A stretch of DNA of 64,000 nucleotides from Thermoanaerobaculia bacterium (GTDB taxonomy: Bacteria; Acidobacteriota; Thermoanaerobaculia; UBA5066; Gp7-AA6). Of this stretch, positions 1 through 64,000 are shown piece by piece; the stretch's first letter is position 1; every line of letters starts with the position of its first letter. The translations under genes and the position numbers were made by a program. The stretch spans positions 3,833 through 67,832 of the forward strand of contig DATBBK010000217.1 in NCBI GenBank assembly GCA_036271035.1, written 5' to 3'. The notes beneath the pieces were generated by a model. The model had not been told where the DNA came from. It did not search any database and saw only the letters and a program-made list of their open reading frames with translations.

Positions 1-140
1 TGGGGCGCTCTGGGCACGCCGATTCTCAACATTCGCGTCGTGCGCTGAAAGCGGCAGTCGGGTTTCCCAAGTGTCGGACTCGGCGCTTTTTCGGGCCGAG
101 AGGGGCAACGGGAGACCTGACCCCTCGGGTCGGACATCGT

Positions 141-527
141 TTGTCCCTGACCCGGCGCGATCCTGTCTTCGTGATCGGAGCGCTGATCGAGCCCGGGACG
201 TGGTGCCGCCAGCGCTGGTGCCGCGCGGATACGGCGAGAATCGCCGAGCACTTCGACGGCGACGGCTGCACGTGCCACGCCGCGGAGACGCCGGCGGACG
301 CGACTCCAAACGCCGAGTCCACTCCCCTGCCGTCCGGACCGCGCCGCGCGGATGCGCTCGACCAGCGGCTGACGATCCTGACCGCGAAGGCGTCGCGCCT
401 GCGGGCCTTCGCCTGCCGCGCCTGCGGCGCGCGGACGCGCCGGATGATCGAGGCGCCCGCGATGTTTTTCCGCTGCGAGGAGTGCGCGGCCGCGGATCGG
501 TGGCCCCCGGCGCGGCGACAGGCCTAG
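141..527 (+). CDS. hypothetical small Cys-rich (zinc-ribbon-like C-x2-C...C-x2-C) protein; start uncertain (TTG as listed, or upstream/GTG)
   Basis: ORF with high GC3 codon bias; paired CxxC motifs (CRAC...CEEC) at C-terminus; no recognisable family. Confidence 0.3.
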   Translation: MSLTRRDPVFVIGALIEPGTWCRQRWCRADTARIAEHFDGDGCTCHAAETPADATPNAESTPLPSGPRRADALDQRLTILTAKASRLRAFACRACGARTRRMIEAPAMFFRCEECAAADRWPPARRQA

Positions 528-565
528 AGTCTCGCGCGGCGCCGGCGCGATCGCGCGTCAGTGCG

Positions 566-1093
566 TCAGTGCTGTTGGGCGTCCCCGGACGCCGGCACGA
601 GCCGCAGGACGACGGCGCCGGACTCGTCGCGCAGCTCGAGGACATCTCCTCCGCCTTCGCCGCCTCCGCCGCCTCCGCCAGCCCGCCGCCATGAACGCGC
701 CGCCTCGATCGCGCCGAGGAACGCCTTCTCCTGCTCCATGAGCGGCGCGGCGCAGCCGCGGCGCGTCGTCGCGAGCGGGCCGATCCGGACGCGATCTCCG
801 TCGAAGAGGACCCGGCCCGAGAAACGATTGCAACCCGTCGTGCCGCTGACGTGTTCGAGGGAATCGAACGTGATCGCCGGAACGGACGCGGCGGCTTCGG
901 ATACGGCGGAGGGAGCGGAGGCGCGCCACGTCGTGCCGCTCAGGCCGCTCCCCGCGGCCGCCGGCGTCACGGCCGGCCGCGCCGCCGCGGACGTCTCGGG
1001 CGCCGCCGTGGTCGGAGTCGGCGTGCCCCCGCTCGACACCGCGCATCCGGCGGAGAGAGCCAGGAGGACGCCGGAGAGGACGATCCCGCGCAC
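566..1093 (-). CDS. META/HslJ-like (DUF306) lipoprotein
   Basis: C-terminal part of ORF 566..1369; lipoprotein signal MRGIVLSGVLLALSAGC if GTG at 1093 (TTG at 1111 also possible); HslJ-like motifs (TGCNRFSG...IGPLATTRRGC...EQEKAFL). Confidence 0.5.
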   Translation of the reverse strand: MRGIVLSGVLLALSAGCAVSSGGTPTPTTAAPETSAAARPAVTPAAAGSGLSGTTWRASAPSAVSEAAASVPAITFDSLEHVSGTTGCNRFSGRVLFDGDRVRIGPLATTRRGCAAPLMEQEKAFLGAIEAARSWRRAGGGGGGGEGGGDVLELRDESGAVVLRLVPASGDAQQH

Positions 1094-1168
1094 CCACCCA
1101 TTCTGGCGCAACCGAGCGGCGATAATGCGCCGCCGGCCGGCGACACGAGAACGAGCAGAGGAGGAGTC

Positions 1169-1684
1169 ATGCCGCGGCCCATTCGCACGCCCGACGACAT
1201 CATCGATCTCTTCGCCTTCGGACGGTGGGCCAACGACAAGATCTGCGAGGCGGTCGGCGAGCTCGACGACGACGCGTTCGGGCATGAGTCCGGCGGCAGC
1301 TTCGGCTCGGTGCGCGGCACGCTGCTGCACCTCTACGGGGCGGACTGGGTCTGGCTCGAGCGGTTCCACGGGCGCTCGCCGCGGGCCATGCCCGACGAGC
1401 CCGAGCCGATCCGGACGCTCGCCCAGGTGCGGGCGAAGTGGGACGGAGTCCAGGAGCAGCTCCGCGTCTTCGTGGGCGGGTTGACGCCCTCCGATCTGGC
1501 CTCATCGCTCGGCTACACGAGCTTCGCCGGCGAGGCGTTCACGCGCGTCCTGAGCGACGCGCTCGTGCACCTCGTCAACCATGGGACGTATCACCGCGGT
1601 CAGGTCGTGACGCTGCTGCGCCAGCTCGGCAAGTCGGCGCCCTCGACGGACTTCCTGCGTTACCTGGACGCGGCGAAGCTGTAG
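1169..1684 (+). CDS. DinB/DUF664 family damage-inducible protein
   Basis: ATG at 1169 preceded by GAGGAGG RBS; DinB-like HxxxH...HRGQ motifs (LLHLYGADWVW...NHGTYHRGQ). Confidence 0.7.
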   Translation: MPRPIRTPDDIIDLFAFGRWANDKICEAVGELDDDAFGHESGGSFGSVRGTLLHLYGADWVWLERFHGRSPRAMPDEPEPIRTLAQVRAKWDGVQEQLRVFVGGLTPSDLASSLGYTSFAGEAFTRVLSDALVHLVNHGTYHRGQVVTLLRQLGKSAPSTDFLRYLDAAKL

Positions 1685-1846
1685 GACGGTGCGTTTCAGA
1701 CAACCCGGCGACTCTCGCCAGCGATCGTAGGGGCGGCCCTCGCGGCCGCCCGCTTCGAGGCGTTGGCCGGAGATTCCCTCTACGAAGCGAACAGAAGAGC
1801 CTCTATTAACTATTGTCGCGAGCCGGACCACCGGCGGCCGACAGGC

Positions 1847-1877
1847 AAAAAAAGAGGCGGGCTTGGAAGCCCGCCTC
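1847..1877 (-). terminator. rho-independent terminator for the proline-rich protein gene (minus strand)
   Basis: perfect 9-bp stem GAGGCGGGC/GCCCGCCTC with 6-nt loop; on the minus strand followed by a T7 run; about 45 nt downstream of the stop at 1922. Confidence 0.5.
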
Positions 1878-1921
1878 GGCGAAAGGTTCGATTCCTCTAG
1901 AACGTCTTCATCTGAGTATTG

Positions 1922-2680
1922 TCACGAGTGATACACGGGCGGATGGGCCGGAGGCGGCGCCGTCCGATCGAAGATCGAGAGGCTCTCGTCGGTGCGCCGG
2001 CGCGATGCCATCGTGACCACGCCGATCAGGCCGAGCAGAAACAGCGCGCCGAGAATCCAGGGCGCCGCCGAGTGCTTCTTCGTCGTGGTGGTCTCCGTGC
2101 TCACCGCGTCGCTGCGCGCCGCAGTCGCGTCGGCCGCGTTCGCCGGGGGCACCGCGCTCGGCGCCGCCACGTCGCCCGAGCCGCCAGCCGGAGGCGGCGG
2201 AGGCGGGACGTTGCTATCGGAGCCTGGGTTCACGCTCGCCGCGCCCGCCGCGCTCGACGGTGCGGACGAGGACGAGGTGCTCGCCGGAGGCTGCGCGTTC
2301 GCGGGCTGCTCCTCCTGCACCTTCTCCTTCTTCGGAGTCTGCGACTTCTTGGTGCTCTTCGAGCTCTTCGTCGTCGTGGCCTTGGTCTGCGAAGTCGTCG
2401 CTGAATCCTCGGCCTGCTGAGCCGTCTCGGGGGCCGGCGCCGCGTTCTGAGCGGGCGGCGGCTGGACCGCCGTCGACTGCGGAATCGTTCCCGAATCCGG
2501 AGTCACCGGATTGCCGGGAGGAGTCGTCGCCTGTGTATCGACGGGGGCCGGCGGCTGCTGCGCCGTCGCGCTCGGATCATTTGCCGGGGGATTCGGATTG
2601 GGACTCGGATCCTGCGCACTGAGAGTCGCCGCGAACAGGATCGCCGCGGCGGAGATGAACAGACCACACTTCGACCGCAT
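1922..2680 (-). CDS. secreted proline/threonine-rich low-complexity protein with C-terminal membrane anchor
   Basis: N-terminal signal peptide (MRSKCGLFISAAAILFAATLSAQ), Pro-rich repeats, C-terminal hydrophobic helix (WILGALFLLGLIGVV) followed by RRR. Confidence 0.5.
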   Translation of the reverse strand: MRSKCGLFISAAAILFAATLSAQDPSPNPNPPANDPSATAQQPPAPVDTQATTPPGNPVTPDSGTIPQSTAVQPPPAQNAAPAPETAQQAEDSATTSQTKATTTKSSKSTKKSQTPKKEKVQEEQPANAQPPASTSSSSAPSSAAGAASVNPGSDSNVPPPPPPAGGSGDVAAPSAVPPANAADATAARSDAVSTETTTTKKHSAAPWILGALFLLGLIGVVTMASRRRTDESLSIFDRTAPPPAHPPVYHS

Positions 2681-2926
2681 GATGTCTTCTGCCTTTCTGA
2701 CCCGAGCGACCGGGTCTCAGATCGGCGTCCGCGGCGATCCGCGTGACGCGCACGCACCCATCGAAAGAGCAGGATCCATGCCATTCCACAATTTCGAATT
2801 ACTCAGGGATTTTCTGAATCCATTCGCACCGACGATGCATTCGTGCACTGGGATTTGCACGCGGAGAATGACGTCGGCGAAGAGAAGAGGAGAGACTGAT
2901 CCGCGAGAGCAGTGAATCGCGAAGAC

Positions 2927-3355
2927 CTAGTGGTCCGCGAGGAGGCGTTCGATCCGCTCCTCGAGGACGCGGAGCGGAAACGGCTTGTAGAGATATGCGT
3001 CGGCGCCGACGGTCTTCGCGCGCTCGAGGCGCTCCGCGTGGCCCGAGATCAGGATGACGGGGATGCGCGCGCCCGAGGCCCGCGCCGCGAGAACGAGCTC
3101 CTCGCCGGCGAGGAGAGGCATCAAAACGTCGGAGACCACGAGGTCGATCGAGCCGTCGTGAATGAGCCTCAGAGCCTTTTCGCCGTCCGTCGCCGTCAGC
3201 ACCTCGTAGTGCGCGCCGAGCAGGACCTCCAGCGCCTCGAGAATGGCGAGGTCGTCGTCGACGATCAGGATCCGCCGCTCCCGCAGCGGCCGGTTGTCGG
3301 CGGCACGCGGGCTCCGTGTCCTCGCCGCGCGTGCGCCGTCCTGGTCGGCGTCCAT
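2927..3355 (-). CDS. response regulator receiver (CheY-like, single domain)
   Basis: ILIVDDD...D...SGH...K receiver motifs; ATG at 3355 is 6 nt downstream of the HK stop (3361). Confidence 0.8.
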   Translation of the reverse strand: MDADQDGARAARTRSPRAADNRPLRERRILIVDDDLAILEALEVLLGAHYEVLTATDGEKALRLIHDGSIDLVVSDVLMPLLAGEELVLAARASGARIPVILISGHAERLERAKTVGADAYLYKPFPLRVLEERIERLLADH

Positions 3356-3360
3356 CTCGA

Positions 3361-5337
3361 TCAGTGCTCGACGGACCGCCCGGGAAACTCCATCCCGAGC
3401 GACCGTTCCAGCGCCGCGAGACGGTCGAGGATCTCGCCCGGCGCGACCGGCTTGACGAGGTGCAGGTCGAAGCCCGCCTCTCGGGAGCGGAACCGGTCGA
3501 TCTCCTGGCCCCATCCCGTGAGCGCGATCAGATAGATGTCGCGGCCCCACCGCTCGCTGCGAATCGCGCGCGCCGCGTCGTAGCCGTTCATGCGAGGCAT
3601 GCCGATGTCGAGCAGCACCGCGTGAGGGCGGAACGCCGCCGCCTCCGCGACGGCCGCCGACCCGTCGTGCGCCATCCGGACCTCGTTGCCCGTCATCTCG
3701 AGGAGCATGCCGAGGCTCTTCGCGGAGTCCTCCTTGTCGTCCACGACCAGGACCCGAAGGGCCGTCCGCCGGAGCGCGCGCTGCGCCGCCGCGCGCGGCC
3801 GCTCCTCATCCTGCCGGGTCTGCGCGACGGGAATCCGGATCGTGAACTCGCTGCCGCGCCCGGCGCCCGCGCTGCGCGCCTCGATCGTTCCGCCGTGCAG
3901 ATGCACGAGCCGTCTCGCGAGCGTCAGCCCGATCCCGAGGCCGCTCTGCGCCCGCTCGAAGACCGGGTTCAGCTGGGTGAACATCTCGAAGATCGTCGCG
4001 AGCTTGTCGTCGGGGATCCCGATCCCCGTATCGCGCACGACGATCACCGCGTTATCGCGCTCGCGCGCGGCCGTGAGCAGGATGATCCCGCCCCGCTCGG
4101 TGTACTTCGCCGCGTTGTGAAGGAGGTTCGCGAGGACCTGCGCGAGGCGCTCGCGGTCGGCGTCGACCACGACGCGAGGATCCGCCGTCACCGTCAGGCG
4201 GTGCTCGCACTGCTCCAGGATCGGCCGGCTGGCCTCGACGGCGTCCTTGATGATCTCGCCGATCTCGATGCGCTCCTTGCGCAGCTCGAGGCGATTCATG
4301 GTGATCCGCGAGACGTCGAGCAGATCGTCGACGAGCCGCGTCATGTGCTGCATCTGGCGTTCGATGATCTCGAGCGCCCAGTCGAGCTCGGGCGACGCCG
4401 CGCCTCTCAGGCGCAGGATCTCGGTCGCGTTGCGGATCGGCGAGAGCGGGTTTCTCAGCTCGTGGGCGAGCGTCGCCAGAAACTCGTTCTTCGCGCGGTC
4501 CGCCTCCTTGAGCTCGCGCTCGGCGCGCTTGCGCTCCGTCAGGTCGGCGAAGAGAAGCAGCACGCCGTCGATGGAGCCCGTCGCGCTCCGCAGCGGCGCG
4601 GCGGACATGCTCACGTCCACGCGCTGGCCGCTCTTGGTGAGTCGGTACGTCTCCAGGTTCGGGAACGAGTCCCCGCGCGCGACCAGCGCGCGGTGGCTCG
4701 CGCTCTCGACCCGCTTCTCCTCCGGCACGATCGGAATCGGTTTGCCGACGACTTCGTCCGCGGTCCAGCCGAAGAGTCCCTGGGCGGCGGGGTTCCAGAA
4801 GCGGACGATGGGAGGATCCGGATCGATCACGACGATGGGAACCGGCGACGCCTCGATCAGCAGTTGCCGCGTCTCGACGGACTCGCCCGCCGGGGCGTGG
4901 GACCGGCGCTGCTCCGTGATGTCGACCACGACGTTGAGCGCCCCCAGCACCCGCCCCTGGTCGTCGAAGATCGGATTCACGAAGGCGAGCGCGTCGACCC
5001 GCCGGCCGTCCGGCCGCTCGATCGAGATCGCGTTGCCATTGAAGTCGCGGCCTTCGCGGAGAGCCAGCGCCATCCAGCATTCGGAGTGGGAGACCGGCCG
5101 CCCATCCGCGTCGAACAGCTTGAAGGAGCCGCAGAAGCGATCGTCCGGATGATTCAGCTTCGGCTCGCGGCCCCAGATCGCGGCGGCCCGTGAATTGAAG
5201 TACGTGATCAGGCCATCCGCGTCGCACATGTACGCCGCCGCGGGGAGTCGGCTGAGCGCGGACTCGAGGCGGACGCGGCGCGGCACGCCTCCGACCTCGC
5301 GAGACGCCGCCGCCGACACGAACTGTTCCGAACTCAT
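3361..5337 (-). CDS. hybrid sensor histidine kinase (2x PAS, HisKA, HATPase_c, C-terminal receiver)
   Basis: H-box LATLAHELRNPL, N/G boxes (NLLHNAAKYT, DTGIGI, GLGIGL), C-terminal receiver (VLVVDD...D...K). Confidence 0.85.
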   Translation of the reverse strand: MSSEQFVSAAASREVGGVPRRVRLESALSRLPAAAYMCDADGLITYFNSRAAAIWGREPKLNHPDDRFCGSFKLFDADGRPVSHSECWMALALREGRDFNGNAISIERPDGRRVDALAFVNPIFDDQGRVLGALNVVVDITEQRRSHAPAGESVETRQLLIEASPVPIVVIDPDPPIVRFWNPAAQGLFGWTADEVVGKPIPIVPEEKRVESASHRALVARGDSFPNLETYRLTKSGQRVDVSMSAAPLRSATGSIDGVLLLFADLTERKRAERELKEADRAKNEFLATLAHELRNPLSPIRNATEILRLRGAASPELDWALEIIERQMQHMTRLVDDLLDVSRITMNRLELRKERIEIGEIIKDAVEASRPILEQCEHRLTVTADPRVVVDADRERLAQVLANLLHNAAKYTERGGIILLTAARERDNAVIVVRDTGIGIPDDKLATIFEMFTQLNPVFERAQSGLGIGLTLARRLVHLHGGTIEARSAGAGRGSEFTIRIPVAQTRQDEERPRAAAQRALRRTALRVLVVDDKEDSAKSLGMLLEMTGNEVRMAHDGSAAVAEAAAFRPHAVLLDIGMPRMNGYDAARAIRSERWGRDIYLIALTGWGQEIDRFRSREAGFDLHLVKPVAPGEILDRLAALERSLGMEFPGRSVEH

Positions 5338-5488
5338 CCCAGGCTTTCCTCCCCGAAGGGCGATTGACGAATCAGGTGTTTAGGCCCAAGCAAGAATCGC
5401 GCCCTCGAATCCCCGCGGGCCGTCGTAAATCACTGCAAATACATGAAGAAAGTGACGAAAGAGCGCTGTCCGTCGGGTGAACACCTGA

Positions 5489-7114
5489 GTGGCTATGGGT
5501 CAAGCCGCCGGGCGACCGAATTGGCGCGGAAGAACCCTCCCCCGGCTACGGGGATTCCCCGACACGGGCGACCGTCCCTTCCGCGCCTCGGCGGGACGCG
5601 CGGAAGGACGGCCAGTCCGGATTCGTCCTCGTCATCCCGGTGCGCGTCTTGCTACGTCGACCGGCGTGGGCATTCTCCAGGGACTCATCGCATGGCTTCG
5701 CAAGTCCGCGGGCAAGATCGTTCAGGCGATCTTCGGGTGGGCGGTCCGCGCGCTGTTCGGCACTCCCGAGGAGAGCGAGAAGCCGATGCTCTCGGCCGTC
5801 GTCGCCGGCGCCGCCGCGTGGCCGCTGCTCTTGATCGGGATCCCCTTCCCGAAGATCGCGGCGTTCGTCATCGCCTTCGTTCCCATCCCGAAATGGGTGG
5901 CCTCTGGGTGGATCCGCGCGATCTGGATCGTCCTGGCGGCTGCCGTTCCCGTCGCGGTCGGCATCGCGCTCGCGAGCCGCGGCGCCGAGAGGCAGCGACG
6001 CGGTGCCTGGAGCACCGCGCTCCACGGCTTTCCGGTTACGGCCGCGCTCTCGATGGCGTTCCTGACGGCGTTTCTCACGTCCCCGATCCGCCGCATCGTC
6101 GCGGCCGCGAAACGGCGGGAGGACGTCACGATTCCGTTGCTCCTCGGACGCGATCAGTACGCCGCCGCCGCTGAGACGATCCGCTCGACGCTCGAGGAGC
6201 ACGAGCTCCCGGCGCGGCGCGCGAAGCCGCCCTGGCTCTTGACCGCCCCCTCGCGCGTGCTGCGCGCGCTCGGCGGATCGATGCTGCGCGACCGCATCCC
6301 GCGCGAACTGTGCTTCTATCGCGGCGAGTCGATCGACGTCGTCGTGAACCCGAACGGGGTCACGCTGCAGGCGGAGAAGGAGACCGCGGCGCGCGCGCAC
6401 GCGCTGATCTGCGAGATGGCGACGCTCGGGCCGGGTCTCCAGACGGTGGACTCGGACGCGCAGCGCATCGAGCGAAGCCTGAAGGACGTCTGCCAGGTCT
6501 TCATGCGCGACCCGGCCAGTCACACGGGCTCGGCGGTCCTGCTCGAGCGTCTCGATGAGATCGGACAGGAGCTCGAGCACACGCATCTTCCGTACGACGA
6601 TTGGCAGGTGCTGTATCGCGAGATTCTCCAGATGGCTCGCGCCATCCGGGGACGTCCCCAGATTCTCGGAACCGAAAGGAGAGACCCAATGGAGGAGGAA
6701 CGGAAGCCTCGCGAGGCATGGCCGCCGCGGCCGGCGCGGGGCATCACGTCGATGTCGACGCCTCAGCTCGTCGCGGGACTGACGACGCAGATGCGAGAGC
6801 TCGCGCGCAAGGAAGTCGAGCTCGCGAAGGCCGAGCTCCGTGTCGACCTGAAGGCGGAGGCGAAGTCGGTGACCTGGTTCGCGGCGGCCGCGATCACGGG
6901 TCTGTGCTTCGTCAACATGCTCTTCGTGGCCGCCGCGCTTTTGGTCGCGCGCTGGCTCGATCCGCCGATCGCGGCGCTGGCGGTCGCCGGGCTGCTGCTC
7001 GTGCTGGGGGTGATCTTCGGACTGGCCGGGAAGGCGTCGCTGGTCAAGCCGATGGAGACGACGCGCAGAACACTGAACGAGAGCTGGTCATGGGCAAAGA
7101 ACCGAATCGCGTGA
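5489..7114 (+). CDS. membrane protein: N-terminal TM region + ~230-aa unknown cytoplasmic domain + C-terminal YqjE/holin-X (Phage_holin_3_6, DUF1469)-like module; start uncertain (GTG 5666 or ATG 5786 are alternatives)
   Basis: single uninterrupted frame; last ~110 aa (TTQMRELARKEVELAKAELRVDLKAEAKS + 2 TM helices) match the holin-X/YqjE family pattern; N-terminus has 3-4 predicted TM helices. Confidence 0.5.
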   Translation: MAMGQAAGRPNWRGRTLPRLRGFPDTGDRPFRASAGRAEGRPVRIRPRHPGARLATSTGVGILQGLIAWLRKSAGKIVQAIFGWAVRALFGTPEESEKPMLSAVVAGAAAWPLLLIGIPFPKIAAFVIAFVPIPKWVASGWIRAIWIVLAAAVPVAVGIALASRGAERQRRGAWSTALHGFPVTAALSMAFLTAFLTSPIRRIVAAAKRREDVTIPLLLGRDQYAAAAETIRSTLEEHELPARRAKPPWLLTAPSRVLRALGGSMLRDRIPRELCFYRGESIDVVVNPNGVTLQAEKETAARAHALICEMATLGPGLQTVDSDAQRIERSLKDVCQVFMRDPASHTGSAVLLERLDEIGQELEHTHLPYDDWQVLYREILQMARAIRGRPQILGTERRDPMEEERKPREAWPPRPARGITSMSTPQLVAGLTTQMRELARKEVELAKAELRVDLKAEAKSVTWFAAAAITGLCFVNMLFVAAALLVARWLDPPIAALAVAGLLLVLGVIFGLAGKASLVKPMETTRRTLNESWSWAKNRIA

Positions 7115-7665
7115 GCTACGCGGCGGCGGAGCCGCGCGACTTGAGGGATGACGTCGCGCGCGCCTCGCGAGACGACGCGGAGCGCGCATTTCGCGAGAGC
7201 CTCGACCGATCCTCGCGGAGGGACCCGGAGCACTCTCGGCGAGACCAGCGCGCGTCGAAAGACGACGACCGGAAAGCCGACTCGCCTCGAGACCTGAAGC
7301 GCCTCGAGTGGGAGATCAAACGCACGCGCCGCCGTCTCGACGAGTACGTGAGCGAGATCGACCGCAGGCGCCACCGGCTCCTCGCCGTGCGCGAGCATCC
7401 GTGGGCGGCGGCCGGCGCGGCGCTCGGCGCGGTCGGTCTCGCGGTCGGGATCGTCGTCCTCGTGCGGCGCCGGGCCGCGACGCGCCGGCGAGTGCGGACC
7501 CGATCGACGAGCCTGCGCGAGGCGTTCGGCCGCATGCTCGATCATCCGGAGCGGATCGCGTCCGAGGGGAAGAGTCCGTGGTCGCGGGTCCTGGTCGCGG
7601 TCGCACCGATCGTCGTCAAGAAGGTGGCGGACGCAGCGCTCCGGCGGCGCCGCACCCGCGCCTAG
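7090..7665 (+). CDS. DUF3618 / YqjD-ElaB-like membrane-anchored protein (charged coiled-coil N-terminus + single C-terminal TM)
   Basis: ATG at 7090 overlaps the end of the upstream gene by 25 nt; LEWEIKRTRRRLDEYVSEIDRRR followed by HPWAAAGAALGAVGLAVGIVVLVRRR; typical partner of holin-X/YqjE genes. Confidence 0.55.
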   Translation: MGKEPNRVSYAAAEPRDLRDDVARASRDDAERAFRESLDRSSRRDPEHSRRDQRASKDDDRKADSPRDLKRLEWEIKRTRRRLDEYVSEIDRRRHRLLAVREHPWAAAGAALGAVGLAVGIVVLVRRRAATRRRVRTRSTSLREAFGRMLDHPERIASEGKSPWSRVLVAVAPIVVKKVADAALRRRRTRA

Positions 7666-7695
7666 ACGCCGGACGCCCGAGCTCGATGCCTGAGG

Positions 7696-8406
7696 TCAGC
7701 CTCGAGGCTTCCGCGCCGCCTTGCGACGCGGCGCGGCGACCCGCCGGATCGCGGGTCCCTCGCCGCCCGCCCAGGTGAGCTCGTACGAGTCCGCCTTGCG
7801 CACGTTGCCGACGACCGCCGGACGGAAGCACGCGATGTTCGTGCCGGCGCGCCGGCGCACGCTCGGATAGACGACGCCGAGCGAGCCCGCGTCGAGCAGC
7901 TGACCCGCGAGCCGCTGCGACGCGACGTAGCTGTCGGGCTCGAGGCAGTCCGCGTGGGAGCGGTCGCCGCGGAGGTCGTGGAGGTCCGCGCTGACGTCGG
8001 AGAGGTAGTCGTCGTAGACGATCGTCTCGTCGAGCCACCCCGTCTCTACGAGCTCGATCGACTTGTGGAACGCGACCTCCGCCTGCGCGGTCTCCGCCTC
8101 GAAGGCCGCGTACCAGGCGCCCCGGTCGGGCCCGTTGAAGCGGCCGCCGACCGGGCTCGCATGACAGAAAGACGCGTTGACGATCCGGAAGTACGGGACG
8201 CCGAAGACGAGCTCGTGCGGCCGGACCCCCGGGAGAAGGTTGTTCTCGGCGAGGATGCGGTCGTTCGTCGCCGCGTCGATCTCGAAGATGTCCTGCAGGT
8301 GCGCGTCGTCGTCCGCGATGCGCGCGAGCACGGTCTCGCCGTGGCGCGCCGGAACGAGGCGGTGCGTGTCGTAACGCCGAACGAGGCGGACCGGGGGAAG
8401 GCTCAC
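7696..8406 (-). CDS. RES-domain toxin (RES-Xre TA system, MbcT/ParT-like)
   Basis: RES-domain motifs (R...Y...E...S: RFNGPDRGAWYAAFEAETAQAEV...SQRL...GVVYPS); GTG start overlaps the antitoxin stop (GTGA). Confidence 0.8.
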   Translation of the reverse strand: MSLPPVRLVRRYDTHRLVPARHGETVLARIADDDAHLQDIFEIDAATNDRILAENNLLPGVRPHELVFGVPYFRIVNASFCHASPVGGRFNGPDRGAWYAAFEAETAQAEVAFHKSIELVETGWLDETIVYDDYLSDVSADLHDLRGDRSHADCLEPDSYVASQRLAGQLLDAGSLGVVYPSVRRRAGTNIACFRPAVVGNVRKADSYELTWAGGEGPAIRRVAAPRRKAARKPRG

Positions 8407-8849
8407 AGCCCGCCGCGGCGCGAGTCGAGGAGACGCCGGACCGTCTGGAGCGCCGGGATTCCTCCCCTGCGGACGTACTCGAGCGGAGGCTCGCCTCCGA
8501 AGATGGAGTTGGAGTTCGGCCGGCGCATCCACGCGTCGGCGAGCGCCGTCGAGTAGAGGATGTTGAGCGCCTTGAAGATGCCGACGAGATACGAGACGCG
8601 AAGCAGCTCGTCGGCGTTCAGGAGCTTCTTCTCGCGCCGCTTGATGGCGTGGAGCGTGCCGTTCGAGACGCCGCCGAGCAGCTCGCGCGCGTCCTCGTCC
8701 TTGACGTCCCAGCGATCCATGACGTTCAGGAACGCGCGCAGCGCCGAGGGGCTCAGGCGCTCGCGTGTCGCGCGGCTGCCGAGGTCGACGAGCGGCTCGG
8801 GGCCGTAGCGGGTCCGGGGCTCGACGGGGCGCTTCGGCGTCGCATCCAT
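8403..8849 (-). CDS. Xre-like antitoxin with DUF2384 (MbcA/ParS-type) domain
   Basis: DUF2384-like C-terminus (LLGGVSNGTLHAIKRRE...ADAWMRRPN...GGEPPLEY); immediately upstream of and overlapping the RES toxin. Confidence 0.8.
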   Translation of the reverse strand: MDATPKRPVEPRTRYGPEPLVDLGSRATRERLSPSALRAFLNVMDRWDVKDEDARELLGGVSNGTLHAIKRREKKLLNADELLRVSYLVGIFKALNILYSTALADAWMRRPNSNSIFGGEPPLEYVRRGGIPALQTVRRLLDSRRGGL

Positions 8850-8855
8850 AAGTGT

Positions 8856-8874
8856 ATTCTAATATATACAGAAT
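8856..8874. promoter_or_regulatory. AT-rich palindrome ATTCT-N9-AGAAT in the TA promoter region (candidate antitoxin operator / -10 region)
   Basis: 5-bp perfect inverted arms around AATATATAC in an otherwise ~70% GC genome; 7 nt upstream of the antitoxin ATG. Confidence 0.35.
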
Positions 8875-9087
8875 TGGAGTCAAGCGGCCGCGCCGACACC
8901 CCGCAGCGGCGCCGCTACGTCCGGCCGACGCACGCTTCGGTGGAGTGGGATCTCCCCATTCGCTCGGCGCAATCCATATTCCATCGAGACGACCCGGGCA
9001 CCCCTCCTGCACACTGCGGGGACTGGGCGGCGGCGGCGTAGCGCCGCGCCCGTCTTCGCAGGGGCGGCCTCGCGGCCGCCCGCGCCG

Positions 9088-9567
9088 CTATCGCGAAGCG
9101 GTCTTCTTCGCGCCCGGTTTCGTCGTGGCCGACTTCGGCTTGGCGCGGCCCGACGCTTCGTTCAGCGCGACGGCCTCGCGGATGAGCGCCTTGAACGCCT
9201 TTTCGGCGACCTTCTCGCCCTCGTGAATGTCGATCGCGCGCCGCACGTTGCCCTCGAGGCTCGAGTTGAAGAGCCGCGCGGGATCCTTCAGCTGCGCGCC
9301 CTTGAAGAACGTCAGCTTCACGGCGCTCTTGTACGTCTCGCCGGTGCAGATCCCGCCGGCGTGCGACCAGACCGGGACGCCGGGAGACGTGGCCTTCTGC
9401 CACTTCCACTCCTCGACGACGTCCGGATCGGCCGCCTTGATCAGCGCGCGGACGCGGGCGAGGGTCGCGCCGCGCCAGTCGTCCAGCCCCGCGATCCTCT
9501 CGTCGATCGCCCGCGACGGCGACACGCTCTTCTTCGAATCCTCGCTCTTCTTCATCTCGCCACCCAT
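9088..9567 (-). CDS. DUF1801 (YdhG-like) domain protein
   Basis: DUF1801-like motifs (LDDWRGATLARVRALIKAADPDVVEEWKW...PVW); start ATG at 9567 (MGGEMKK) or 9555. Confidence 0.55.
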   Translation of the reverse strand: MGGEMKKSEDSKKSVSPSRAIDERIAGLDDWRGATLARVRALIKAADPDVVEEWKWQKATSPGVPVWSHAGGICTGETYKSAVKLTFFKGAQLKDPARLFNSSLEGNVRRAIDIHEGEKVAEKAFKALIREAVALNEASGRAKPKSATTKPGAKKTASR

Positions 9568-9694
9568 CCCGCCGGCGAACCGGAGCCGGCGCGCGTCATT
9601 TCGAGCCAACGGCGATGCTAGCAGGGCGGCTCGCGTCGCGCGCATCCCGCGTTAATGAGACCATCAGACGAGCTCACGAATGGGAGGTTCATCG

Positions 9695-10264
9695 ATGCGA
9701 GCGTTTCCGCGATTCGTGCTGTCGTGTCTCGTCGGAGTGCTGGGCCTGGCCGTCTCCCGTCCCGCGCTCGCGCAGCGCGCGCCCGACACGAGCGGCGGCG
9801 ACCCCGCGCTCAAGGAGCTCCTCGGCGAGGTGCGGCTTCTGAGACAAGTCCTGCAGACGACGAGCCTCGTCTCGGTCCGGGCGAACATCCTCCTCGCGCG
9901 CCAGCAGGCGCAGCAGGAGCGGATCGGTCAGATCGAGCGCCAGATCGCGGACGCGCAGTCGCTCGCGCGCGACGCGGAGTCGCAGACCACGCAGTTCGCG
10001 GACTACGTCCAGCAGGCCGAGGACACGCTCGCCTCCGAGACCGATCCGGCGAAACGCGCGGAGAAGGAGGAGCAGATCCGCCAGTACACCCAGGTGCGCG
10101 CCCAGGTGAAGCGCTCGATCGAGACGCAGCACGAGCGCGAGGCGGAGCTGACGACGACGCTCTCAGGGGAGCAGGCGAAGCTCGAGCAGATCCAGCGCGG
10201 CCTCGACGGCGTCGAGAAGGAGTTGGAGGATCTGCAGAAGAAGGTGCCGGGCCGGGCCGAGTAG
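9695..10264 (+). CDS. secreted coiled-coil protein of unknown function
   Basis: GGGAGG RBS 8 nt upstream of ATG 9695; signal peptide MRAFPRFVLSCLVGVLGLAVSRPALAQ; Q/E/R-rich heptad-like sequence. Confidence 0.5.
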   Translation: MRAFPRFVLSCLVGVLGLAVSRPALAQRAPDTSGGDPALKELLGEVRLLRQVLQTTSLVSVRANILLARQQAQQERIGQIERQIADAQSLARDAESQTTQFADYVQQAEDTLASETDPAKRAEKEEQIRQYTQVRAQVKRSIETQHEREAELTTTLSGEQAKLEQIQRGLDGVEKELEDLQKKVPGRAE

Positions 10265-10283
10265 TTCGGGGGAAGGCGCCGGC

Positions 10284-11307
10284 TCACGGCCACGCGGCCG
10301 CGGGATACGGATCGTCGAAGACGACCACGCGCCCGCCGGGCGGATCGCACACGAGCATGTCCCTGCCGGTCGGCGGCCGCGCAGTGGCCCGACGCGGGAG
10401 ACGGCGAGGACCCGATCTCAGTGAGCGATCCGTCGGGCGCGACGGCGACGAACGACAAAGACGCGCTCTTGCCGCCCGGCACGTAGAGGTGATGGCGCAC
10501 CGGGTCGTAGTCGACGATGTCGACGCCGTTCGCGCGCGTCTTGACATCTCCGAGGACGCGGCCTCCGTGCGCGGCGTCGAGCGTGACGACGCGTCCCTCG
10601 CTGCATGCTGCGAACACGAAGTGCTTCGACTCGTCCAGCGCGATGCCGCGCGAGCCCTCACAGCGGTTGTCCCAGGTCTCGGCGATCCTGCGGACCGCGA
10701 CGTCGAGAGCGACCGTCTTGCCCTTCCAGAGGTGGGCGTACGCGCGTCCGCGCGCGGCGTCCACGACGAGCGACTCGGGGCCGCCCGGCACCGCGATGAG
10801 CGCGGCGTGGACGGGAGCGCCGCCCGGGTCGGACGCGGTGAAGACCTCGATCTGATCCTTGTCGGGCTCGGTCACCCAGACCTCGCCGCGCGGCGCGACC
10901 CAGCGGACGTAGTCGGGACTCGCGGCGAGCTTCGTGCGGCCGACGATGGTCTTCGTCGCCGGATCCACGACGAGAAGCGAGAGCGACGTGCGGTCGGTGA
11001 CGTAGAGCCGGCCGCCGCCCTCCGCGACGGAGGTGATCCCCTCGCCGTGTCCGCCCCCGAACTTGCCGCCGGTCGGGGAGAAGCCGCCGATCTCCGACAC
11101 CGCGCGCGTCTTCGGGTCCACGAGGAACAGCTTTCCGCTACGGCCTCCGGGAACGAGGACGAGCCCCGTCGCCGGCGAGAGCTGCAGGTCGTCGAACCCG
11201 ATTCCGCCGGTGACGCCCGGCAGCGCGACGGGAACACCGACCGGTACTCGGGGAGCGGCCGCCACGGTCTGAAGGAGCAGGAGCGGTACAACGAGTGCGT
11301 GCAGCAT
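10284..11307 (-). CDS. YVTN-repeat beta-propeller (YncE-like) secreted protein, apparent frameshift near 10365-10385 (true stop TGA 10284-10286 is in the other frame)
   Basis: ATG 11307 + signal peptide MLHALVVPLLLLQTVAAAP; YVTN-like repeats; frame A is protein-like down to ~10380 then degenerates to R/S junk, while frame B reads DMLVCDPPGGRVVVFDDPYPAAAWP* ending 20 nt from the convergent gene. Confidence 0.55.
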
Positions 11308-11383
11308 GCACGAATTTCTACCACTGTCTTCCCGCGGTTGAGCTCCTTTCCCGCTAAACGGGCGGTGAACTGGCTGATGGGAC

Positions 11384-11408
11384 TGGCTCCTCGGGAAGGA
11401 CTCGAACC
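11384..11408 (-). repeat. 25-nt imperfect direct repeat (23/25) of the tRNA-Asn 3' end: candidate distal attachment site of a genomic island
   Basis: TGGCTCCTCGGGAAGGACTCGAACC vs tRNA-Asn 23990-24014 TGGCTCCTCAGGGAGGACTCGAACC, same orientation; no 5' acceptor partner so not a tRNA gene. Confidence 0.6.
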
Positions 11409-11508
11409 GGTCATACGGACCACGCAAATCTCTCGAGCGGGCACGGTCTGATCGACCGGGACGGCCGATCCTTCGGATCATGGAGCCTCGCGGCAGTGAA
11501 TTCGGAGA

Positions 11509-13713
11509 CTACCGCTTGAACGTCCAGCGCAGCTTCACGATGATCTGATCGGCTACGGGCGTCACGAGACCCGGTTCCGGCTCCGCGATCGTCTCCTGGA
11601 CCGAGTGCTTCCAGCCCTTGTTCCAAACGACGAAGAGATCGTCGCCCGGCGTGATCGTCCACCGGAAGCGCGCGTTCATGCCGAGACTGTCGAGCACCGA
11701 GTCGTACTGGAAGAACGCCGACAGAACGATGTAGGGATTGAAGGCGTAGACGGTCTTCAGCTGCCAGAGGCGGTCGGTGAAGTTACCCTCCCGAAGGTAG
11801 CCGTAGTCGTTCTCGAGGTTGAAGACGAGCTGCAGGTGGCCGGACCGCTCCGTCCATTTCACCGCTCCGATCAGCTGTGTCAGCCGGCCGTCGTAGAAGT
11901 CCCCGAGCCAGGCCGTGGCGCTGATCGAGAAGGGGCGAGCCGTCGAAGACTCGAGCTGGATGCGGAAGCGATTGAATTGGTAGGTGCCGACCGGGATGAC
12001 GACTCCGGGCGCGATCTCGAACGGCTGCGTCAGCCGCTCGTATTCCGGCGCGTAGTTGGCCTCGCCGTGGTCGCCCGCTTGGGTCTGGAAGTTGATTGGA
12101 GCAAGAAACGTCCGAAACGATTCGGTCTGGCCCTGGAGGTCCGTCACGAGGACCGGATTTGCCTCGAAGAAGAATTGCCGAATTCCGGAGAAGAGGCTCG
12201 TGGAAGACGGCCGGGGCTGGTACGCGAGATAGACGTTGTATTGACGGGTTCCGGGCCGAGGCAGGAACCCCAGGCCGGGATCGAGCGAGTCGCCAAACAC
12301 GTTGACCGAGCCGTTGAAGTTCCAGAGGTCGTTCGGGTACTCCGCCTTGACCCCCCAGCCACTGCGGTCGCCCGTCCCCACGTCTCCGAAGCTGCGCGTC
12401 GCCCAGAGCCCGAAGGCCAGATTCTTGTCGCCCTGGAAGGTCTCCGTCTGCCAGACGGCGTCGAGTCCGGCGAGTGAATTGCTCGTCCGGCCGTCGGGAT
12501 CGCCGTTGGTTCCGATGACGCCGACCCGCAGATTGCGGTTCACGTCGTAGGTGAAACGCCCGGCGGCCATGTTCGTCGCGGGAACGCCGAAGACGTCCCG
12601 CGTCTGGACGTCGAGCGCGCCGACGCCCCAGGCGCCTTCCCGGCCGACCGCCTTCAAGCCTGCCGTGATCGGGATGATCTGGTCGCCGAAGAGACCCACG
12701 GTGCGCGAGTAGAACGGAATGAAGACGTCCTTGATGTCGAGTCCGAAGTCGAAGAAGTTGCCGCCGTCGGTAAAGAAGGGGCGCTTCTCCGGAAAGAAGA
12801 GCGCGAAGCGCGTCAGGTTGACCTGGAGGGTGTCGGCTTCGACCTCGGCGAAGTCCGGGTTGATCGCGAGAACGCCGTCGAGCTGCGAGCTGATGTGGTA
12901 GCCGACGTCGAGGCCCGCCTGCCCCTTCGCGAAGCTGTGATCCGTGAGCTCGTCGATCTGGTACTTGCCGAGTGCGTATGGCGAGACCGTCAGCCCCCAT
13001 CCCTGGTCGAGGCAGCAGACTCCATCGAGAATTCCGGCCCGCCGCATGTCGAGCCAATTCGAGTCGAGCGTGGTGCCACTCCATCGGAGCGTGAGCTGAT
13101 CTCGGGGGACGAATCGCTGGACGTTGAACCCCCATTGCCCCGTCGAGCGGTTGAAACGAACCGTCTGGGCGGGCAGGACGATCTCGGCGGTCCAGCCGGT
13201 CGCTGTCCGCTGCGTGGCGGCGTCCCAGATCCCGTCCCAGTCGAGCGAGGCGTTCTGCGCGTTGGGATCCGAGATCAACCCGTCGAGACGAACGGCGGCG
13301 GCGTTGATCTCGAACAGATACCCGGTGCGGCGGTCGTGAAAGGTGTCGAGGACGATCGCGATCGTGTCGTCGCCCGACATATCGCCGTCGCGCTGCATCG
13401 TGTGCACCGCGATCGTCGCAGGGTTCGGATCCGTGCACGTAATCCCGAAATAGAGGTTTGACTTGTCCGCCAGGATGCGAACCTCCGTCCGGTACGGCGT
13501 CGCCTCGCCGGGCTTCGGAGACTGCTGCGTCAGGTCGGCGATCACCGCCGCCTGCTCCCACTCGGGCTCGTCGAGAGCGCCGTCGAGGCGGATCTTGCCG
13601 GCAAGGTTCGCCACGGCGACGGTTGGCGCCTCCACGGGCACCGCCTCCTGACCGGCCGGGAGCGACGCAGAGAGAAACAGCAGCGCCGCAGTCGCGATCG
13701 CTTCGCGGCGCAT
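11509..13713 (-). CDS. DUF5916 family outer-membrane protein with N-terminal CBM9-like domain
   Basis: ATG 13713 + signal peptide MRREAIATAALLFLSASLPAG; 734 aa; long beta-rich body typical of DUF5916 hydrolase-like OM proteins; starts 9 nt after the chrA stop. Confidence 0.75.
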   Translation of the reverse strand: MRREAIATAALLFLSASLPAGQEAVPVEAPTVAVANLAGKIRLDGALDEPEWEQAAVIADLTQQSPKPGEATPYRTEVRILADKSNLYFGITCTDPNPATIAVHTMQRDGDMSGDDTIAIVLDTFHDRRTGYLFEINAAAVRLDGLISDPNAQNASLDWDGIWDAATQRTATGWTAEIVLPAQTVRFNRSTGQWGFNVQRFVPRDQLTLRWSGTTLDSNWLDMRRAGILDGVCCLDQGWGLTVSPYALGKYQIDELTDHSFAKGQAGLDVGYHISSQLDGVLAINPDFAEVEADTLQVNLTRFALFFPEKRPFFTDGGNFFDFGLDIKDVFIPFYSRTVGLFGDQIIPITAGLKAVGREGAWGVGALDVQTRDVFGVPATNMAAGRFTYDVNRNLRVGVIGTNGDPDGRTSNSLAGLDAVWQTETFQGDKNLAFGLWATRSFGDVGTGDRSGWGVKAEYPNDLWNFNGSVNVFGDSLDPGLGFLPRPGTRQYNVYLAYQPRPSSTSLFSGIRQFFFEANPVLVTDLQGQTESFRTFLAPINFQTQAGDHGEANYAPEYERLTQPFEIAPGVVIPVGTYQFNRFRIQLESSTARPFSISATAWLGDFYDGRLTQLIGAVKWTERSGHLQLVFNLENDYGYLREGNFTDRLWQLKTVYAFNPYIVLSAFFQYDSVLDSLGMNARFRWTITPGDDLFVVWNKGWKHSVQETIAEPEPGLVTPVADQIIVKLRWTFKR

Positions 13714-13724
13714 CGGCGATCCCC

Positions 13725-14933
13725 CTAGCGGAGCACCCAATCCGGCCGAATCAACGGATACGCGATCAGGCCGATCAGCGCCCCCGCGAGGACCACGACT
13801 GGCTCCGGGAGTCTCTTCCACGCGAAGAGCGCGATCAGACTCGTCGCGGCGAGGGCAATCGTGAGCGCGTCGCCGATCGCGGTCTTCCCCACCAGGTACG
13901 TCGTTCCGACGAGCACGCCGACGACCGCGACCGTGATACCGCGTATGAACCCCTTGAGGTGGGGGTTCGCCGCGTGGCGCAGGAGAATCGGTGTCGCAAT
14001 GACCGTGAAGAATACCGCTGGAGCGAAGATCCCGACGGTGGCGGCCACGGCGCCGGGAAGGCCGTCCAGAAGGTAGCCGACGAAGGTGGCCGAGATGACG
14101 ACTGGCCCCGGCGAGATCATTCCAATCGCCACCGAATCGAGGAATGCCCGGTTGCCGAGCCAGTGATATTGGTCCACAACGTACGTCTTCAGGAAGGGGA
14201 CGATCACGAGCCCGCTGCCGAAAACCAGAAGTCCCGTCCTGAAGAAGAAGAAAAAGAGCTTTCCGGTAAGGCCGGCGGCCGTCGGAACCGTGCCCAGAAG
14301 AATCGGCGCCGCGAAGACGGGTACGACCCTGCCAACTGTCGGAGGACGCCCCGAGAAGAGCCAGATTCCCAGCACTCCCGCGACGATGAACATCGCGGTC
14401 AGCTCTTTCTCGACGACGACCGTCACGGCGCACGCGATCAGGAAGAACGTCCATGCAACGCGATCCCTCGCGAGGGTCCGCCGTCCCAGGTTCCAGCACG
14501 CCCTCAAGATCAGCGCGACGACGACGGGACCGACGCCGTAGAACAGGGCCCTCAGAGGCCAGCTGGCCTCGAAACGCGCATAGAGCGCCGCCGCGACGAC
14601 CACGAGGAGAAACGGCGGCAGGGCGAATGCCGCCGCGACCGCGAGGCCTCCTGCGATCCCGTGCCGGACGTATCCGCAGTAGACGCCGAGTTGGTATGCG
14701 AGAGGCCCGGGACACGCGGCCGCGATGGCAAGACCCTGGTCGTACTCGGGCTCGGTCAGCCAGCCCCGCATCTCGACGAGGTCGCGGCGCATGGAGTTGG
14801 CGAGCGCGACGGGCCCGCCGAAGCCGAGAGCTCCCAGTCGCAAGAAATAAAGCGCCATCGCCCCGAGCGATGGCTGCGCGCGCAAGGCCCCGCCGCTCCC
14901 GCCGAGCGGGACGGGTTGGATCTCCCGGCTCAC
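13725..14933 (-). CDS. chrA: chromate transporter ChrA (full-length, two CHR domains)
   Basis: 402 aa polytopic membrane protein; duplicated CHR motifs (LGALGFGGPVA..., FLRTGLLVFGSGLVIVPFL). Confidence 0.85.
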   Translation of the reverse strand: MSREIQPVPLGGSGGALRAQPSLGAMALYFLRLGALGFGGPVALANSMRRDLVEMRGWLTEPEYDQGLAIAAACPGPLAYQLGVYCGYVRHGIAGGLAVAAAFALPPFLLVVVAAALYARFEASWPLRALFYGVGPVVVALILRACWNLGRRTLARDRVAWTFFLIACAVTVVVEKELTAMFIVAGVLGIWLFSGRPPTVGRVVPVFAAPILLGTVPTAAGLTGKLFFFFFRTGLLVFGSGLVIVPFLKTYVVDQYHWLGNRAFLDSVAIGMISPGPVVISATFVGYLLDGLPGAVAATVGIFAPAVFFTVIATPILLRHAANPHLKGFIRGITVAVVGVLVGTTYLVGKTAIGDALTIALAATSLIALFAWKRLPEPVVVLAGALIGLIAYPLIRPDWVLR

Positions 14934-15038
14934 TCAATGGCCTTCGATCGCGACGTCGTCGCACGCATCATGAGCGGGCGCCCGCGTGCGGCGACACTTT
15001 GGTCGACGGCGCCGTCGTCCTCGTCGGAACGGCCCTCA

Positions 15039-15206
15039 CTCCAGACTTTCGGAGACGGATTTCCTCCCTGAGGCGTTCACGAGAACGATCGTCGCGACGG
15101 GGCGGCCGCCCTTGAGGGCAGGGACCGCGCTAACAGCCAGGTAGCCCTGGTTCGCGGCGACCGCGCTCTGGACGACGGAGGCCAGACTCTTTTTCGCCTT
15201 GGTCAT
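15039..15206 (-). CDS. small PepSY-like ORF (56 aa) translationally coupled to the upstream PepSY gene
   Basis: ATG overlaps the upstream TGA (ATGA); sequence YLAVSAVPALKGGRPVATIVLVNASGRK resembles a PepSY C-terminal half. Confidence 0.3.
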
Positions 15207-15556
15207 GACCTGGCCCTGGTGTTCGCGGCGGCGAGGTCTTCCGCCTCGTCCTCGTCGATCTTCCCCGCACTCGAGACGTTTCCGGTCGCGTGGTCCACGA
15301 TCACCTCGGAGAACTTGCCGTCTTTCTCGACGTAAACCGAGAGCTGCAGCTTCCCCTCGTCCATCTCGAACTTGCCGGAGATCGGCTTCCCGTTCCGCTC
15401 CGCCGCGGTGAGCCCTTTCTCGAGTGTCACCTTGGCGGATTGAAGGCTCTTCCAGTCGGGCGCGTGTTCCTTTTCCTCTTCGCCGCGCACGCCCGATCCC
15501 GCGACCAGTGACACGGCGATCCACATCGCGGAGACCAGCAAGAGCTTTCTCCTCAT
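15203..15556 (-). CDS. PepSY domain secreted protein
   Basis: signal peptide MRRKLLLVSAMWIAVSLVAG; PepSY-like core (KVTLEKGLTAAERNGKPISGKFEMDEGKLQLSVYVEKDGKFSEVIVDHATGNV). Confidence 0.6.
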   Translation of the reverse strand: MRRKLLLVSAMWIAVSLVAGSGVRGEEEKEHAPDWKSLQSAKVTLEKGLTAAERNGKPISGKFEMDEGKLQLSVYVEKDGKFSEVIVDHATGNVSSAGKIDEDEAEDLAAANTRARS

Positions 15557-15567
15557 GACTCCCCTCC

Positions 15568-16458
15568 TTACTTGGTTGCAACCTTCGACAACGCGGCCTT
15601 GAGACCCTCCCCGATCTTCTCGGGAGTTCCGACGGCCCAGAAGTGCATGAAGAAGAGACGCGGCGTCTCGGTGAGCATGTGCGAATGCAGCGCGGTCGGC
15701 GCGATGCCGTGCGCGCGCAGCTCGCGAATCACGGGATTGACCTCCTCGGCGACGAGAACGAAGTCGCCGCTCGTCGCGACCTCGGCGCCGACGGTCTGGA
15801 AGTTCAGAGACGTGCTCATGCCGAGCGAGGCCGGGACCTCGGTGCCTCCGTCGTGGATCGCCTCGGAGCGTGGCACGCCGACCTGGAGGACCTTGCCGGC
15901 CATCGTTCCCTTGCGGCCGAGTGCAGCCTGAAGCTTCTCGAAGGTCTGCGCCTGCTCGGCCGTCGGCGCCGCTGCCGACGTTCCTGGCGCCGGCGTCTTG
16001 CTCTTCGCGAGCGCCGCCTTCAGCGTTTTCGCGAGGGCGACCGCATCGCCGTGGCCGTGGAAGTGCAGATAGATGACGTGCGGGCTTTCGTTCACCAGGT
16101 GGTTGTGGATCGCGAGGATCTCGAAGCCTCCGGACTGGAGCTCGCCAATCACGGGATCGAGCTCGGAGTCGAGGAGCACCAGGTCTCCCATCGTCACGGC
16201 GGGACCCCCGGTCGCGGTTTGGAGGAAGCCTGCCCAGGAGCCGAGCGCAACAGCGGGCTCGACCGTGACGTTTCCGATCGTGACATGCAGGTCCGAGCGA
16301 GGCCAGCCGAATCGGTGAACGCCTCCGGGCAGGTCCTTGCCGGCGAATCCGAGGACCTCGTCGATGGACTGCCAGCTCGAGTCCGGTGGCGAGGCGAAGA
16401 GGGCGGTGGCGAGACCAAGACCGAGCGCGAAGGCCACGAAAATGGCGAGCCGTTTCAT
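15568..16458 (-). CDS. DUF1259 (LpqO/LppY-like) secreted protein
   Basis: signal peptide; internally duplicated DUF1259 halves each carrying an HxH motif (IHNHLVNESPHVIYLHFHGHG; LHSHMLTETPRLFFMHFW); ATGA overlap with chrB-like stop. Confidence 0.7.
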   Translation of the reverse strand: MKRLAIFVAFALGLGLATALFASPPDSSWQSIDEVLGFAGKDLPGGVHRFGWPRSDLHVTIGNVTVEPAVALGSWAGFLQTATGGPAVTMGDLVLLDSELDPVIGELQSGGFEILAIHNHLVNESPHVIYLHFHGHGDAVALAKTLKAALAKSKTPAPGTSAAAPTAEQAQTFEKLQAALGRKGTMAGKVLQVGVPRSEAIHDGGTEVPASLGMSTSLNFQTVGAEVATSGDFVLVAEEVNPVIRELRAHGIAPTALHSHMLTETPRLFFMHFWAVGTPEKIGEGLKAALSKVATK

Positions 16459-17402
16459 GAGGACACCTCCCTGGAAATCGGGCTTCTGGATCGGAACGAT
16501 GCGTACAGGTCGTCGAAGAGAGCCAACCCGCGGCTCAGACGCTCTTCGTCGTCGGAGCTGTACAGGACAATGCCGAGGACGATCTGCTGGACTCCCTGAG
16601 CGTCCCCGCGTCCGAACTTCCCGTCCTTGAGGTCGATGTCATGGACGATCTCGGCGACCTGCCGCAGGGCGTCGTCCGGGCTCCCGAGCGTGCGCACGAG
16701 GGTTTCGAACGTGCAGCCGTCTCCCTCGTGGGTGAAGTCGCCGCCGGCCATGTCGAACCGCAGCTCGTCGGGCCGACGCTCCTCATCGGGATCGATGAAT
16801 CGGAACTCCGCATCGGGGTCGATGAACCGACGAATCAGCCACGCGGACGCAATGCGGTCGATCTGGACGCCGCGGCGAGTCGCCCAGACGCGGCCCACGA
16901 GCTCAGAGAGCCCTACGGGAGCTCGCGTCTCCCGGCAGTCCGCGCCGGACGCGCGTTCGAGGCGAGACAACAGGGACTCCACCCGCCGCCTCCCGGGCGC
17001 GTCGAAGAAGTCGATCCTGCGGATGGCGTCGAACTGCTCTCGCGCGCGGGCAACGGTTTCCGGGCTCGCATTCGCCTGGAGATCGCGCAGGCCCCTGGCC
17101 AGCTCGTCGTAGTCGGCCCGGCGTGCGGATCGCGAGCTCTCGACCAGCAGGTCGTCGGTGCGAGGATCCACGAACGTGCATTCGGCGACGTAACCGTGTC
17201 CACCACCCGCGGCCGCTTCGTTCGCCACGAGCTCCATCGCCTGGCGGGACGGACCGCTCGGCGGAAGGGCATAGACCGCCTTTTTCAAGGCGATCGCGCC
17301 AGCGCGGGAGAGAAGTCGGCGGACCTTCGCGCGCAGGTAGAGCGGGTCCGCCGGCACACTGTGAACGAGCAGAAGCCAACGGGTCGCATTGGGCTCCGAC
17401 AT
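16455..17402 (-). CDS. chrB: chromate resistance protein ChrB-like (putative chromate-responsive regulator)
   Basis: ChrB N- and C-domain similarity; ATG 17402 (MSEPNATRWLLLVHSVP) preferred over the listed 17441 start, which translates the AT-rich promoter. Confidence 0.7.
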   Translation of the reverse strand: MSEPNATRWLLLVHSVPADPLYLRAKVRRLLSRAGAIALKKAVYALPPSGPSRQAMELVANEAAAGGGHGYVAECTFVDPRTDDLLVESSRSARRADYDELARGLRDLQANASPETVARAREQFDAIRRIDFFDAPGRRRVESLLSRLERASGADCRETRAPVGLSELVGRVWATRRGVQIDRIASAWLIRRFIDPDAEFRFIDPDEERRPDELRFDMAGGDFTHEGDGCTFETLVRTLGSPDDALRQVAEIVHDIDLKDGKFGRGDAQGVQQIVLGIVLYSSDDEERLSRGLALFDDLYASFRSRSPISREVSS

Positions 17403-17413
17403 CGAAACGTGTT

Positions 17414-17449
17414 TATAGCATATGATCATGTAATATAGCATCTGCTATA
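17414..17449. promoter_or_regulatory. divergent chrB/pepE promoter region with operator-like palindromes (TATAGCA direct repeats, ATGATCAT, TATAGC-atct-GCTATA)
   Basis: 58-nt AT-rich intergenic region in a GC-rich genome; perfect palindromes at 17422-17429 and 17434-17449. Confidence 0.4.
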
Positions 17450-17459
17450 TAGTCGCTGG

Positions 17460-18176
17460 ATGCTCCATACCAGCGCCGGGCGCCGCATCCTCCTCATCAG
17501 CAGCTCGAACCTCTACGGCACCGGATACCTCGACCACGCCGAGTCGGAGATCGTCCGCTCACTCGCCGGGGCATCGAGAGTCCTCTTCGTTCCCCATGCG
17601 CTTTTCGATCGGCGGGCGTACGCAGCGAAGGCTCGGACCCGTTTCGAACGGATGGGCCTCTCACTCGACTCCGCCGATGAGGTGACCGATGCGCGGACAG
17701 CGGTCAGCGACGCCGAGGCGATCTTCGTCGGCGGCGGAAACACGTTCCGCCTCCTGGCCGCCCTCTACCGGCTCGATCTGCTCGAGCCGATCCGGAGGCG
17801 CGTCGCCGAAGGAATGCCGTACCTCGGTTCGAGCGCCGGCGCGATCGTCGCGGGTCCGAGCCTCGGCACCACCAAGGACATGCCGATCGTCGAGCCGCCC
17901 TCGTTTGCCGCCCTCTCCCTCGTTCCCTTTCAGATCAGCCCGCACTACCTCGATCCGGACTTCACCTCGACGCACATGGGCGAGACGCAGGAAGAGCGGA
18001 TCGAACAGTTTCTCGAGGAGCACGATCGCCCGGTCGTGGGGTTGCGCGAGGGCGCGATCCTGCGAGTCGACGGCGACGACGTGACCCTCACCGGCGTTGC
18101 CGGTGCGCGAATCTTCCGGCGCGGCGCGGAACCGGTCGAGGCCTCTCCTCCGTGCCGGCTCCCAGGGCTCGCATGA
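17460..18176 (+). CDS. pepE: dipeptidase E (peptidase S51, PepE)
   Basis: S51 motifs (IFVGGGNTF, GSSAGAI catalytic Ser, H in SPHY). Confidence 0.8.
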   Translation: MLHTSAGRRILLISSSNLYGTGYLDHAESEIVRSLAGASRVLFVPHALFDRRAYAAKARTRFERMGLSLDSADEVTDARTAVSDAEAIFVGGGNTFRLLAALYRLDLLEPIRRRVAEGMPYLGSSAGAIVAGPSLGTTKDMPIVEPPSFAALSLVPFQISPHYLDPDFTSTHMGETQEERIEQFLEEHDRPVVGLREGAILRVDGDDVTLTGVAGARIFRRGAEPVEASPPCRLPGLA

Positions 18177-26806: not shown

Positions 26807-27630
26807 GCGCGCGCGCCGACGCCATCACCGGCCGCGGGACGCGAACGGCCGTGCCGGTCGGCCTGGTCATGCTGTTCCTTTTCCCGCTGATCCTGATGCC
26901 GCTCTCGGCGGTGTTCGTCTTCGCGCTCCGCGGCGGACCCCGCGAGTTCTGGGACGCGCTGCGCGCGCCGGAGGCGCAATTCGCCCTGCGGTTCTCCCTG
27001 TTGATCGCGTTCGCGAGCGGCGCGATCAACGCGATCCTCGGCACGTTCACCGCCTACGTGCTCTCGCGGTACCGCTTCCGCGGTCAGCGCGTGCTCGGCA
27101 TCATCGTGAACCTCCCGGTCGCGATTCCGACAGTCGTCGTCGGCACGTCGCTCCTTCTTCTCTGGGGCCCGATCGGCCTGCTCGGCCGCTTTTTGGAACC
27201 GTTCGGCCTGCAGCCGATGTTCGCGCCGGCGGGCGTCCTGCTGGCGCACCTCTTCGTCACGTTCCCGTACATGCTCGGCGCGGTCAAGCCGGTGCTCGAC
27301 GAGCTCGAGGAGACGTACGAGGAGGCCGCGTACACGATCGGCGCGAGCACCTGGCAGACGTTCCGCTACGTGATCCTGCCCACGCTGAAGGGCGGCCTGT
27401 TCGCCGGCGCGCTCCTCACGTTCGCGCACTCGCTCGGCGAGTTCGGCGCGACCGTGATGGTGTCGGGCAACCTGCGGCTGAAGACGCAGACCGCGCCCCT
27501 CTACATCTTCGCGCAGTTCGAGGCTGGCAACATCGAGGCCGCCAACGCGGTCGCCGCCGTGCTCGCGCTGCTCTCCTTCTGCATCTTCTTCGTCCTGCTG
27601 CGCTACACCGCCCGGCGGACTCAGGACTGA
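26803..27630 (+). CDS. sulfate ABC transporter permease (CysT/CysW family); only one permease gene present
   Basis: ATGA overlap with the sbp stop; six TM helices; EAA-like loop (EAAYTIGASTWQTFRYVILP). Confidence 0.85.
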   Translation: MSARADAITGRGTRTAVPVGLVMLFLFPLILMPLSAVFVFALRGGPREFWDALRAPEAQFALRFSLLIAFASGAINAILGTFTAYVLSRYRFRGQRVLGIIVNLPVAIPTVVVGTSLLLLWGPIGLLGRFLEPFGLQPMFAPAGVLLAHLFVTFPYMLGAVKPVLDELEETYEEAAYTIGASTWQTFRYVILPTLKGGLFAGALLTFAHSLGEFGATVMVSGNLRLKTQTAPLYIFAQFEAGNIEAANAVAAVLALLSFCIFFVLLRYTARRTQD

Positions 27631-27631
27631 C

Positions 27632-29494
27632 GTGTCGATCACGCTGCAGGACGTCACGAAGCGCTACGGGGATCAGATCCCCGTCGACCGCGTCTCGCTC
27701 GAGGTGGAGAAGGGAGAGCTCTTCGTCCTGCTCGGCGCGTCGGGGAGCGGCAAGAGCACCATCCTGCGGATGATCGCGGGGCTCGTGTACCCGGACGAGG
27801 GCGTGATCCGCATCGGCGATCGCGATGTGACGTACCTGCCGCCGCAGGCGCGCGACCTCGGCCTCGTCTTCCAGAACTACTCGATCTTCCGGCACATGAC
27901 CGTCGGCGAGAACGTCGAGTTCGGCCTGCGCATCCGCGGCGTGAAGGCGGCGGAGCGGCACAAGCGGCGCGACGAGCTGCTCGACCTCGTCGGGCTCGGC
28001 GGCCTTGGCAACCGCTACGAGAGCCAGCTCTCCGGCGGGCAGCGGCAGCGCGTCGCGCTCGCGCGCGCGCTCGCCTATCGGCCGGGCGTGCTGCTGCTCG
28101 ACGAGCCGTTCGGCGCGCTCGACGTGAAGATCCGCGTGCAGCTCCGGCAGAGCCTGAAGGAGATCCAGCAGCGCCTCGGCCTGACGACGGTACTCGTGAC
28201 GCACGACCAGGAGGAGGCGTTCGAGCTCGGCACCCGCATCGCGGTGATCGAGCGCGGCCGGCTGCTCGAGGTCGGCAAGCCGCAGCGGCTCTACGAGAGC
28301 CCGCGCTCGCTCTTCGTCGCCACGTTCCTCGGCGCCGGAGCGGTCCTCGTCGGGCGCTCGCGCGGGCACGACGTCGACCTCGGCCCGCTGACGCTGCCGA
28401 TTCCCATGGACGTCCCGCACGAGGAGGGCGATCGCGTCCGCGTGCTGATCCGCCCCGAGCACATCGCGCTCTCGGAGGAGAAGAAGGCGAGCGCGCCGAC
28501 GCTCGGGCAGGGCGAAGTCATCGAGGAGACCTTCACGGGATCGGTGCGGCGGATCCGCGTGCGCCTGCCGCCGCTCGCGGGCGTGCGCCAGGTGGTGCCG
28601 GCGCCACCGTTCGGCGAGGAGGCGGTGCGGCTCGACGTCGCCGTGCCGGCCCACGCGGATCCGGCGCCGCGCAAGCCGTGGGTCTCGCTCGAGGAGTGGC
28701 ACATCCTCCGGCAACCGACGCCGCGGCTGCTCGTCTGCGACGCGGGTGAGGGGCTCGCGCCGGCGCTGGAGTTCGCGGGGCCGCTTCTCGCCGCGCTGAA
28801 CGGTGTCGCGACCGTGGTGGGCGTCGCATCCGACGCGCGGCGGCAGGACGCGCTGCGCGAGTCGCTCGCTCAGCGCGCCGCTGCCGCCGACCTCAAGGAC
28901 GCGTCGGTGCGCGTGCGCCGCGGGGAGCCCGTCGAGCAGATCCTCCTCGAGCAACGAGACGCGCCGTACGACTTCGTGATTGTCGGCGCGGGCGAGGTCG
29001 CATCGCTGCGCGGCCGGACGCGAAAGCGCGCTCCGGAGCTCGCCGAGGAGCTCGCGCTCAGCACCTCGATTCCTCTCCTCGCGGTGCGCGGCCGGCCGCG
29101 CCCGTTCACGAGCATCCTCATCTGCACCGCGGTCGGCGAGCCGGGAAAGTCCGACGTCCGCGCGGGCGGCTGGCTCGCGCGCCGCACGAACGCGACCGCG
29201 ACCCTGCTTCACGTGAGGCGGCCGGGACACGCCACGCCGTACGCCGACGCGCACCTCGACCGCGGCGTCTCGACGGTCCGCGAGCTCGGCGTGACGGGGC
29301 GCTGGGCGATGCGCGAGGACGAGGATCCGGTCGCGGGCATCCTCGCGTTCCTGCGCGACAACCCGCACGACCTGGTCGTCGTCGGGGCGCCCTCGCGCCA
29401 CCTGCGGCTGCCGGCGCGCGGCGAGACGATCACGACGCGCGTGCTGCGCGAGTGCGGGACGTCGATCCTGGTCGTGCCGGAGGGGAGCTGGTAG
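27632..29494 (+). CDS. cysA: sulfate ABC transporter ATP-binding protein CysA fused to a C-terminal tandem universal-stress-protein (UspA-like) module
   Basis: Walker A GASGSGKST, signature LSGGQRQR, Walker B LLLDEPF, TOBE-like region; residues ~365-620 form two USP-like alpha/beta repeats (LLVCDAGEG..., ILICTAVGE...LVVVGA...ILVVPE). Confidence 0.85.
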   Translation: MSITLQDVTKRYGDQIPVDRVSLEVEKGELFVLLGASGSGKSTILRMIAGLVYPDEGVIRIGDRDVTYLPPQARDLGLVFQNYSIFRHMTVGENVEFGLRIRGVKAAERHKRRDELLDLVGLGGLGNRYESQLSGGQRQRVALARALAYRPGVLLLDEPFGALDVKIRVQLRQSLKEIQQRLGLTTVLVTHDQEEAFELGTRIAVIERGRLLEVGKPQRLYESPRSLFVATFLGAGAVLVGRSRGHDVDLGPLTLPIPMDVPHEEGDRVRVLIRPEHIALSEEKKASAPTLGQGEVIEETFTGSVRRIRVRLPPLAGVRQVVPAPPFGEEAVRLDVAVPAHADPAPRKPWVSLEEWHILRQPTPRLLVCDAGEGLAPALEFAGPLLAALNGVATVVGVASDARRQDALRESLAQRAAAADLKDASVRVRRGEPVEQILLEQRDAPYDFVIVGAGEVASLRGRTRKRAPELAEELALSTSIPLLAVRGRPRPFTSILICTAVGEPGKSDVRAGGWLARRTNATATLLHVRRPGHATPYADAHLDRGVSTVRELGVTGRWAMREDEDPVAGILAFLRDNPHDLVVVGAPSRHLRLPARGETITTRVLRECGTSILVVPEGSW

Positions 29495-29568
29495 GAGGGA
29501 AAGGTCTCAGGTCTCAGGTTGCCGAGCTCGAACCGTGAAACCTCAAACCGTGAGACCGTGAGTCCTCC

Positions 29569-31758
29569 TCACGGATACAGCTCCTTGTACGACTCCGCAT
29601 ACAGCATGACGCGCCGGACGTAGTCGCGCGTTTCGTACAGCGGGATTTTCTCGAACACCTCGTCCTCCGGACGTCCGGCGTTCTCCCTCGCGATGCGGTG
29701 GATGCGGGTCGGGCCGCCGTTGTAGGCGGCGAGCGCCATCGGCACCGAGCCGCCGAACTCGTCGAGCAGGCGCTTGAGATAGGCCGCGCCGAGGCGCGCG
29801 TTGACGCCGGGGTCGTACAGGAAGGCGCGCCGGTAGCGCGCGCGCAGGACCGATTTCGCGAGGCTCTTCGCGGTCGCCGGCATGAGCTGCGTCAGCCCCA
29901 TCGCGCCCGCTCGCGACTTCGCGGTCGCGTCGAAGACGCTCTCCTGCCGCACGAGCGCGCGCAGGACGGAGGGGTCGAGCCCGAACTCGGTCGCGCGGCT
30001 CGCGAGGAACCCTCCCTCCTCGATCGGATAGTAGATGCGCCGCCAGGCGTCCGGGACGCGCCCCTCCTCCGCCGTGCCGACCTCCGGGATCGCGCGCTTG
30101 ATCGCCGCCGCCGCGGCGGGGAAACGGCCGAGCGCGAAGTCCGACTGCGCGAGGCGCAGGTCGCGGCCGCGCGACGCCTTGAGCGAGCGCGCCTCGGCCG
30201 ACGCCTCCGCGAACATGCGGAGCCGTAGAAGCTCGTCGACTCGCGCGAACGCGGCCGTCGCCGTCGAGGGGTCCCGGACTTCCTCCCGCTCGAGCTTCGC
30301 CGGCGAGGGGACGCGGGCGCGCGCCCAGATCGCGTACACGTCCGCCGGCGACGCCGCCGCGAGCTCGGCGAAGATCGGACGCGCCTCCGCCTCGCGTTTC
30401 TCCTCGGCGAGACAGCGCGCGCGCCAGTACGCGAGCCGGCGCGAGCGGGCGGGTCCGGAGTAGATCGACCCGGCCGCCTCGATGCGCTCGCGCGCGCCTC
30501 GCGCGTCGCCACCCGCGTACGTCTTCCAGGCCATGCGCCAGATCGTCTCGAACCCGTCCGAGCCGGGGCCCTCCTGCAGCACGATCGCGCGCGCCTGCCC
30601 GATCGCCTGGTCGAAGTCGTCGCCGTCGGCGAAGAGTCGCAACAGCCTCTCGTGGGCGCCGCGGCGCTCGGCGGCCGGAGTCGAAGCGTCGTTCGCGAGC
30701 CCCTCCAGAGCGTGCCGCACGGGCTGGACGCGCGGGTCGTCGGCGCCCGGCGGCTCCGCGTCGCCCCTGCGCAGGCGGGCGAGCACGAGGTCCGAACGGA
30801 ACAGCACCGATTGCCAGTACGCCTCGGACCCGTCGTTCGCGATCGACGTCGCCGTCGCGTCCGCCGCCTTCTCCTTCTTCATCGCGAGCTCCCCTCTAGC
30901 GCGCGCGAGCAGGTTGGCGCCGCGATCCGCGGACGGCCACGCGGACGGCGCGTCCTTCGAGAGCAGCTTCACGCCGCGCTTCGACTCGCCCGCGCCGACG
31001 AGCGCGCGGCCGAGCCGCCCGCGCTCCGCTGGGGTCAAACGGCCCTCCGCCTCGGATGCAGCCTGCTTCGCGAACGCCGGAGTCGCGGAGAGCGTGTCCC
31101 ACCCGGGCGCCTCGAGGAGCAGGTCGCGCGCAGCCTCGCGGGTCCGCGCCGGGTCGCGCATCGCGATCCCCAGACGGATCCGCGCGATCGCCAGCTCGCC
31201 CCTCTCCGAGACGCCCGCCGCGGAGCCACTCGCCTGCGTGAGCGCGTCGGACGCTTCGCGGAGCCGGCCCGCCCTCTCGAGCAGGCGCGCGTACTGCAGC
31301 GCTGCGCGCGTGCGAAACGCGAACTCGCCCTCCGTGGCGAGCGCGCGCTCCGCCGCCTGCAGCGCGTCGGACGACTTGCCGGAGAGCTCGAGCGACTCGG
31401 ACAGCCGCAGCTCGCGGTACGCCTCGAGCCCGATCGGCGCGGCGGACACTCCGGTGAGGTGCTCGGCCGCCTCCGCCCACCGGTCGTGATTCGCATCGTC
31501 GACGGCGAGCAGGAGCGCCGCGCGCGCATCCCAGGACGGCAGCCGCGCGCTCTTGCGGATCGCCTCCAGCACGGCCTCCGCGTCCGCGTGCTTTCCCTCC
31601 TCGAGCAGGTCCACCGCGCGCGCGAACTCGGCGTCGTAATCGGAGGAGACGGCGGGGACGTCGGCGAGCGCGCGGCTCGCGCCGAAACCGATCAGGAGAG
31701 TGACGGCGGCGAGAACCGGAGCCCTGAGTGGCGGAGAGGGCGGGCTAGGGAAGGACAA
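29569..31758 (-). CDS. soluble lytic murein transglycosylase (Slt family: superhelical N-domain + SLT catalytic domain)
   Basis: signal peptide; SLT motifs (ESVFDATAKSRAGAMGLTQLMPATA, AYNGGP). Confidence 0.8.
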   Translation of the reverse strand: MSFPSPPSPPLRAPVLAAVTLLIGFGASRALADVPAVSSDYDAEFARAVDLLEEGKHADAEAVLEAIRKSARLPSWDARAALLLAVDDANHDRWAEAAEHLTGVSAAPIGLEAYRELRLSESLELSGKSSDALQAAERALATEGEFAFRTRAALQYARLLERAGRLREASDALTQASGSAAGVSERGELAIARIRLGIAMRDPARTREAARDLLLEAPGWDTLSATPAFAKQAASEAEGRLTPAERGRLGRALVGAGESKRGVKLLSKDAPSAWPSADRGANLLARARGELAMKKEKAADATATSIANDGSEAYWQSVLFRSDLVLARLRRGDAEPPGADDPRVQPVRHALEGLANDASTPAAERRGAHERLLRLFADGDDFDQAIGQARAIVLQEGPGSDGFETIWRMAWKTYAGGDARGARERIEAAGSIYSGPARSRRLAYWRARCLAEEKREAEARPIFAELAAASPADVYAIWARARVPSPAKLEREEVRDPSTATAAFARVDELLRLRMFAEASAEARSLKASRGRDLRLAQSDFALGRFPAAAAAIKRAIPEVGTAEEGRVPDAWRRIYYPIEEGGFLASRATEFGLDPSVLRALVRQESVFDATAKSRAGAMGLTQLMPATAKSLAKSVLRARYRRAFLYDPGVNARLGAAYLKRLLDEFGGSVPMALAAYNGGPTRIHRIARENAGRPEDEVFEKIPLYETRDYVRRVMLYAESYKELYP

Positions 31759-31793
31759 TTCTCAGTTCTGGATTCTCGACTGTCGATGTCGTC

Positions 31794-33209
31794 TCAAACT
31801 CCCAGCGCTTCGGGCCGTCCGTCCGCGAGGATCCGCACCAGCTCCTCGTGGAAGAAGTTCGTCTGCGACCGCACGTCCGACGGAATGCGCTCGTCGTACA
31901 TCTGGCGGCTCCGGTCGATGTCCTCGCGCAGCCGCTGGTAGAGGTTGCCGCCCTCGCGGCCCTCGATCACCGCGCGCTCGTTGTAGAGCTTGATCTCGGA
32001 GACGAGCAGGCGCGCGAACCGCCGCGCCTCTTCGTGACGCTCGTCGCCGCCGGAATCCGCGAGCGGACCGGAGAGCGGCCCCGCGAGCCGCCGCGCGGAC
32101 TCGGGCATCGCGGCGGCAGGCGCCGGCGGCTCGAACTCGCGCCGCGGCGGAGGCGGCGGCTCGGGCTGCGGCCGAGCCTCGTGCTCGGGCGCGGTCTCGA
32201 CCTCGGCCTCCACCTGCTGCGGCGGCTCTCCGAACTTCGCGGAAGGCTCCTGGAACTGCGGCGCCGGCTGGGCGCGCTCCACCGCCGGCTCTTCGAACTC
32301 CTGGAAGTGGGGCGCCGGGCGGTACGACTCGGAGACGACGGGTCCCGGCCCGGACATCGACAGCGCCTCGGTGGTGGGCGCCGCCTCGGGCGCGTCGACC
32401 TCTTCCGACACCTCCTCGACCTCGGGATGCTCCTCCCCGAGCCACATGCCGGCCGGCTCGGGCTTCTGCACCGGCTCGAGCAGCCGCAGCGCGGGCGAGG
32501 GCTTGAGCTTGCGCGACGCGAGCCGATCCACGACGAGACCGGCGAGGAAGGTCAGGAGTCCGAGCGCGTCGGGATCGAAGACCTCCTCCTCTCCGAGGAC
32601 GACGTCCGCGTAGAGCGCGCCGGAAATCTTCTCGCGGACTGCCATCGGGATGACGATCGCCTCCGACGTCTTCGCCGCGCGGAGCAGCGTCGAGATCTCG
32701 TTGGCGCCCGGAAGCCGCAGCGGCGTTCCGGACATCGCCCGCGACAGCAGCCCTCCTTCGGTGAGCGGCAGAGCGATCTGGCGGATCTGCTCGTCGTCGC
32801 CGCCGTGCGAGCCGAAGCCGACCGCCTTCCAGGCGCCGATCGCGCCGCCGCGGGACACGAGCAGCGCGGCGCGCGACGAGTAGCGGCGACACTCGTCGAG
32901 GAAGCGATGGAGGACGTCGACCTGGGTGGCCGCCTGGTCCAGCCCGCGGGCCGCGTCGATCGAGACCGAGCCGGGCCGCGGAGGCACCGAGGCCGCCGCA
33001 GTCGACGGGAGGACGAGCTCCTTCGGGACGACGCCCCTTAGGTCCTGGTCGAACTTCTCGAGGAAGCCGAACCAGCGGCGGTCCTGCTCGGTCCGGAGGC
33101 GGTCGAATTCGTCTCGAAGGGCGGCAAAACGCTCGGAGAGACGCCGCTGGATCTCCGTCTCGAGGAGCTTGAAGCGGTCTTCTGCTCCGGAATCGGCCAT
33201 ATTCGGCAT
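31794..33209 (-). CDS. hypothetical protein with GAF-like central domain and P/E-rich low-complexity linker
   Basis: long ORF with good codon bias; ATG 33209 (MPNMADSG); no confident family. Confidence 0.45.
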   Translation of the reverse strand: MPNMADSGAEDRFKLLETEIQRRLSERFAALRDEFDRLRTEQDRRWFGFLEKFDQDLRGVVPKELVLPSTAAASVPPRPGSVSIDAARGLDQAATQVDVLHRFLDECRRYSSRAALLVSRGGAIGAWKAVGFGSHGGDDEQIRQIALPLTEGGLLSRAMSGTPLRLPGANEISTLLRAAKTSEAIVIPMAVREKISGALYADVVLGEEEVFDPDALGLLTFLAGLVVDRLASRKLKPSPALRLLEPVQKPEPAGMWLGEEHPEVEEVSEEVDAPEAAPTTEALSMSGPGPVVSESYRPAPHFQEFEEPAVERAQPAPQFQEPSAKFGEPPQQVEAEVETAPEHEARPQPEPPPPPRREFEPPAPAAAMPESARRLAGPLSGPLADSGGDERHEEARRFARLLVSEIKLYNERAVIEGREGGNLYQRLREDIDRSRQMYDERIPSDVRSQTNFFHEELVRILADGRPEALGV

Positions 33210-33369
33210 TATCGAGGCTGCCTTCCCGTTCGTAAAGTCCGGACGAATTCTGGGAGCATTGTAAACCGTTACGGGAATTGAAGATAGCTTCAACGGCGTT
33301 GACACCCCCCGACCTCGTATCTAAGATGTCAGGCTCTCTAGGAAGCTGCGGGTAAGGGGGTGAGTGTCC

Positions 33370-33576
33370 GTGCCTCTGGTCCACGTCAAGGAGGACGAGT
33401 CTTTCGAGAACGCGATGCGCCGTTTCAAGCGCAAGTGCGAGAAGTCCGGCATCCTCTCGGAGCTGAAGAAGCGTCAGCACTACGAGAAGCCGAGCGCGAA
33501 GCGCAAGCGCAAGATGATTCAGGCTCGCAAGAAGATGCTCCGCAAACTCTCGGAAGAGCGTCGCGCAATGGTGTGA
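33370..33576 (+). CDS. rpsU: 30S ribosomal protein S21
   Basis: [42 protein letters not shown]... matches S21; GTG 33370 (33364 as listed is an alternative) after AAGGGGGTG. Confidence 0.85.
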
Positions 33577-36005
33577 TTTCCGGCGACGGGGGCGGCGCCG
33601 AGGGAGATCCCCTCGAGCTCGGCGTCGTCCTCCGCCTGATTTCGGCGCTCGCTCGCACGCCGCCCGGAAGGGCGGCGGTTCTGTCTCTGGCCCCTTCGTC
33701 CGATGAAGACGAGGTGCGCCGCCGGCTCGCGGAGGCGGGCGAGGCGCTGGCGTTCCGCATCCGCCACGGGCGGCTCCCGCTCGCCGGCCTCGACGACCTC
33801 TCCCCCGCCCTCGATCTGCTCACGCAGTCCGGCGGCTCTGCCGCGCCGGAAGACTTCCGCGTCATCGTTCGCGCCGCGCGCGCGGCCGAGGCGGTGCGCC
33901 GCGCGCTCGCGCAGGCGGAGACGCAGCTCCTCGCCGAGCGCCGCGAGCGCATCCCGTCCTTCGTCACGCTGATCGGGCGCGCCGCGCGGCTCTTCGACGC
34001 CGACGGACAGCTGAAGGACGACGCGTCGCCCCAGCTCGCCGCGGTCCGCACGAAGCTGCGCCGGCGCCGCGGCGAGGTCTCGCGGCTCCTCGAGAAGATC
34101 CTCGACGACCGGCGCGACGCCGTCGGCGACGCGGTCGTCGTCCTGCGCAACGACCGCTACTGCCTCCCCGTGCAGGCGTCCTCGCGGGCGCGCGTGCCGG
34201 GCATCGTGCACGACCGCTCCGGCTCCGGGCAGACCGTGTTCGTCGAGCCGATGGAGGTCATCGAGTCCAACAACGATCTCGCGCTCCTCGCCGGCGAGGA
34301 GCGGCGCGAGGTCGAGCGCGTCCTGACGGAGTTCGGCCGCTCGATCCTCGACGAGGAGCAGCCGCTGCGGATCGCCGTGGACGAGCTCGCGGGCCTCGAC
34401 GCGCTCGAGGCCGTCGTCGCGTTCGGAGAGACCGGCGGCGCGCGCCTGCCCGAGATCTCCGACGACGGCTCCTGGGCGCTGCGCGGCGCCCGGCATCCCC
34501 TGCTCGACGCGCGCTTCGAGCCCCTGCGCCGGCGCGTTCTCGGCGAGAGCCGCGCGCGCGGCGACGCGGTCCCTCTCGAGCTCGAGCTGCCGTCCGAGCG
34601 GCGGCTGCTCGTCGTCTCGGGCCCCAACGCCGGCGGCAAGACGGTCGTGCTCAAGACCGCGGGCCTCTTTTCGCTGCTCGCGCAGTGCGGGATCCCGCTC
34701 CCCTGCGAGCCGGGCACGCGCATCCCCGTCTTCCGCTCGATCGAGAGCGAGATCGGCGACGCGCAGGCGATCCTCTCGGACCGCTCGACGTTCTCGTCGT
34801 CGATGGAGACGCTCGCCGGCATCCTCGTGAACGCGAGGCCCGGCTCGCTCGCGCTGATCGACGAGATCGGCGGCGCGACGGATCCCGAGGAGGGCAGCGC
34901 GCTCGCGGTCGCGTTCCTCGAGGCGTACCTCGAGACGGGCGGCCGCGCAATCGTGACGACGCACCTGTCCGGCATCAAGACGTTCGCGGCGTCGCGCGCG
35001 GACGCGGTGTGCGCCGCGATGGAGTTCGACGAGAAGACCGGCCGCCCGAGCTACCGGCTGCATCCGGGCCTGTCTGGACGCAGCCGCGCGCTCTCGGTCG
35101 CGAAGGAGCGCGGCATCCCGGAGCCGGTGCTGACCCGCGCCCGCGAGATCCTCGGCGAGGCGTGGCAGCGCCGCGAGGCCGCGGAGACCGAGGCGGAGCA
35201 GGCGCTCGAGCGGCTGCGCGCCGCGGAACGGAGCCTCGCCGCCGAGCGCGAGGCGGCTCGGGTCGAGGCCGGGCGGCTCGAGGAGGAGCGCCGGCGGCTC
35301 GCCGCGGAGAGGGAGAAGATGCTCGCCGAGGGGATGGCCGGGTTCGAGCGCGCGAGGCAGGCTCTCTCGCGGAAGGTGTCCGACGAGCTCGAGGCCGCCC
35401 GGCGCGAGTCGTCGCGCCTCGCCCAGGCGTCCGCGTCGCGGGTGCTCGAGGAGGCGGAGCGCGCCGCCGACGTCGAGCGCGTCCTCGCCGAGGCGAAGGA
35501 GGCGGAGGAGCTCCGGTCGCGGACCGTCGAGGTCGGCGGCCGCGCGCGCGTGCGCGGTCTCGGCGCCGAGGGAACCGTCGCCGCGTTCGAGGGCGACTGG
35601 GCGCAGCTCGACATCGGCGGCAAGCGGATGCGGGTGAAGAGAGCGGATCTGGAGCCGGCGAAGGACGGCGGCGGGCGCCGGCAGGAGTCGAGAGGCTCCG
35701 GGAAGGGCGCGTCGGGCTCGCGGGTAACCGTTCGAGACTCCGGCTCGAAGGACATCGCCGGCGAGACCGCCGAGGTCCACCTGATCGGGATGCGGCTGGA
35801 GGAGGCGATCGACGCGGCCGAGAAGGCGCTGGATCAGGCGGTCGTCGGCGGCGCCGCGCGGCTGCGGCTCGTCCACGGCCACGGGACCGGGCGGCTGCGG
35901 GACGGACTGCGCGACCACTTCCGGTCGCATCCTTCCGTCGCCTCGATGCGTAAGGGAGAGAGGAACGAGGGCGGTGACGGAGCGACGATGCTGGAGCTGA
36001 GATAG
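33573..36005 (+). CDS. mutS2: endonuclease MutS2 (MutS domains III-V + C-terminal Smr)
   Basis: Walker A GPNAGGKT, Walker B LALIDE; C-terminal Smr ([13 protein letters not shown]...[13 protein letters not shown]); GTG start overlaps the rpsU stop. Confidence 0.85.
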
Positions 36006-36057
36006 CGTTGCCGGGCACTTCGTCTCACGGAATCACGTCCGACGTCTCACGGCCCCG

Positions 36058-37866
36058 ATGAACACCGATCTCGACATCAACGACTCCGTTCTCGCGCAGC
36101 TGCGCAGCGCCGCCGACATCGTCGAGGTCATCGGCGACCACACGCGCCTCAAGAAGGCCGGCCGCTCGTGGAAGGGCCTCTGCCCCTTTCACAACGAGCG
36201 CACTCCGTCCTTCACGGTCGACCGGGACAAGGGCCTGTACCACTGCTTCGGATGCGGCGCCGGCGGCGACGTCATCCACTTCGTCCGCCAGATCGACCGG
36301 CTCGAGTTCCCCGAGGCGGTCGAGGCGCTCGCGGGGCGCTTCGGCGTCTCGATTCCGCGGCGCGAGCGGCGCGGACCGCGCGAGGACCGGCGCGAGAAGC
36401 TTCTCGCCGCCGTCTCCGACGCTCAGCGCTTCTACTCCGAGCGCCTTTCGCGTCCCGGCAACGCCGCGGCGAGGTACCTCGAGGGCCGTGGCGTGGCGCC
36501 GGAGATATGGAAGGACTTCGCGCTCGGCCACGCGCCGGACGCGTGGGACTCGATCTCGAAGGCGCTCGGCGGCGCATATCCGGAAGATCTCCTCGTCGAG
36601 GCGGGGCTGCTCCAGCCGCGCGCCGAGGGCAAGGGCCCGGGCTCCTACGATCGCTTCCGCGACCGGCTCCTCTTCGTCGTGCGCGACGAGCGCGGGCGCC
36701 CCGTCGGCTTCGGCGGCCGCACGCTCTCGCCCGACGGCGAGCCGAAGTACCTGAACTCGCCGGAGTCGCCGCTCTTCTCGAAGAAGCGGCTCCTCTACGG
36801 CCTGTCCGATGCGCGCGAGGCGATCCGCAAGCGTGACCGCGTCGTCCTCGTGGAGGGGTACTTCGATCACCTGGCGCTGTGGCGCGCCGGCATCCACGAG
36901 ACGGTCGCGTCGATGGGCACCGCGCTGACGCCGGAGCAGACCGAGAAGCTCCGCCGCCTGACGTCGTCTGCGGTGATCTGTTATGACGGCGACGCTGCCG
37001 GACGCAACGCGACGCACGCCGCGCTCGCGCTGCTGCTCGGCCACGGGTTCGCGGCGCGCGCCGCGCGGATGCCGCTGGGCGAGGATCCGGACGACGTGCT
37101 CCGCCGCGAGGGCGCCGAGGCGCTCGCCGCGCGGATCGACGAGGCGGCCGACGCGCTGACGTGGCTCATCGAGGACGTGCGGCCCGAGGAGCCGGGCCTC
37201 GAGCCTGCCGAGAAGCGGGCCCGCCTCGGCCGGATCCTCGACGTCCTCTCGGCGATCCCCGACCGGATCCTGCGTTACGAGGAGTACCGCCGGCTCTCGG
37301 AGGCCGTTGCGGTCCCGCTCGAGGTGCTCTGGGGAAGCCAGAAGGAGGCGCCGAGGGCGCCCCGGCCGGCCCCGCCGGGAGCGGGAACGGAGGGGAATAG
37401 AGCCGCGTTATCCGAGAAGCCGGCCCCGCCCCTGGAGAGGCGATTGTTGCAGTACCTGGCGGCCGGCAGAGAGCTCAACTCTCTGATTCTAGGGGCTTTG
37501 AGAGAAGAATGGGTGACGGATCCCCGGGTTGCGCGGATCGTGACGGCATTTCGAAAGGCCTCGGCGCGCCCCGAAGTGGTTGATTTTCAGGGCCAGATCG
37601 CAGACCTTACGGAGGAAGATCGCACGTTTCTCTCCGGTATCGCGCTGGATGAATTTTCCGAGCCGACCGAGAAGGGCGTCGATCAGCTCCTCAAAGACCT
37701 GGAAACGAAGCACCTCGAACGGGAGAGCCTTGATTTGACCAGTGCGATCAAACAGGGCGAAGCACGGGGCGGGAGCGAGATTGACGAGCTGATCCGGATG
37801 AAGCAGGAAAAGGCCCGGCGCATCGCAAAGCTCAAGTCGCGGAAAGGAAACGAAGTTGGCCATTGA
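36058..37866 (+). CDS. dnaG: DNA primase
   Basis: zinc-binding [11 protein letters not shown]...CFGCG, Toprim domain (LVEGYFD, YDGDAAG). Confidence 0.9.
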
Positions 37867-39547
37867 GGAAAGGTTCCCCGAGGTCGGAGTCCTCCTGAAG
37901 GGAGGCCGGGAGAAGGGTTATCTCCTCTACGAGGAGATCCACACGATTCTCTCCGATGAGGCGACGGCCTCGCCGAAGGACATCGAGACGATCTACACGC
38001 GCTTCTTCGAGCTCGGCATCGAGATCGTCACCGACCCGGACCGTGCCGCACGCCGGCGCGCGGCCGACGCCGCGGAGTCCTCGGAGGAGGCGCGCGAGGC
38101 GGTCGAGAAGACCAACGACCCGGTGCGCATGTACCTGCGCGAGATGGGCACGGTCAAGCTGCTCGACCGCGAGGGCGAGGTCCGCATCGCCAAGCGCATC
38201 GAGCAGGGCGAGGCGAAGATCTACCAGGCGCTCGCGAACAACCCGGTCGTGCTCGAGGAGATCCTGAAGCTCCTCGAGAACGCGGGACGCGACTCGCGCA
38301 TCGTCAACGAGCTCGTCAACACGCCGGAGACGGAGGACGAGGAAGACGAGGAGCCGGATAGCAACCTCGACGATCGCGCGACGCGCCGCATCGAAAACAT
38401 CCTGAACAGCTTCCGCAAGATCGGAGCCCTCGACAAGGACATCAAGCGGATGAAGTTCAAGGCGCGCACGATCAAGAAGGGCACGAAGTCCCTCGCGCGC
38501 ATCGAGGCCTCGATCGACAAGAAGATCGCCGATATGGCGAAGCTGATCCGCGCCGCGGATTTCACGCCCGCCGTGCTCAATCGCGCGATCGGCATCCTGA
38601 AGGACATCGACCGGCAGATGGCGACTCCGGAGCTCACGATCCGCCAGGACACGAACACGCTCAAGAAGGAGAAGAACCCGACGCGGATCGACTTCTACAA
38701 GCGGCGGATCACGAAGTACCGCAAGTCGCTCCGCGAGCTCGAGCAGAAGTTCGGTGTCTCGCACGAGGACGTCAAGAAGACGCTCCGCATGGTGCGCGAG
38801 GGCGAGGACGAGGCGGATCAGGCGAAGCACGAGCTGATCGTCGCGAACCTGCGCCTCGTCGTCTCGATCGCGAAGAAGTACACGAACCGCGGGCTGCAGT
38901 TCCTCGACCTGATCCAGGAGGGGAACATCGGCCTCATGAAGGCGGTCGAGAAGTTCGAGCACCGCCGCGGCTACAAGTTCTCGACTTACGCGACGTGGTG
39001 GATCCGGCAGGCGATCACCCGCGCGATCGCGGACCAGGCGCGGACGATCCGCATCCCGGTCCACATGATCGAGACGATCAACAAGCTGACGCGTACGTCG
39101 CGGTCGCTCGTGCAGGAGCTCGGCCGCGAGCCCAACGCGGAGGAGATCGCGAAGCGGATGGACATGCCGGTCTCGAAGGTCCGCAAGATCATGAAGATCG
39201 CGCAGGAGCCCATCTCGCTCGAGACCCCGATCGGCGAGGAGGAGGATTCGCATCTGGGCGACTTCATCGAGGACCGTCAGGTCCTCTCCCCGATCGAGGC
39301 GGTCCTGGTGTCGAACCTCCAGGATCAGACGCGCCGGGTGCTGAAGTCTTTGACGCCCCGCGAGGAGCAGGTCCTCAAGATGCGGTTCGGCGTCGGCGAC
39401 GGTTCGGAGCACACCCTCGAGGAGGTCGGCCGCTCGTTCAACGTCACGCGCGAGCGGATCCGGCAGATCGAGTCGAAGGCGCTGCGCAAGCTGCGCCACC
39501 CGTCCCGGGCGAAGAAGCTCAAGCCGTTTCTCGAGACGATTCGCTGA
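37856..39547 (+). CDS. rpoD: RNA polymerase sigma factor RpoD (sigma-70)
   Basis: regions 1.1-4 incl. [30 protein letters not shown] and 4.2 HTH; TTG start overlapping the dnaG end. Confidence 0.9.
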
Positions 39548-39613
39548 GGAGCGATCGCACGGCCCCGGGGGGAAGCAGCACGGCCCCGGGGACGAAGCTC
39601 GGAGGATCGGCCC

Positions 39614-39786
39614 GCAAGTCCCGCGGCGAAGAAGTCGCTTACGAAACGCAGCATCCCGCAAGTCGGGCCTGCGTCTTCGATGGGGTCAGGTCTTCGGTTT
39701 TCGGAGCTCGAGGTCTTCGTGGCGTCGTCGCTCTCGCGTCGTCGCTCCGAAAACACGAACAGCTGACCCCGAGTCCGGCATCCGGT
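39614..39786. repeat. ~170-nt conserved structured intergenic element, copy A (downstream of rpoD, upstream of tRNA-Met)
   Basis: about 75% identical to 42861..43036; shared 11-bp long-range stem GTTTTCGGAGC/GCTCCGAAAAC enclosing a variable loop; shared blocks AGTCCCGCGG, CTTCGATGGGGTCAGGTCTYCGG, CGGCATCCGGT. Confidence 0.6.
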
Positions 39787-39829
39787 AAGTGCCGGGTTGG
39801 CGTTCGGGGTCGGTTTGTTATATTCATCG

Positions 39830-39903
39830 GGGTCCATAGCTCAGCGGTCCAGAGCCACCGGCTCATAACCGGTCAGACCCCGGTTCGAATCCGGGTGGAC
39901 CCA
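39830..39903 (+). tRNA. tRNA-Met (anticodon CAT; elongator-type), CCA not encoded
   Basis: acceptor GGGTCCA/TGGACCC, anticodon stem ACCGG with loop CTCATAA, T-arm CCCGG-TTCGAAT-CCGGG; followed by a terminator. Confidence 0.85.
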
Positions 39904-39967
39904 CGAACGAGGACGACAGATTGAGGCGTTTGACGAATCATTCGAAGACGATAAAGACGGCAACGAA

Positions 39968-40002
39968 AGGGTGTTCCACAACCGGGACACCCTTTTTCTT
40001 TT
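39968..40002 (+). terminator. rho-independent terminator after tRNA-Met
   Basis: stem AGGGTGT/ACACCCT with 12-nt loop followed by TTTTTCTTTT. Confidence 0.6.
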
Positions 40003-40030
40003 CGGGGCGCGCCCCGCGAGGGGTGAACCG

Positions 40031-40744
40031 ATGACGGATCTTCTCGGCCAGCTCTACCGGCTGCAGAGCCGGATCCGCTTCGTTCACGAGCGCGAGAAGA
40101 AGCGCGACACGGTTCCCGAGGACCTCGTCGAGGTCGACCGCGGCTTCCAGGAGAAGGTCCAGGCGGTCACGGAGCTGAAGGCGCGGCTCGGCCAGGCCGA
40201 GCTCGAGCGCCGCAAGGCGGATGGCGAGCTCGCCGACCTCCGCGAGAGGCTCAAGAAGTACCAGACGCAGCTCCGGAGCGTGCAGTCGAGCCGCGAGTAC
40301 TCGGCGGCCCTGAACGAGATCGACGGCGTCGAGCGGCAGATCCGCACGACCGAGGATCGCGCCCTCGAGCTCGAGGAGGAGATCGAGAAGTCCCGCGCCG
40401 ACCTCAACGAGCGCGAGAAGAATCTCCCCGGCGAGACCGAAGCGCACGAGGAGCGGATGAAGGACTGGCGCAGCGAGCAGCGCGCGATCAACGACGAGCT
40501 CGCCGGAGCGCGCCAGGAGATCCAGGTCCTGGAGGCGCAGATACCGCCTCGGGATCGCGCCGAGTTCCACCGGCTCGTCGACAAGAAGCACGGCCTCGCG
40601 GTCGTGCTGGTGGTCGGCTCGTCCTGCTCCGCATGCCACGTGAGGGTCCGTCCGGCCGCGATGCAGGCGCTGAAGCAGGGTCGCGAGATCATCTACTGCG
40701 ATAGCTGCAAGCGAATTCTGTACTACGAACCGCAGTCCTCTTGA
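40031..40744 (+). CDS. zinc-ribbon/coiled-coil protein (COG1579/DUF164-like)
   Basis: GAGGGGTGA RBS before ATG 40031; long coiled-coil followed by C-x2-C...C-x2-C zinc ribbon (SCSACHVRV...IIYCDSCKRI); the listed GTG 39971 start lies inside the tRNA terminator. Confidence 0.7.
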   Translation: MTDLLGQLYRLQSRIRFVHEREKKRDTVPEDLVEVDRGFQEKVQAVTELKARLGQAELERRKADGELADLRERLKKYQTQLRSVQSSREYSAALNEIDGVERQIRTTEDRALELEEEIEKSRADLNEREKNLPGETEAHEERMKDWRSEQRAINDELAGARQEIQVLEAQIPPRDRAEFHRLVDKKHGLAVVLVVGSSCSACHVRVRPAAMQALKQGREIIYCDSCKRILYYEPQSS

Positions 40745-40778
40745 GGCGTCCTCGCTTCGAGGACTGCTCTCATGCCCC

Positions 40779-41219
40779 GTGAGATTCCGGGCACACATCG
40801 ACGGCGCCGCCAGGGGTAATCCCGGACCGGCCGGCGCCGGCGTCTACGTCCACGCGGAGGAGGGCGTCCCCGTCGAGGAGCACTTCGAGGCGCTCGGACG
40901 CGCGACCAACAACGTCGCCGAGTACCGCGCGCTGCTGCTCGCTCTCGACCGCGCCGCCGCGCGGGGCGCGACGGAGGTCATGATCGAGTCGGACAGCCTT
41001 CTCCTCGTCGAGCAGATGCGCGGCCGCTATCGCGTCAAGGCGCCCCATCTCCAGGTCCTCTTCGCCGACGCGCTGAGGCAGGCCAAGGCGTTCGCGCGCT
41101 TCTCGATCCAGCACGTGCGCCGCGAGCAGAACGTCGACGCCGACCGCCTCGCGAACCTCGGCGCGGACGAGTCCGAGCGACGGCTCGGCGGCCTGACGTC
41201 TCCACCGCCGGAGACATGA
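40779..41219 (+). CDS. ribonuclease H family protein
   Basis: RNase H-like DEDD residues (AHIDGAARGNPGPAGAGV...NNVAEYRALLLAL...ESDS...NVDADRLAN). Confidence 0.7.
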   Translation: MRFRAHIDGAARGNPGPAGAGVYVHAEEGVPVEEHFEALGRATNNVAEYRALLLALDRAAARGATEVMIESDSLLLVEQMRGRYRVKAPHLQVLFADALRQAKAFARFSIQHVRREQNVDADRLANLGADESERRLGGLTSPPPET

Positions 41220-41935
41220 GCGCCGACCGGCAGGCCGAGATCGCGAGGCGCCGCGCGGAAATCCTCGAAAGCGTCGCCGCCGCGGCATCCCGGTCCGGCC
41301 GCATCGCCGGGGACGTGACCCTCATGGCGGTGACGAAGACCCACCCGGCGGAGGTCGCGCGCCTCGCCGCGCGCGCCGGCATCACGCGCTTCGGCGAGAA
41401 CCGGGTCCAGGAAGGCGCGCCGAAGGCCGAGGCGCTCCGCGCCGAGTTTCCGAGCCTGGAGTGGCGCCTGATCGGCCCTCTCCAGACCAATAAGGCGAAG
41501 ACGGCGCTACAATGGTTCCAGGTGCTGGAAACCTTAGACCGGGAACGACTTGCGGAGCGCCTGGAGGCGCTCCTCGGCGGAGAAGGAACGTCGCGCGTCG
41601 TTCCCGTCCTGCTCGAGATCAACGTCGGCGGGGAGGCGTCGAAGTCGGGCGCCGCGCCGGACGACGCGCAACGCCTTTTTGACGCCGCGCTGGCCTGCGC
41701 GCACCTCGAGGTGCGCGGGCTGATGACCGTCCCGCCCTACGACGCCGATCCCGAGAGATCGCGGCCGTACTTCGCCGCGCTGCGCGAGCTGCGCGACCGC
41801 CTCGCGCGGTCTTCCGGCCGGCCGCTCCCCGAGCTCTCCATGGGCATGAGCCACGACTTCGCGGTGGCCGTCGAGGAGGGAGCGACCGAGATCCGCGTCG
41901 GTACCGCACTCTTCGGAACGAGGAGCGCGGCGTGA
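41216..41935 (+). CDS. yggS: YggS family pyridoxal-phosphate homeostasis protein
   Basis: alanine-racemase N-domain fold with the PLP lysine motif (LMAVTKTHP), typical ~235 aa. Confidence 0.85.
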   Translation: MSADRQAEIARRRAEILESVAAAASRSGRIAGDVTLMAVTKTHPAEVARLAARAGITRFGENRVQEGAPKAEALRAEFPSLEWRLIGPLQTNKAKTALQWFQVLETLDRERLAERLEALLGGEGTSRVVPVLLEINVGGEASKSGAAPDDAQRLFDAALACAHLEVRGLMTVPPYDADPERSRPYFAALRELRDRLARSSGRPLPELSMGMSHDFAVAVEEGATEIRVGTALFGTRSAA

Positions 41936-42228
41936 ACGTCGGCAGCGCGTTCATGGCGGGGGTCCTCCAGGTGATCTTCGCGATCCTTTCGGTGATCCAG
42001 TGGATCGTGATCATCGCCGCGGTGATCTCGTGGGTGAATCCGGATCCACGCAATCCGATCGTCCAGTTCCTCTACCGCACCACCGAGCCGCTGCTCCGGC
42101 CGTTTCGCCGGATCCTTCCGCCCGGACGCACGGGAGGCATCGACTTCTCGCCGCTGCTTCTCCTGCTGCTCATCCTCTTCCTCAAGGTGTTCCTGTCGCG
42201 GCTCTTCCTCGTCCCGATGTCCTTCTGA
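41932..42228 (+). CDS. yggT: YggT family membrane protein
   Basis: ~98 aa, two TM helices; conserved position directly after yggS. Confidence 0.7.
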   Translation: MNVGSAFMAGVLQVIFAILSVIQWIVIIAAVISWVNPDPRNPIVQFLYRTTEPLLRPFRRILPPGRTGGIDFSPLLLLLLILFLKVFLSRLFLVPMSF

Positions 42229-42243
42229 TCAGGAGGTCCCGAA

Positions 42244-42762
42244 ATGCGCACTCGCCTGACGCCGCTCGAGATTCAGAAGCGTGAGTTCTCTCGCCGGTGG
42301 AAAGGGCTCGACCCGCAGGAGGTGCAGAACTTCCTCCACGAGGCGGCCGAGGACATGGAGATCCTCGCGCGCGAGAACGCCGACCTCGAGACGCGGATCC
42401 GCTCGCTCCAGCAGGAGAACGAGGAGCATCGCGAGCGCGAGCGCATCCTGAAGCAGACGCTGCTCTCTGCGCAGCAGGCCTCGGAGGACATCCGCGGCGC
42501 GGCGCGCAAGGAGGCGGAGCTCGTGGTCCGCGAGGCGCAGGACTCGGCCGAGAAGCTGACGCACCACGCGCTCCAGCGCTCCGCCGAGATCGAGAAGGCG
42601 ATCCACGAGCTGAAGGTTCAGCGCACGAACTTCCGCCTGCAGCTCGGGAAGATGATCGAGCTCTTCCAGCAGGTCCTCGACTTCGACCGCGAGGAGAGCG
42701 ACAGGGACAAGCCGCTGTCGTACATGACCAGGAAGGCCGAGCGGGAAGAGACGGCGGGGTAA
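42244..42762 (+). CDS. divIVA: DivIVA domain protein
   Basis: N-terminal DivIVA motif (LTPLEIQKREFSRRWKGLDPQEVQNFL) + coiled coil. Confidence 0.8.
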   Translation: MRTRLTPLEIQKREFSRRWKGLDPQEVQNFLHEAAEDMEILARENADLETRIRSLQQENEEHRERERILKQTLLSAQQASEDIRGAARKEAELVVREAQDSAEKLTHHALQRSAEIEKAIHELKVQRTNFRLQLGKMIELFQQVLDFDREESDRDKPLSYMTRKAEREETAG

Positions 42763-42860
42763 CGCGGCCGCCTTCGCATCTTCGGGACGTAGGGGCGGGG
42801 CTTGCCCCCGCCCGCTTTGAGACGATCACGGCTCCGGTCACGAGGCTCCGAGGACGACCC

Positions 42861-43024
42861 GCGAGTCCCGCGGCTGCTAAGTCGCTCATGGAACGAACCA
42901 GCCCGCGAGTCCGGCCTGCGCGCTTCGATGGGGTCAGGTCTCCGGTTTACGGAGCTCTTGACGCGCGCGGCAAGTCGCTGTTCGGTCGTCGCTCCGAAAA
43001 CGCGGACACCTGACCCCGAGCGCG
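42861..43024. repeat. ~170-nt conserved structured intergenic element, copy B (downstream of divIVA)
   Basis: about 75% identical to copy A (39614..39786); preceded by a GGGGCGGGGC/GCCCCCGCCC hairpin; continues into the tandem array. Confidence 0.6.
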
Positions 43025-43125
43025 GCATCCGGTCAACAGCCGCACGGCATCCGGTTAAGAGCTGCGCGGCATCCGGTCGACAGCGGCACGGCATCCGGTT
43101 AAGAACCGCACCGCATCCGTAGAAT
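43025..43125. repeat. tandem direct repeats, 22-nt unit x ~4.5 (GCATCCGGTYRASAGCNGCRCG), alternating two unit variants, abutting the hutI start
   Basis: units at 43025, 43047, 43069, 43091 plus a degenerate unit at 43113; the unit is the amplified terminal motif (GCATCCGGT) of the 170-nt element. Confidence 0.7.
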
Positions 43126-43131
43126 GCCACC

Positions 43132-44406
43132 GTGACTTCGCCTCGCTCCTTCGCGGTCCGGAACATCGGCACTCTCGCGACGCCTCTCGGGCACAGCGCG
43201 CGCGTCGGTCGAGACCAGGGTGCCATCTACCGCATCCACGATGCCGCGCTGCGCGCCGACAACGGCCGCATCGTCTTCGTCGGGACCGAGGCGGACTACC
43301 GCCGCGAGTTCTCCGGCCGCGCCGCGGACGAGGAGCTCGACGCCGGCGGCCGCGCCGTCATTCCCGGCCTCGTCGACGCGCACACGCATCCGATCTGGCT
43401 CGGCGACCGCGGCGTCGAGATCGGCCGCCGGCTCGCCGGCGAGAGCTACGCCGCAATCGCCGCGGAGGGTGGCGGGATCCAGGCGACGGTCCGCGCGACG
43501 CGCGCCGGCTCCGACGCACAGCTGCGCGACGCGACCGCGGCCCGGCTGGCCCGCATGCGCGCGCACGGCACGACGACAGCCGAGGCGAAGTCCGGCTACG
43601 GGCTCGAGGAGGAGCAGGAGATCCGCGCGCTGCGCCTTCTGAAGGCGCTCTCGGGCGAACCGGGTCTGCCGCGGCTCGTACCGACGCTCCTCGCCGCGCA
43701 CGAGATTCCCGCCGAGTACCGCGACGACCGCGGCGAGTGGATCCGGATCATCGTCGACTCGATCATTCCGCGTGTCGCTCGGGAGGGGCTCGCGGCGTAC
43801 TGCGACGTCTTCTGCGAGGAGGGCGTCTTCACCGTGGAGGAGTCGCGCCGCATCCTGACCGCGGCGCGCCGCGCGGGGCTCGGGCTTCGGGTCCACGCCG
43901 ACGAGCTCGCGCGCTCCGGCGGCGCGATGCTCGCGGCCGAGCTGTTCGCCGCATCCGCGGACCACCTCCTCTTCATCGAGGCGGCCGAGATCCGCGCGCT
44001 CGCTCGCGCCGGCACCGTCGCCGTGGTGCTCCCCGGGACCGCATGGTGGATGCGTTCGCGCCGCGCCCCCGCGCGGGCGCTGGTCGAGGCGGGCGTGCCC
44101 GTCGCGGTCGCATCCGACTCGAACCCAGGAACCTGCAACACGGAGTCCCTCGCCGCGGTCGCGGCGCACGCGTGCCTGGACTCGGGCCTCTCCGTGGAGG
44201 AGACGCTGACCGGCATCACCCTCAACGCCGCCGCCTCGCTCGGTCTGGCCGCGGAGATCGGCTCGCTCGAGCCCGGGAAGGCCGCGGACCTCGTGGTGCT
44301 CGACGCCCCCGACGACCGCCACCTCATCTATCATTGGGGCACGAACCTCGCCCGTCACGTGGTCGTCGGCGGGCGGATCGGCGCGCCGGTGATCCCGAAG
44401 GAGTAG
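43132..44406 (+). CDS. hutI: imidazolonepropionase
   Basis: amidohydrolase metal-binding motifs (DAHTHP, HADE, ASDSNPG) and HutI-wide similarity. Confidence 0.85.
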   Translation: MTSPRSFAVRNIGTLATPLGHSARVGRDQGAIYRIHDAALRADNGRIVFVGTEADYRREFSGRAADEELDAGGRAVIPGLVDAHTHPIWLGDRGVEIGRRLAGESYAAIAAEGGGIQATVRATRAGSDAQLRDATAARLARMRAHGTTTAEAKSGYGLEEEQEIRALRLLKALSGEPGLPRLVPTLLAAHEIPAEYRDDRGEWIRIIVDSIIPRVAREGLAAYCDVFCEEGVFTVEESRRILTAARRAGLGLRVHADELARSGGAMLAAELFAASADHLLFIEAAEIRALARAGTVAVVLPGTAWWMRSRRAPARALVEAGVPVAVASDSNPGTCNTESLAAVAAHACLDSGLSVEETLTGITLNAAASLGLAAEIGSLEPGKAADLVVLDAPDDRHLIYHWGTNLARHVVVGGRIGAPVIPKE

Positions 44407-44438
44407 CGCCCTTCCCCTGATCCGCGGAGGGCCTGGCC

Positions 44439-45068
44439 ATGACGAATTTCGCGAAGCTCACCGTCGAGGATTTCCTGGCCGCGATCGGCGCCGACACGCC
44501 GACGCCGGGCGGCGGCACCGCCGCGGCGATGGCCGGTGCGATGGGCGCGTCGCTCGCCGAGATGGTCGGACGGCTCACGGTGTCCAAGGAGAAATACGCC
44601 GCGTCGCACGACGCCGTGCGGCCGATCCTCGAGGCGGGCTCGCTCGCCCGCGAGGAGTTCGTGACGCTCTCGCGGGAGGACTCCGAGGCGTACGACGCGG
44701 TGGTCGCCGCGCGCCGGCTGCCGAAGGACACCGACGAGCAGAAGGCGGCCCGCGCTCATGCGCTCGCGCTCGCCAACCGGCGCGCGACCGAGGTACCCAT
44801 GCGGACCGCCCGGGCCGCCGCGCGGCTTCTCGCGGCGCTCCCCGAGCTCGCGGAGAAGGGCAACCCGAACGCCGCCTCGGACGTCGGGGCCGCCGCCCTC
44901 CTGCTCGACGCCTGCTGCGAGGGGGCCCTCCTGAACGTCGGCATCAACCTGTCCGGCATCGAGGACGCCGCCCTGGTCGCCGAGATGCAGCGCGAGACGG
45001 CCGTCCTCCAGGAGGCGTCGCAGCGGTTCCGCTCGCACGTCGTAGCGTCGGTCCGCAAGCGCTTCTAG
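44439..45068 (+). CDS. cyclodeaminase/cyclohydrolase family protein (formiminotransferase-cyclodeaminase FtcD C-domain-like)
   Basis: all-helical ~200-aa protein with FtcD cyclodeaminase-like motifs (TPTPGGGTAAAMAGAMGASL); sits downstream of hutI. Confidence 0.75.
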   Translation: MTNFAKLTVEDFLAAIGADTPTPGGGTAAAMAGAMGASLAEMVGRLTVSKEKYAASHDAVRPILEAGSLAREEFVTLSREDSEAYDAVVAARRLPKDTDEQKAARAHALALANRRATEVPMRTARAAARLLAALPELAEKGNPNAASDVGAAALLLDACCEGALLNVGINLSGIEDAALVAEMQRETAVLQEASQRFRSHVVASVRKRF

Positions 45069-45177
45069 CGAAAGTCCCCGATTTCGAGTCTCGGGTATCG
45101 CGCGCCGCTCGTTCCGACGCGGCATAACTTCAGCAGAGAAACGATTTGGACGTTCGCGGGCGCTCGAAAGATTTTTC

Positions 45178-45206
45178 TTGACACATCGGTGCCCGATCTC
45201 CATAAT
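45178..45206 (+). promoter_or_regulatory. near-consensus sigma70 promoter (TTGACA-17-CATAAT)
   Basis: exact -35 TTGACA, 17-nt spacer, -10 CATAAT in the ftcD-polA intergenic region. Confidence 0.5.
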
Positions 45207-45216
45207 AGGAACATTG

Positions 45217-45257
45217 AATCGCGCGACACCGATGACGGGTCGCGCGATTTGTTTTTT
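45217..45257 (+). terminator. intrinsic terminator about 10 nt downstream of the predicted TSS
   Basis: perfect 11-bp stem AATCGCGCGAC/GTCGCGCGATT, 11-nt loop, then TGTTTTTT. Confidence 0.55.
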
Positions 45258-45437
45258 AGCCCACCCCGTTCTTCCCGCAACGATCTGAGCCGATTCCGCT
45301 TCGTCCGCGGCTGAGTCACGGCGCGGCGCCCCTCCCCGCCCCACGGGATCTTTGGAAGGCGCGCCAAAGGGCCGTTTCGTCGCGATCCGGCCCTCTCAGT
45401 CCGCCGCGCGGACCCCGCCGATACAATCCGGCTCCCT

Positions 45438-48041
45438 ATGCCGGAGGCCCGCCCGACCCTCTACCTGATCGACGCCATGTCGAACTTCCACCGGGCGTAC
45501 CACGCGATCCAGCGCCTCTCGACCTCCGCTGGCAAGCCGACCAACGCCGTCTACGGGTTCGTGACCATGCTCCGGAAGCTGATGCGCGAGCACTCCCCCG
45601 ACCTGGTCGCCGTCGCCTGGGACGGCCCCCAGCGCACCCAGCGCCACGAGGCGTACGCCCAGTACAAGGCGAATCGGGTCGCCATGGCGGACGACCTCGC
45701 CTCGCAGATCCCGGACGTCCGCGAGGTCCTCGACGCGTACCGAATCCCGATCCTCGAGCTGCCCGGCTATGAGGCCGACGACGTCATCGGCACCCTCGCG
45801 ACGCGCGGCGCCGCGGACGGCTACGACGTCGTCATCGTGACGGCCGACAAGGACATGCTCCAGCTCGTCAACCCGCGCGTCCGGGTCTTCCACACCGGCA
45901 AGGAGATGTTCCTCGACGAGGCGGGCGTCGAGACCTTCTTCGGCGTGCGGCCCGGACAGGTGGCCGACGTGCTCGCGCTCATGGGCGACAGCGTCGACAA
46001 CGTGCCCGGCGTGCCGGGCGTCGGGCAAGTCACGGCGAAGAAGTGGATCTCGCAGTACGGGAGCCTCGCCGCGCTCCTCGAGCGCGCCGCCGAGATCAAG
46101 GGCAAGGTCGGCGAGAGTCTGCGCCAGAACACCGAGTCGGCGCTGCTGTCCCGTCGGCTCGTCGGCATCCCGACGGATCTCCCGATCCCGTTCGACAAGA
46201 ACTCGCTGCGGCGGTCGGAGCCCGACTCGTCGCGGCTCAAGGAGATCTTCGTCCGCCTCGAGTTCCACTCGCTGGCCGCCGAGATCCAGGGCGAGTCCGC
46301 CCGGCCGCCCGAGGTCTCCGCGCGCCGGCTCGCACCGGGGGAGGCGTTCCCGCGGACCGACGGCCGCACCGGCGTGGCGCTCCTGAATCGCGGCGACCGG
46401 GTCCTCCTCGCGATCTCCGACGGAAGCGAGTCCGTCGTCGCCGAGGACACGGCTGCCGAGGTGCTGAAGCTCTGGGGCGCGGCCGACCGTCCGGGCGCGC
46501 GCTTCGCCATGGCCGACGCGAAGCCGCTCGAGAAGCACCTGCTCCGAGCCGGCAAGGCGATCGCCGGCGACATGTTCGACGTCTGCCTCGCGCAGTACGT
46601 GCTCTCCCCCGGTGTCGGCAGCTCCGAGGTCGAGCCGATGGCGTTCCAGCGCCTCGGCCAGCAGCTCATCGCCGACAAGGAGGCGAGCGTCGCCGGCTGC
46701 GAGCTGCCGGACGCGTACCAGATCGAGCAGGCGGACCGGTGGCTCGCGGAGCGTTCGTCCGCGTCGCTCGCGCTCGCAGACCCGCTCGCCTCCGAGCTCG
46801 CGGCGCGTCCGGAGCTCGACCGCATCTATAGAGACATCGAGCGGCCGCTCACGCGCGTGCTCGCTCGCATGGAGCTCGCGGGCGTCGCAATCGACCTCGC
46901 TCTGCTCGCCGAGATCTCCGAGCGCATGGAGCGCCAGCTCCGCGATCTCGAGGGACGGATCTGGGCGGAGGCCGGCGAGGAGTTCAACGTCAACTCGCCC
47001 GTCAAGCTCGCGCAGATCCTGTTCGAGAAGCTCGGTTACCCCGTCCTGAAGAAGACGGCCAAGACGCGGACGTCCTCGACGGGTTTCGAGGTCCTGAACG
47101 AGCTGTCGGAGCGCGGCTTCACGCTGCCCAAGCTCTTGCTCGAGTTCCGCGAGATCTCCAAGCTCAAGGGCACGTACGTGGACGCGCTCCCGCAGCTCGC
47201 GGACGCGGAGGCGCGCGTGCACACGTCGTTCCGGCAGACGGTCGCCGCGACGGGCCGCCTCTCCTCGTCGGATCCGAACCTGCAGAACATCCCCATCCGC
47301 ACCGAGGCCGGACGCGAGATCCGCAAGGCGTTCGTCGCGCCGCCCGGCCGCAGGCTCGTCGTCGCCGACTACTCCCAGATCGAGCTGCGCATCCTCGCGC
47401 ACATGTCGGGCGACTCGGCGCTGATCCGCGCGTTCGAGGAGGGCCAGGACATCCACCGCGCCACGGCGGCGAAGATCTTCGGCGTCGCGCCCGACCTCGT
47501 CAGCCACGAGATGCGATTCGCCTCGAAGCGCATCAACTTCGCGCTGCTGTACGGAATGGCGGCGTTCACCCTCGGCAAGGAGCTCGGCGTGTCGACGCAC
47601 GAGGCGAAGAGCTACGTCGACTCGTACTTCGCCCAGTTCCCGAGCGTGCGCGCGACGCTGGACGGCATCGTCGAGAACGCAAGGAAGACGCGCGAGGTCA
47701 CGACGCTCTTCGGCCGCGTGCGGCCGATCCCGGACATCGTCGCGTCGAACCCGGCCGTCCGGTCGAACGCGGAGCGCATGGCGCTCAACGCGCCGTTTCA
47801 GGGCACGGCGGCGGACGTGATCAAGATCGCGATGGTGCGCCTCGACGCGGCGCTCCCGAAGGCGGGACTGTCGGCGCGGGTGGTGCTCCAGGTCCACGAC
47901 GAGCTCGTCCTCGAGGCGCCGGAGGCGGAGGTCGTGGAGGTTTCGCGGGTGGTCGTCGAGGAGATGGAGGGCGCGGCGAGCCTGAAGGTCCGCCTCGCAG
48001 TCGACATCGGATCCGGGAGGAACTGGCTCGAGGCCAAGTGA
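45438..48041 (+). CDS. polA: DNA polymerase I (5'-3' exonuclease, inactive-looking 3'-5' exo region, polymerase domain)
   Basis: family-A motifs A/B/C (DYSQIELR, RRxAKxxNFGxxYG, QVHDELVLE) and N-terminal 5' nuclease. Confidence 0.9.
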   Translation: MPEARPTLYLIDAMSNFHRAYHAIQRLSTSAGKPTNAVYGFVTMLRKLMREHSPDLVAVAWDGPQRTQRHEAYAQYKANRVAMADDLASQIPDVREVLDAYRIPILELPGYEADDVIGTLATRGAADGYDVVIVTADKDMLQLVNPRVRVFHTGKEMFLDEAGVETFFGVRPGQVADVLALMGDSVDNVPGVPGVGQVTAKKWISQYGSLAALLERAAEIKGKVGESLRQNTESALLSRRLVGIPTDLPIPFDKNSLRRSEPDSSRLKEIFVRLEFHSLAAEIQGESARPPEVSARRLAPGEAFPRTDGRTGVALLNRGDRVLLAISDGSESVVAEDTAAEVLKLWGAADRPGARFAMADAKPLEKHLLRAGKAIAGDMFDVCLAQYVLSPGVGSSEVEPMAFQRLGQQLIADKEASVAGCELPDAYQIEQADRWLAERSSASLALADPLASELAARPELDRIYRDIERPLTRVLARMELAGVAIDLALLAEISERMERQLRDLEGRIWAEAGEEFNVNSPVKLAQILFEKLGYPVLKKTAKTRTSSTGFEVLNELSERGFTLPKLLLEFREISKLKGTYVDALPQLADAEARVHTSFRQTVAATGRLSSSDPNLQNIPIRTEAGREIRKAFVAPPGRRLVVADYSQIELRILAHMSGDSALIRAFEEGQDIHRATAAKIFGVAPDLVSHEMRFASKRINFALLYGMAAFTLGKELGVSTHEAKSYVDSYFAQFPSVRATLDGIVENARKTREVTTLFGRVRPIPDIVASNPAVRSNAERMALNAPFQGTAADVIKIAMVRLDAALPKAGLSARVVLQVHDELVLEAPEAEVVEVSRVVVEEMEGAASLKVRLAVDIGSGRNWLEAK

Positions 48042-48074
48042 CCTGCGCGGCCGCGCCTCGCTCGGCATTCGCAG

Positions 48075-48362
48075 CTCATCCCGAGCGAGGCGAAAGATCC
48101 GCGAGTCGACACGCGGTGACGGCAAAGAAGGCGAACCCGTTCGGCCTTCGCCGGTCATCCCCAGCCCGCAGGCCAGAGGAATTCCTTTCGTAGCGGAAGC
48201 AGCGTCCGCGGATCATCCGAGCGCGAGGGATGCCCGAGTCCAGGCGGAGGATGGAGTCGATGTGGTGCGTCATCCTGAGCGAAGCGACGGATCCCCGAGT
48301 CGACACGAGAGAACCGCGAGGAAGCCGGGGATCCTTCGCCGCTGCGCGGCTCAGGATGACGC
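48075..48362. repeat. cluster of 2-3 palindromic MITE/REP-like repeats (half copies at ~48075-48105 and ~48211-48240; full copy 48270-48362 with TIRs GTCATCCTGAGCGAAGCGACGGATCC / GGATCCTTCGCCGCTGCGCGGCTCAGGATGAC)
   Basis: same family as 25109, 52846, 57039, 57884, 58950, 60057; shared inner motif GAGTCGACACG. Confidence 0.7.
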
Positions 48363-48568
48363 GCAAGTGGACAGCTGGAGGACCCTGTTCCTCTTCCCGG
48401 CGTAAGAGAGGGTCCTGATGCCATCGCGTCCCGGTCTGAGCAGGTCATCCGCAGGACCGGGGTCCACCGCCTCTGTCTGGAAAAGAGATGCGCCCCGCCC
48501 CGATGGTCGCGGACCGGAAAATCGGTCGTCCGAGCGACGATTTCTTCCCGCTATACTTCCCCCGCCTC

Positions 48569-49564
48569 ATGCGACTGAGAACACGGGCCTCGACGGTCGC
48601 GGCCGCTTTCGCCGCGCTGCCGCTCGCGAGCCTTCTGGCTCAGGCGCCGCCCGCGCCGACGCCCGCGCCCGAGGTCACGCTGCCGCCGGTCGAGGTTCCT
48701 GCGACCGGTTCGGTGGCGCCTGGGACCACGCCGCCGCCTCCCGCCGCGGTTCCACCGGTCGGACCGACGCCGGTTCCGGCCGCGACGGCGCTCCGGATCG
48801 TCGAAACGCCGGTCGTCTCGGTCGCGAAGCTCCCCGCCGAGAATCCGTTCGGCAGCACGCCCCAGGTGCCCGCCGCGCTCCCGCAGAAGCTTCCGTTCAA
48901 CGACGCGACCGTCTCGTCCGGGTTCTTCGTGTCGATTCACGTCGATCCGGCGGGACGCGCGGTGATGGCGCGGCGCGAGCGCGATCCCATTCCGTCGCTC
49001 GCCGCCGAGACGCTGAAGTCGCTCCAGCGCTGGACCCTGATTCCGGCGCGGCGAGGCGGCCAGCCCGTCGACACGTGGGGCGCATACCGCCTCGAATTGT
49101 CGGTCGAAGTGCGCTCGCCGAAAATCGCGCAGCTCTCGCTCACGCCGGTCGCGCCGACCGCGGCGCTTCCGAAGCCGTTCGACTGGCCGAACGAGACCGC
49201 GTGGCTCGACTCGCGCAAGACGGCGACGCCGACCGACGGCACGGTGCCGATCGTCGAGGTCGACACCGCGCCGATGCCGCAGAAGACGCCGTGGTCCGCC
49301 GACTCCTACAGGGGAACGTTCTCGGTCAAGTATTGGGTCAAGGTGGACAAGGCGGGCCGGATCGAGAAGGCGATCCCAATCGACGTGAGCGACCCGGTCC
49401 TGCTGTCGTACTTCCGCCAGGCGATGAACGGCTGGATCCTCAAGCCCGCAATGGCGGGCGGCGCGCCGGTCGCGACCTGGAACGAGCTCTCGCTGTCGGG
49501 AACCGTCTCGTACTCGGTCGACCTGAAGCAGATCTCCGCGCTGCGGAGGCCGATCGGGTCATAA
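48569..49564 (+). CDS. secreted Pro-rich protein with two TonB-C-like domains
   Basis: signal peptide MRLRTRASTVAAAFAALPLASLLAQA; Pro-rich linker; two C-terminal modules resembling the TonB C-terminal fold. Confidence 0.45.
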   Translation: MRLRTRASTVAAAFAALPLASLLAQAPPAPTPAPEVTLPPVEVPATGSVAPGTTPPPPAAVPPVGPTPVPAATALRIVETPVVSVAKLPAENPFGSTPQVPAALPQKLPFNDATVSSGFFVSIHVDPAGRAVMARRERDPIPSLAAETLKSLQRWTLIPARRGGQPVDTWGAYRLELSVEVRSPKIAQLSLTPVAPTAALPKPFDWPNETAWLDSRKTATPTDGTVPIVEVDTAPMPQKTPWSADSYRGTFSVKYWVKVDKAGRIEKAIPIDVSDPVLLSYFRQAMNGWILKPAMAGGAPVATWNELSLSGTVSYSVDLKQISALRRPIGS

Positions 49565-49568
49565 GCAC

Positions 49569-49588
49569 ATATTAGCTACGGCTAATAT
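49569..49588. promoter_or_regulatory. palindrome ATATTAGC-tacg-GCTAATAT (core ATTAGC-N4-GCTAAT)
   Basis: perfect 8-bp arms; same core as 61055..61070; lies in the convergent intergenic region between the TonB-like gene and selB. Confidence 0.3.
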
Positions 49589-49693
49589 ATCCTCGGTCCT
49601 CGCGTTACCGAGACGAACGTCCGTGCGCAGCCCGTCCCCAGGCTTCGCGATCCTTCTAGCGGGTGCGGAGGGGAGAGGACCCTTCTCTTAGGC

Positions 49694-51592
49694 TCAGCTC
49701 TTGACGATCTCCCGCTTGTCTCCCACGCGGCGCGTGACCTTGGTCGCGTCGAGGTGCTCGAGCAGCGGGATCGCGAGCTTGCGAGTGAGACGGAACATCT
49801 CCTTGAACTCCGGGACGTCGAGCGAGCTCCGGCCTGACGCGCGCAGGCGCGAGGCGACGCCGTCCACGGCCTCCTTCGACATGATCCAGCCGCCGGGCAG
49901 CCGGATGAGCGCGCCGCGCTTGACGAGATAGGCGACGAGGCCCTCGACGACCTTCTGCCGGTGGGAGAGCGTCAGCGCGGCCTCCGCGGGCGACGGCGGA
50001 TCGAGGCCGCGGTCCGCGTAGAGCTTCGCGATGCGCCCGGCGAGGTCGCGCTCCGGCGTGGGCAGGTCGTCGCGGCCCGGCGCGCGCGCCTCCTCGCCGG
50101 CGACGACGATGGCGCCGCGCGCGACGAGCGCGGCCTCGATCGCCTCCGCCCAGCGCGCGTCGGCGCCGGGAACGAGCCGCTGCAGGAGCGTCCGCCGCGA
50201 CGCGCCGATGGAGCCGGCTCCGGACGACGCCAGGCTCTCGATCTCGGACGCGGCGCGCGATGCGAGACGCGCCAGCGGCGCCTCGGCGACGTAGCGATCC
50301 GGCGTGCGGCGCAGCACGTGGATCACCTTCTTCGAGATGGGATCCCGCAACGCGTCGCGGACCGCATCGGCCGAGGTCCCGGCGCGGCGCGCCAGCTCCT
50401 CGTCGGACACGCCGCGCTCGCGCGCCTCCTCGATCCAGACGAGGAGCCGCTCCGTCGCCGAGCCGCTCTCGAGGCGGGCCAGGCGCTCCGTTCGCGCCGC
50501 GTCCGCGCGGCCGCGAGCTGCGGCCGGCAGCGGGTCGAGCACGACGCCCCCGCCGATCGTCTCGACGGGCGACAGCCTGCGGATGACGAAGCGATCGCCG
50601 GGCACCGCGGCGATGGGTTCGACGAGGCGCAGCTCGACTATGGCGCCGGAGCCCGGAGCGATCTCGCGACCCGCGAGCGAGCGCACGCGTGCGCGCGACT
50701 CCGACGCGAAGTGATGGAACGCGACCCGGTCGCCGTTGCGAAGGACACGCGAGCCGGGAAGCAGATCGAGCCGCGCGAGGATTCTCTTCGTGACGGGCAG
50801 CGCGTCCGGCGGCGCGAGCGTCTGGCCGCGACGAAGGTCCGCGAGCTCGACGCCAGCCAGGTTGGCGCTCACGCGCTCGCCGGCGCGCGCCTCGGCGACC
50901 TCGCGCCCGTGGACCTCCACCCGGCGGACACGCACCGGCTTCCGGTCCGGCAGGAGCTCGAGTTTCTGCTCGCGCGAGACCGCGCCCGAGACGAGGCTGC
51001 CCGTGATGACCGGACCGAAGCCCGGGATCGAGAAGGCGCGGTCGATCGGCAGGCGCGGCGGGCGCTCGTCCCGCTCGGTCGCGGCCGTCTCGGCGAGGGT
51101 GACGAGGATCGCCTTCAGCTCTTCGATCCCCTCGCCGGTTTTGGCGGAGACCGGCGCGACCGGCGATCCCTCGAGAAACGAGCCGGCGACCAGGTCGCGC
51201 ACGTCCGAGATCGTGACCGCCACGAGGTCCGAGGGCACGCGGTCGATCTTCGTCACGGCCACCGCACCGGTGCGGATCCCGAGCATGCGGACGATCTCGA
51301 AGTGCTCGCGCGTCTGCGGCATCACCGACTCGTCGGCCGCGACCACCAGCAGGACCGCCTGGATCCCGCCCGCGCCGGCGAGCATGTTGCGCACGAACCG
51401 CTCGTGGCCGGGCACGTCGACGAACGAGAAGCTGACGCCGCCCCACTCCGCGTGGGCGAACCCGAGGTCGATCGTGATTCCGCGACGCTTCTCCTCGGGC
51501 AGGCGGTCGGCGTCGATGCCGGTTAGCGCCTTGACCAGCGCGGTCTTCCCGTGGTCGATGTGTCCGGCGGTGCCGATGAGAAACCGCTTCAC
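49694..51592 (-). CDS. selB: selenocysteine-specific elongation factor SelB
   Basis: GTP-binding motifs ([18 protein letters not shown]), EF-Tu-like domains II/III and C-terminal winged-helix SECIS-binding domains. Confidence 0.85.
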
Positions 51593-51783
51593 GCAGAAAG
51601 AATGTCACGAAGCCGACAGGCTGCGGCGCCGGGCGGACGGCGGCCAGGCGGGCGGCGGCGCGAGACGTCGGGGCGCTCTGCGGTTCTCCGACGCGCCGTC
51701 CGGCTGGCCTGCCGGTGCCCTGTTCCTCCGGCATCATCGCCTTGAGGTGTCGACCTCGCCGCGCTTGCGATAGCCTCCCGCCC

Positions 51784-52224
51784 ATGCAGATGTCCCGCTT
51801 CGAAGACGACCTCAAGACCGCCATGAAGAGCGGTGACAAGCGACGCGTCGCGACCCTGCGTCTCGTCCTCGCCGCGCTCAAGAACGAGCGGATCCAGGCC
51901 GGCCGCGACGTGACGGCCGAGGAGGTCGACGCCGCCCTGCGCCGCGCCGTCAAGCAGCGCAAGGACTCGATCGAGCAGTACACGAAGGGCGGACGGCAGG
52001 ATCTGGTCGACGCCGAGACCGAGGAGCTCGCGATCCTGGAGGGCTACCTTCCGAAGGGAATGACCGACGACGAGGTCGAGGCGGCGCTCAAGGCGGTCAT
52101 CGCCGAGAAGGGCCTCTCGTCCTCGCGCGACGTCGGTCTCGCGATGAAGGAGCTGATGGCGCGCCACAAGGGGAGCGTCGACGGAAAGAAGGCGCAGGAG
52201 ATCGCCCGGCGTCTGCTGCCGTGA
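51784..52224 (+). CDS. GatB/YqeY domain protein
   Basis: YqeY-like helical protein (DDLKTAMKSGDKRRVATLRLVLAALKN...). Confidence 0.7.
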   Translation: MQMSRFEDDLKTAMKSGDKRRVATLRLVLAALKNERIQAGRDVTAEEVDAALRRAVKQRKDSIEQYTKGGRQDLVDAETEELAILEGYLPKGMTDDEVEAALKAVIAEKGLSSSRDVGLAMKELMARHKGSVDGKKAQEIARRLLP

Positions 52225-52838
52225 GATCCGCCGACTCCGCGCCTCCCGATCCGGCGGCTCCGAGCGGCAGCCGGACCGGCCGGGACGAGATCGAGATCAA
52301 GCTGCCCGCCGCGGATCTCGCGGCCGTCCGTGCACGGTTGCGCGACGGCGGCGCGACGCCGAAGTCGCCGGAGCATGCCGAGGTCGACGACCTCTATGAC
52401 GACCGCGAGCGGCGACTCTCCGCGAGCGGCCGCGCGCTCCGTCTCCGCCGCGCCGGTGGCCGCGCGATCCTGACCTACAAGGGTCCCGCGCGCTTCCAGG
52501 CCGGAGCGAAGATCCGCGAGGAGCGAGAGGTCGGCGTCGACGACCCGGAGGAGGCGGCGGCGATCCTCGAGCGCCTCGGATTCGAGCGGCGCTTCCGCTA
52601 CGAGAAACGCCGCGAGGAGTGGACCTGGGAGGACTGCGTGATCGCGCTCGACGCGACTCCGATCGGGACGTTCGTCGAGATCGAGGGCGACCCGGCGGCG
52701 ATCCGGCACCTGGTGACTCGGCTCGGCCTCGACGCCGCCGAGGCGATCCCGTACTCGTACGCCGAGCTCTACGTGCGCCGCCGCAAGGAGCAGCCGTCGC
52801 TTCCTCCGGACATGGTCTGGGAGACGGAGAAGGCGTGA
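52221..52838 (+). CDS. CYTH domain protein (class IV adenylyl cyclase / triphosphatase-like)
   Basis: N-terminal EIEIK motif and the alternating acidic/basic beta-strand pattern of CYTH (EVDDLYDD...RLR...ILTYKG...REE). Confidence 0.75.
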   Translation: MRSADSAPPDPAAPSGSRTGRDEIEIKLPAADLAAVRARLRDGGATPKSPEHAEVDDLYDDRERRLSASGRALRLRRAGGRAILTYKGPARFQAGAKIREEREVGVDDPEEAAAILERLGFERRFRYEKRREEWTWEDCVIALDATPIGTFVEIEGDPAAIRHLVTRLGLDAAEAIPYSYAELYVRRRKEQPSLPPDMVWETEKA

Positions 52839-52845
52839 ATTACTT

Positions 52846-52931
52846 GTCATCCCGAGCGGAGCGAGGGACCCCTTTCAGGGTCCCGTTTCGGCGCCGAAAA
52901 GAATTCCTCTCCACTTCGCTCCTCGGGATGA
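52846..52931. repeat. palindromic MITE/REP-like repeat copy (TIRs GTCATCCCGAGCGGAGCGAGGGACCCC / ...CTTCGCTCCTCGGGATGAG)
   Basis: starts 8 nt after the CYTH stop; contains internal palindromes GGGACCC-N6-GGGTCCC and TTTCGGCGCCGAAA. Confidence 0.65.
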
Positions 52932-53075
52932 GGAAGGTCCTTACGGCGCCCCGCGGGTGCGAATGGGAGATGAGCCCGACGGCATGGCTTGCTCGTCATC
53001 TCCAATCCAGCCGATGAATGCCGTCCAGCGGGCGGGGGCAAGCCCAGCCCCGACGACGGTCTACTCCTCGGCACG

Positions 53076-54104
53076 ATGAGGGCGATCCTTCTCTGCGCCG
53101 GGCGCGGCGTGCGGTTTCGTCCCGTGACCGAGCGCATCCCGAAGCCGCTCGTTCCCTTCCTCAACGTGCCGCTCGCGTCGGCGCACCTGCGCCGGCTTCA
53201 TGAGGCCGGCGTCGGCGAGGTAGCCGTTAATCTTCATCACCTCCCCGATGAGATCGAGGGCCACCTGCGCGAGCCGGCTCCGGGCCTGCCACAGCTCGCG
53301 TTTTTCCGCGAGCCGCAGATCCTCGGTACCGCCGGCGCTCTGCGCAATGCGGCGGAGTTTCTCGCGACGGACGACTTCCTGGTGGTCAACTCCGATGCCG
53401 CACTCGCCGCCGACTACGCCGGCCTCGTCGCCGCGCACCGCGCCTCCGGCCGCCCCGCGACGCTTCTCGTCGTCCAGAACCGGGAGCCGGAGCGCTACAC
53501 GCCGCTTCAGTCCAAAGGGGACCGCATCACGGCCTTCGGCGTCCGTGGACCAGATCCTCTCCTCTACACCGGCATCTGCGTTCTCGGCCCCGGGCTTTTG
53601 GAGCGGATCCCCGCCGGCGAGAGGGCGCTCGTCGCCGATCTCTGGCAGCCGCTTCTCGACTCCGGAGAAGAGATCGGCTTCGTGAGACACGACGGCCCGT
53701 TCGCCGATCTCGGCCGCGCGGGCGATTTCCTCCGCGCTTCGCTCGAAGCGCTCGCGCGCGGCGGAACGTTCCCCGCCGGCGCCGGCGCGTTCGACCGGAT
53801 GCGGCGCGTCCTCCACACGGCCGATCTGCCCGCGAACGTCGAGACGGCCGCCGCGGTCATCGGCGACGCCCGGGTCGGAAGCGGCGCCTCCGTCGTTCGG
53901 TCCGCCGTTTGGAGCGGGTGCCGCGTCGGGGACGGCGCCCGGCTCGACGGCTGCCTCCTCGCGCGCGGGCGCGTTCCCGCCGGGGCGCACTATCGCGAAT
54001 CCCTTCTCTGGGCGGACTCGCCGGGCGGCGACGTCGCCGTCCTTCCCCTCGATGATGACTCGCGGAGGGCTCATGGATTCCAGCCTCTCTCCCCGCGCCG
54101 GTAA
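53076..54104 (+). CDS. sugar-phosphate nucleotidyltransferase with C-terminal left-handed beta-helix domain
   Basis: N-terminal G-x-G-x-R motif LLCAGRGVRFRP, then an NTP-transferase fold and LbH-like repeats. Confidence 0.7.
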   Translation: MRAILLCAGRGVRFRPVTERIPKPLVPFLNVPLASAHLRRLHEAGVGEVAVNLHHLPDEIEGHLREPAPGLPQLAFFREPQILGTAGALRNAAEFLATDDFLVVNSDAALAADYAGLVAAHRASGRPATLLVVQNREPERYTPLQSKGDRITAFGVRGPDPLLYTGICVLGPGLLERIPAGERALVADLWQPLLDSGEEIGFVRHDGPFADLGRAGDFLRASLEALARGGTFPAGAGAFDRMRRVLHTADLPANVETAAAVIGDARVGSGASVVRSAVWSGCRVGDGARLDGCLLARGRVPAGAHYRESLLWADSPGGDVAVLPLDDDSRRAHGFQPLSPRR

Positions 54105-54685
54105 AAGAGGATCCGGACCTTCGCCGTCCTTCCGTACACGCGCACGACACCCATGCGGTCGTGGCCGTCCCAGAGATAGACGGATCCGGGCGTGCTCTCC
54201 CCGAGCGGGCTGAACGAACAGATGTCGGAGCTGTTGAACCGGATCGGATCGTCGATTCGGTCGAGGTAGCCCGACCCGGACGGATCGGGGACGCGGACGC
54301 CGGTCATGATCGCCGGCAGGACGTCGTTGCGCGACCAGGGAATCGAGACTCCGAGATATCGGTCGACGCCGCTGTCGATCTCGGCCGTCCTGACGCCGTT
54401 GCCGTTGCGGTCCGCGTAGAGCGCCCACTCGTAACGGTCGCCGTTGCGCCGGAACTTCAGGCCGACGTTGCGGTTCTGCGAGATGGCGTAGCTGCGCGCC
54501 ATGAAGAACGCGACGGTCGTCTCGTGCGCGGCCGATCGGATGGCGACGGACTGGCGGAGGTCGAGGACGCTCGGCGTCGCGAGCAGCAGGACGAAGTTCG
54601 CGAGGATCACGCCGACGAGCAGATCGAGAGCGGTGAAGCCGGCGTCGCGGCGGTCCGGGCGATGGAAAAGGGGCCCGGGGCCCAT
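54071..54685 (-). CDS. type IV pilus/T2SS minor pseudopilin (GspH/FimT-like)
   Basis: prepilin N-terminal methylation motif (RRDAGFTALDLLVGVILANFVLLLA) after ATG 54685. Confidence 0.6.
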   Translation of the reverse strand: MGPGPLFHRPDRRDAGFTALDLLVGVILANFVLLLATPSVLDLRQSVAIRSAAHETTVAFFMARSYAISQNRNVGLKFRRNGDRYEWALYADRNGNGVRTAEIDSGVDRYLGVSIPWSRNDVLPAIMTGVRVPDPSGSGYLDRIDDPIRFNSSDICSFSPLGESTPGSVYLWDGHDRMGVVRVYGRTAKVRILFYRRGERGWNP

Positions 54686-54708
54686 CGGGCCCCGGGCGGG
54701 CGAAGCGG

Positions 54709-55110
54709 TCACCGTCCCTTGCCCGCGGAGACGGCGTTGGAGGGCTTCTCGCTCGCCGCCGAGGGAGAGGAACGGCGAGAAGAAGTGGAGAGGCGAACCT
54801 TGGCGTGGATCGTCGTGGGACCGTTGACGGCGAGATACGGCTTGAGGCTCGCGTAGAGCTTCTCCCCGATCCCCTTCACCTCCATGAGCTCCTCGGTGCG
54901 GGTGAAGGGCTTCTCCTTGCGGCGCTCGACGATGCGATCGGCGACCTTCGCGCCGACGCGCGGAAGATACGCGAGCTCCGCGGCCGTCGCGGTGTTGATG
55001 TTGACCTTCTTGCCGGACTCCTTCTCGGCGTCCTCGGCGAACGCGAGCGCCGAGAGACCCGTGCAGAGGAGCAGGGCCAGGCAGGCGACACGGATTCGGG
55101 ATGCGGTCAT
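54709..55110 (-). CDS. comEA: ComEA-like helix-hairpin-helix DNA-binding protein
   Basis: signal peptide + HhH motif (VNINTATAAELAYLPRVGAKVADRIVERR...ELMEVKGIGEKL). Confidence 0.7.
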   Translation of the reverse strand: MTASRIRVACLALLLCTGLSALAFAEDAEKESGKKVNINTATAAELAYLPRVGAKVADRIVERRKEKPFTRTEELMEVKGIGEKLYASLKPYLAVNGPTTIHAKVRLSTSSRRSSPSAASEKPSNAVSAGKGR

Positions 55111-55488
55111 GTGCGTCTCCATTTCGAGTCGTTGCGATGTCTCGATGTCGTAGCGATGACGTGAGCGAGATTCGGGAAAGAGTTCTTCGTTGCATTCGTG
55201 TGTCCTCATCGGCTTCCTGACGATCAGGCGTTCTCCATCGGCACCTCCTTTCGAAGGAGGCGTGGATCGCGAGCGGCGTGCCGGGACGCGGCGTGGTGAT
55301 GAAGTGGCCGAGCGGGAAGCACTTAGCGCCGTCGCCGCGCGTCCGGCTCGAGTCGCGGACCGTCAAGAAATTCGACGCCCGCGCCGGCCGCCGCGGTGTT
55401 TCGCGCGCGAGGTGCGCCGCGCCGGCGCCGTCAACGCAACTTGTCGGGTGTCCGTTTTCTTGTCGGTGTGCCGTGTAGACTCCGCCGG

Positions 55489-64000: not shown

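Follow-up and report, generated by a model that had tools for sequence, protein, structure and literature searches.

Actinobacterial 'Holin-X' proteins are stand-alone proteins of about 130 aa. Long and short forms of one small membrane protein are known from phage lambda, where two in-frame starts yield S107 and S105. In CheA-L/CheA-S, ClpB and IF2 alpha/beta, an internal Shine-Dalgarno sequence and start codon give rise to a C-terminal proteoform, which enters into assemblies with the full-length form.

The closest described gene set is the yqjD-yqjE-yqjK group of E. coli. Genes resembling yqjE and yqjK are syntenic with DUF883/yqjD genes across the family. YqjD is anchored in the membrane and inactivates ribosomes; ribosome binding and inactivation are known for E. 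coli YqjD/ElaB (bioRxiv 10.1101/2024.08.16.608256). YqjE is treated as a membrane protein of unknown function (bioRxiv 10.1101/2024.08.16.608256; PMC11302039). Overproduction of E. coli YqjE slows growth (PMC4738310), and the Pseudomonas homologues PA3040-3042 are part of an envelope stress response (PMC11302039).

We analysed a pair of overlapping genes in a window of 64,000 nucleotides from a Thermoanaerobaculia bacterium. Our main reading, to which we assign a probability of roughly 0.6, is that they form a conserved chromosomal two-gene membrane cassette, present in uncultured bacteria from several phyla: gene 1 would have two starts, giving a 482-aa fusion and a free 141-aa YqjE-like protein, and gene 2 would be coupled to it. 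The features are listed in the table.

Table. Features of the two-gene cassette (positions in the window).
Feature	Position	Strand	Basis or remark
Extended -10-like element TGcTACGTC, ending 7 nt before GTG 5666	5650..5658	+	Sequence read
Gene 1, long product (482 aa + stop)	5666..7114	+	GC3 frame plot, identity to P0001, start alignment in 81 loci
Gene 1 layout: membrane region, cytoplasmic domain, linker, YqjE/holin-X module	5666..7114	+	
N-terminal membrane region, residues 1-145	5666..6100	+	Alignment, AlphaFold helices, hydropathy
Cytoplasmic alpha/beta plus helical-bundle domain, residues 146-335 (~190 aa)	6101..6670	+	AlphaFold model
Disordered linker, residues 336-364	6671..6757	+	AlphaFold pLDDT, linker alignment
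Internal Shine-Dalgarno sequence AAAGGAGAG	6675..6683	+	Sequence read; anti-Shine-Dalgarno duplex -7.1 kcal/mol
Predicted short product, 141 aa + stop, from in-frame internal ATG (Met342)	6689..7114	+	Free YqjE/holin-X protein
PF07332 (Phage_holin_3_6 / YqjE) module	6764..7099	+	Pfam match, residues 367-478 of P0001
Gene 2, 191 aa + stop	7090..7665	+	ORF and translation, alignments
25-nt overlap of gene 2 start with gene 1 end	7090..7114	+	Translational-coupling geometry

Extent, conservation and genomic context of the fusion

The ORF listing of the window confirmed a reading frame of 541 aa on the plus strand (5489..7114). Between about 5660 and 7114 a single frame keeps a high third-position GC, apart from a dip at 6530-6740, which indicates that gene 1 is one continuous coding frame. 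The first 59 codons of the ORF (5489-5665) have no coding support in the GC3 frame plot. The conserved N-terminus of all relatives aligns at GTG 5666, and a start codon occupies profile position 1 in 81 loci. The product read from this GTG is 100% identical to the 482-aa NCBI protein P0001. The true start of gene 1 is thus almost certainly GTG 5666. The Rfam and repeat searches of the region gave no matches.

The C-terminal part of the frame matches PF07332 strongly (residues 426-537 of the 541-aa ORF, E=1.1e-21, 77.4 bits for a cut-off of 28.4), and the match covers positions 2-116 of the 116-position model. The unusual in-frame fusion to a holin-X module described in the original prediction is therefore borne out, as is the family assignment of its C-terminal region. 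The part upstream of the module, which had been estimated at about 430 aa, is real, but it consists of about 340 aa plus a disordered linker of about 30 aa.

The fusion is conserved. Both modules were present at 67 loci, and in 66 of them they share one frame without an intervening stop codon, despite linkers of 22-55 aa; relatives thus do not in general carry two separate genes. The fused relatives, all of which match PF07332 (74/74), come from Acidobacteriota, Myxococcota, Methylomirabilota and other MAGs. They span at least five phyla and extend down to 35-40% identity.

The neighbours of the cassette are not conserved among relatives. In the window they include a hybrid histidine kinase, a RES-Xre toxin-antitoxin pair and a DUF1801 gene. 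No endolysin, spanin or other phage gene was found near the cassette, which had no match in the PHROG search, in the PADLOC defence search, or in 50,697 phage records and 72,556 plasmids. A prophage or defence origin was rejected on these grounds. Likewise, with no such neighbours and no PHROG match, the cassette does not belong to a phage or prophage lysis cassette beside an endolysin.

The modules of gene 1

The N-terminal membrane region begins with a conserved amphipathic helix carrying the pattern FGWAV..F, invariant in the alignment, followed by three to four hydrophobic helices. AlphaFold places helices at residues 2-31, 39-57, 62-70, 80-105 and 114-148, and the family-averaged hydropathy cores lie at 47-72, 85-99 and 125-141. 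Family hydropathy and charge indicate that the loops on both sides of the last hydrophobic helix are basic. Weak matches of the YqjE-module HMM on this region raised the idea of a duplicated holin-X hairpin. The idea was rejected: hhalign gave E=0.09, and we therefore treated these matches as compositional.

The cytoplasmic domain that follows is modelled by AlphaFold with a pLDDT of 92.7 and a pTM of 0.86. Its conserved polar residues are H245, E250, Q259, T260, Q266, E269, H286, W313, Q314, Y317, R318, Q322 and R325. None of 74 family members has a Pfam match in this domain. Foldseek searches against the PDB returned nothing usable for the full gene 1 model (best E=0.13), and a best E of 0.048, with TM below 0.4, for the cytoplasmic domain model; the latter reached E=0.009 and TM 0.33 at best against viral structures. 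The PDB sequence profile search gave only a coiled-coil-like mitofusin match (E=0.0025) and nothing usable.

The N-terminal part of about 340 aa is a distinct, previously undescribed family of about 983 clusters, which also occurs alone and for which the Pfam, PDB, phage and defence searches gave no match. Of the 237 sampled members whose C-terminal end is complete, 137 have the YqjE-type module, 59 lack it and 41 end in another tail. We considered whether the stand-alone N-domain genes are split versions accompanied by a neighbouring holin-X gene. This was rejected, since no YqjE-type or gene 2-type module lies within 3 kb at any of 20 loci; they are thus true paralogues without the module.

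In the YqjE-type module, a charged amphipathic helix is followed by a transmembrane hairpin of two helices and then by a basic tail at the C-terminus; AlphaFold places helices at residues 365-427, 433-458 and 462-481. The family-average number of K+R is 3.7 before the hairpin, 0.4 in its loop and 8.2 after it. Taken alone, the predicted short product matches PF07332 with 82.1 bits over residues 26-137. Its size is normal for a PF07332 protein, and in size and layout it equals E. coli YqjE (134 aa, domain 19-127). Read-through from 5666 is also open, and the annotated product of gene 1 is the 482-aa protein.

The two probable starts of gene 1 and the overlapping gene 2

No Shine-Dalgarno sequence precedes the long start in 96% of 81 loci, nor does one in the window, where the value for GTG 5666 is dG +0.4. 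The -10-like element just upstream of it is weak in the window (TACGTC, lacking the final T, with TG upstream) and clearer in relatives; acidobacterial relatives have cTTGCTAC/CT at the same position. In 27 of 78 loci a TANNNT hexamer starts between -15 and -12 from the start codon, and the remainder of the 60 nt upstream is nearly free of such starts. A -10 box of the form TANNNT some 12 nt ahead of the start codon is a published signature of leaderless genes (PMC3160421). TGcTACGTC is a candidate promoter for an mRNA with no leader or almost none, and the long start of gene 1 is probably leaderless. A scan of 5200-7900 for sigma-70 promoters and terminators gave nothing informative.

The predicted second start lies in the linker, whose length and sequence vary among relatives and whose residues 337-357 have a pLDDT below 50. 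The internal Shine-Dalgarno sequence of the window is of moderate strength. We scored an internal start as an in-frame ATG or GTG in the linker with a Shine-Dalgarno dG <= -7. A strong Shine-Dalgarno sequence with such a start was present in 53 of 64 distinct fused genes, for 15.9 expected when codons were shuffled within each linker (z=11.8). In a control, 14% of same-length windows in the same fused genes satisfied this definition, which corresponds to a binomial P of about 1e-34, although these P values overstate independence, since the loci are linked by phylogeny. None of 18 stand-alone paralogues had the signal in its tail (0/18), and 11 of the 64 fused genes lack a clear internal signal. 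The spacing between Shine-Dalgarno sequence and start codon is 5-9 nt and is kept at 35-40% protein identity across phyla; the start precedes the YqjE-type module by a median of 26 aa in relatives. L061 is the only split locus: there the upstream gene ends at a stop codon placed after this Shine-Dalgarno sequence and before the start codon of a separate YqjE-type gene. RNA folding around the internal start was the same as in shuffles (z=0.71). Because the internal Shine-Dalgarno sequence and start are conserved, and the long start is of a leaderless type lacking a Shine-Dalgarno sequence, gene 1 probably yields two proteins, the long fusion and the free 141-aa YqjE-like protein.

Gene 2 lies directly downstream of gene 1 in about 52 of 67 fused loci. 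The overlap proposed for the window, from ATG 7090, is exact. It measures 25 nt in 46 of 53 distinct loci and 4 nt in 5 more. Ahead of the gene 2 start, the Shine-Dalgarno energy has a median of -10 kcal/mol, and the codons for the conserved ..TLKED.. end of the module supply this sequence. From this fixed geometry we infer that gene 2 may be translationally coupled to gene 1.

In alignments, the gene 2 protein has a charged N-terminal coiled coil with an invariant ELDRRRH motif. Its transmembrane helix (residues 99-123, nt 7384-7458) carries HPW and a glycine zipper and is followed by an RRR run. The C-terminal 65 aa or so beyond the helix contain a conserved HPERVAS motif and a second amphipathic or hydrophobic helix; this runs against the earlier description of a C-terminal membrane anchor, and the protein is not C-tail-anchored. 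Its assignment as DUF3618/YqjD-like found weak support at best. The window protein has no match to DUF3618 (PF12277) even at E<=10, and relatives match only below the curated cut-offs (11/29, 16-17 bits, best E=8e-4, cut-off 24.9). DUF883_C is matched at residues 99-123 with 24.2 bits and E=2.6e-5, below the cut-off of 27, and in only 6 of 29 relatives, again below the curated cut-off. The DUF883 N-terminal domain (PF05957), which E. coli YqjD matches with 49.5 bits, is matched at E<=10 by neither the window protein nor its relatives. The hhalign comparison with E. coli YqjD gave E=0.005 and a probability of 7%. YqjK (PF13997) was matched in 14/29 relatives at 15-18 bits, below its cut-off of 28.1. 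Homology to YqjK was considered and rejected: a DRRRH/DRRW motif aligns, but hhalign gave E=0.08 with E. coli YqjK and E=0.2 with the YqjK family alignment. The gene 2 protein is bitopic and resembles the usual partners of YqjE (YqjD, YqjK, DUF3618) in its build. As gene 2 reaches no curated family threshold, the comparison with YqjD and its ribosome binding extends to architecture only.

Alternative readings, proposed model and comparison with known systems

The contig is metagenome-assembled, L061 has two genes and the database protein P0044 is plainly a triple fusion with a frameshift, so that one may ask whether a lost stop codon, a frameshift or an assembly error has joined two genes here. 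This is effectively refuted by the recurrence of a single stop-free frame at 66 of 67 loci from many samples and phyla, by the 137 fused proteins among the 237 complete family members in protein collections, and by the GC3 profile of the window. A different objection accepts the fusion but makes it the sole product, with the internal Shine-Dalgarno sequence and ATG as an undecayed relic of the boundary between an N gene and a YqjE-type gene, or as a translational pause signal or a composition by-product. The split form at L061 makes a two-gene ancestor plausible, the linkers are rich in Glu, Lys and Gly codons that resemble Shine-Dalgarno sequences, some fused genes (11/64) carry no signal, and the short protein is predicted from sequence patterns alone. 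Yet the linker is otherwise free to vary, and a Shine-Dalgarno sequence and start at the right distance persist in it across phyla; shuffling that preserves the composition of the linkers predicts 15.9 genes with them where 53 were observed, and the stand-alone paralogues have none. We therefore regard a sole fusion product as unlikely.

The family name itself suggests another alternative, namely a phage-type holin/antiholin device for lysis or cell death with the short form as the pore-forming holin and the long form as its inhibitor. Besides the Pfam name 'holin superfamily III', the pairing of a long and a short two-helix membrane protein from two in-frame starts follows the textbook S107/S105 logic, and the growth defect caused by excess YqjE would fit. 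We nevertheless find this reading very improbable. The cassette has neither lysis genes nor other phage genes nearby and has no PHROG, phage-record or plasmid match, its family is chromosomal with variable neighbours, and the N-terminal extension amounts to 340 aa instead of a few residues. To our knowledge, holin activity has been demonstrated for no PF07332 member. The 'phage holin' name of PF07332 is probably misleading, and we flag an annotation problem because NCBI labels the entire 482-aa protein 'phage holin family protein'.

In the model that we favour, with two products from gene 1, the protein would reside in the inner membrane, its undescribed module being joined through the disordered linker to a complete YqjE/'holin-X' two-helix module. 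The 5' start without Shine-Dalgarno sequence, probably leaderless, would give the 482-aa fusion, while the Shine-Dalgarno sequence and ATG in the linker would give the free 141-aa YqjE-like protein. The latter and the gene 2 protein may form a basic membrane assembly, as in the stress/stationary-phase module yqjD-yqjE-yqjK, whose member YqjD tethers and inactivates ribosomes. By way of its C-terminal module, which is identical, the long form could enter this assembly too, and its additional membrane and cytoplasmic domain would then act as an in-built regulator or scaffold. The long/short ratio would be set by the balance between leaderless and Shine-Dalgarno-led initiation. As a more tentative extension, which we think possible though doubtful, the locus may represent a two-output gene in at least five phyla, with a leaderless regulator-fused form and a Shine-Dalgarno-led free form translationally coupled to its YqjD/YqjK-like partner; the ratio of the two forms would report and feed back on translational stress. 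It would report such stress because the state of the ribosome pool affects leaderless initiation differently from Shine-Dalgarno-led initiation.

If true, the two-output reading would provide the first mechanistic handle on the YqjE/'holin-X' family, with a new domain family as its regulator. PF07332 is widespread, syntenic with the ribosome-hibernation factor YqjD and toxic on overproduction, and has no known function. The cassette provides three new points of access to it: a natural covalent partner of the YqjE module (the new membrane plus cytoplasmic domain family of about 340 aa), a conserved pair of predicted starts implying that long and short forms coexist, and an overlap with a YqjD/YqjK-like partner that is fixed at 25 nt. 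Gene 1 is also a clean cross-phylum candidate for one frame combining leaderless and Shine-Dalgarno-led initiation, and its dual start would add an unusual layer of control to a widespread, unexplained stress-membrane system.

The cassette shares with yqjD-yqjE-yqjK the Pfam family PF07332 (75.8 bits for E. coli YqjE, 82.1 bits for the short product of the window) and a small partner with a coiled coil and a transmembrane helix that overlaps the 3' end, E. coli yqjK overlapping yqjE by 11 nt. The transmembrane helix of gene 2 also shows P-W, a glycine zipper and RR, as described for YqjD. In contrast, the module of the window shows no BLASTP similarity to YqjE, and the cassette lacks the DUF883 N-terminal domain; its partner lies only downstream, has a 65-aa tail and falls below every cut-off. 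With YqjK, gene 2 shares only its downstream, overlapping position relative to a YqjE-type gene. E. coli has no counterpart of the 340-aa N-terminal module, the in-frame fusion or the internal start. Actinobacterial 'Holin-X' proteins and their DUF3618 partners are alike in the PF07332 module and in a neighbour whose N-terminal coil is weakly DUF3618-like in 11/29 relatives, all below 24.9 bits, whereas gene 2 of the window has no DUF3618 match.

Dual-start phage holins (lambda S105/S107, phage 21 S68/S71) likewise use one frame with two starts and a shared transmembrane hairpin part. Their starts are 2-3 codons apart behind one leader, whereas those predicted for gene 1 are 341 codons apart, and the long form of gene 1 adds a whole membrane and cytoplasmic domain in a non-phage context. 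The CheA, ClpB and IF2 proteoforms resemble gene 1 in having a Shine-Dalgarno sequence and start, here predicted, inside an ORF. Unlike them, the predicted short form of gene 1 is an entire independent family domain, and the two starts seem to differ in initiation mode, one leaderless and the other Shine-Dalgarno-led. Whereas those proteoforms are known from one model organism, the arrangement of gene 1 is conserved across phyla.

Gene 1 and its fused modules

Gene 1 encodes an N-terminal membrane and cytoplasmic part (N) joined to a C-terminal PF07332 module (H; Phage_holin_3_6, the family of E. coli YqjE). In the window, whose G+C content is about 70%, GC3 is high in the frame of the called 541-aa ORF only from about position 5660; from there the signal persists in this single frame as far as 7114, dipping at 6530-6740. 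The 59 codons 5' of GTG 5666 (5489-5665) are open in frame and carry no coding GC3 signal. An identical 482-aa database protein from a Thermoanaerobaculia MAG (P0001, named 'phage holin family protein' by NCBI) starts at this GTG, and position 1 of the family profile aligns with the start codon in 81 related loci. Gene 1 is thus taken to begin at GTG 5666, and the 5' end of the longer ORF is an artefact of a frame left open in high-GC DNA. PF07332 matches residues 367-478 of P0001 over the whole model (77 bits, cut-off 28.4). With this match and the 25-nt overlap with gene 2, the downstream coiled-coil/transmembrane gene, the arrangement described in the original prediction is confirmed; its start codon and the size of its upstream part had to be corrected.

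Features of the cassette and its surroundings (window coordinates)
Feature	Position	Strand	Remarks
Stand-alone receiver protein	2927-3337	-	follows hybrid histidine kinase
PAS-HisKA-HATPase-receiver hybrid histidine kinase	3361-5337	-	divergent from gene 1, 328-nt intergenic region
ORF, 541 aa	5489-7114	+	ORF call
TGcTACGTC, weaker extended -10-like element	5650-5658	+	7 nt before GTG 5666
Gene 1	5666-7114	+	GC3, identical P0001, aligned family start
Internal Shine-Dalgarno AAAGGAGAG	6675-6683	+	from sequence; 5 nt before in-frame ATG 6689
Gene 2	7090-7665	+	start ATG 7090, 25-nt overlap with gene 1
RES-domain toxin (102 bits) and overlapping Xre/MbcA-type antitoxin	7696-8406, 8403-8849	-	convergent with cassette
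tRNA genes	23993-24064, 39830-39903	-, +	sole Rfam matches in window

Residues 1-341 alone, used as query, matched 195 proteins. The best 120 of these are mostly 460-550 aa long and carry PF07332, at 40-88% identity; some, fewer in number, have 336-400 aa and lack PF07332. A scan of one genome per species yielded 80 loci, every one from uncultured MAGs, spanning Acidobacteriota (Thermoanaerobaculia, Holophagales, Terriglobales), Myxococcota, Methylomirabilota/Rokubacteria, Binatia, Gemmatimonadota and a few others. When ORFs were classified with separate HMMs built for each part, 67 contained N and H and 20 contained N alone. Both parts share one stop-free frame in 66 of the 67 loci, with a linker of 22 to 55 residues, so that the objection that relatives carry two separate genes fails. 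The N-H fusion is under selection.

Typical fused genes of 37-39% identity also occur in bins assigned to Candidatus Nitrosocosmicus, an archaeon (locus L049), and to Bacteroidota (L019), which are probably binning errors rather than the true distribution. Several MAGs hold two members (L018 and L060 on contig CAWFVU010000006.1; L006 and L085; L063 and L078), either one fused and one stand-alone or both stand-alone; one pair lies about 7 kb apart on opposite strands. In the database protein P0044, N, H and gene 2 read as one ORF, and the assembly is probably frameshifted.

The N module forms a separate family. A profile built from stand-alone members hit 983 clusters (50% identity) in a set of 1.84 billion representatives; 295 of these hits have E<=1e-30. 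Of the members whose C-terminal end is complete, 137 carry H, 59 consist of N only and 41 have another tail, in many cases a lone transmembrane helix or a basic amphipathic one. In one protein (P0200) the N domain is joined directly to a gene-2-like tail (transmembrane helix, RHPEDVA, amphipathic helix). Within 3 kb of stand-alone N copies, neither H nor a gene-2-like ORF was found. Pfam covers the module in none of 74 members, and NCBIfam, PADLOC and PHROGs searches gave no match. AlphaFold modelled the whole protein at pLDDT 81.6, with residues 337-357 disordered. For residues 146-337 on their own, the model (pLDDT 92.7, pTM 0.86) shows a beta-alpha-beta-alpha-beta3-alpha unit and, after it, a helical bundle. 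The conserved polar residues (H245, E250, Q259, T260, Q266, E269, H286, W313, Q314, Y317, R318, Q322, R325) suggest a defined site. The flanks of H are basic and its loop neutral (K+R 3.7 before, 0.4 in the loop, 8.2 after); this pattern predicts a cytoplasmic location for its ends and hence for the linker and the soluble domain. In residues 1-145 the last hydrophobic helix is flanked by basic loops on both sides.

Start signals of the predicted long and short forms

The window linker reads ...GAACCGAAAGGAGAGACCCAATGGAG..., and a Met is present in the otherwise unconserved linker of nearly all relatives in the protein alignment. We scored as an internal start any in-frame ATG or GTG of the linker preceded by a Shine-Dalgarno duplex of <= -7 kcal/mol. 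Such a signal, typically AAGGAGG, 5-8 nt, ATG, was found in 53 of 64 distinct fused genes. Segments of the same length from the N-domain coding sequence of these genes gave 14% (binomial P about 1e-34, inexact because the loci are related). Codon shuffling, which preserves the Glu/Lys/Gly-rich composition and Met count of each linker, gave 15.9 genes expected (z=11.8), and the tails of stand-alone N genes showed the signal in 0 of 18. The contrast is large despite kinship, and the surrounding linker is clearly free to change. The internal Shine-Dalgarno sequence and its start codon appear to be under selection. The median distance from this start to H is 26 residues. In the window, the predicted short product has 141 aa with PF07332 at residues 26-137, compared with 134 aa and 19-127 for E. 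coli YqjE.

In the exception to the shared frame, a Polyangia MAG locus (L061), N and H are separate genes and the TAA of N falls between GGAGG and the GTG of H. There (2520-2560) the H gene starts at GTG 2554, and the partner gene is next, at 3084. This split could be a real fission or a MAG indel; the Shine-Dalgarno signal demonstrably occupies the position expected for a gene start.

No Shine-Dalgarno sequence precedes the 5' start of the long ORF: -7 kcal/mol is reached in only 3.7% of 81 loci (median -2.1), and the window GTG scores +0.4. A TANNNT hexamer begins at -15, -13 or -12 in 27 of 78 distinct upstream regions, in which just three others occur between -60 and -17 and two more at -9. 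A putative -10 box whose transcript would begin at the start codon has such spacing, which also serves as the criterion for leaderless genes in high-GC bacteria (PMC3160421). At the same position, the acidobacterial subgroup that includes the window has cTTGCTAC/CT. With TANNNT in about a third of the regions and a weaker element in the window, a candidate leaderless long form has good support in some of the family but is no more than suggested in the window itself. Loci of a Myxococcota group (L025, L032, L037, L043, L044, L056, L062, L067) share GCTGCCGAA or GCTGACGAA 45 nt upstream of the start codon, then, after 16-17 nt, CCTAG[CG]TT ending 7-9 nt before it; this conserved pair is promoter-like, with a putative -35 part unlike that of sigma-70.

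Gene 2 and the neighbourhood of the cassette

A small ORF lies downstream of H in about 52 of the 67 fused loci. Counted from its ATG to the last base of the gene 1 stop codon, the overlap is exactly 25 nt in 46 of 53 distinct loci, the window's arrangement too; in 5 others the two genes overlap by 4 nt (ATGA type). The conserved ...TLKED... end of H encodes the Shine-Dalgarno sequence of gene 2 (median -10 kcal/mol). The protein comprises a charged coiled coil, an invariant ELDRRRH motif, an H-P-W glycine-zipper transmembrane helix and RRR, after which come a conserved HPERVAS motif and a second helix; it is thus not tail-anchored, contrary to the C-terminal anchor first proposed. At residues ~11-60 (7120-7270) the window protein has an extra charged, low-complexity insert of ~45 aa, rich in R/D/E/S, which few relatives have.

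In Pfam, window gene 2 matches DUF883_C with 24.2 bits (cut-off 27), and its relatives match DUF3618 (11/29), YqjK (14/29) and DUF883_C (6/29), all below threshold. With hhalign we obtained E=0.005 and a probability of 7% against E. coli YqjD, E=0.08 against YqjK and E=0.2 against the YqjK family alignment. With its coiled coil and glycine-zipper helix, gene 2 is built like known partners of YqjE-type genes and occupies the position of yqjK, yet on these sub-threshold scores it cannot be placed in the DUF883, DUF3618 or YqjK families.

The neighbours of the cassette differ between loci, and the hybrid kinase is not conserved beside it elsewhere. The antitoxin carries Xre-like-HTH and Xre_MbcA_ParS_C domains, and a DUF1801 protein also flanks the cassette. 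The window holds one copy of each module. Phage and plasmid collections contained no cassette match.

A proposed two-product cassette and its known counterparts

We assign a probability of about 0.6 to a two-gene, two-product architecture taken whole, and hold any physiological role with much less confidence. Two proteins would come from gene 1, a long one with N and H and a short one with H only. The short one and the gene 2 product, made together through coupling, would form a basic membrane assembly. The long form would enter it via its identical H module, and the membrane and cytoplasmic domain of N that it brings along would act as a regulator or scaffold. The relative amounts of the two forms would be set by leaderless versus Shine-Dalgarno-led initiation.

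With N and H in one frame in nearly every locus, an artefactual fusion is hardly credible. A non-functional relic or a compositional effect could also place a signal in the linker; this is rather unlikely, since codon shuffling predicts far fewer signals than observed and stand-alone tails have none. A holin/antiholin device would match the dual-start logic, but the locus lacks phage context and, to our knowledge, holin activity has been demonstrated in no PF07332 member, making such a device improbable.

In the proposed cassette, the H module belongs to a known family and gene 2 to a known architectural kind. Three things appear undescribed: the family formed by the N domain, the conserved joining of this domain to PF07332, and the occurrence across phyla of a leaderless-type start together with an internal start led by a Shine-Dalgarno sequence; none of the five papers that a literature search on these Pfam names turned up deals with such fusions. 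By analogy only, the assembly may be a stress or stationary-phase membrane module of the yqjD-yqjE-yqjK type. YqjD tethers and inactivates ribosomes, and the syntenic genes yqjE and yqjK have no known function (bioRxiv 10.1101/2024.08.16.608256). A Pseudomonas operon of this type is part of the envelope stress response (PMC11302039), and overproduction of YqjE slows growth (PMC4738310).

Follow-up and report, generated by a model that had tools for sequence, protein, structure and literature searches.

A lineage-specific family of mosaic hairpin repeats in intergenic regions of Thermoanaerobaculia-like Acidobacteriota, with a possible origin in transposon ends

The window analysed here, a stretch of 64,000 nucleotides from a Thermoanaerobaculia bacterium, carries two similar sequences between genes. 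The first, copy A, follows dnaG and rpoD, lying 3' of the rpoD stop codon (39545-39547) and 5' of the promoter of tRNA-Met, a block that is conserved at the orthologous loci L014, L053, L036 and L015. The second, copy B, lies between DivIVA and a HutI-like amidohydrolase, followed by FTCD_C. An earlier, sequence-only reading had placed the copies after rpoD and before tRNA-Met, and after divIVA and before hutI; Pfam and ARAGORN confirm the gene context. The same reading had aligned the two copies over their whole length (39614-39786 and 42861-43036). We recovered this alignment: the shared blocks AGTCCCGCGG, AAGTCGCT and CTTCGATGGGGTCAGGTCT, as well as the shared end CGGCATCCGGT, are each found in both copies, and the 19-mer CTTCGATGGGGTCAGGTCT has two sites in the window, those of A and B, where 0.01 are expected. 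The copies are 78% identical over the core of the family described below, whose profile matches them with nhmmer at 39591-39800 (E = 1.4e-55) and 42847-43046 (E = 1.4e-49). Conservation across the family begins before the aligned stretches, from about position 39578 in copy A and 42827 in copy B. The window also carries separate GTAG-tagged palindromes, one of them at 42789-42815.

The earlier reading had described an 11-bp stem, GTTTTCGGAGC/GCTCCGAAAAC. It is perfect in copy A, where 36 nt separate its arms, and has one mismatch in copy B (GTTTACGGAGC). This stem is real but is the inner part of a longer imperfect hairpin of 88-89 nt (Table 1), with a predicted folding energy of -50.8 kcal/mol on the plus strand and -45.6 on the minus strand in A, and of -55.2 and -52.5 in B (z about -3.5 on both strands). 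A two-sided change separates the two hairpins and keeps the pair (TCCG/CGGA in B, TTCG/CGAA in A). Upstream lie two modules, which in copy A read GCCCGCAAGTCCCGCGG...AAGTCGCT (M1) and AAACGCAGCATCCCGCAAGTCGGGCCTGCGTCTTCGAT (M2). Both contain CCGCAAGTC, and in part of the family each ends in CTTCGA(G/T). Downstream, the shared end CGGCATCCGGT forms the core of a longer, 22-nt unit. Copy B is followed by 4.4 tandem copies of this unit, in an array that extends to the TAGAAT box and the GTG start (43132) of the HutI-like gene. The window has four 9-mers of the type GGGGTCAGG, with which the hairpin arms begin, against 0.46 expected. A third copy at 107-124 was considered and rejected: the match is limited to one 12-mer, and its nhmmer E-value (0.83) is not significant.

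Table 1. Positions of the two copies, their parts and neighbouring features in the window.
Feature	Position	Strand	Remarks
Copy A, whole mosaic element	39578..39790	+	5' boundary from family conservation
Copy A, 5' modules M1 and M2	39610..39681	+	Blocks highly conserved in the 117-sequence alignment, M1 being in part imposed by the pattern used to search metagenomes
Copy A, long imperfect hairpin	39682..39770	+	Folds on both strands
Copy A, 5' arm GGGGTCAGGTCTTCGGTTTTCGGAGCTC	39682-39709	+	Hairpin pairing
Copy A, apex, 31 nt	39710-39740	+	
Copy A, 3' arm ...CAGCTGACCCC	39741-39770	+	
Copy A, tail, single unit GAGTCCGGCATCCGGTAAG	39771..39790	+	GAGCACGGCATCC kept 3' of the hairpin family-wide
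Copy B, whole mosaic element	42827..43040	+	3' of the DivIVA stop and of a GTAG-tagged GC-rich palindrome
Copy B, long hairpin	42930..43017	+	Folds on both strands
Copy B, 5' arm	42930-42957	+	
Copy B, apex, 30 nt	42958-42987	+	
Copy B, 3' arm	42988-43017	+	
22-nt tail unit array (GCRCGGCATCCGGTYRASAGCN), 4.4 copies	43020..43119	+	TRF: period 22, score 124
Neighbour outside the element: tRNA-Met promoter TTGGCG-16-TATATT	39797-39824	+	
Neighbour outside the element: tRNA-Met	39830-39904	+	
Solo arm GGGGTCAGGTCTCCCGTT, possibly what remains of a third copy (low confidence)	107..124	-	Exact GGGGTCAGG

Further copies, for which the earlier reading had proposed a search, are numerous. The family comprises at least 136 full copies (117 distinct), with a mean pairwise identity of 71%. 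All of them come from Thermoanaerobaculia-like Acidobacteriota MAGs, among them DAHUXD01, DATJPZ01, CAVXRK01, CAVZNW01 and CAVTON01, and from metagenomes of soil and rhizosphere samples, such as the Ga0070664, Ga0157375 and Ga0207691 series. The metagenome sample is biased, as the search behind it was anchored on M1 and on the beginning of the hairpin. The typical element is a mosaic of about 210 nt composed of two 5' modules, the hairpin GGGGTCAGG...CCTGACCCC and the 22-nt tail unit. The hairpin core spans 88-90 nt, with arms of 26-28 bp that each start with GGGGTCAGG at the outer end. The apex is 31-32 nt long in 100 of 109 copies, and its sequence is variable. Conservation continues for about 110 nt on the outer side of the 5' arm and for about 20 nt past the 3' arm, and in nearly all copies the hairpin is flanked by TTCGAT on the left and GAGCAC on the right. 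The modules are duplicated partially and in tandem. The number of tail units also varies: there are none in 28 copies, one in 86, two in 8, three in 2 and four in a single one, copy B. Hairpin dimers are the rule, with solo arms or tandem extra hairpins at loci L014, L041, L026, L171 and L053. In the sequence flanking the copies, a further copy occurs about once every 190 kb, which gives an estimate of 20-30 copies per genome. Paralogues within a genome are 68-88% identical, and none are near-identical. A scan of viral contigs gave zero matches to the family, so there is no link to phages. With Rfam 15, only tRNAs reach the gathering threshold in the window and nothing matches over A or B at E ≤ 10. 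Literature searches by topic and by sequence string retrieved no description of this repeat family. In summary, A and B belong to a family of dispersed DNA repeats that are non-coding, mosaic in build and specific to one lineage, the Thermoanaerobaculia-like Acidobacteriota.

The compensatory changes between copies that the earlier reading had also proposed to look for are present in the stem. At one pair, which is 98% paired, three Watson-Crick types occur, C-G in 48 sequences, T-A in 41 and G-C in 25, and the middle of the stem shows many distinct compensated variants. In an alignment of 58 sequences, 93.7% of the cells are paired, against 87.8% after shuffling, and none of 500 shuffles reaches the observed value. 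The covariation score of the same alignment is 0.134 against 0.058 (0/500), and controls in which the alignment was slid are 27-54% paired. Pairing is maintained across about 30% sequence divergence. The covariation is uneven and concentrated in a few subfamilies, so that the number of independent events is modest. The stem is under selection for pairing. Other pairings that we considered, in the 5' modules, were rejected because changes are one-sided or the partner varies freely. They are CCGC/GCGG (with its rival GCGGC/GYCGC) and a local hairpin GCCCG/CGGGC (with its rival CGCAAG/CTTCG). The strand that folds is ambiguous. Plus-strand folds contain 314 G-U pairs and minus-strand folds 123, but the mean folding energy is lower on the minus strand (-51.6 against -50.2 kcal/mol), which is the more stable of the two in 65% of the copies. 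The two measures contradict each other, and neither strand is clearly favoured.

The copies adjoin the 3' ends of genes, mostly between convergent genes. Among copies for which both flanking genes could be called, 46 are in convergent spacers, 24 in co-directional spacers in sense, 18 in co-directional spacers in antisense, and 5 in divergent spacers. The median distance from the stop codon of a convergent gene to the 3' end of the element is 20 nt, and 83 of 113 upstream genes are co-oriented with the element. Among the neighbours are housekeeping genes that have nothing in common, such as rpoD, rpmA, rpsT, efp and polA, and their lack of relatedness, together with the variable orientation, led us to reject a riboswitch or leader. 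Putative transcription of the element is likely to take place within the 3' UTRs of its neighbours. The sequence-only reading had found no credible ORF, and the GC3-based gene call indeed sets none over A or B. A small ORF starting at the conserved ATG in TTCGATGGGG was discarded because the distance across the hairpin differs by one nucleotide (71 nt from TCGATGGGGTCAGG to CTGACCCC in A, 70 nt in B), and the frame is therefore not kept between the copies.

These data bear on whether the element encodes an RNA. The earlier reading took the conserved stem with its variable loop as suggestive of a selected RNA structure. Selection for pairing stands, but a stand-alone small RNA gene is not supported. 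The members could in principle be small RNAs that act in trans and that may derive from 3' UTRs; the variable apex, 31-32 nt in most copies, would then serve to recognise the target. The conserved scaffold, an apex that varies in sequence and hardly in length, the covariation of the stem and the excess of G-U pairs in plus-strand folds would fit such a scheme. Yet the promoter scan of 39300-43400 shows that the tRNA-Met promoter is the only promoter-like site and that none lies within the element, and there is no U-tract terminator at the element on either strand. The plus strand continues 3' of the hairpin with GAGTCCGGCATCC or GAGCGCGGCATCC and the minus strand with ATCGAAG, neither of which resembles an intrinsic terminator. 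The near-random split of co-directional copies between sense (24) and antisense (18), the slightly better folding of the minus strand, the free duplication, truncation and inversion of modules and the lack of a matching Rfam family also argue against this scheme, which we regard as very improbable.

Alternatively, a cis-acting structure at the 3' end of transcripts could be the primary selected function, whatever the origin of the element. Such a hairpin would stop read-through, block 3' exonucleases or be a target of RNase III, and, being nearly palindromic, it would act in either orientation, as has been shown for REP and ERIC elements. The copies lie right 3' of stop codons, with the distances and co-orientation given above. 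No canonical terminator was found between rpoD and the tRNA-Met promoter, even though this genome uses U-tract terminators elsewhere (39965-39996). The folding on both strands, the pairing kept despite divergence and the persistence of rpoD-site copies in several genomes are also consistent with such a function. On the other hand, the hairpin is followed by a U-tract on neither strand, the conserved non-palindromic modules and the array of 22-nt tails are left unexplained, and orthologous spacers may lack the element or carry other repeats. We consider it unlikely, if still plausible, that this is the primary function.

The comparison of orthologous sites revealed differences in the presence and orientation of the element. 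In the rpoD/tRNA-Met spacer, it is in sense in the window, L014 and L053 (the latter with an additional inverted half-copy), and inverted in L036 and L024, where it abuts the rpoD stop codon. In the divIVA/hutI spacer, it is in sense in the window and in L015, while in L025 the entire spacer, as far as the start codon, has the opposite orientation to that in L015. At this site, L135 has a different hairpin, of 127 nt and of the type GGGGTCAGGTCTCT, spanning from stop codon to start codon, L014 has only solo arms, and L036 has nothing of this kind. We considered whether these inversions generally arise when the 3' arm recombines with an inverted arm lying further out, and rejected this because such an outer arm is present only in L053; the other candidates for an outer arm are downstream tandem units in the same orientation. 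The occurrence of both orientations at two orthologous sites in close relatives, the inversion in L025 and the proximity of the 22-nt tail units to the -10-like box of the HutI-like gene raise the question of an invertible DNA switch, or of an array of protein-binding sites, that would regulate tRNA-Met or hutI by flipping. This is highly unlikely: we found no flanking inverted repeats beyond the hairpin arms themselves, no promoter inside the element and no recombinase gene among the neighbours, and most copies lie between convergent genes, where a switch would have nothing to drive.

Variable presence at orthologous sites is what one would expect of mobile DNA. The sequence-only reading had offered "sRNA or MITE", and the half of it that concerns mobile or repetitive DNA fits our results well. 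In the classical version, the element would be a MITE derived from a DDE-type insertion sequence or a Tn3-family transposon, with the hairpin arms as its GGGG-initiated terminal inverted repeats. The arms are indeed inverted repeats of 26-28 bp starting with GGGG, the element comes and goes between sites, and related hairpins exist in other phyla (see below). However, the terminal inverted repeats bound only the hairpin core and not the ends of the conserved unit, at odds with what defines a MITE, and about 130 nt of conserved sequence lie outside the arms. The TTCGAT and GAGCAC flanks cannot be target-site duplications because they are conserved in nearly all copies, and no such duplication was seen at the hairpin flanks, where we judged it, the outer boundaries of the mosaic being too diffuse for a formal test. 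The T-G wobble found at one stem pair in 23 of the 58 sequences fits folding of a single strand better than a double-stranded binding site. Finally, the neighbourhoods of the copies have no recurrent transposase, whatever its type: the clustering of 432 neighbouring proteins produced only housekeeping families and no recurrent mobile gene, and the Pfam scan of 95 cluster representatives shows no transposase among the top 25 families listed. The element is not a textbook MITE, and descent from a classical one is improbable.

The outer ends of the arms suggest another source. The motif GGGG[AT][CG]A[CG] was reported for most inverted repeats flanking TIRYT genes, in studies that could not say whether TIRYT enzymes mobilise these repeats (PMC3733652, PMC6006769). 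Both arms of A and B read GGGGTCAG from outside in, which fits the motif, although this is a post hoc match of a degenerate 8-nt motif, taken together with architecture and distribution. All 117 aligned sequences have GGGGTCAG at the 5' arm, where the search patterns required it. We inspected TIRYT loci, all from lineages other than the hosts of the family. The aba2776 gene of K. versatilis has GGAAAATC directly followed by GGGGACAGACGAAATAAT on both flanks, and five tandem half-repeats GAAAATCGGGG upstream of the left repeat. These parallel the modules M1 and M2, whose ends read CTTCGAGGGG and CTTCGATGGGG in the subfamily of L041, L008, L045 and L031. A second locus of this type has GGGGACAGACGGGACG on both sides. 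These two aba2776-type loci have GGGGACAGAC repeats, two others have none within 500 nt, and GGGGTCAGG is absent from every one inspected. Two other TIRYT groups of Acidobacteria, typified by aca645 and aba1552, were set aside, as they are flanked by other palindromes, for example CCCACATCTCGCAGAGATGTGGG and GGCACGGCTTCCAGCCGTGCC, and lack GGGGWSAS. Searches by regular expression and by phmmer (with RayT, the TnpA of IS608 and six TIRYT sequences as queries) found no Y1 transposase gene in the window and 173 loci, 1.1 Mb in all.

The scan of genomes returned 35 other hits, in more than ten phyla, that are long hairpins in which TCGAT is directly followed by GGGGTCAGG...CCTGACCCC. Their median arm is 20 nt, against 9 nt under a null in which only 8 bp are forced, and 11 of them share GGGGTCAGGTCTTG. 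Complete genomes with such hairpins include those of Dokdonella sp. MW10 (NZ_CP197094), Desulfofustis glycolicus DSM 9705, Scleromatobacter humisilvae and Halobacillus salinus. Rfam gave no match on the hairpins in 18 loci (17 of these cross-phylum loci and L135); elsewhere in the same loci it matched one tRNA and one TPP riboswitch. These hairpins might be non-autonomous partners of the widespread TIRYT transposases, of which the 210-nt mosaic would be one elaborated lineage, a possibility that we raise tentatively and that is rather doubtful at present. If true, it would represent a second, independent system of within-genome replicators of the REPIN-RAYT type, so far only glimpsed in the literature.

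For the family itself, we lean moderately towards a REPIN- or MITE-like miniature of a RAYT-like tyrosine transposon, the link to the transposase being inferred. The hairpin would correspond to both ends of a Y1 (HUH) transposon of the type called TIRYT or TnpA_REP subclass 2.1: its terminal inverted repeats would be set head to head, with the apex, 31-32 nt in most copies, in place of the transposase gene. The resulting layout would be REPIN-like, a "miniature TIRtron", preceded by partial repeats of the outer end, each after a small CCGCAAGTC module (M1 and M2), and followed by the 22-nt tail unit in variable copy number. A Y1 transposase acting in trans may have spread the copies, and perhaps still does, by recognising the folded single-stranded hairpin and cleaving next to the TCGAT/GGGG junction. 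The present copies would be old and vertically inherited. Their position in 3' UTRs and their ability to fold on either strand make it probable that they also serve as hairpins at transcript ends, as a barrier to read-through or a block to exonucleases.

Some observations weigh against a transposon origin. No Y1 transposase gene turned up in the 1.1 Mb searched, the divergence of the paralogues gives no sign of recent movement, the conserved unit exceeds the hairpin, and no target-site duplication is visible. The near-fixed length of the apex is left unexplained by transposition and could reflect a structural constraint on an RNA or on the spacing of a protein. Together with the conserved CCGCAAGTC modules, it hints at an additional role at the level of the host, for example at the transcript 3' ends of housekeeping operons. 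Overall, the element most likely descended from the ends of small transposons rather than from a dedicated RNA gene. If the transposase reading is true, one expects a subclass 2.1 gene with a C-terminal HTH between GGGGTCAGGTCT... repeats, and, provided that cleavage occurs at TCGAT/GGGG, the family would offer a concrete hairpin substrate for the poorly understood TIRYT branch. Its divergence, compensated stems and repeated inversions could be used to separate selection on the hairpin from the decay of the repeat. In terms of annotation, hundreds of intergenic regions of Thermoanaerobaculia could be labelled correctly and not as sRNA genes or riboswitches. If the hairpins shape the 3' ends of the rpoD, rpmA, rpsT and efp transcripts, they matter for gene expression in an abundant, uncultured soil lineage.

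Several known systems resemble the family in part. Like ERIC/IRU of enterobacteria and BOX of Streptococcus pneumoniae, it consists of non-coding intergenic elements of 100-200 nt with a long hairpin, placed in transcribed 3' regions in both orientations and with no known transposase of their own; BOX is in addition modular, like our family, and has a sub-unit whose copy number varies. The hosts belong to a different phylum, sequence similarity is not expected, and the terminal motif of our family, unlike ERIC and BOX, points to a candidate family of mobilising enzymes. PATEs and miniatures of IS200/IS605 also lack target-site duplications, and, as in them, the hairpin here would plausibly be recognised in single-stranded form. 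The TCGAT conserved directly 5' of the hairpin foot resembles the target of ISDra2, TTGAT. In contrast, IS200/IS605 elements have two separate subterminal end hairpins, whereas there is one large hairpin here, and cleavage at TCGAT is only presumed in our family.

The resemblance to REPINs and BIMEs is closer: inverted units forming a long imperfect hairpin with compensatory evolution, an extragenic position mostly at 3' ends and in convergent spacers in either orientation, mosaic combinations and, presumably, long vertical inheritance. However, the family lacks the GTAG (or CGTC) tag and has TTCGAT as its 5' flank, and its arms, of about 28 nt, are not individually palindromic, while REPs are self-palindromes of 20-40 nt. 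Unlike in REPINs, the copy number is low (the estimated 20-30 per genome) and the divergent paralogues (68-88% identity) form no "master sequence" cloud of near-identical copies. The terminal inverted repeats of TIRtrons (Di Nocera et al. 2013, PMC3733652; Quentin et al. 2018, PMC6006769) differ in that they flank a TIRYT gene, whereas none was seen beside the GGGGTCAGG repeat. Here, two repeats are fused as a hairpin over an apex of 31-32 nt in most copies, and this hairpin forms part of a 210-nt mosaic that also comprises the CCGCAAGTC modules and the 22-nt tail unit. Where we verified acidobacterial repeats, they read GGGGACAGAC, and our family reads GGGGTCAGGTC. The outer end of the arm nevertheless fits the published motif (GGGGTCAG here), and tandem partial copies of this end adjoin the repeat in both cases, as at the aba2776 locus. 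TIRtron repeats were described as families of moderate abundance whose members are single, dimeric or clustered, which is the dispersal we observe, and the enzyme was reported across phyla (PMC3733652, PMC6006769), as are the hairpins found here.

The element after rpoD and before tRNA-Met (copy A) and the one after divIVA and before a hutI-like gene (copy B) align over their full length, as the sequence-only reading had described, and all the blocks that it named are found in both. The 19-mer CTTCGATGGGGTCAGGTCT has only these two sites in the 64 kb (0.01 expected). Pfam and ARAGORN confirmed the gene context: dnaG, rpoD, copy A, and tRNA-Met, then DivIVA, copy B, a HutI-type amidohydrolase, and FTCD_C. 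Two structural details had to be amended. The 11-bp stem exists, without a mismatch in A and with one in B, but it is only the inner portion of a larger hairpin, long and imperfect, that folds well on either strand in both copies (z ~ -3.5). The shared end, CGGCATCCGGT, is present in both copies but is actually the core of a 22-nt tail unit. No Rfam family matched copies A and B at the gathering threshold or at E <= 10.

Several other repeats were observed in the window (see the table). Downstream of the rpoD stop and ahead of copy A lies a direct repeat of GCACGGCCCCGGGG, whose second occurrence is the beginning of the 5' extension of copy A. After copy B, the last degenerate tail unit leads into TAGAAT, six bases, and the GTG that starts the HutI-like gene, without a Shine-Dalgarno sequence; the mRNA may be leaderless and take its -35 region from the repeat array. 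A solo arm GGGGTCAGGTCT close to the beginning of the window, which has TTTTTCGGGC immediately upstream, may be what remains of a third copy (non-significant in the profile search, E = 0.83). Another repeat family, GCGTCATCCTGAGCGAAGCGAAGGATCC, which is unrelated to the element, is present at no fewer than seven sites and in both orientations. Finally, there are GC-rich palindromes with a GTAG tag, GTAGGGGCGG(GGC/CCC)...CCGCCC, that resemble classical GTAG REPs; the one that separates the DivIVA stop from copy B has a weak T-run after it.

Coordinates of the copies, their parts, and neighbouring features (in the window unless a fetched locus is named)
Feature	Position	Remark
Copy A	39614-39786	
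Copy B	42861-43036	
Long imperfect hairpin, copy A	39682-39770	88-89 nt
Long imperfect hairpin, copy B	42930-43017	88-89 nt
22-nt tail units after copy B	43020-43119	4.4 repeats; single after copy A
Last tail unit to HutI-like GTG start	43100-43134	
Direct repeat before copy A	39557-39570, 39578-39591	x2
Promoter-like site	39797-39824	serves tRNA-Met
Solo arm	107-124	- strand
Second repeat family	25109-25148, 48076-48133, 48270-48327, 57116-57152, 57885-57942, 57938-57977, 60118-60155	
GTAG-tagged palindromes	42789-42815, 1725-1772, 25220-25267	
Inverted complete spacer, relative L025	5440-5830	compare L015:2990-3270
Spacer hairpin, relative L135	3781-3908	
Tandem half-repeats and terminal repeats, K. 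versatilis TIRtron (L181)	440-530, 1309-1340	five half-repeats; right terminal repeat adjoins stop codon

The element is far from restricted to these two copies. A scan of species-representative genomes with the pattern TCGATGGGGTCAGG, a gap of 55-85, and CTGACCCC returned 53 stretches, of which ~18 are clear homologues in metagenome-assembled genomes (MAGs) labelled Thermoanaerobaculia or Acidobacteriota. Several of these loci are syntenic with the window (75-92% DNA identity), and five contigs of a single MAG, DAHUXD01, together carry six copies that fit the pattern exactly. A metagenome scan with an anchor covering the first 5' module and the hairpin start matched at least 120 soil and rhizosphere contigs; the viral collection gave zero matches. 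A profile search over the window and all fetched loci identified at least ~136 full-length copies, all in such MAGs and in soil metagenomes, of which 117 are distinct (mean pairwise identity 71%). The extra copies counted in the flanks give a density of ~1 per 190 kb, i.e., some 20-30 per genome.

A copy consists of a weakly conserved 5' extension (...GGCYCCGTCACGAAGCTCGGAGGAC), module M1 (GCCCGCAAGTCCCGCGG, then GCGACTAAGYCGC or GCGCTTCGAGTCGC), module M2 (AAAGCAGCAGCCCGCAAGTCGGGCCTGCGCGCTTCGAT), the hairpin GGGGTCAGG...CCTGACCCC, and the tail GAGCACGGCATCCGGTGAAC... The hairpin apex is variable in sequence but not in length, and measures 31-32 nt in 100 of 109 copies. Tail units number zero in 28 copies, one in 86, two in 8, three in 2, and four only in copy B. 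Modules are frequently duplicated, truncated, or recombined into new combinations: there are tandem extra hairpins (L041, L026, and L171 among the fetched loci), additional 5' modules (L045, L031), an inverted half-copy upstream of the element (L053), and second units whose 5' arm is swapped for a different insert (L141, L081, L056, L172, L132). In the latter loci and in L102, this recurrent unit lies ~110-220 nt downstream of the canonical copy, and an insert of ~90 nt containing CCACGGTCCGCGAAGCGGACCGCTAGAGGTCCGAG replaces the 5' arm and the apex, followed by a normal 3' arm and tail. A conserved palindromic repeat, CCCTCTCCCCACGCGTGAGCGGGGGGAGAGGGTTGGGGTGAGGGGGG, directly precedes the copies of L075, L079, L059, L172, L056, L146, L134, and L077, some 60-90 nt ahead of the element, which suggests composite repeat clusters.

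The pairing of the hairpin is under selection. Stem positions, which show compensatory changes, head the mutual-information scan of the 117-sequence alignment. One pair is C-G in 48 sequences, T-A in 41, and G-C in 25 (98% paired); another is T-A in 53, G-C in 42, and C-G in 6; a third is G-C in 57, T-A in 24, and A-T in 3. In a 58-sequence hairpin alignment with the structure specified by hand, standard pairs fill 93.7% of the cells (87.8% when shuffled), and the covariation score is 0.134 (0.058 when shuffled); none of 500 shuffles reached either value. Seven pairs show two-sided changes, and slid controls are 27-54% paired. Sorting by mid-stem gave at least eight matched variants (e.g., GTCTTCGG/CGCGAACAC, GGCTTCGG/CGCGAACCC, GCCTGTAC/GTCCACGCC, GCCTGCAT/ACGCACGCC, TCCGG/CGCGG), which cluster in subfamilies, so that the independent events are modest in number. 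The strand test was contradictory: G-U pairs are commoner on the plus strand, whereas folds of the minus strand have a slightly better energy on average.

We assigned flanking genes with a GC3-based gene call. The called upstream gene is co-oriented with the element in 83 cases and not in 30; downstream, the gene converges on the element in 82 cases and has the same orientation in 35. When both flanks were called, the spacers were convergent (46), co-directional sense (24), co-directional antisense (18), or divergent (5). Hence, the element prefers the 3' ends of genes and avoids promoter regions, and it shows no clear orientation preference relative to transcription. The neighbours are unrelated housekeeping and metabolic genes (rpoD, dnaG, rpmA, rpsT, efp, polA, a PilB-like ATPase), among which we saw no recurrent mobile-element gene.

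Orthologous spacers show extensive turnover. Between rpoD and tRNA-Met, the window, L014, and L053 carry the element in sense, and L036 and L024 carry it inverted, with the hairpin just ~8 nt from the rpoD stop codon. Between divIVA and hutI, it is in sense in the window and L015, and the L025 spacer is inverted in its entirety relative to that of L015, including the former ATG; the gene there apparently starts at TTG. This inverted spacer includes ~45 nt of unique sequence, and we found no flanking inverted repeats to explain the inversion. The same spacer in L135 is exactly one 127-nt hairpin, from stop codon to start codon, whose first 14 nt (GGGGTCAGGTCTCT) are identical to those of the element and whose inner arms differ. 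That hairpin is near-perfect (27-bp arms, -75.8 kcal/mol), begins within the context of the stop codon (GGGTAGGGGTCAGG), and stops directly in front of the ATG. Two solo arms and other repeats are present in L014, and other repeats only in L036; in both, repeats of the GCGTCATCCTGAGCGAAGCGAAGGATCC kind fill the spacer. Such turnover is the behaviour of recombinogenic or mobile repeat DNA and is unexpected for a conserved RNA gene. Within-genome paralogues are 68-88% identical and rpoD-site orthologues 77-94%, thus nothing that we saw points to recent transposition.

The sequence-only reading had left the choice between an sRNA and a MITE. Dispersal and site turnover favour the repeat-DNA side, while a dedicated sRNA gene is disfavoured by the lack of orientation preference and by the element having no promoter or U-tract terminator of its own that we could find. 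The sole promoter-like site serves tRNA-Met, which is followed by a canonical terminator, so this genome does use such terminators. The element is very probably a dispersed repeat rather than a dedicated sRNA gene or riboswitch.

The 35 other matches of the genome scan span more than ten phyla, including Elusimicrobia, Beta- and Gammaproteobacteria, Desulfobacterota, Planctomycetota, Rokubacteria, Opitutaceae, Actinomycetota (with Thermoleophilia), a Halobacillus, Bradymonadaceae, and other Acidobacteriota (loci L001, L003-L005, L007, L009-L012, L017-L023, L028-L030, L033-L035, L037-L040, L042-L044, L046-L050, L052). They are not chance matches, since we estimate that ~2 are expected for 22 specified bases. 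Each is a 72-101-nt hairpin, TCGAT|GGGGTCAGG-arm-loop-arm'-CCTGACCCC, of -29 to -71 kcal/mol. The scan pattern forces only 8 bp of complementarity, and the median ungapped arm length, counted up to the second mismatch, is 20 (null median 9, 95th percentile 11). GGGGTCAGGTCTTG is common to 11 of the 35, and several have tandem TCGATGGGGTC half-sites upstream or an extra CTGACCCC downstream. Rfam had no match at the hairpin in the 17 of these loci that were scanned.

The arm ends of the element lead to a known group of transposases. In many species, the genes of RAYT-like tyrosine (Y1) transposases lie between long inverted repeats that are not REPs; the units were named TIRtrons, the enzymes TIRYT, and the repeats, of which several share GGGGWSAS, belong to families of moderate abundance and occur as singles, as dimers, or in clusters (Di Nocera et al. 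2013, PMC3733652). Quentin et al. 2018 (PMC6006769) placed 20 of 26 TIRYTs in TnpA_REP subclass 2.1 and restated the motif, GGGG[AT][CG]A[CG], for most flanking repeats. Both arms of our element read, outside in, GGGGTCAG, and these outer ends match the published motif. We checked the motif on DNA fetched around homologues of the TIRYT proteins in the supplement of Quentin et al. 2018. The K. versatilis aba2776 gene has GGAAAATC|GGGGACAGACGAAATAAT on either side, and an aba2776-type locus in a second genome likewise has AACC|GGGGACAGACGGGACGTTTTC on its two sides. Two other TIRYT loci have no such repeat within 500 nt, and two other acidobacterial TIRYT groups have palindromes unrelated to the motif. 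In K. versatilis, five tandem half-repeats GAAAATCGGGG precede the left terminal repeat GGGGACAGACGAAATAAT and resemble M1 and M2, which end in CTTCGAGGGG and CTTCGATGGGG in the subfamily of L041, L008, L045, and L031.

We thus lean, by a small margin of confidence, towards a lineage-specific mosaic built around head-to-head TIRYT-type terminal repeats. A Y1 enzyme would mobilise the element by acting beside TCGAT|GGGG on the single strand in its folded state, and the element would have a secondary role as a transcript-end hairpin. The main weaknesses of this composite reading are that no Y1 transposase gene was found in the 1.1 Mb of the window and fetched loci, that the copies are old, and that it leaves unexplained both the near-fixed length of the apex and the strong conservation of the non-palindromic modules. 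The main points of interest are that GGGGTCAGG hairpins are conserved in different phyla and that the proposed link to TIRYT transposases can be tested. We found no description of the family in Rfam or the searchable literature; its kind is already known from REP/REPIN, BIME, ERIC, BOX, and TIRtron repeats, among which it would be the REPIN analogue for this Y1 branch.

What the first reader, a model, noticed from the sequence alone, without database searches (positions are those of the whole stretch)
48075..48362. Abundant palindromic MITE/REP-like family (at least 8 copies in 64 kb) with ~26-nt TIRs, always inserted a few nt after the stop codon of + strand genes
The copies sit at 25109, 48075-48362 (clustered), 52846, 57039, 57884, 58950 and 60057. 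Each begins 4-20 nt after the stop codon of the hemerythrin-like gene, polA, the CYTH gene, ubiA, the dNK gene, panB or panC. The TIR consensus is GTCATCCYGAGCGAAGCGAMGGATCC, with rc GGATCCTTCGCTTCGCTCAGGATGAC. The inner segments are variable but often contain GAGTCGA(C/A)ACG. All copies are in the core half of the window and none is in the proposed island. They can form ~90-120-nt hairpins, which makes them candidates for terminators or mRNA stabilisers. They also generate spurious ORFs such as VILSEAKDP.
Basis: seen in the sequence. Interest (0 to 1): 0.6.

Follow-up and report, generated by a model that had tools for sequence, protein, structure and literature searches.

The report
Hairpin repeat pairs recognised by Ssn nucleases
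The repeats are real intergenic hairpin pairs, but they belong to an already described class: the single-stranded-DNA recognition hairpins that flank small GIY-YIG "Ssn" nuclease genes in many bacterial phyla, here present as gene-less doublets.

Summary
Seven intergenic sites in the window carry the palindromic element, 86-122 nt long, with arms GTCATCCYGAG..GGATCC and their reverse complement. The polA-downstream site also holds three degenerate single arms. Chance expectation for the arm is 0.

The element is not a lineage-specific MITE. The exact 26-nt arm occurs in more than 120 species genomes from about 12 phyla. Each arm is itself a small hairpin with a GTC tag, a 5-bp stem starting AT, a GA/GA internal loop, a GC-GAA-GC mini-hairpin and a 3' C. 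Compensatory changes support this fold.

Small GIY-YIG genes of about 95 aa, sampled independently by protein, carry such arms upstream in 81% of loci, downstream in 73% and on both sides in 60%. Shuffled controls give 4%, 7% and 0%. A 338-bp unit, L126, has exactly the window's arm on both sides of the gene.

This matches the Ssn nuclease / Ssn-related-motif (SRM) system of Chenal et al. 2025 and the CGTC-tagged REP superfamily of Di Nocera et al. 2013. The window copies are ORF-less inverted doublets, gained or lost at orthologous sites in related Thermoanaerobaculia. The published SRM regex misses this variant. No ssn gene lies in the window. A terminator role is unsupported.

Verdict: new member of a known kind, moderate-to-low interest.

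The parts
25109..25230 (.). Inverted doublet of 122 nt. The left arm (25109-25140) is the long-loop variant GTCAACCTGAGGAGCGGAGCGACGAAGGATCC. The right arm (25205-25230) is the reverse complement of GTCATCCCGAGCGATAGCGAGGGATC. It starts 3 nt after the hemerythrin stop, between convergent genes, and abuts a GTAG-type REP.
48075..48100 (+). Degenerate solo left arm CTCATCCCGAGCGAGGCGAAAGATCC. The tag is mutated to CTC and there is no partner arm. It lies 33 nt after the polA stop.
   Evidence: no significant fold, z 0.04
48155..48236 (+). Two further degenerate left-arm-like units: GTCATCCCCAGCCCGCAGGCCAGAGGAATTCC, and ATCATCCGAGCGCGAGGGATGCC followed by CGAGTCC. They form a tandem array of arms, as seen in relative L205.
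   Evidence: my reading of the sequence; L205 array
48269..48360 (.). Complete inverted doublet of 92 nt. The left arm (48269-48294) matches the consensus exactly. The right arm is 48330-48360.
   Evidence: (RNA -49.7 kcal/mol, z -5.45)
52846..52931 (.). Inverted doublet of 86 nt, of the ATCCC/GGGAC arm variant, 7 nt after the CYTH stop.
57039..57150 (.). Inverted doublet of 112 nt, 15 nt after the ubiA stop. The clean arm is at 57126-57150 (- strand motif). The other arm is irregular, with an internal duplication. The spacer orientation is opposite to the other copies.
   Evidence: (I8, I9)
57884..57977 (.). Inverted doublet of 94 nt, 37 nt after the dNK stop. The left arm (57884-57909) matches the consensus exactly. 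The right arm (57947-57977) has a longer inner hairpin. The doublet is nested in an outer palindrome, 57855-57883 with 57978-58006.
   Evidence: I19; z -5.75
58950..59057 (.). Inverted doublet of 108 nt, 21 nt after the panB stop. The left arm (58950-58980) is the long-loop variant. The right arm is 59032-59057.
60057..60143 (.). Decayed inverted doublet of 87 nt, 19 nt after the panC stop and 27 nt before the thiG start. The outer end of the right arm is mutated to GGGGTGGG.

Best explanation
The elements are gene-less inverted doublets of an Ssn-related motif (SRM). This is a REP-like DNA hairpin which, in its single-stranded form, serves as the recognition site of small single-domain GIY-YIG "Ssn" nucleases.

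Each arm reads (C/T)GTC | ATCCT-GA-GC-GAA-GC-GA-AGGAT | C. That is an unpaired GTC tag, a 5-bp outer stem beginning A,T, a GA/GA internal loop, a GCGAAGC mini-hairpin (replaced in some copies by a longer inner hairpin) and a 3' C. Full-length units elsewhere are arm - ssn ORF (about 95 aa) - inverted arm. The window copies are the same two arms with a 34-70-nt spacer instead of the ORF, which makes them a REPIN/MITE-like non-autonomous form. They occupy gaps between a stop codon and the next gene's promoter, and they are gained or lost on the time-scale that separates relatives whose PanC proteins are 79-87% identical to the window's.

By extension from the Neisseria and Wolbachia enzymes, a cognate Ssn would bind the folded arm only when the DNA is single-stranded, for example during replication, repair or incoming transforming or conjugative DNA. 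It would nick a few nt 5' of the GTC tag. In a doublet this gives one site per strand at the two outer borders.

Shown here: the anatomy, the covariation, the cross-phylum distribution, the GIY-YIG association and the site polymorphism. Shown by others: ssDNA-specific binding and cleavage for NTS-type SRMs. Inferred: that this arm variant has a cognate Ssn in the source genome, and that Ssn drives the spread of the doublets.
For: - **Arm hairpin.** On arms collected beside GIY-YIG genes, 99.2% of cells are paired and 4 of 7 pairs show double changes. None of 500 shuffles reaches this, and slid controls give 21-52% paired. The variant table agrees. The DNA fold gives exactly this structure.
- **Distribution.** The exact 26-mer occurs in more than 120 stretches of species genomes. 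These include Acidobacteriota, Gemmatimonadota, Chloroflexota, Verrucomicrobiota, Bacillota, Patescibacteria, Bacteroidota/Chlorobiales/Ignavibacteria, Alpha-, Beta- and Gammaproteobacteria, Myxococcota, Planctomycetota and Bifidobacterium, including genomes of 34-46% GC.
- **Neighbouring protein family.** Among the repeat-ascertained loci, GIY-YIG is the only family that is both shared across phyla and adjacent to the arm. It occurs in 6 of 120 loci, in 4 of them within 70 nt of the matched arm.
- **Independent sampling by protein.** Of 75 GIY-YIG loci, 61 have a GTC-hairpin upstream, 55 have an inverted one downstream and 45 have both. Shuffled controls give 3, 5 and 0.
- **Full-length units.** L126 1467-1804 is a 338-bp unit carrying exactly the window's arm on both sides, and the ORF stop is the TGA of GGATGAC. 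L039 4291-4938 is a further example.
- **Protein identity.** The proteins match PF01541 GIY-YIG. They are 43-60% identical to proteins flanked by literal NTS-type arms.
- **Published system.** SsnA (cd10448, 94 aa) binds and cuts NTS hairpins as ssDNA only. The GTC tag governs cleavage and the 3' C governs binding. The NTS-ssnA-NTS architecture is IS-like (PMC11893778).
- **Related repeat class.** CGTC/TGTC-tagged REPs have stems starting AT, occur as inverted dimers and have no associated transposase (PMC3733652).
- **Site polymorphism.** Orthologous ubiA-dNK, panB-panC and panC-thiG gaps are 9, 34 and 13 nt in L205, but hold doublets in the window, L204 and L207.
Against: - No ssn/GIY-YIG gene lies in the 64-kb window. 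The rest of the source genome could not be searched.
- The arm does not fit the published degenerate SRM search pattern.
- I could not compare directly with N. meningitidis SsnA or with CDD cd10448. Family membership rests on homology to proteins flanked by NTS-type arms.
- No biochemical data exist for this arm variant.
- Ssn is only known as a nuclease, and no strand-transfer or mobility activity has been shown. The presence/absence pattern could reflect deletion as well as insertion.
- The relatives are too diverged to define exact breakpoints.
Confidence: 0.75

Rival explanations
1. The doublets act mainly at the RNA level. On this view they are Rho-independent terminators or 3' stabilising hairpins selected for that function.
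For: The doublets lie 3-37 nt after stop codons. As RNA they fold strongly, at -42 to -56 kcal/mol, with z-scores down to -5.75. From general knowledge, E. coli REPs are known to stabilise upstream mRNA.
Against: - No T/U tract follows any copy, and none is called terminator-like.
- There is no Rfam family match.
- The 26-nt arm sequence is identical across phyla and across genomes of 34-70% GC. A generic hairpin function does not require that.
- The covariation supports the small intra-arm hairpin rather than only the long inter-arm helix.
- Orthologous sites are empty in relatives, so the element is dispensable there.
- SsnA does not bind RNA (PMC11893778).
- An RNA effect could still exist as a by-product.
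Confidence: 0.12
2. The elements are classical REP/REPIN elements mobilised by a RAYT (a Y1 HUH tyrosine transposase).
For: The architecture is REPIN-like, with two inverted hairpin units and a spacer. GTAG-type REPs do coexist in this lineage.
Against: - The arms carry a GTC tag, not a GTAG tag.
- CGTC-tagged REPs were found not to flank any tyrosine transposase (PMC3733652).
- The only protein family that is shared across phyla and sits next to the arm is GIY-YIG.
Confidence: 0.05
3. The elements are ordinary MITEs, internal-deletion derivatives of a DDE-transposase insertion sequence with 26-bp terminal inverted repeats.
For: The elements have terminal inverted repeats, are small, are multicopy and show presence/absence at orthologous sites.
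Against: - No target-site duplication flanks any of the seven copies (my inspection).
- No long element with these ends and a DDE transposase appeared among 120 repeat-centred loci.
- Each "TIR" is itself a conserved hairpin with covariation.
- The same arm occurs in about 12 phyla, which is unlike any IS-specific MITE.
Confidence: 0.03

Closest known systems
Ssn-related motifs (SRM), including the Neisseria NTS/dRS3 repeat, and their GIY-YIG Ssn nucleases (cd10448); Chenal et al., Nat Commun 2025, PMC11893778
   Same: The motif is an oriented hairpin repeat with a conserved GTC immediately 5' of a palindrome that starts AT, and a C immediately 3'. It is almost entirely intergenic and multicopy, and it is found across phyla. 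It flanks a single-domain GIY-YIG gene of about 95 aa on both sides in inverted orientation.
   Different: - The stem-loop differs. Ours has a 5-bp stem, a GA/GA internal loop and a GCGAAGC or longer inner hairpin. NTS has a continuous 8-9-bp stem, ATTCCCGCG/CGCGGGAAT.
- The published search pattern HGTCWYN(0-2)YYVSBRHN(0-5)WNVSBRGN(0-2)RNCYNB does not match our arm. It hits only 4 of my 84 GIY-YIG loci.
- The window holds only ORF-less doublets.
- No biochemistry or phenotype is known for this variant or for this lineage (Thermoanaerobaculia-like).
CGTC-tagged REP superfamily (includes Neisseria dRS3 and Rickettsia RPE-4/RPE-6); Di Nocera et al., BMC Genomics 2013, PMC3733652
   Same: There is an unpaired CGTC/TGTC tag at one end. 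The stem starts with complementary A and T. A short C-rich tail follows. Inverted dimers with 20-100-bp spacers predominate. No associated transposase is known.
   Different: - The described families have 8-9-bp perfect stems and 4-5-nt loops. Ours has non-canonical GA pairs and a 3-nt GAA loop, or a variable inner hairpin.
- The described host range was 5 phyla, mainly alpha-Proteobacteria. This variant is commonest in the Acidobacteriota and Gemmatimonadota hits.
REPINs and RAYTs (Bertels & Rainey 2011, PMC3116915)
   Same: A non-autonomous doublet of two inverted REP hairpins forms a long hairpin. It sits in intergenic regions and is associated with a single-gene nuclease-type partner that is itself flanked by the repeats.
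   Different: The tag is GTAG and the partner is a Y1 HUH transposase. REPIN-RAYT systems are lineage-specific and vertically inherited, whereas this arm is identical across phyla.

Membership tests
Ssn-related motif (SRM) repeats | A hairpin-forming imperfect palindrome of 20-50 nt | tested here: met
   The intra-arm structure is 99.2% paired, with 4 of 7 pairs showing compensatory changes and 0 of 500 shuffles reaching this. The DNA fold of the window arms gives the same structure.
Ssn-related motif (SRM) repeats | A conserved GTC immediately 5' of the palindrome (important for cleavage, gives orientation) and a C immediately 3' (important for binding) | tested here: met
   GTC and the 3' C are invariant in the 18 distinct arms of A3. 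They are present in all non-degenerate window arms.
Ssn-related motif (SRM) repeats | A match to the published degenerate search sequence HGTCWYN(0-2)YYVSBRHN(0-5)WNVSBRGN(0-2)RNCYNB | tested here: not met
   The regex matches NTS but not CGTCATCCTGAGCGAAGCGAAGGATCCGC or the ATTGC and ATTCT variants. Its only hit in the window, 37516-37545(-), is unrelated.
Ssn-related motif (SRM) repeats | The motif flanks genes for single-domain GIY-YIG (Ssn) proteins of about 94 aa, often on both sides | tested here: met
   This holds for this arm type in other genomes: 61, 55 and 45 of 75 loci (upstream, downstream, both) against 3, 5 and 0 when shuffled. Examples are L126, L039 and L009. The proteins match Pfam GIY-YIG. 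There is no ssn gene in the window itself.
Ssn-related motif (SRM) repeats | The associated protein belongs to the Ssn clade (CDD cd10448; homologous to N. meningitidis SsnA) | tested here: inconclusive
   No CDD library or SsnA sequence was available. Indirect evidence: the proteins are 43-60% identical (E 1e-18 to 1e-39) to proteins flanked by literal NTS-type arms. The nearest PDB matches are the UPF0213 GIY-YIG proteins 1zg2 and 1ywl.
Ssn-related motif (SRM) repeats | The motif is bound and cleaved by the cognate Ssn only as ssDNA, on one strand, a few nt upstream of the motif | not testable with these tools
   This needs enzyme assays. It has been shown only for the Neisseria and Wolbachia pairs (PMC11893778).
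CGTC-tagged REP superfamily | An unpaired CGTC/TGTC tag, a stem beginning with complementary A and T, and a short tail | tested here: met
   The window arms begin (C/T/A)GTC-AT.., and the arm is followed by C or CC.
CGTC-tagged REP superfamily | A stem of 8-9 bp and a loop of 4-5 nt | tested here: not met
   Our arm has 5 Watson-Crick pairs, 2 G/A positions, 2 GC pairs and a 3-nt GAA loop, or a longer inner hairpin.
REPIN/RAYT | A GTAG tag on the REP, and a flanked Y1 (HUH) transposase gene | tested here: not met
   The tag is GTC. The adjacent family found was GIY-YIG, and no Y1 family appeared among the shared clusters. RAYT was not searched for with a dedicated profile.
DDE-type MITE | TIRs plus a target-site duplication, and a parent IS with the same TIRs | tested here: not met
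   No direct repeats flank the 7 copies (my inspection). The parent-like long form carries GIY-YIG, not a DDE transposase.
Intrinsic terminator | A GC-rich hairpin followed by a T/U run | tested here: not met
   None of the seven elements is among the terminator-like sites in 47000-61000, and no T-run follows them.

The most novel reading that the evidence does not exclude
Arm-ssn-arm units may be active, horizontally spreading mobile elements whose only protein is a GIY-YIG ssDNA nuclease of about 95 aa. That would be a new class of minimal insertion sequence, with doublets like those in the window as its MITE/REPIN-like passengers.

Several observations would then fit a selfish element moving between phyla rather than a domesticated, vertically inherited system:
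- The arm is identical over 26 nt in about 12 phyla, whatever the genome GC.
- The units are compact, down to 338 bp.
- Sites are gained or lost at orthologous positions.
- The protein family is very large: the search saturated at about 8000 proteins with E <= 1e-10.

The "GAG..CGA" arm class, which the published SRM pattern misses, would be the dominant class in environmental bacteria (4 of 84 loci match the pattern, against 78 of 84 for a generic GTC-hairpin).
Probability: 0.3. Interest if true: 0.65.

Novelty: new member of a known kind. Interest (0 to 1): 0.33.

Why it matters
For this window the result is mainly a correct label. The repeats are not a private MITE of this organism. They are copies of a pan-bacterial hairpin tied to the recently described Ssn ssDNA nucleases.

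Three practical consequences follow:
- Spurious ORFs such as VILSEAKDP and DPSLRSG, and apparent C-terminal extensions, should be masked.
- The published SRM search pattern under-detects this large arm class, so genome surveys of Ssn systems are incomplete.
- Thermoanaerobaculia-like genomes that carry both GTAG-REP and SRM doublets in the same intergenic "safe harbours" give a natural system for asking whether Ssn units are mobile and what they do outside Neisseria. Chenal et al. left that role open.

Tried and rejected
- **Known structured RNA.** Rfam at gathering thresholds over the whole window found only two tRNAs. A permissive scan over 56.9-60.3 kb gave only two sub-threshold chance hits, MIR1858 and SAH.
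- **Literature search by sequence string.** No hits. The searches "GIY-YIG + MITE" and COG2827/YhbQ/UPF0213 were also unproductive. My first label, "YhbQ-like", was imprecise: YhbQ is UPF0213, whereas Ssn is cd10448.
- **Source genome via PolA.** No exact protein is on record. dNK and panC gave only short contigs from JGI metagenome 3300036832. Taxon names came only indirectly, from panC homologues named Thermoanaerobaculia.
- **ssn gene in the window or in close relatives.** None in the window. The profile search of the protein database saturated, and no Thermoanaerobaculia name appeared in the top 120.
- **Phage vector for cross-phylum spread.** Only 8 arm hits and 3 ssn hits were found in IMG/VR, so there is no support.
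- **Generic "GTC + any 5-bp stem" scan of the window.** This is uninformative at 69% GC, with a background of about 126 hits. Only AT-start arms are meaningful.
- **Paper supplements.** None are held for the Ssn paper.
- **NCBIfam.** There is no model for these proteins.
- **Exact insertion breakpoints or target site.** The relatives are too diverged for this.

Full report
**1. Observation**

Core-motif and fuzzy searches recover the partner arms.

Reading each site gives seven complete inverted doublets:
- 25109-25230 (122 nt)
- 48269-48360 (92 nt)
- 52846-52931 (86 nt)
- 57039-57150 (112 nt)
- 57884-57977 (94 nt)
- 58950-59057 (108 nt)
- 60057-60143 (87 nt, decayed at its right end)

The polA-downstream cluster also holds a degenerate solo left arm at 48075-48100. 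By my reading of the sequence, two more arm-like remnants lie at about 48155-48236.

As RNA the doublets fold at -42 to -56 kcal/mol, with z-scores of -1.75 to -5.75. The solo 48075 unit does not fold significantly.

Pfam and the gene calls on identical metagenome contigs confirm the neighbours: hemerythrin, UPF0047, PolA, a TonB_C protein, CYTH, NTP_transferase, UbiA, dNK, PanB, PanC and ThiG.

The gaps from the upstream stop codon are 3, 33, 7, 15, 37, 21 and 19 nt, not 4-20. The gaps to the next gene, or to the convergent stop, are 27 to about 144 nt. All copies are intergenic. My crude gene map gives at least 71% coding, so seven independent intergenic placements have a chance probability of at most about 2e-4. 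The "+ strand" bias is uninformative, because almost all genes in that half are on the + strand and the element is nearly strand-symmetric. One copy, 57039, is inverted by its spacer (I8).

**2. What it is**

The hits cover Acidobacteriota (most of them), Gemmatimonadota, Chloroflexota, Verrucomicrobiota, Bacillota, Patescibacteria, Chlorobiales, Ignavibacteria, Bacteroidota, Alpha-, Beta- and Gammaproteobacteria, Myxococcota, Planctomycetota and Bifidobacterium. They include cultured isolates and genomes of only 34-46% G+C. A lineage-specific MITE cannot explain this.

Tabulating arm variants showed that positions 4-8 and 20-24 of a single arm co-vary: ATCCT/AGGAT, ATTCT/AGAAT, ATTCC/GGAAT, GTCCT/AGGAC, ATGCT/AGCAT and others. 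I then collected arms without requiring pairing, from loci ascertained by protein rather than by repeat. On these, the structure ...(((((..((...))..))))). is 99.2% paired, and 4 of 7 pairs show changes on both sides. None of 500 shuffles reaches this, and slid controls give 21-52% paired. The inner pair also co-varies (G11:C17 to A11:T17).

Each "TIR" is therefore itself a hairpin. It has a GTC tag, a 5-bp stem beginning A,T, a GA/GA internal loop, a GCGAAGC mini-hairpin (or a longer, variable inner hairpin such as GAG-GAGCGNAGCGAC-GA, a form also present in the window) and a 3' C. DNA folding of the window arms returns exactly this structure.

**3. The associated protein**

An all-against-all comparison of ORFs from the 120 repeat-centred loci found generic families (ABC ATPases, sigma factors, SDRs) at arbitrary distances from the arm. 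One small family sat right beside it. This is a GIY-YIG protein of about 95 aa, present in six loci from different phyla, in four of them within 70 nt of the matched arm. Several of its ORFs end inside a right arm (...DPSLRSG*), using the TGA of GGATGAC as the stop. It matches Pfam PF01541 at E 1e-11 to 1e-16.

As an independent test I sampled GIY-YIG relatives by protein pattern from metagenome contigs, which gave 576 relatives, of which the best 80 were kept. Of the 75 with enough flank:
- 61 have a GTC-tagged hairpin on the coding strand within 200 nt upstream.
- 55 have an inverted one within 170 nt downstream.
- 45 have both.
- Shuffled flanks give 3, 5 and 0.

The stem types found are ATTGC, ATTCT, ATCCT, ATTCC, ATCCC, ACCCT, ATGCT and others. 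L126 1467-1804 is a 338-bp unit with the window's exact arm on both sides of a 102-aa ORF. L039 4291-4938 is a 648-bp example from an Acidobacteriaceae MAG. The window itself has no such gene.

**4. Comparison with what is known**

Di Nocera et al. 2013 (PMC3733652) defined CGTC-tagged REPs. These have a CGTC/TGTC tag, a stem starting A,T, a short tail and mostly inverted dimers with 20-100-bp spacers. The paper states that they lack a dedicated transposase. The class includes Neisseria dRS3 and Rickettsia RPE-4/6.

Chenal et al. 2025 (PMC11893778) showed the following:
- The Neisseria NTS (CGTCATTCCCGCGMAVGCGGGAATCYRG) and related "Ssn-related motifs" flank genes for single-domain GIY-YIG proteins (SsnA, 94 aa, cd10448).
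- SsnA binds the hairpin only as ssDNA, not as dsDNA, RNA or the reverse strand. It cuts a few nt upstream.
- The three nucleotides 5' of the palindrome govern cleavage, and the C just 3' governs binding.
- The NTS-ssnA-NTS layout resembles an IS.
- In N. meningitidis the system lowers transformation by NTS-bearing DNA about five-fold. The role elsewhere is open.

The window arm has the GTC tag, the AT-start palindrome and the 3' C. GIY-YIG proteins flanked by it are 43-60% identical to those flanked by literal NTS-type arms. However, the arm does not fit the published degenerate pattern. That pattern hits only 4 of my 84 GIY-YIG loci, whereas a generic GTC-hairpin is present in 78. I therefore file the elements as a new member, and a distinct arm sub-class, of a known kind. 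The regex test failed, and the cd10448 and enzymology tests could not be run.

**5. Dynamics**

PanC homologues with 73-75% identity are named Thermoanaerobaculia. Five syntenic relatives (ubiA-dNK-panB-panC-thiG) show the same intergenic gaps in different states:
- Empty: L205 has gaps of 9, 34 and 13 nt. L206 and L207 have panC-thiG gaps of 9 and 26 nt.
- Occupied by SRM doublets: the window, L204 (ubiA-dNK) and L207 (panB-panC, a different arm variant).
- Occupied by an array of arms: L205 (dNK-panB).
- Occupied by an unrelated GTAG-type REP doublet: L204 and L208.

The elements are thus gained or lost at orthologous "safe" sites between a stop codon and the next promoter. Window copies share spacer sequence next to the arm (..CCGAGTCGACACG.., D9 and I8). 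This points to amplification of whole doublets. No target-site duplication is visible.

**6. Mechanism and rivals**

The best explanation (confidence 0.75) is that these are ORF-less inverted doublets of an SRM hairpin, and that a cognate Ssn recognises them on single-stranded DNA. With the tags outermost, the predicted nicks fall at the two outer borders, one on each strand. That last point is inference.

The rivals are weaker:
- An RNA terminator or stabiliser role: no T-runs, no terminator calls and no Rfam match.
- RAYT-driven REPINs: the tag is wrong and the associated protein is wrong.
- DDE-type MITEs: no target-site duplication, no DDE parent and hairpin arms.

Phages are not notable carriers.

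**7. Verdict**

What remains of interest:
- the arm is identical across phyla;
- this arm class escapes the published search pattern;
- it is still open whether arm-ssn-arm units are truly mobile.

Noticed in passing
window 1727-1772 (+) and 25235-25267 (motif on - strand): A second, unrelated repeat family is present. It consists of GTAG-tagged REP-like palindromes (GTAGGGGCGGCCC..GCGGCCGCCC). One of them directly abuts the SRM doublet at 25109-25230. Doublets of the same family fill the panB-panC and dNK-panB gaps of relatives L204 and L208 (I6, 8, 61, 82).
   Followed up: partly
window 57855-57883 and 57978-58006: The dNK-panB doublet is nested inside an outer 40-nt palindrome that is 75% complementary. 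It resembles a decayed GTAG-REP doublet or terminator-like hairpin, as if the SRM doublet had inserted into an existing hairpin (I19).
   Followed up: no
window 43020-43119: A tandem array of about 4.4 copies of a 22-nt unit (CGGCATCCGGTCAACAGCCGCA, alternating two subtypes as a 44-nt period) lies immediately upstream of ORF 43132-44406. A related GGCATCCGGT hairpin sits at 39773-39795, beside the tRNA at 39830-39903 (D2, 7, 66, 81).
   Followed up: no
window 57146-57174; also the sequences upstream of the panB, panC and thiG starts: -10-like boxes (TAGAAT, TATAAT) sit upstream of the dNK, panB and panC starts, and a weaker TATAAC-like box sits before thiG. The TAGAAT box before dNK is conserved in L204, L205 and L208. 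Before dNK the outer end of the right arm (ATGACG) lies 17 nt upstream of TAGAAT, giving the only sigma-70-like call in 47-61 kb. The geometry in L204 is similar, with about 16 nt between the two. The element end might supply a -35-like hexamer.
   Followed up: no
L205 2598-3121 (relative of the window, dNK-panB gap): Four tandem left arms of the variant GTCATCCCGAGGGCCGAAGGCCCGAGGGATCC are followed by one full right arm and a run of short GGGATGAC right-arm ends. This arm-array organisation resembles the degenerate cluster at window 48075-48360.
   Followed up: no
L126 1467-1804; P0121-P0240: The compact arm-ssn-arm unit is only 338 bp, and the ORF's stop codon is the TGA within the right arm's GGATGAC. 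The protein family is very large: the search saturated at about 8000 proteins with E <= 1e-10. Most of its members sit on very short contigs, which would be expected if assemblies break at the repeats.
   Followed up: partly
window 23993-24064 (-) and 39830-39903 (+): Two tRNA genes are the only Rfam gathering-threshold hits in the window.
   Followed up: no
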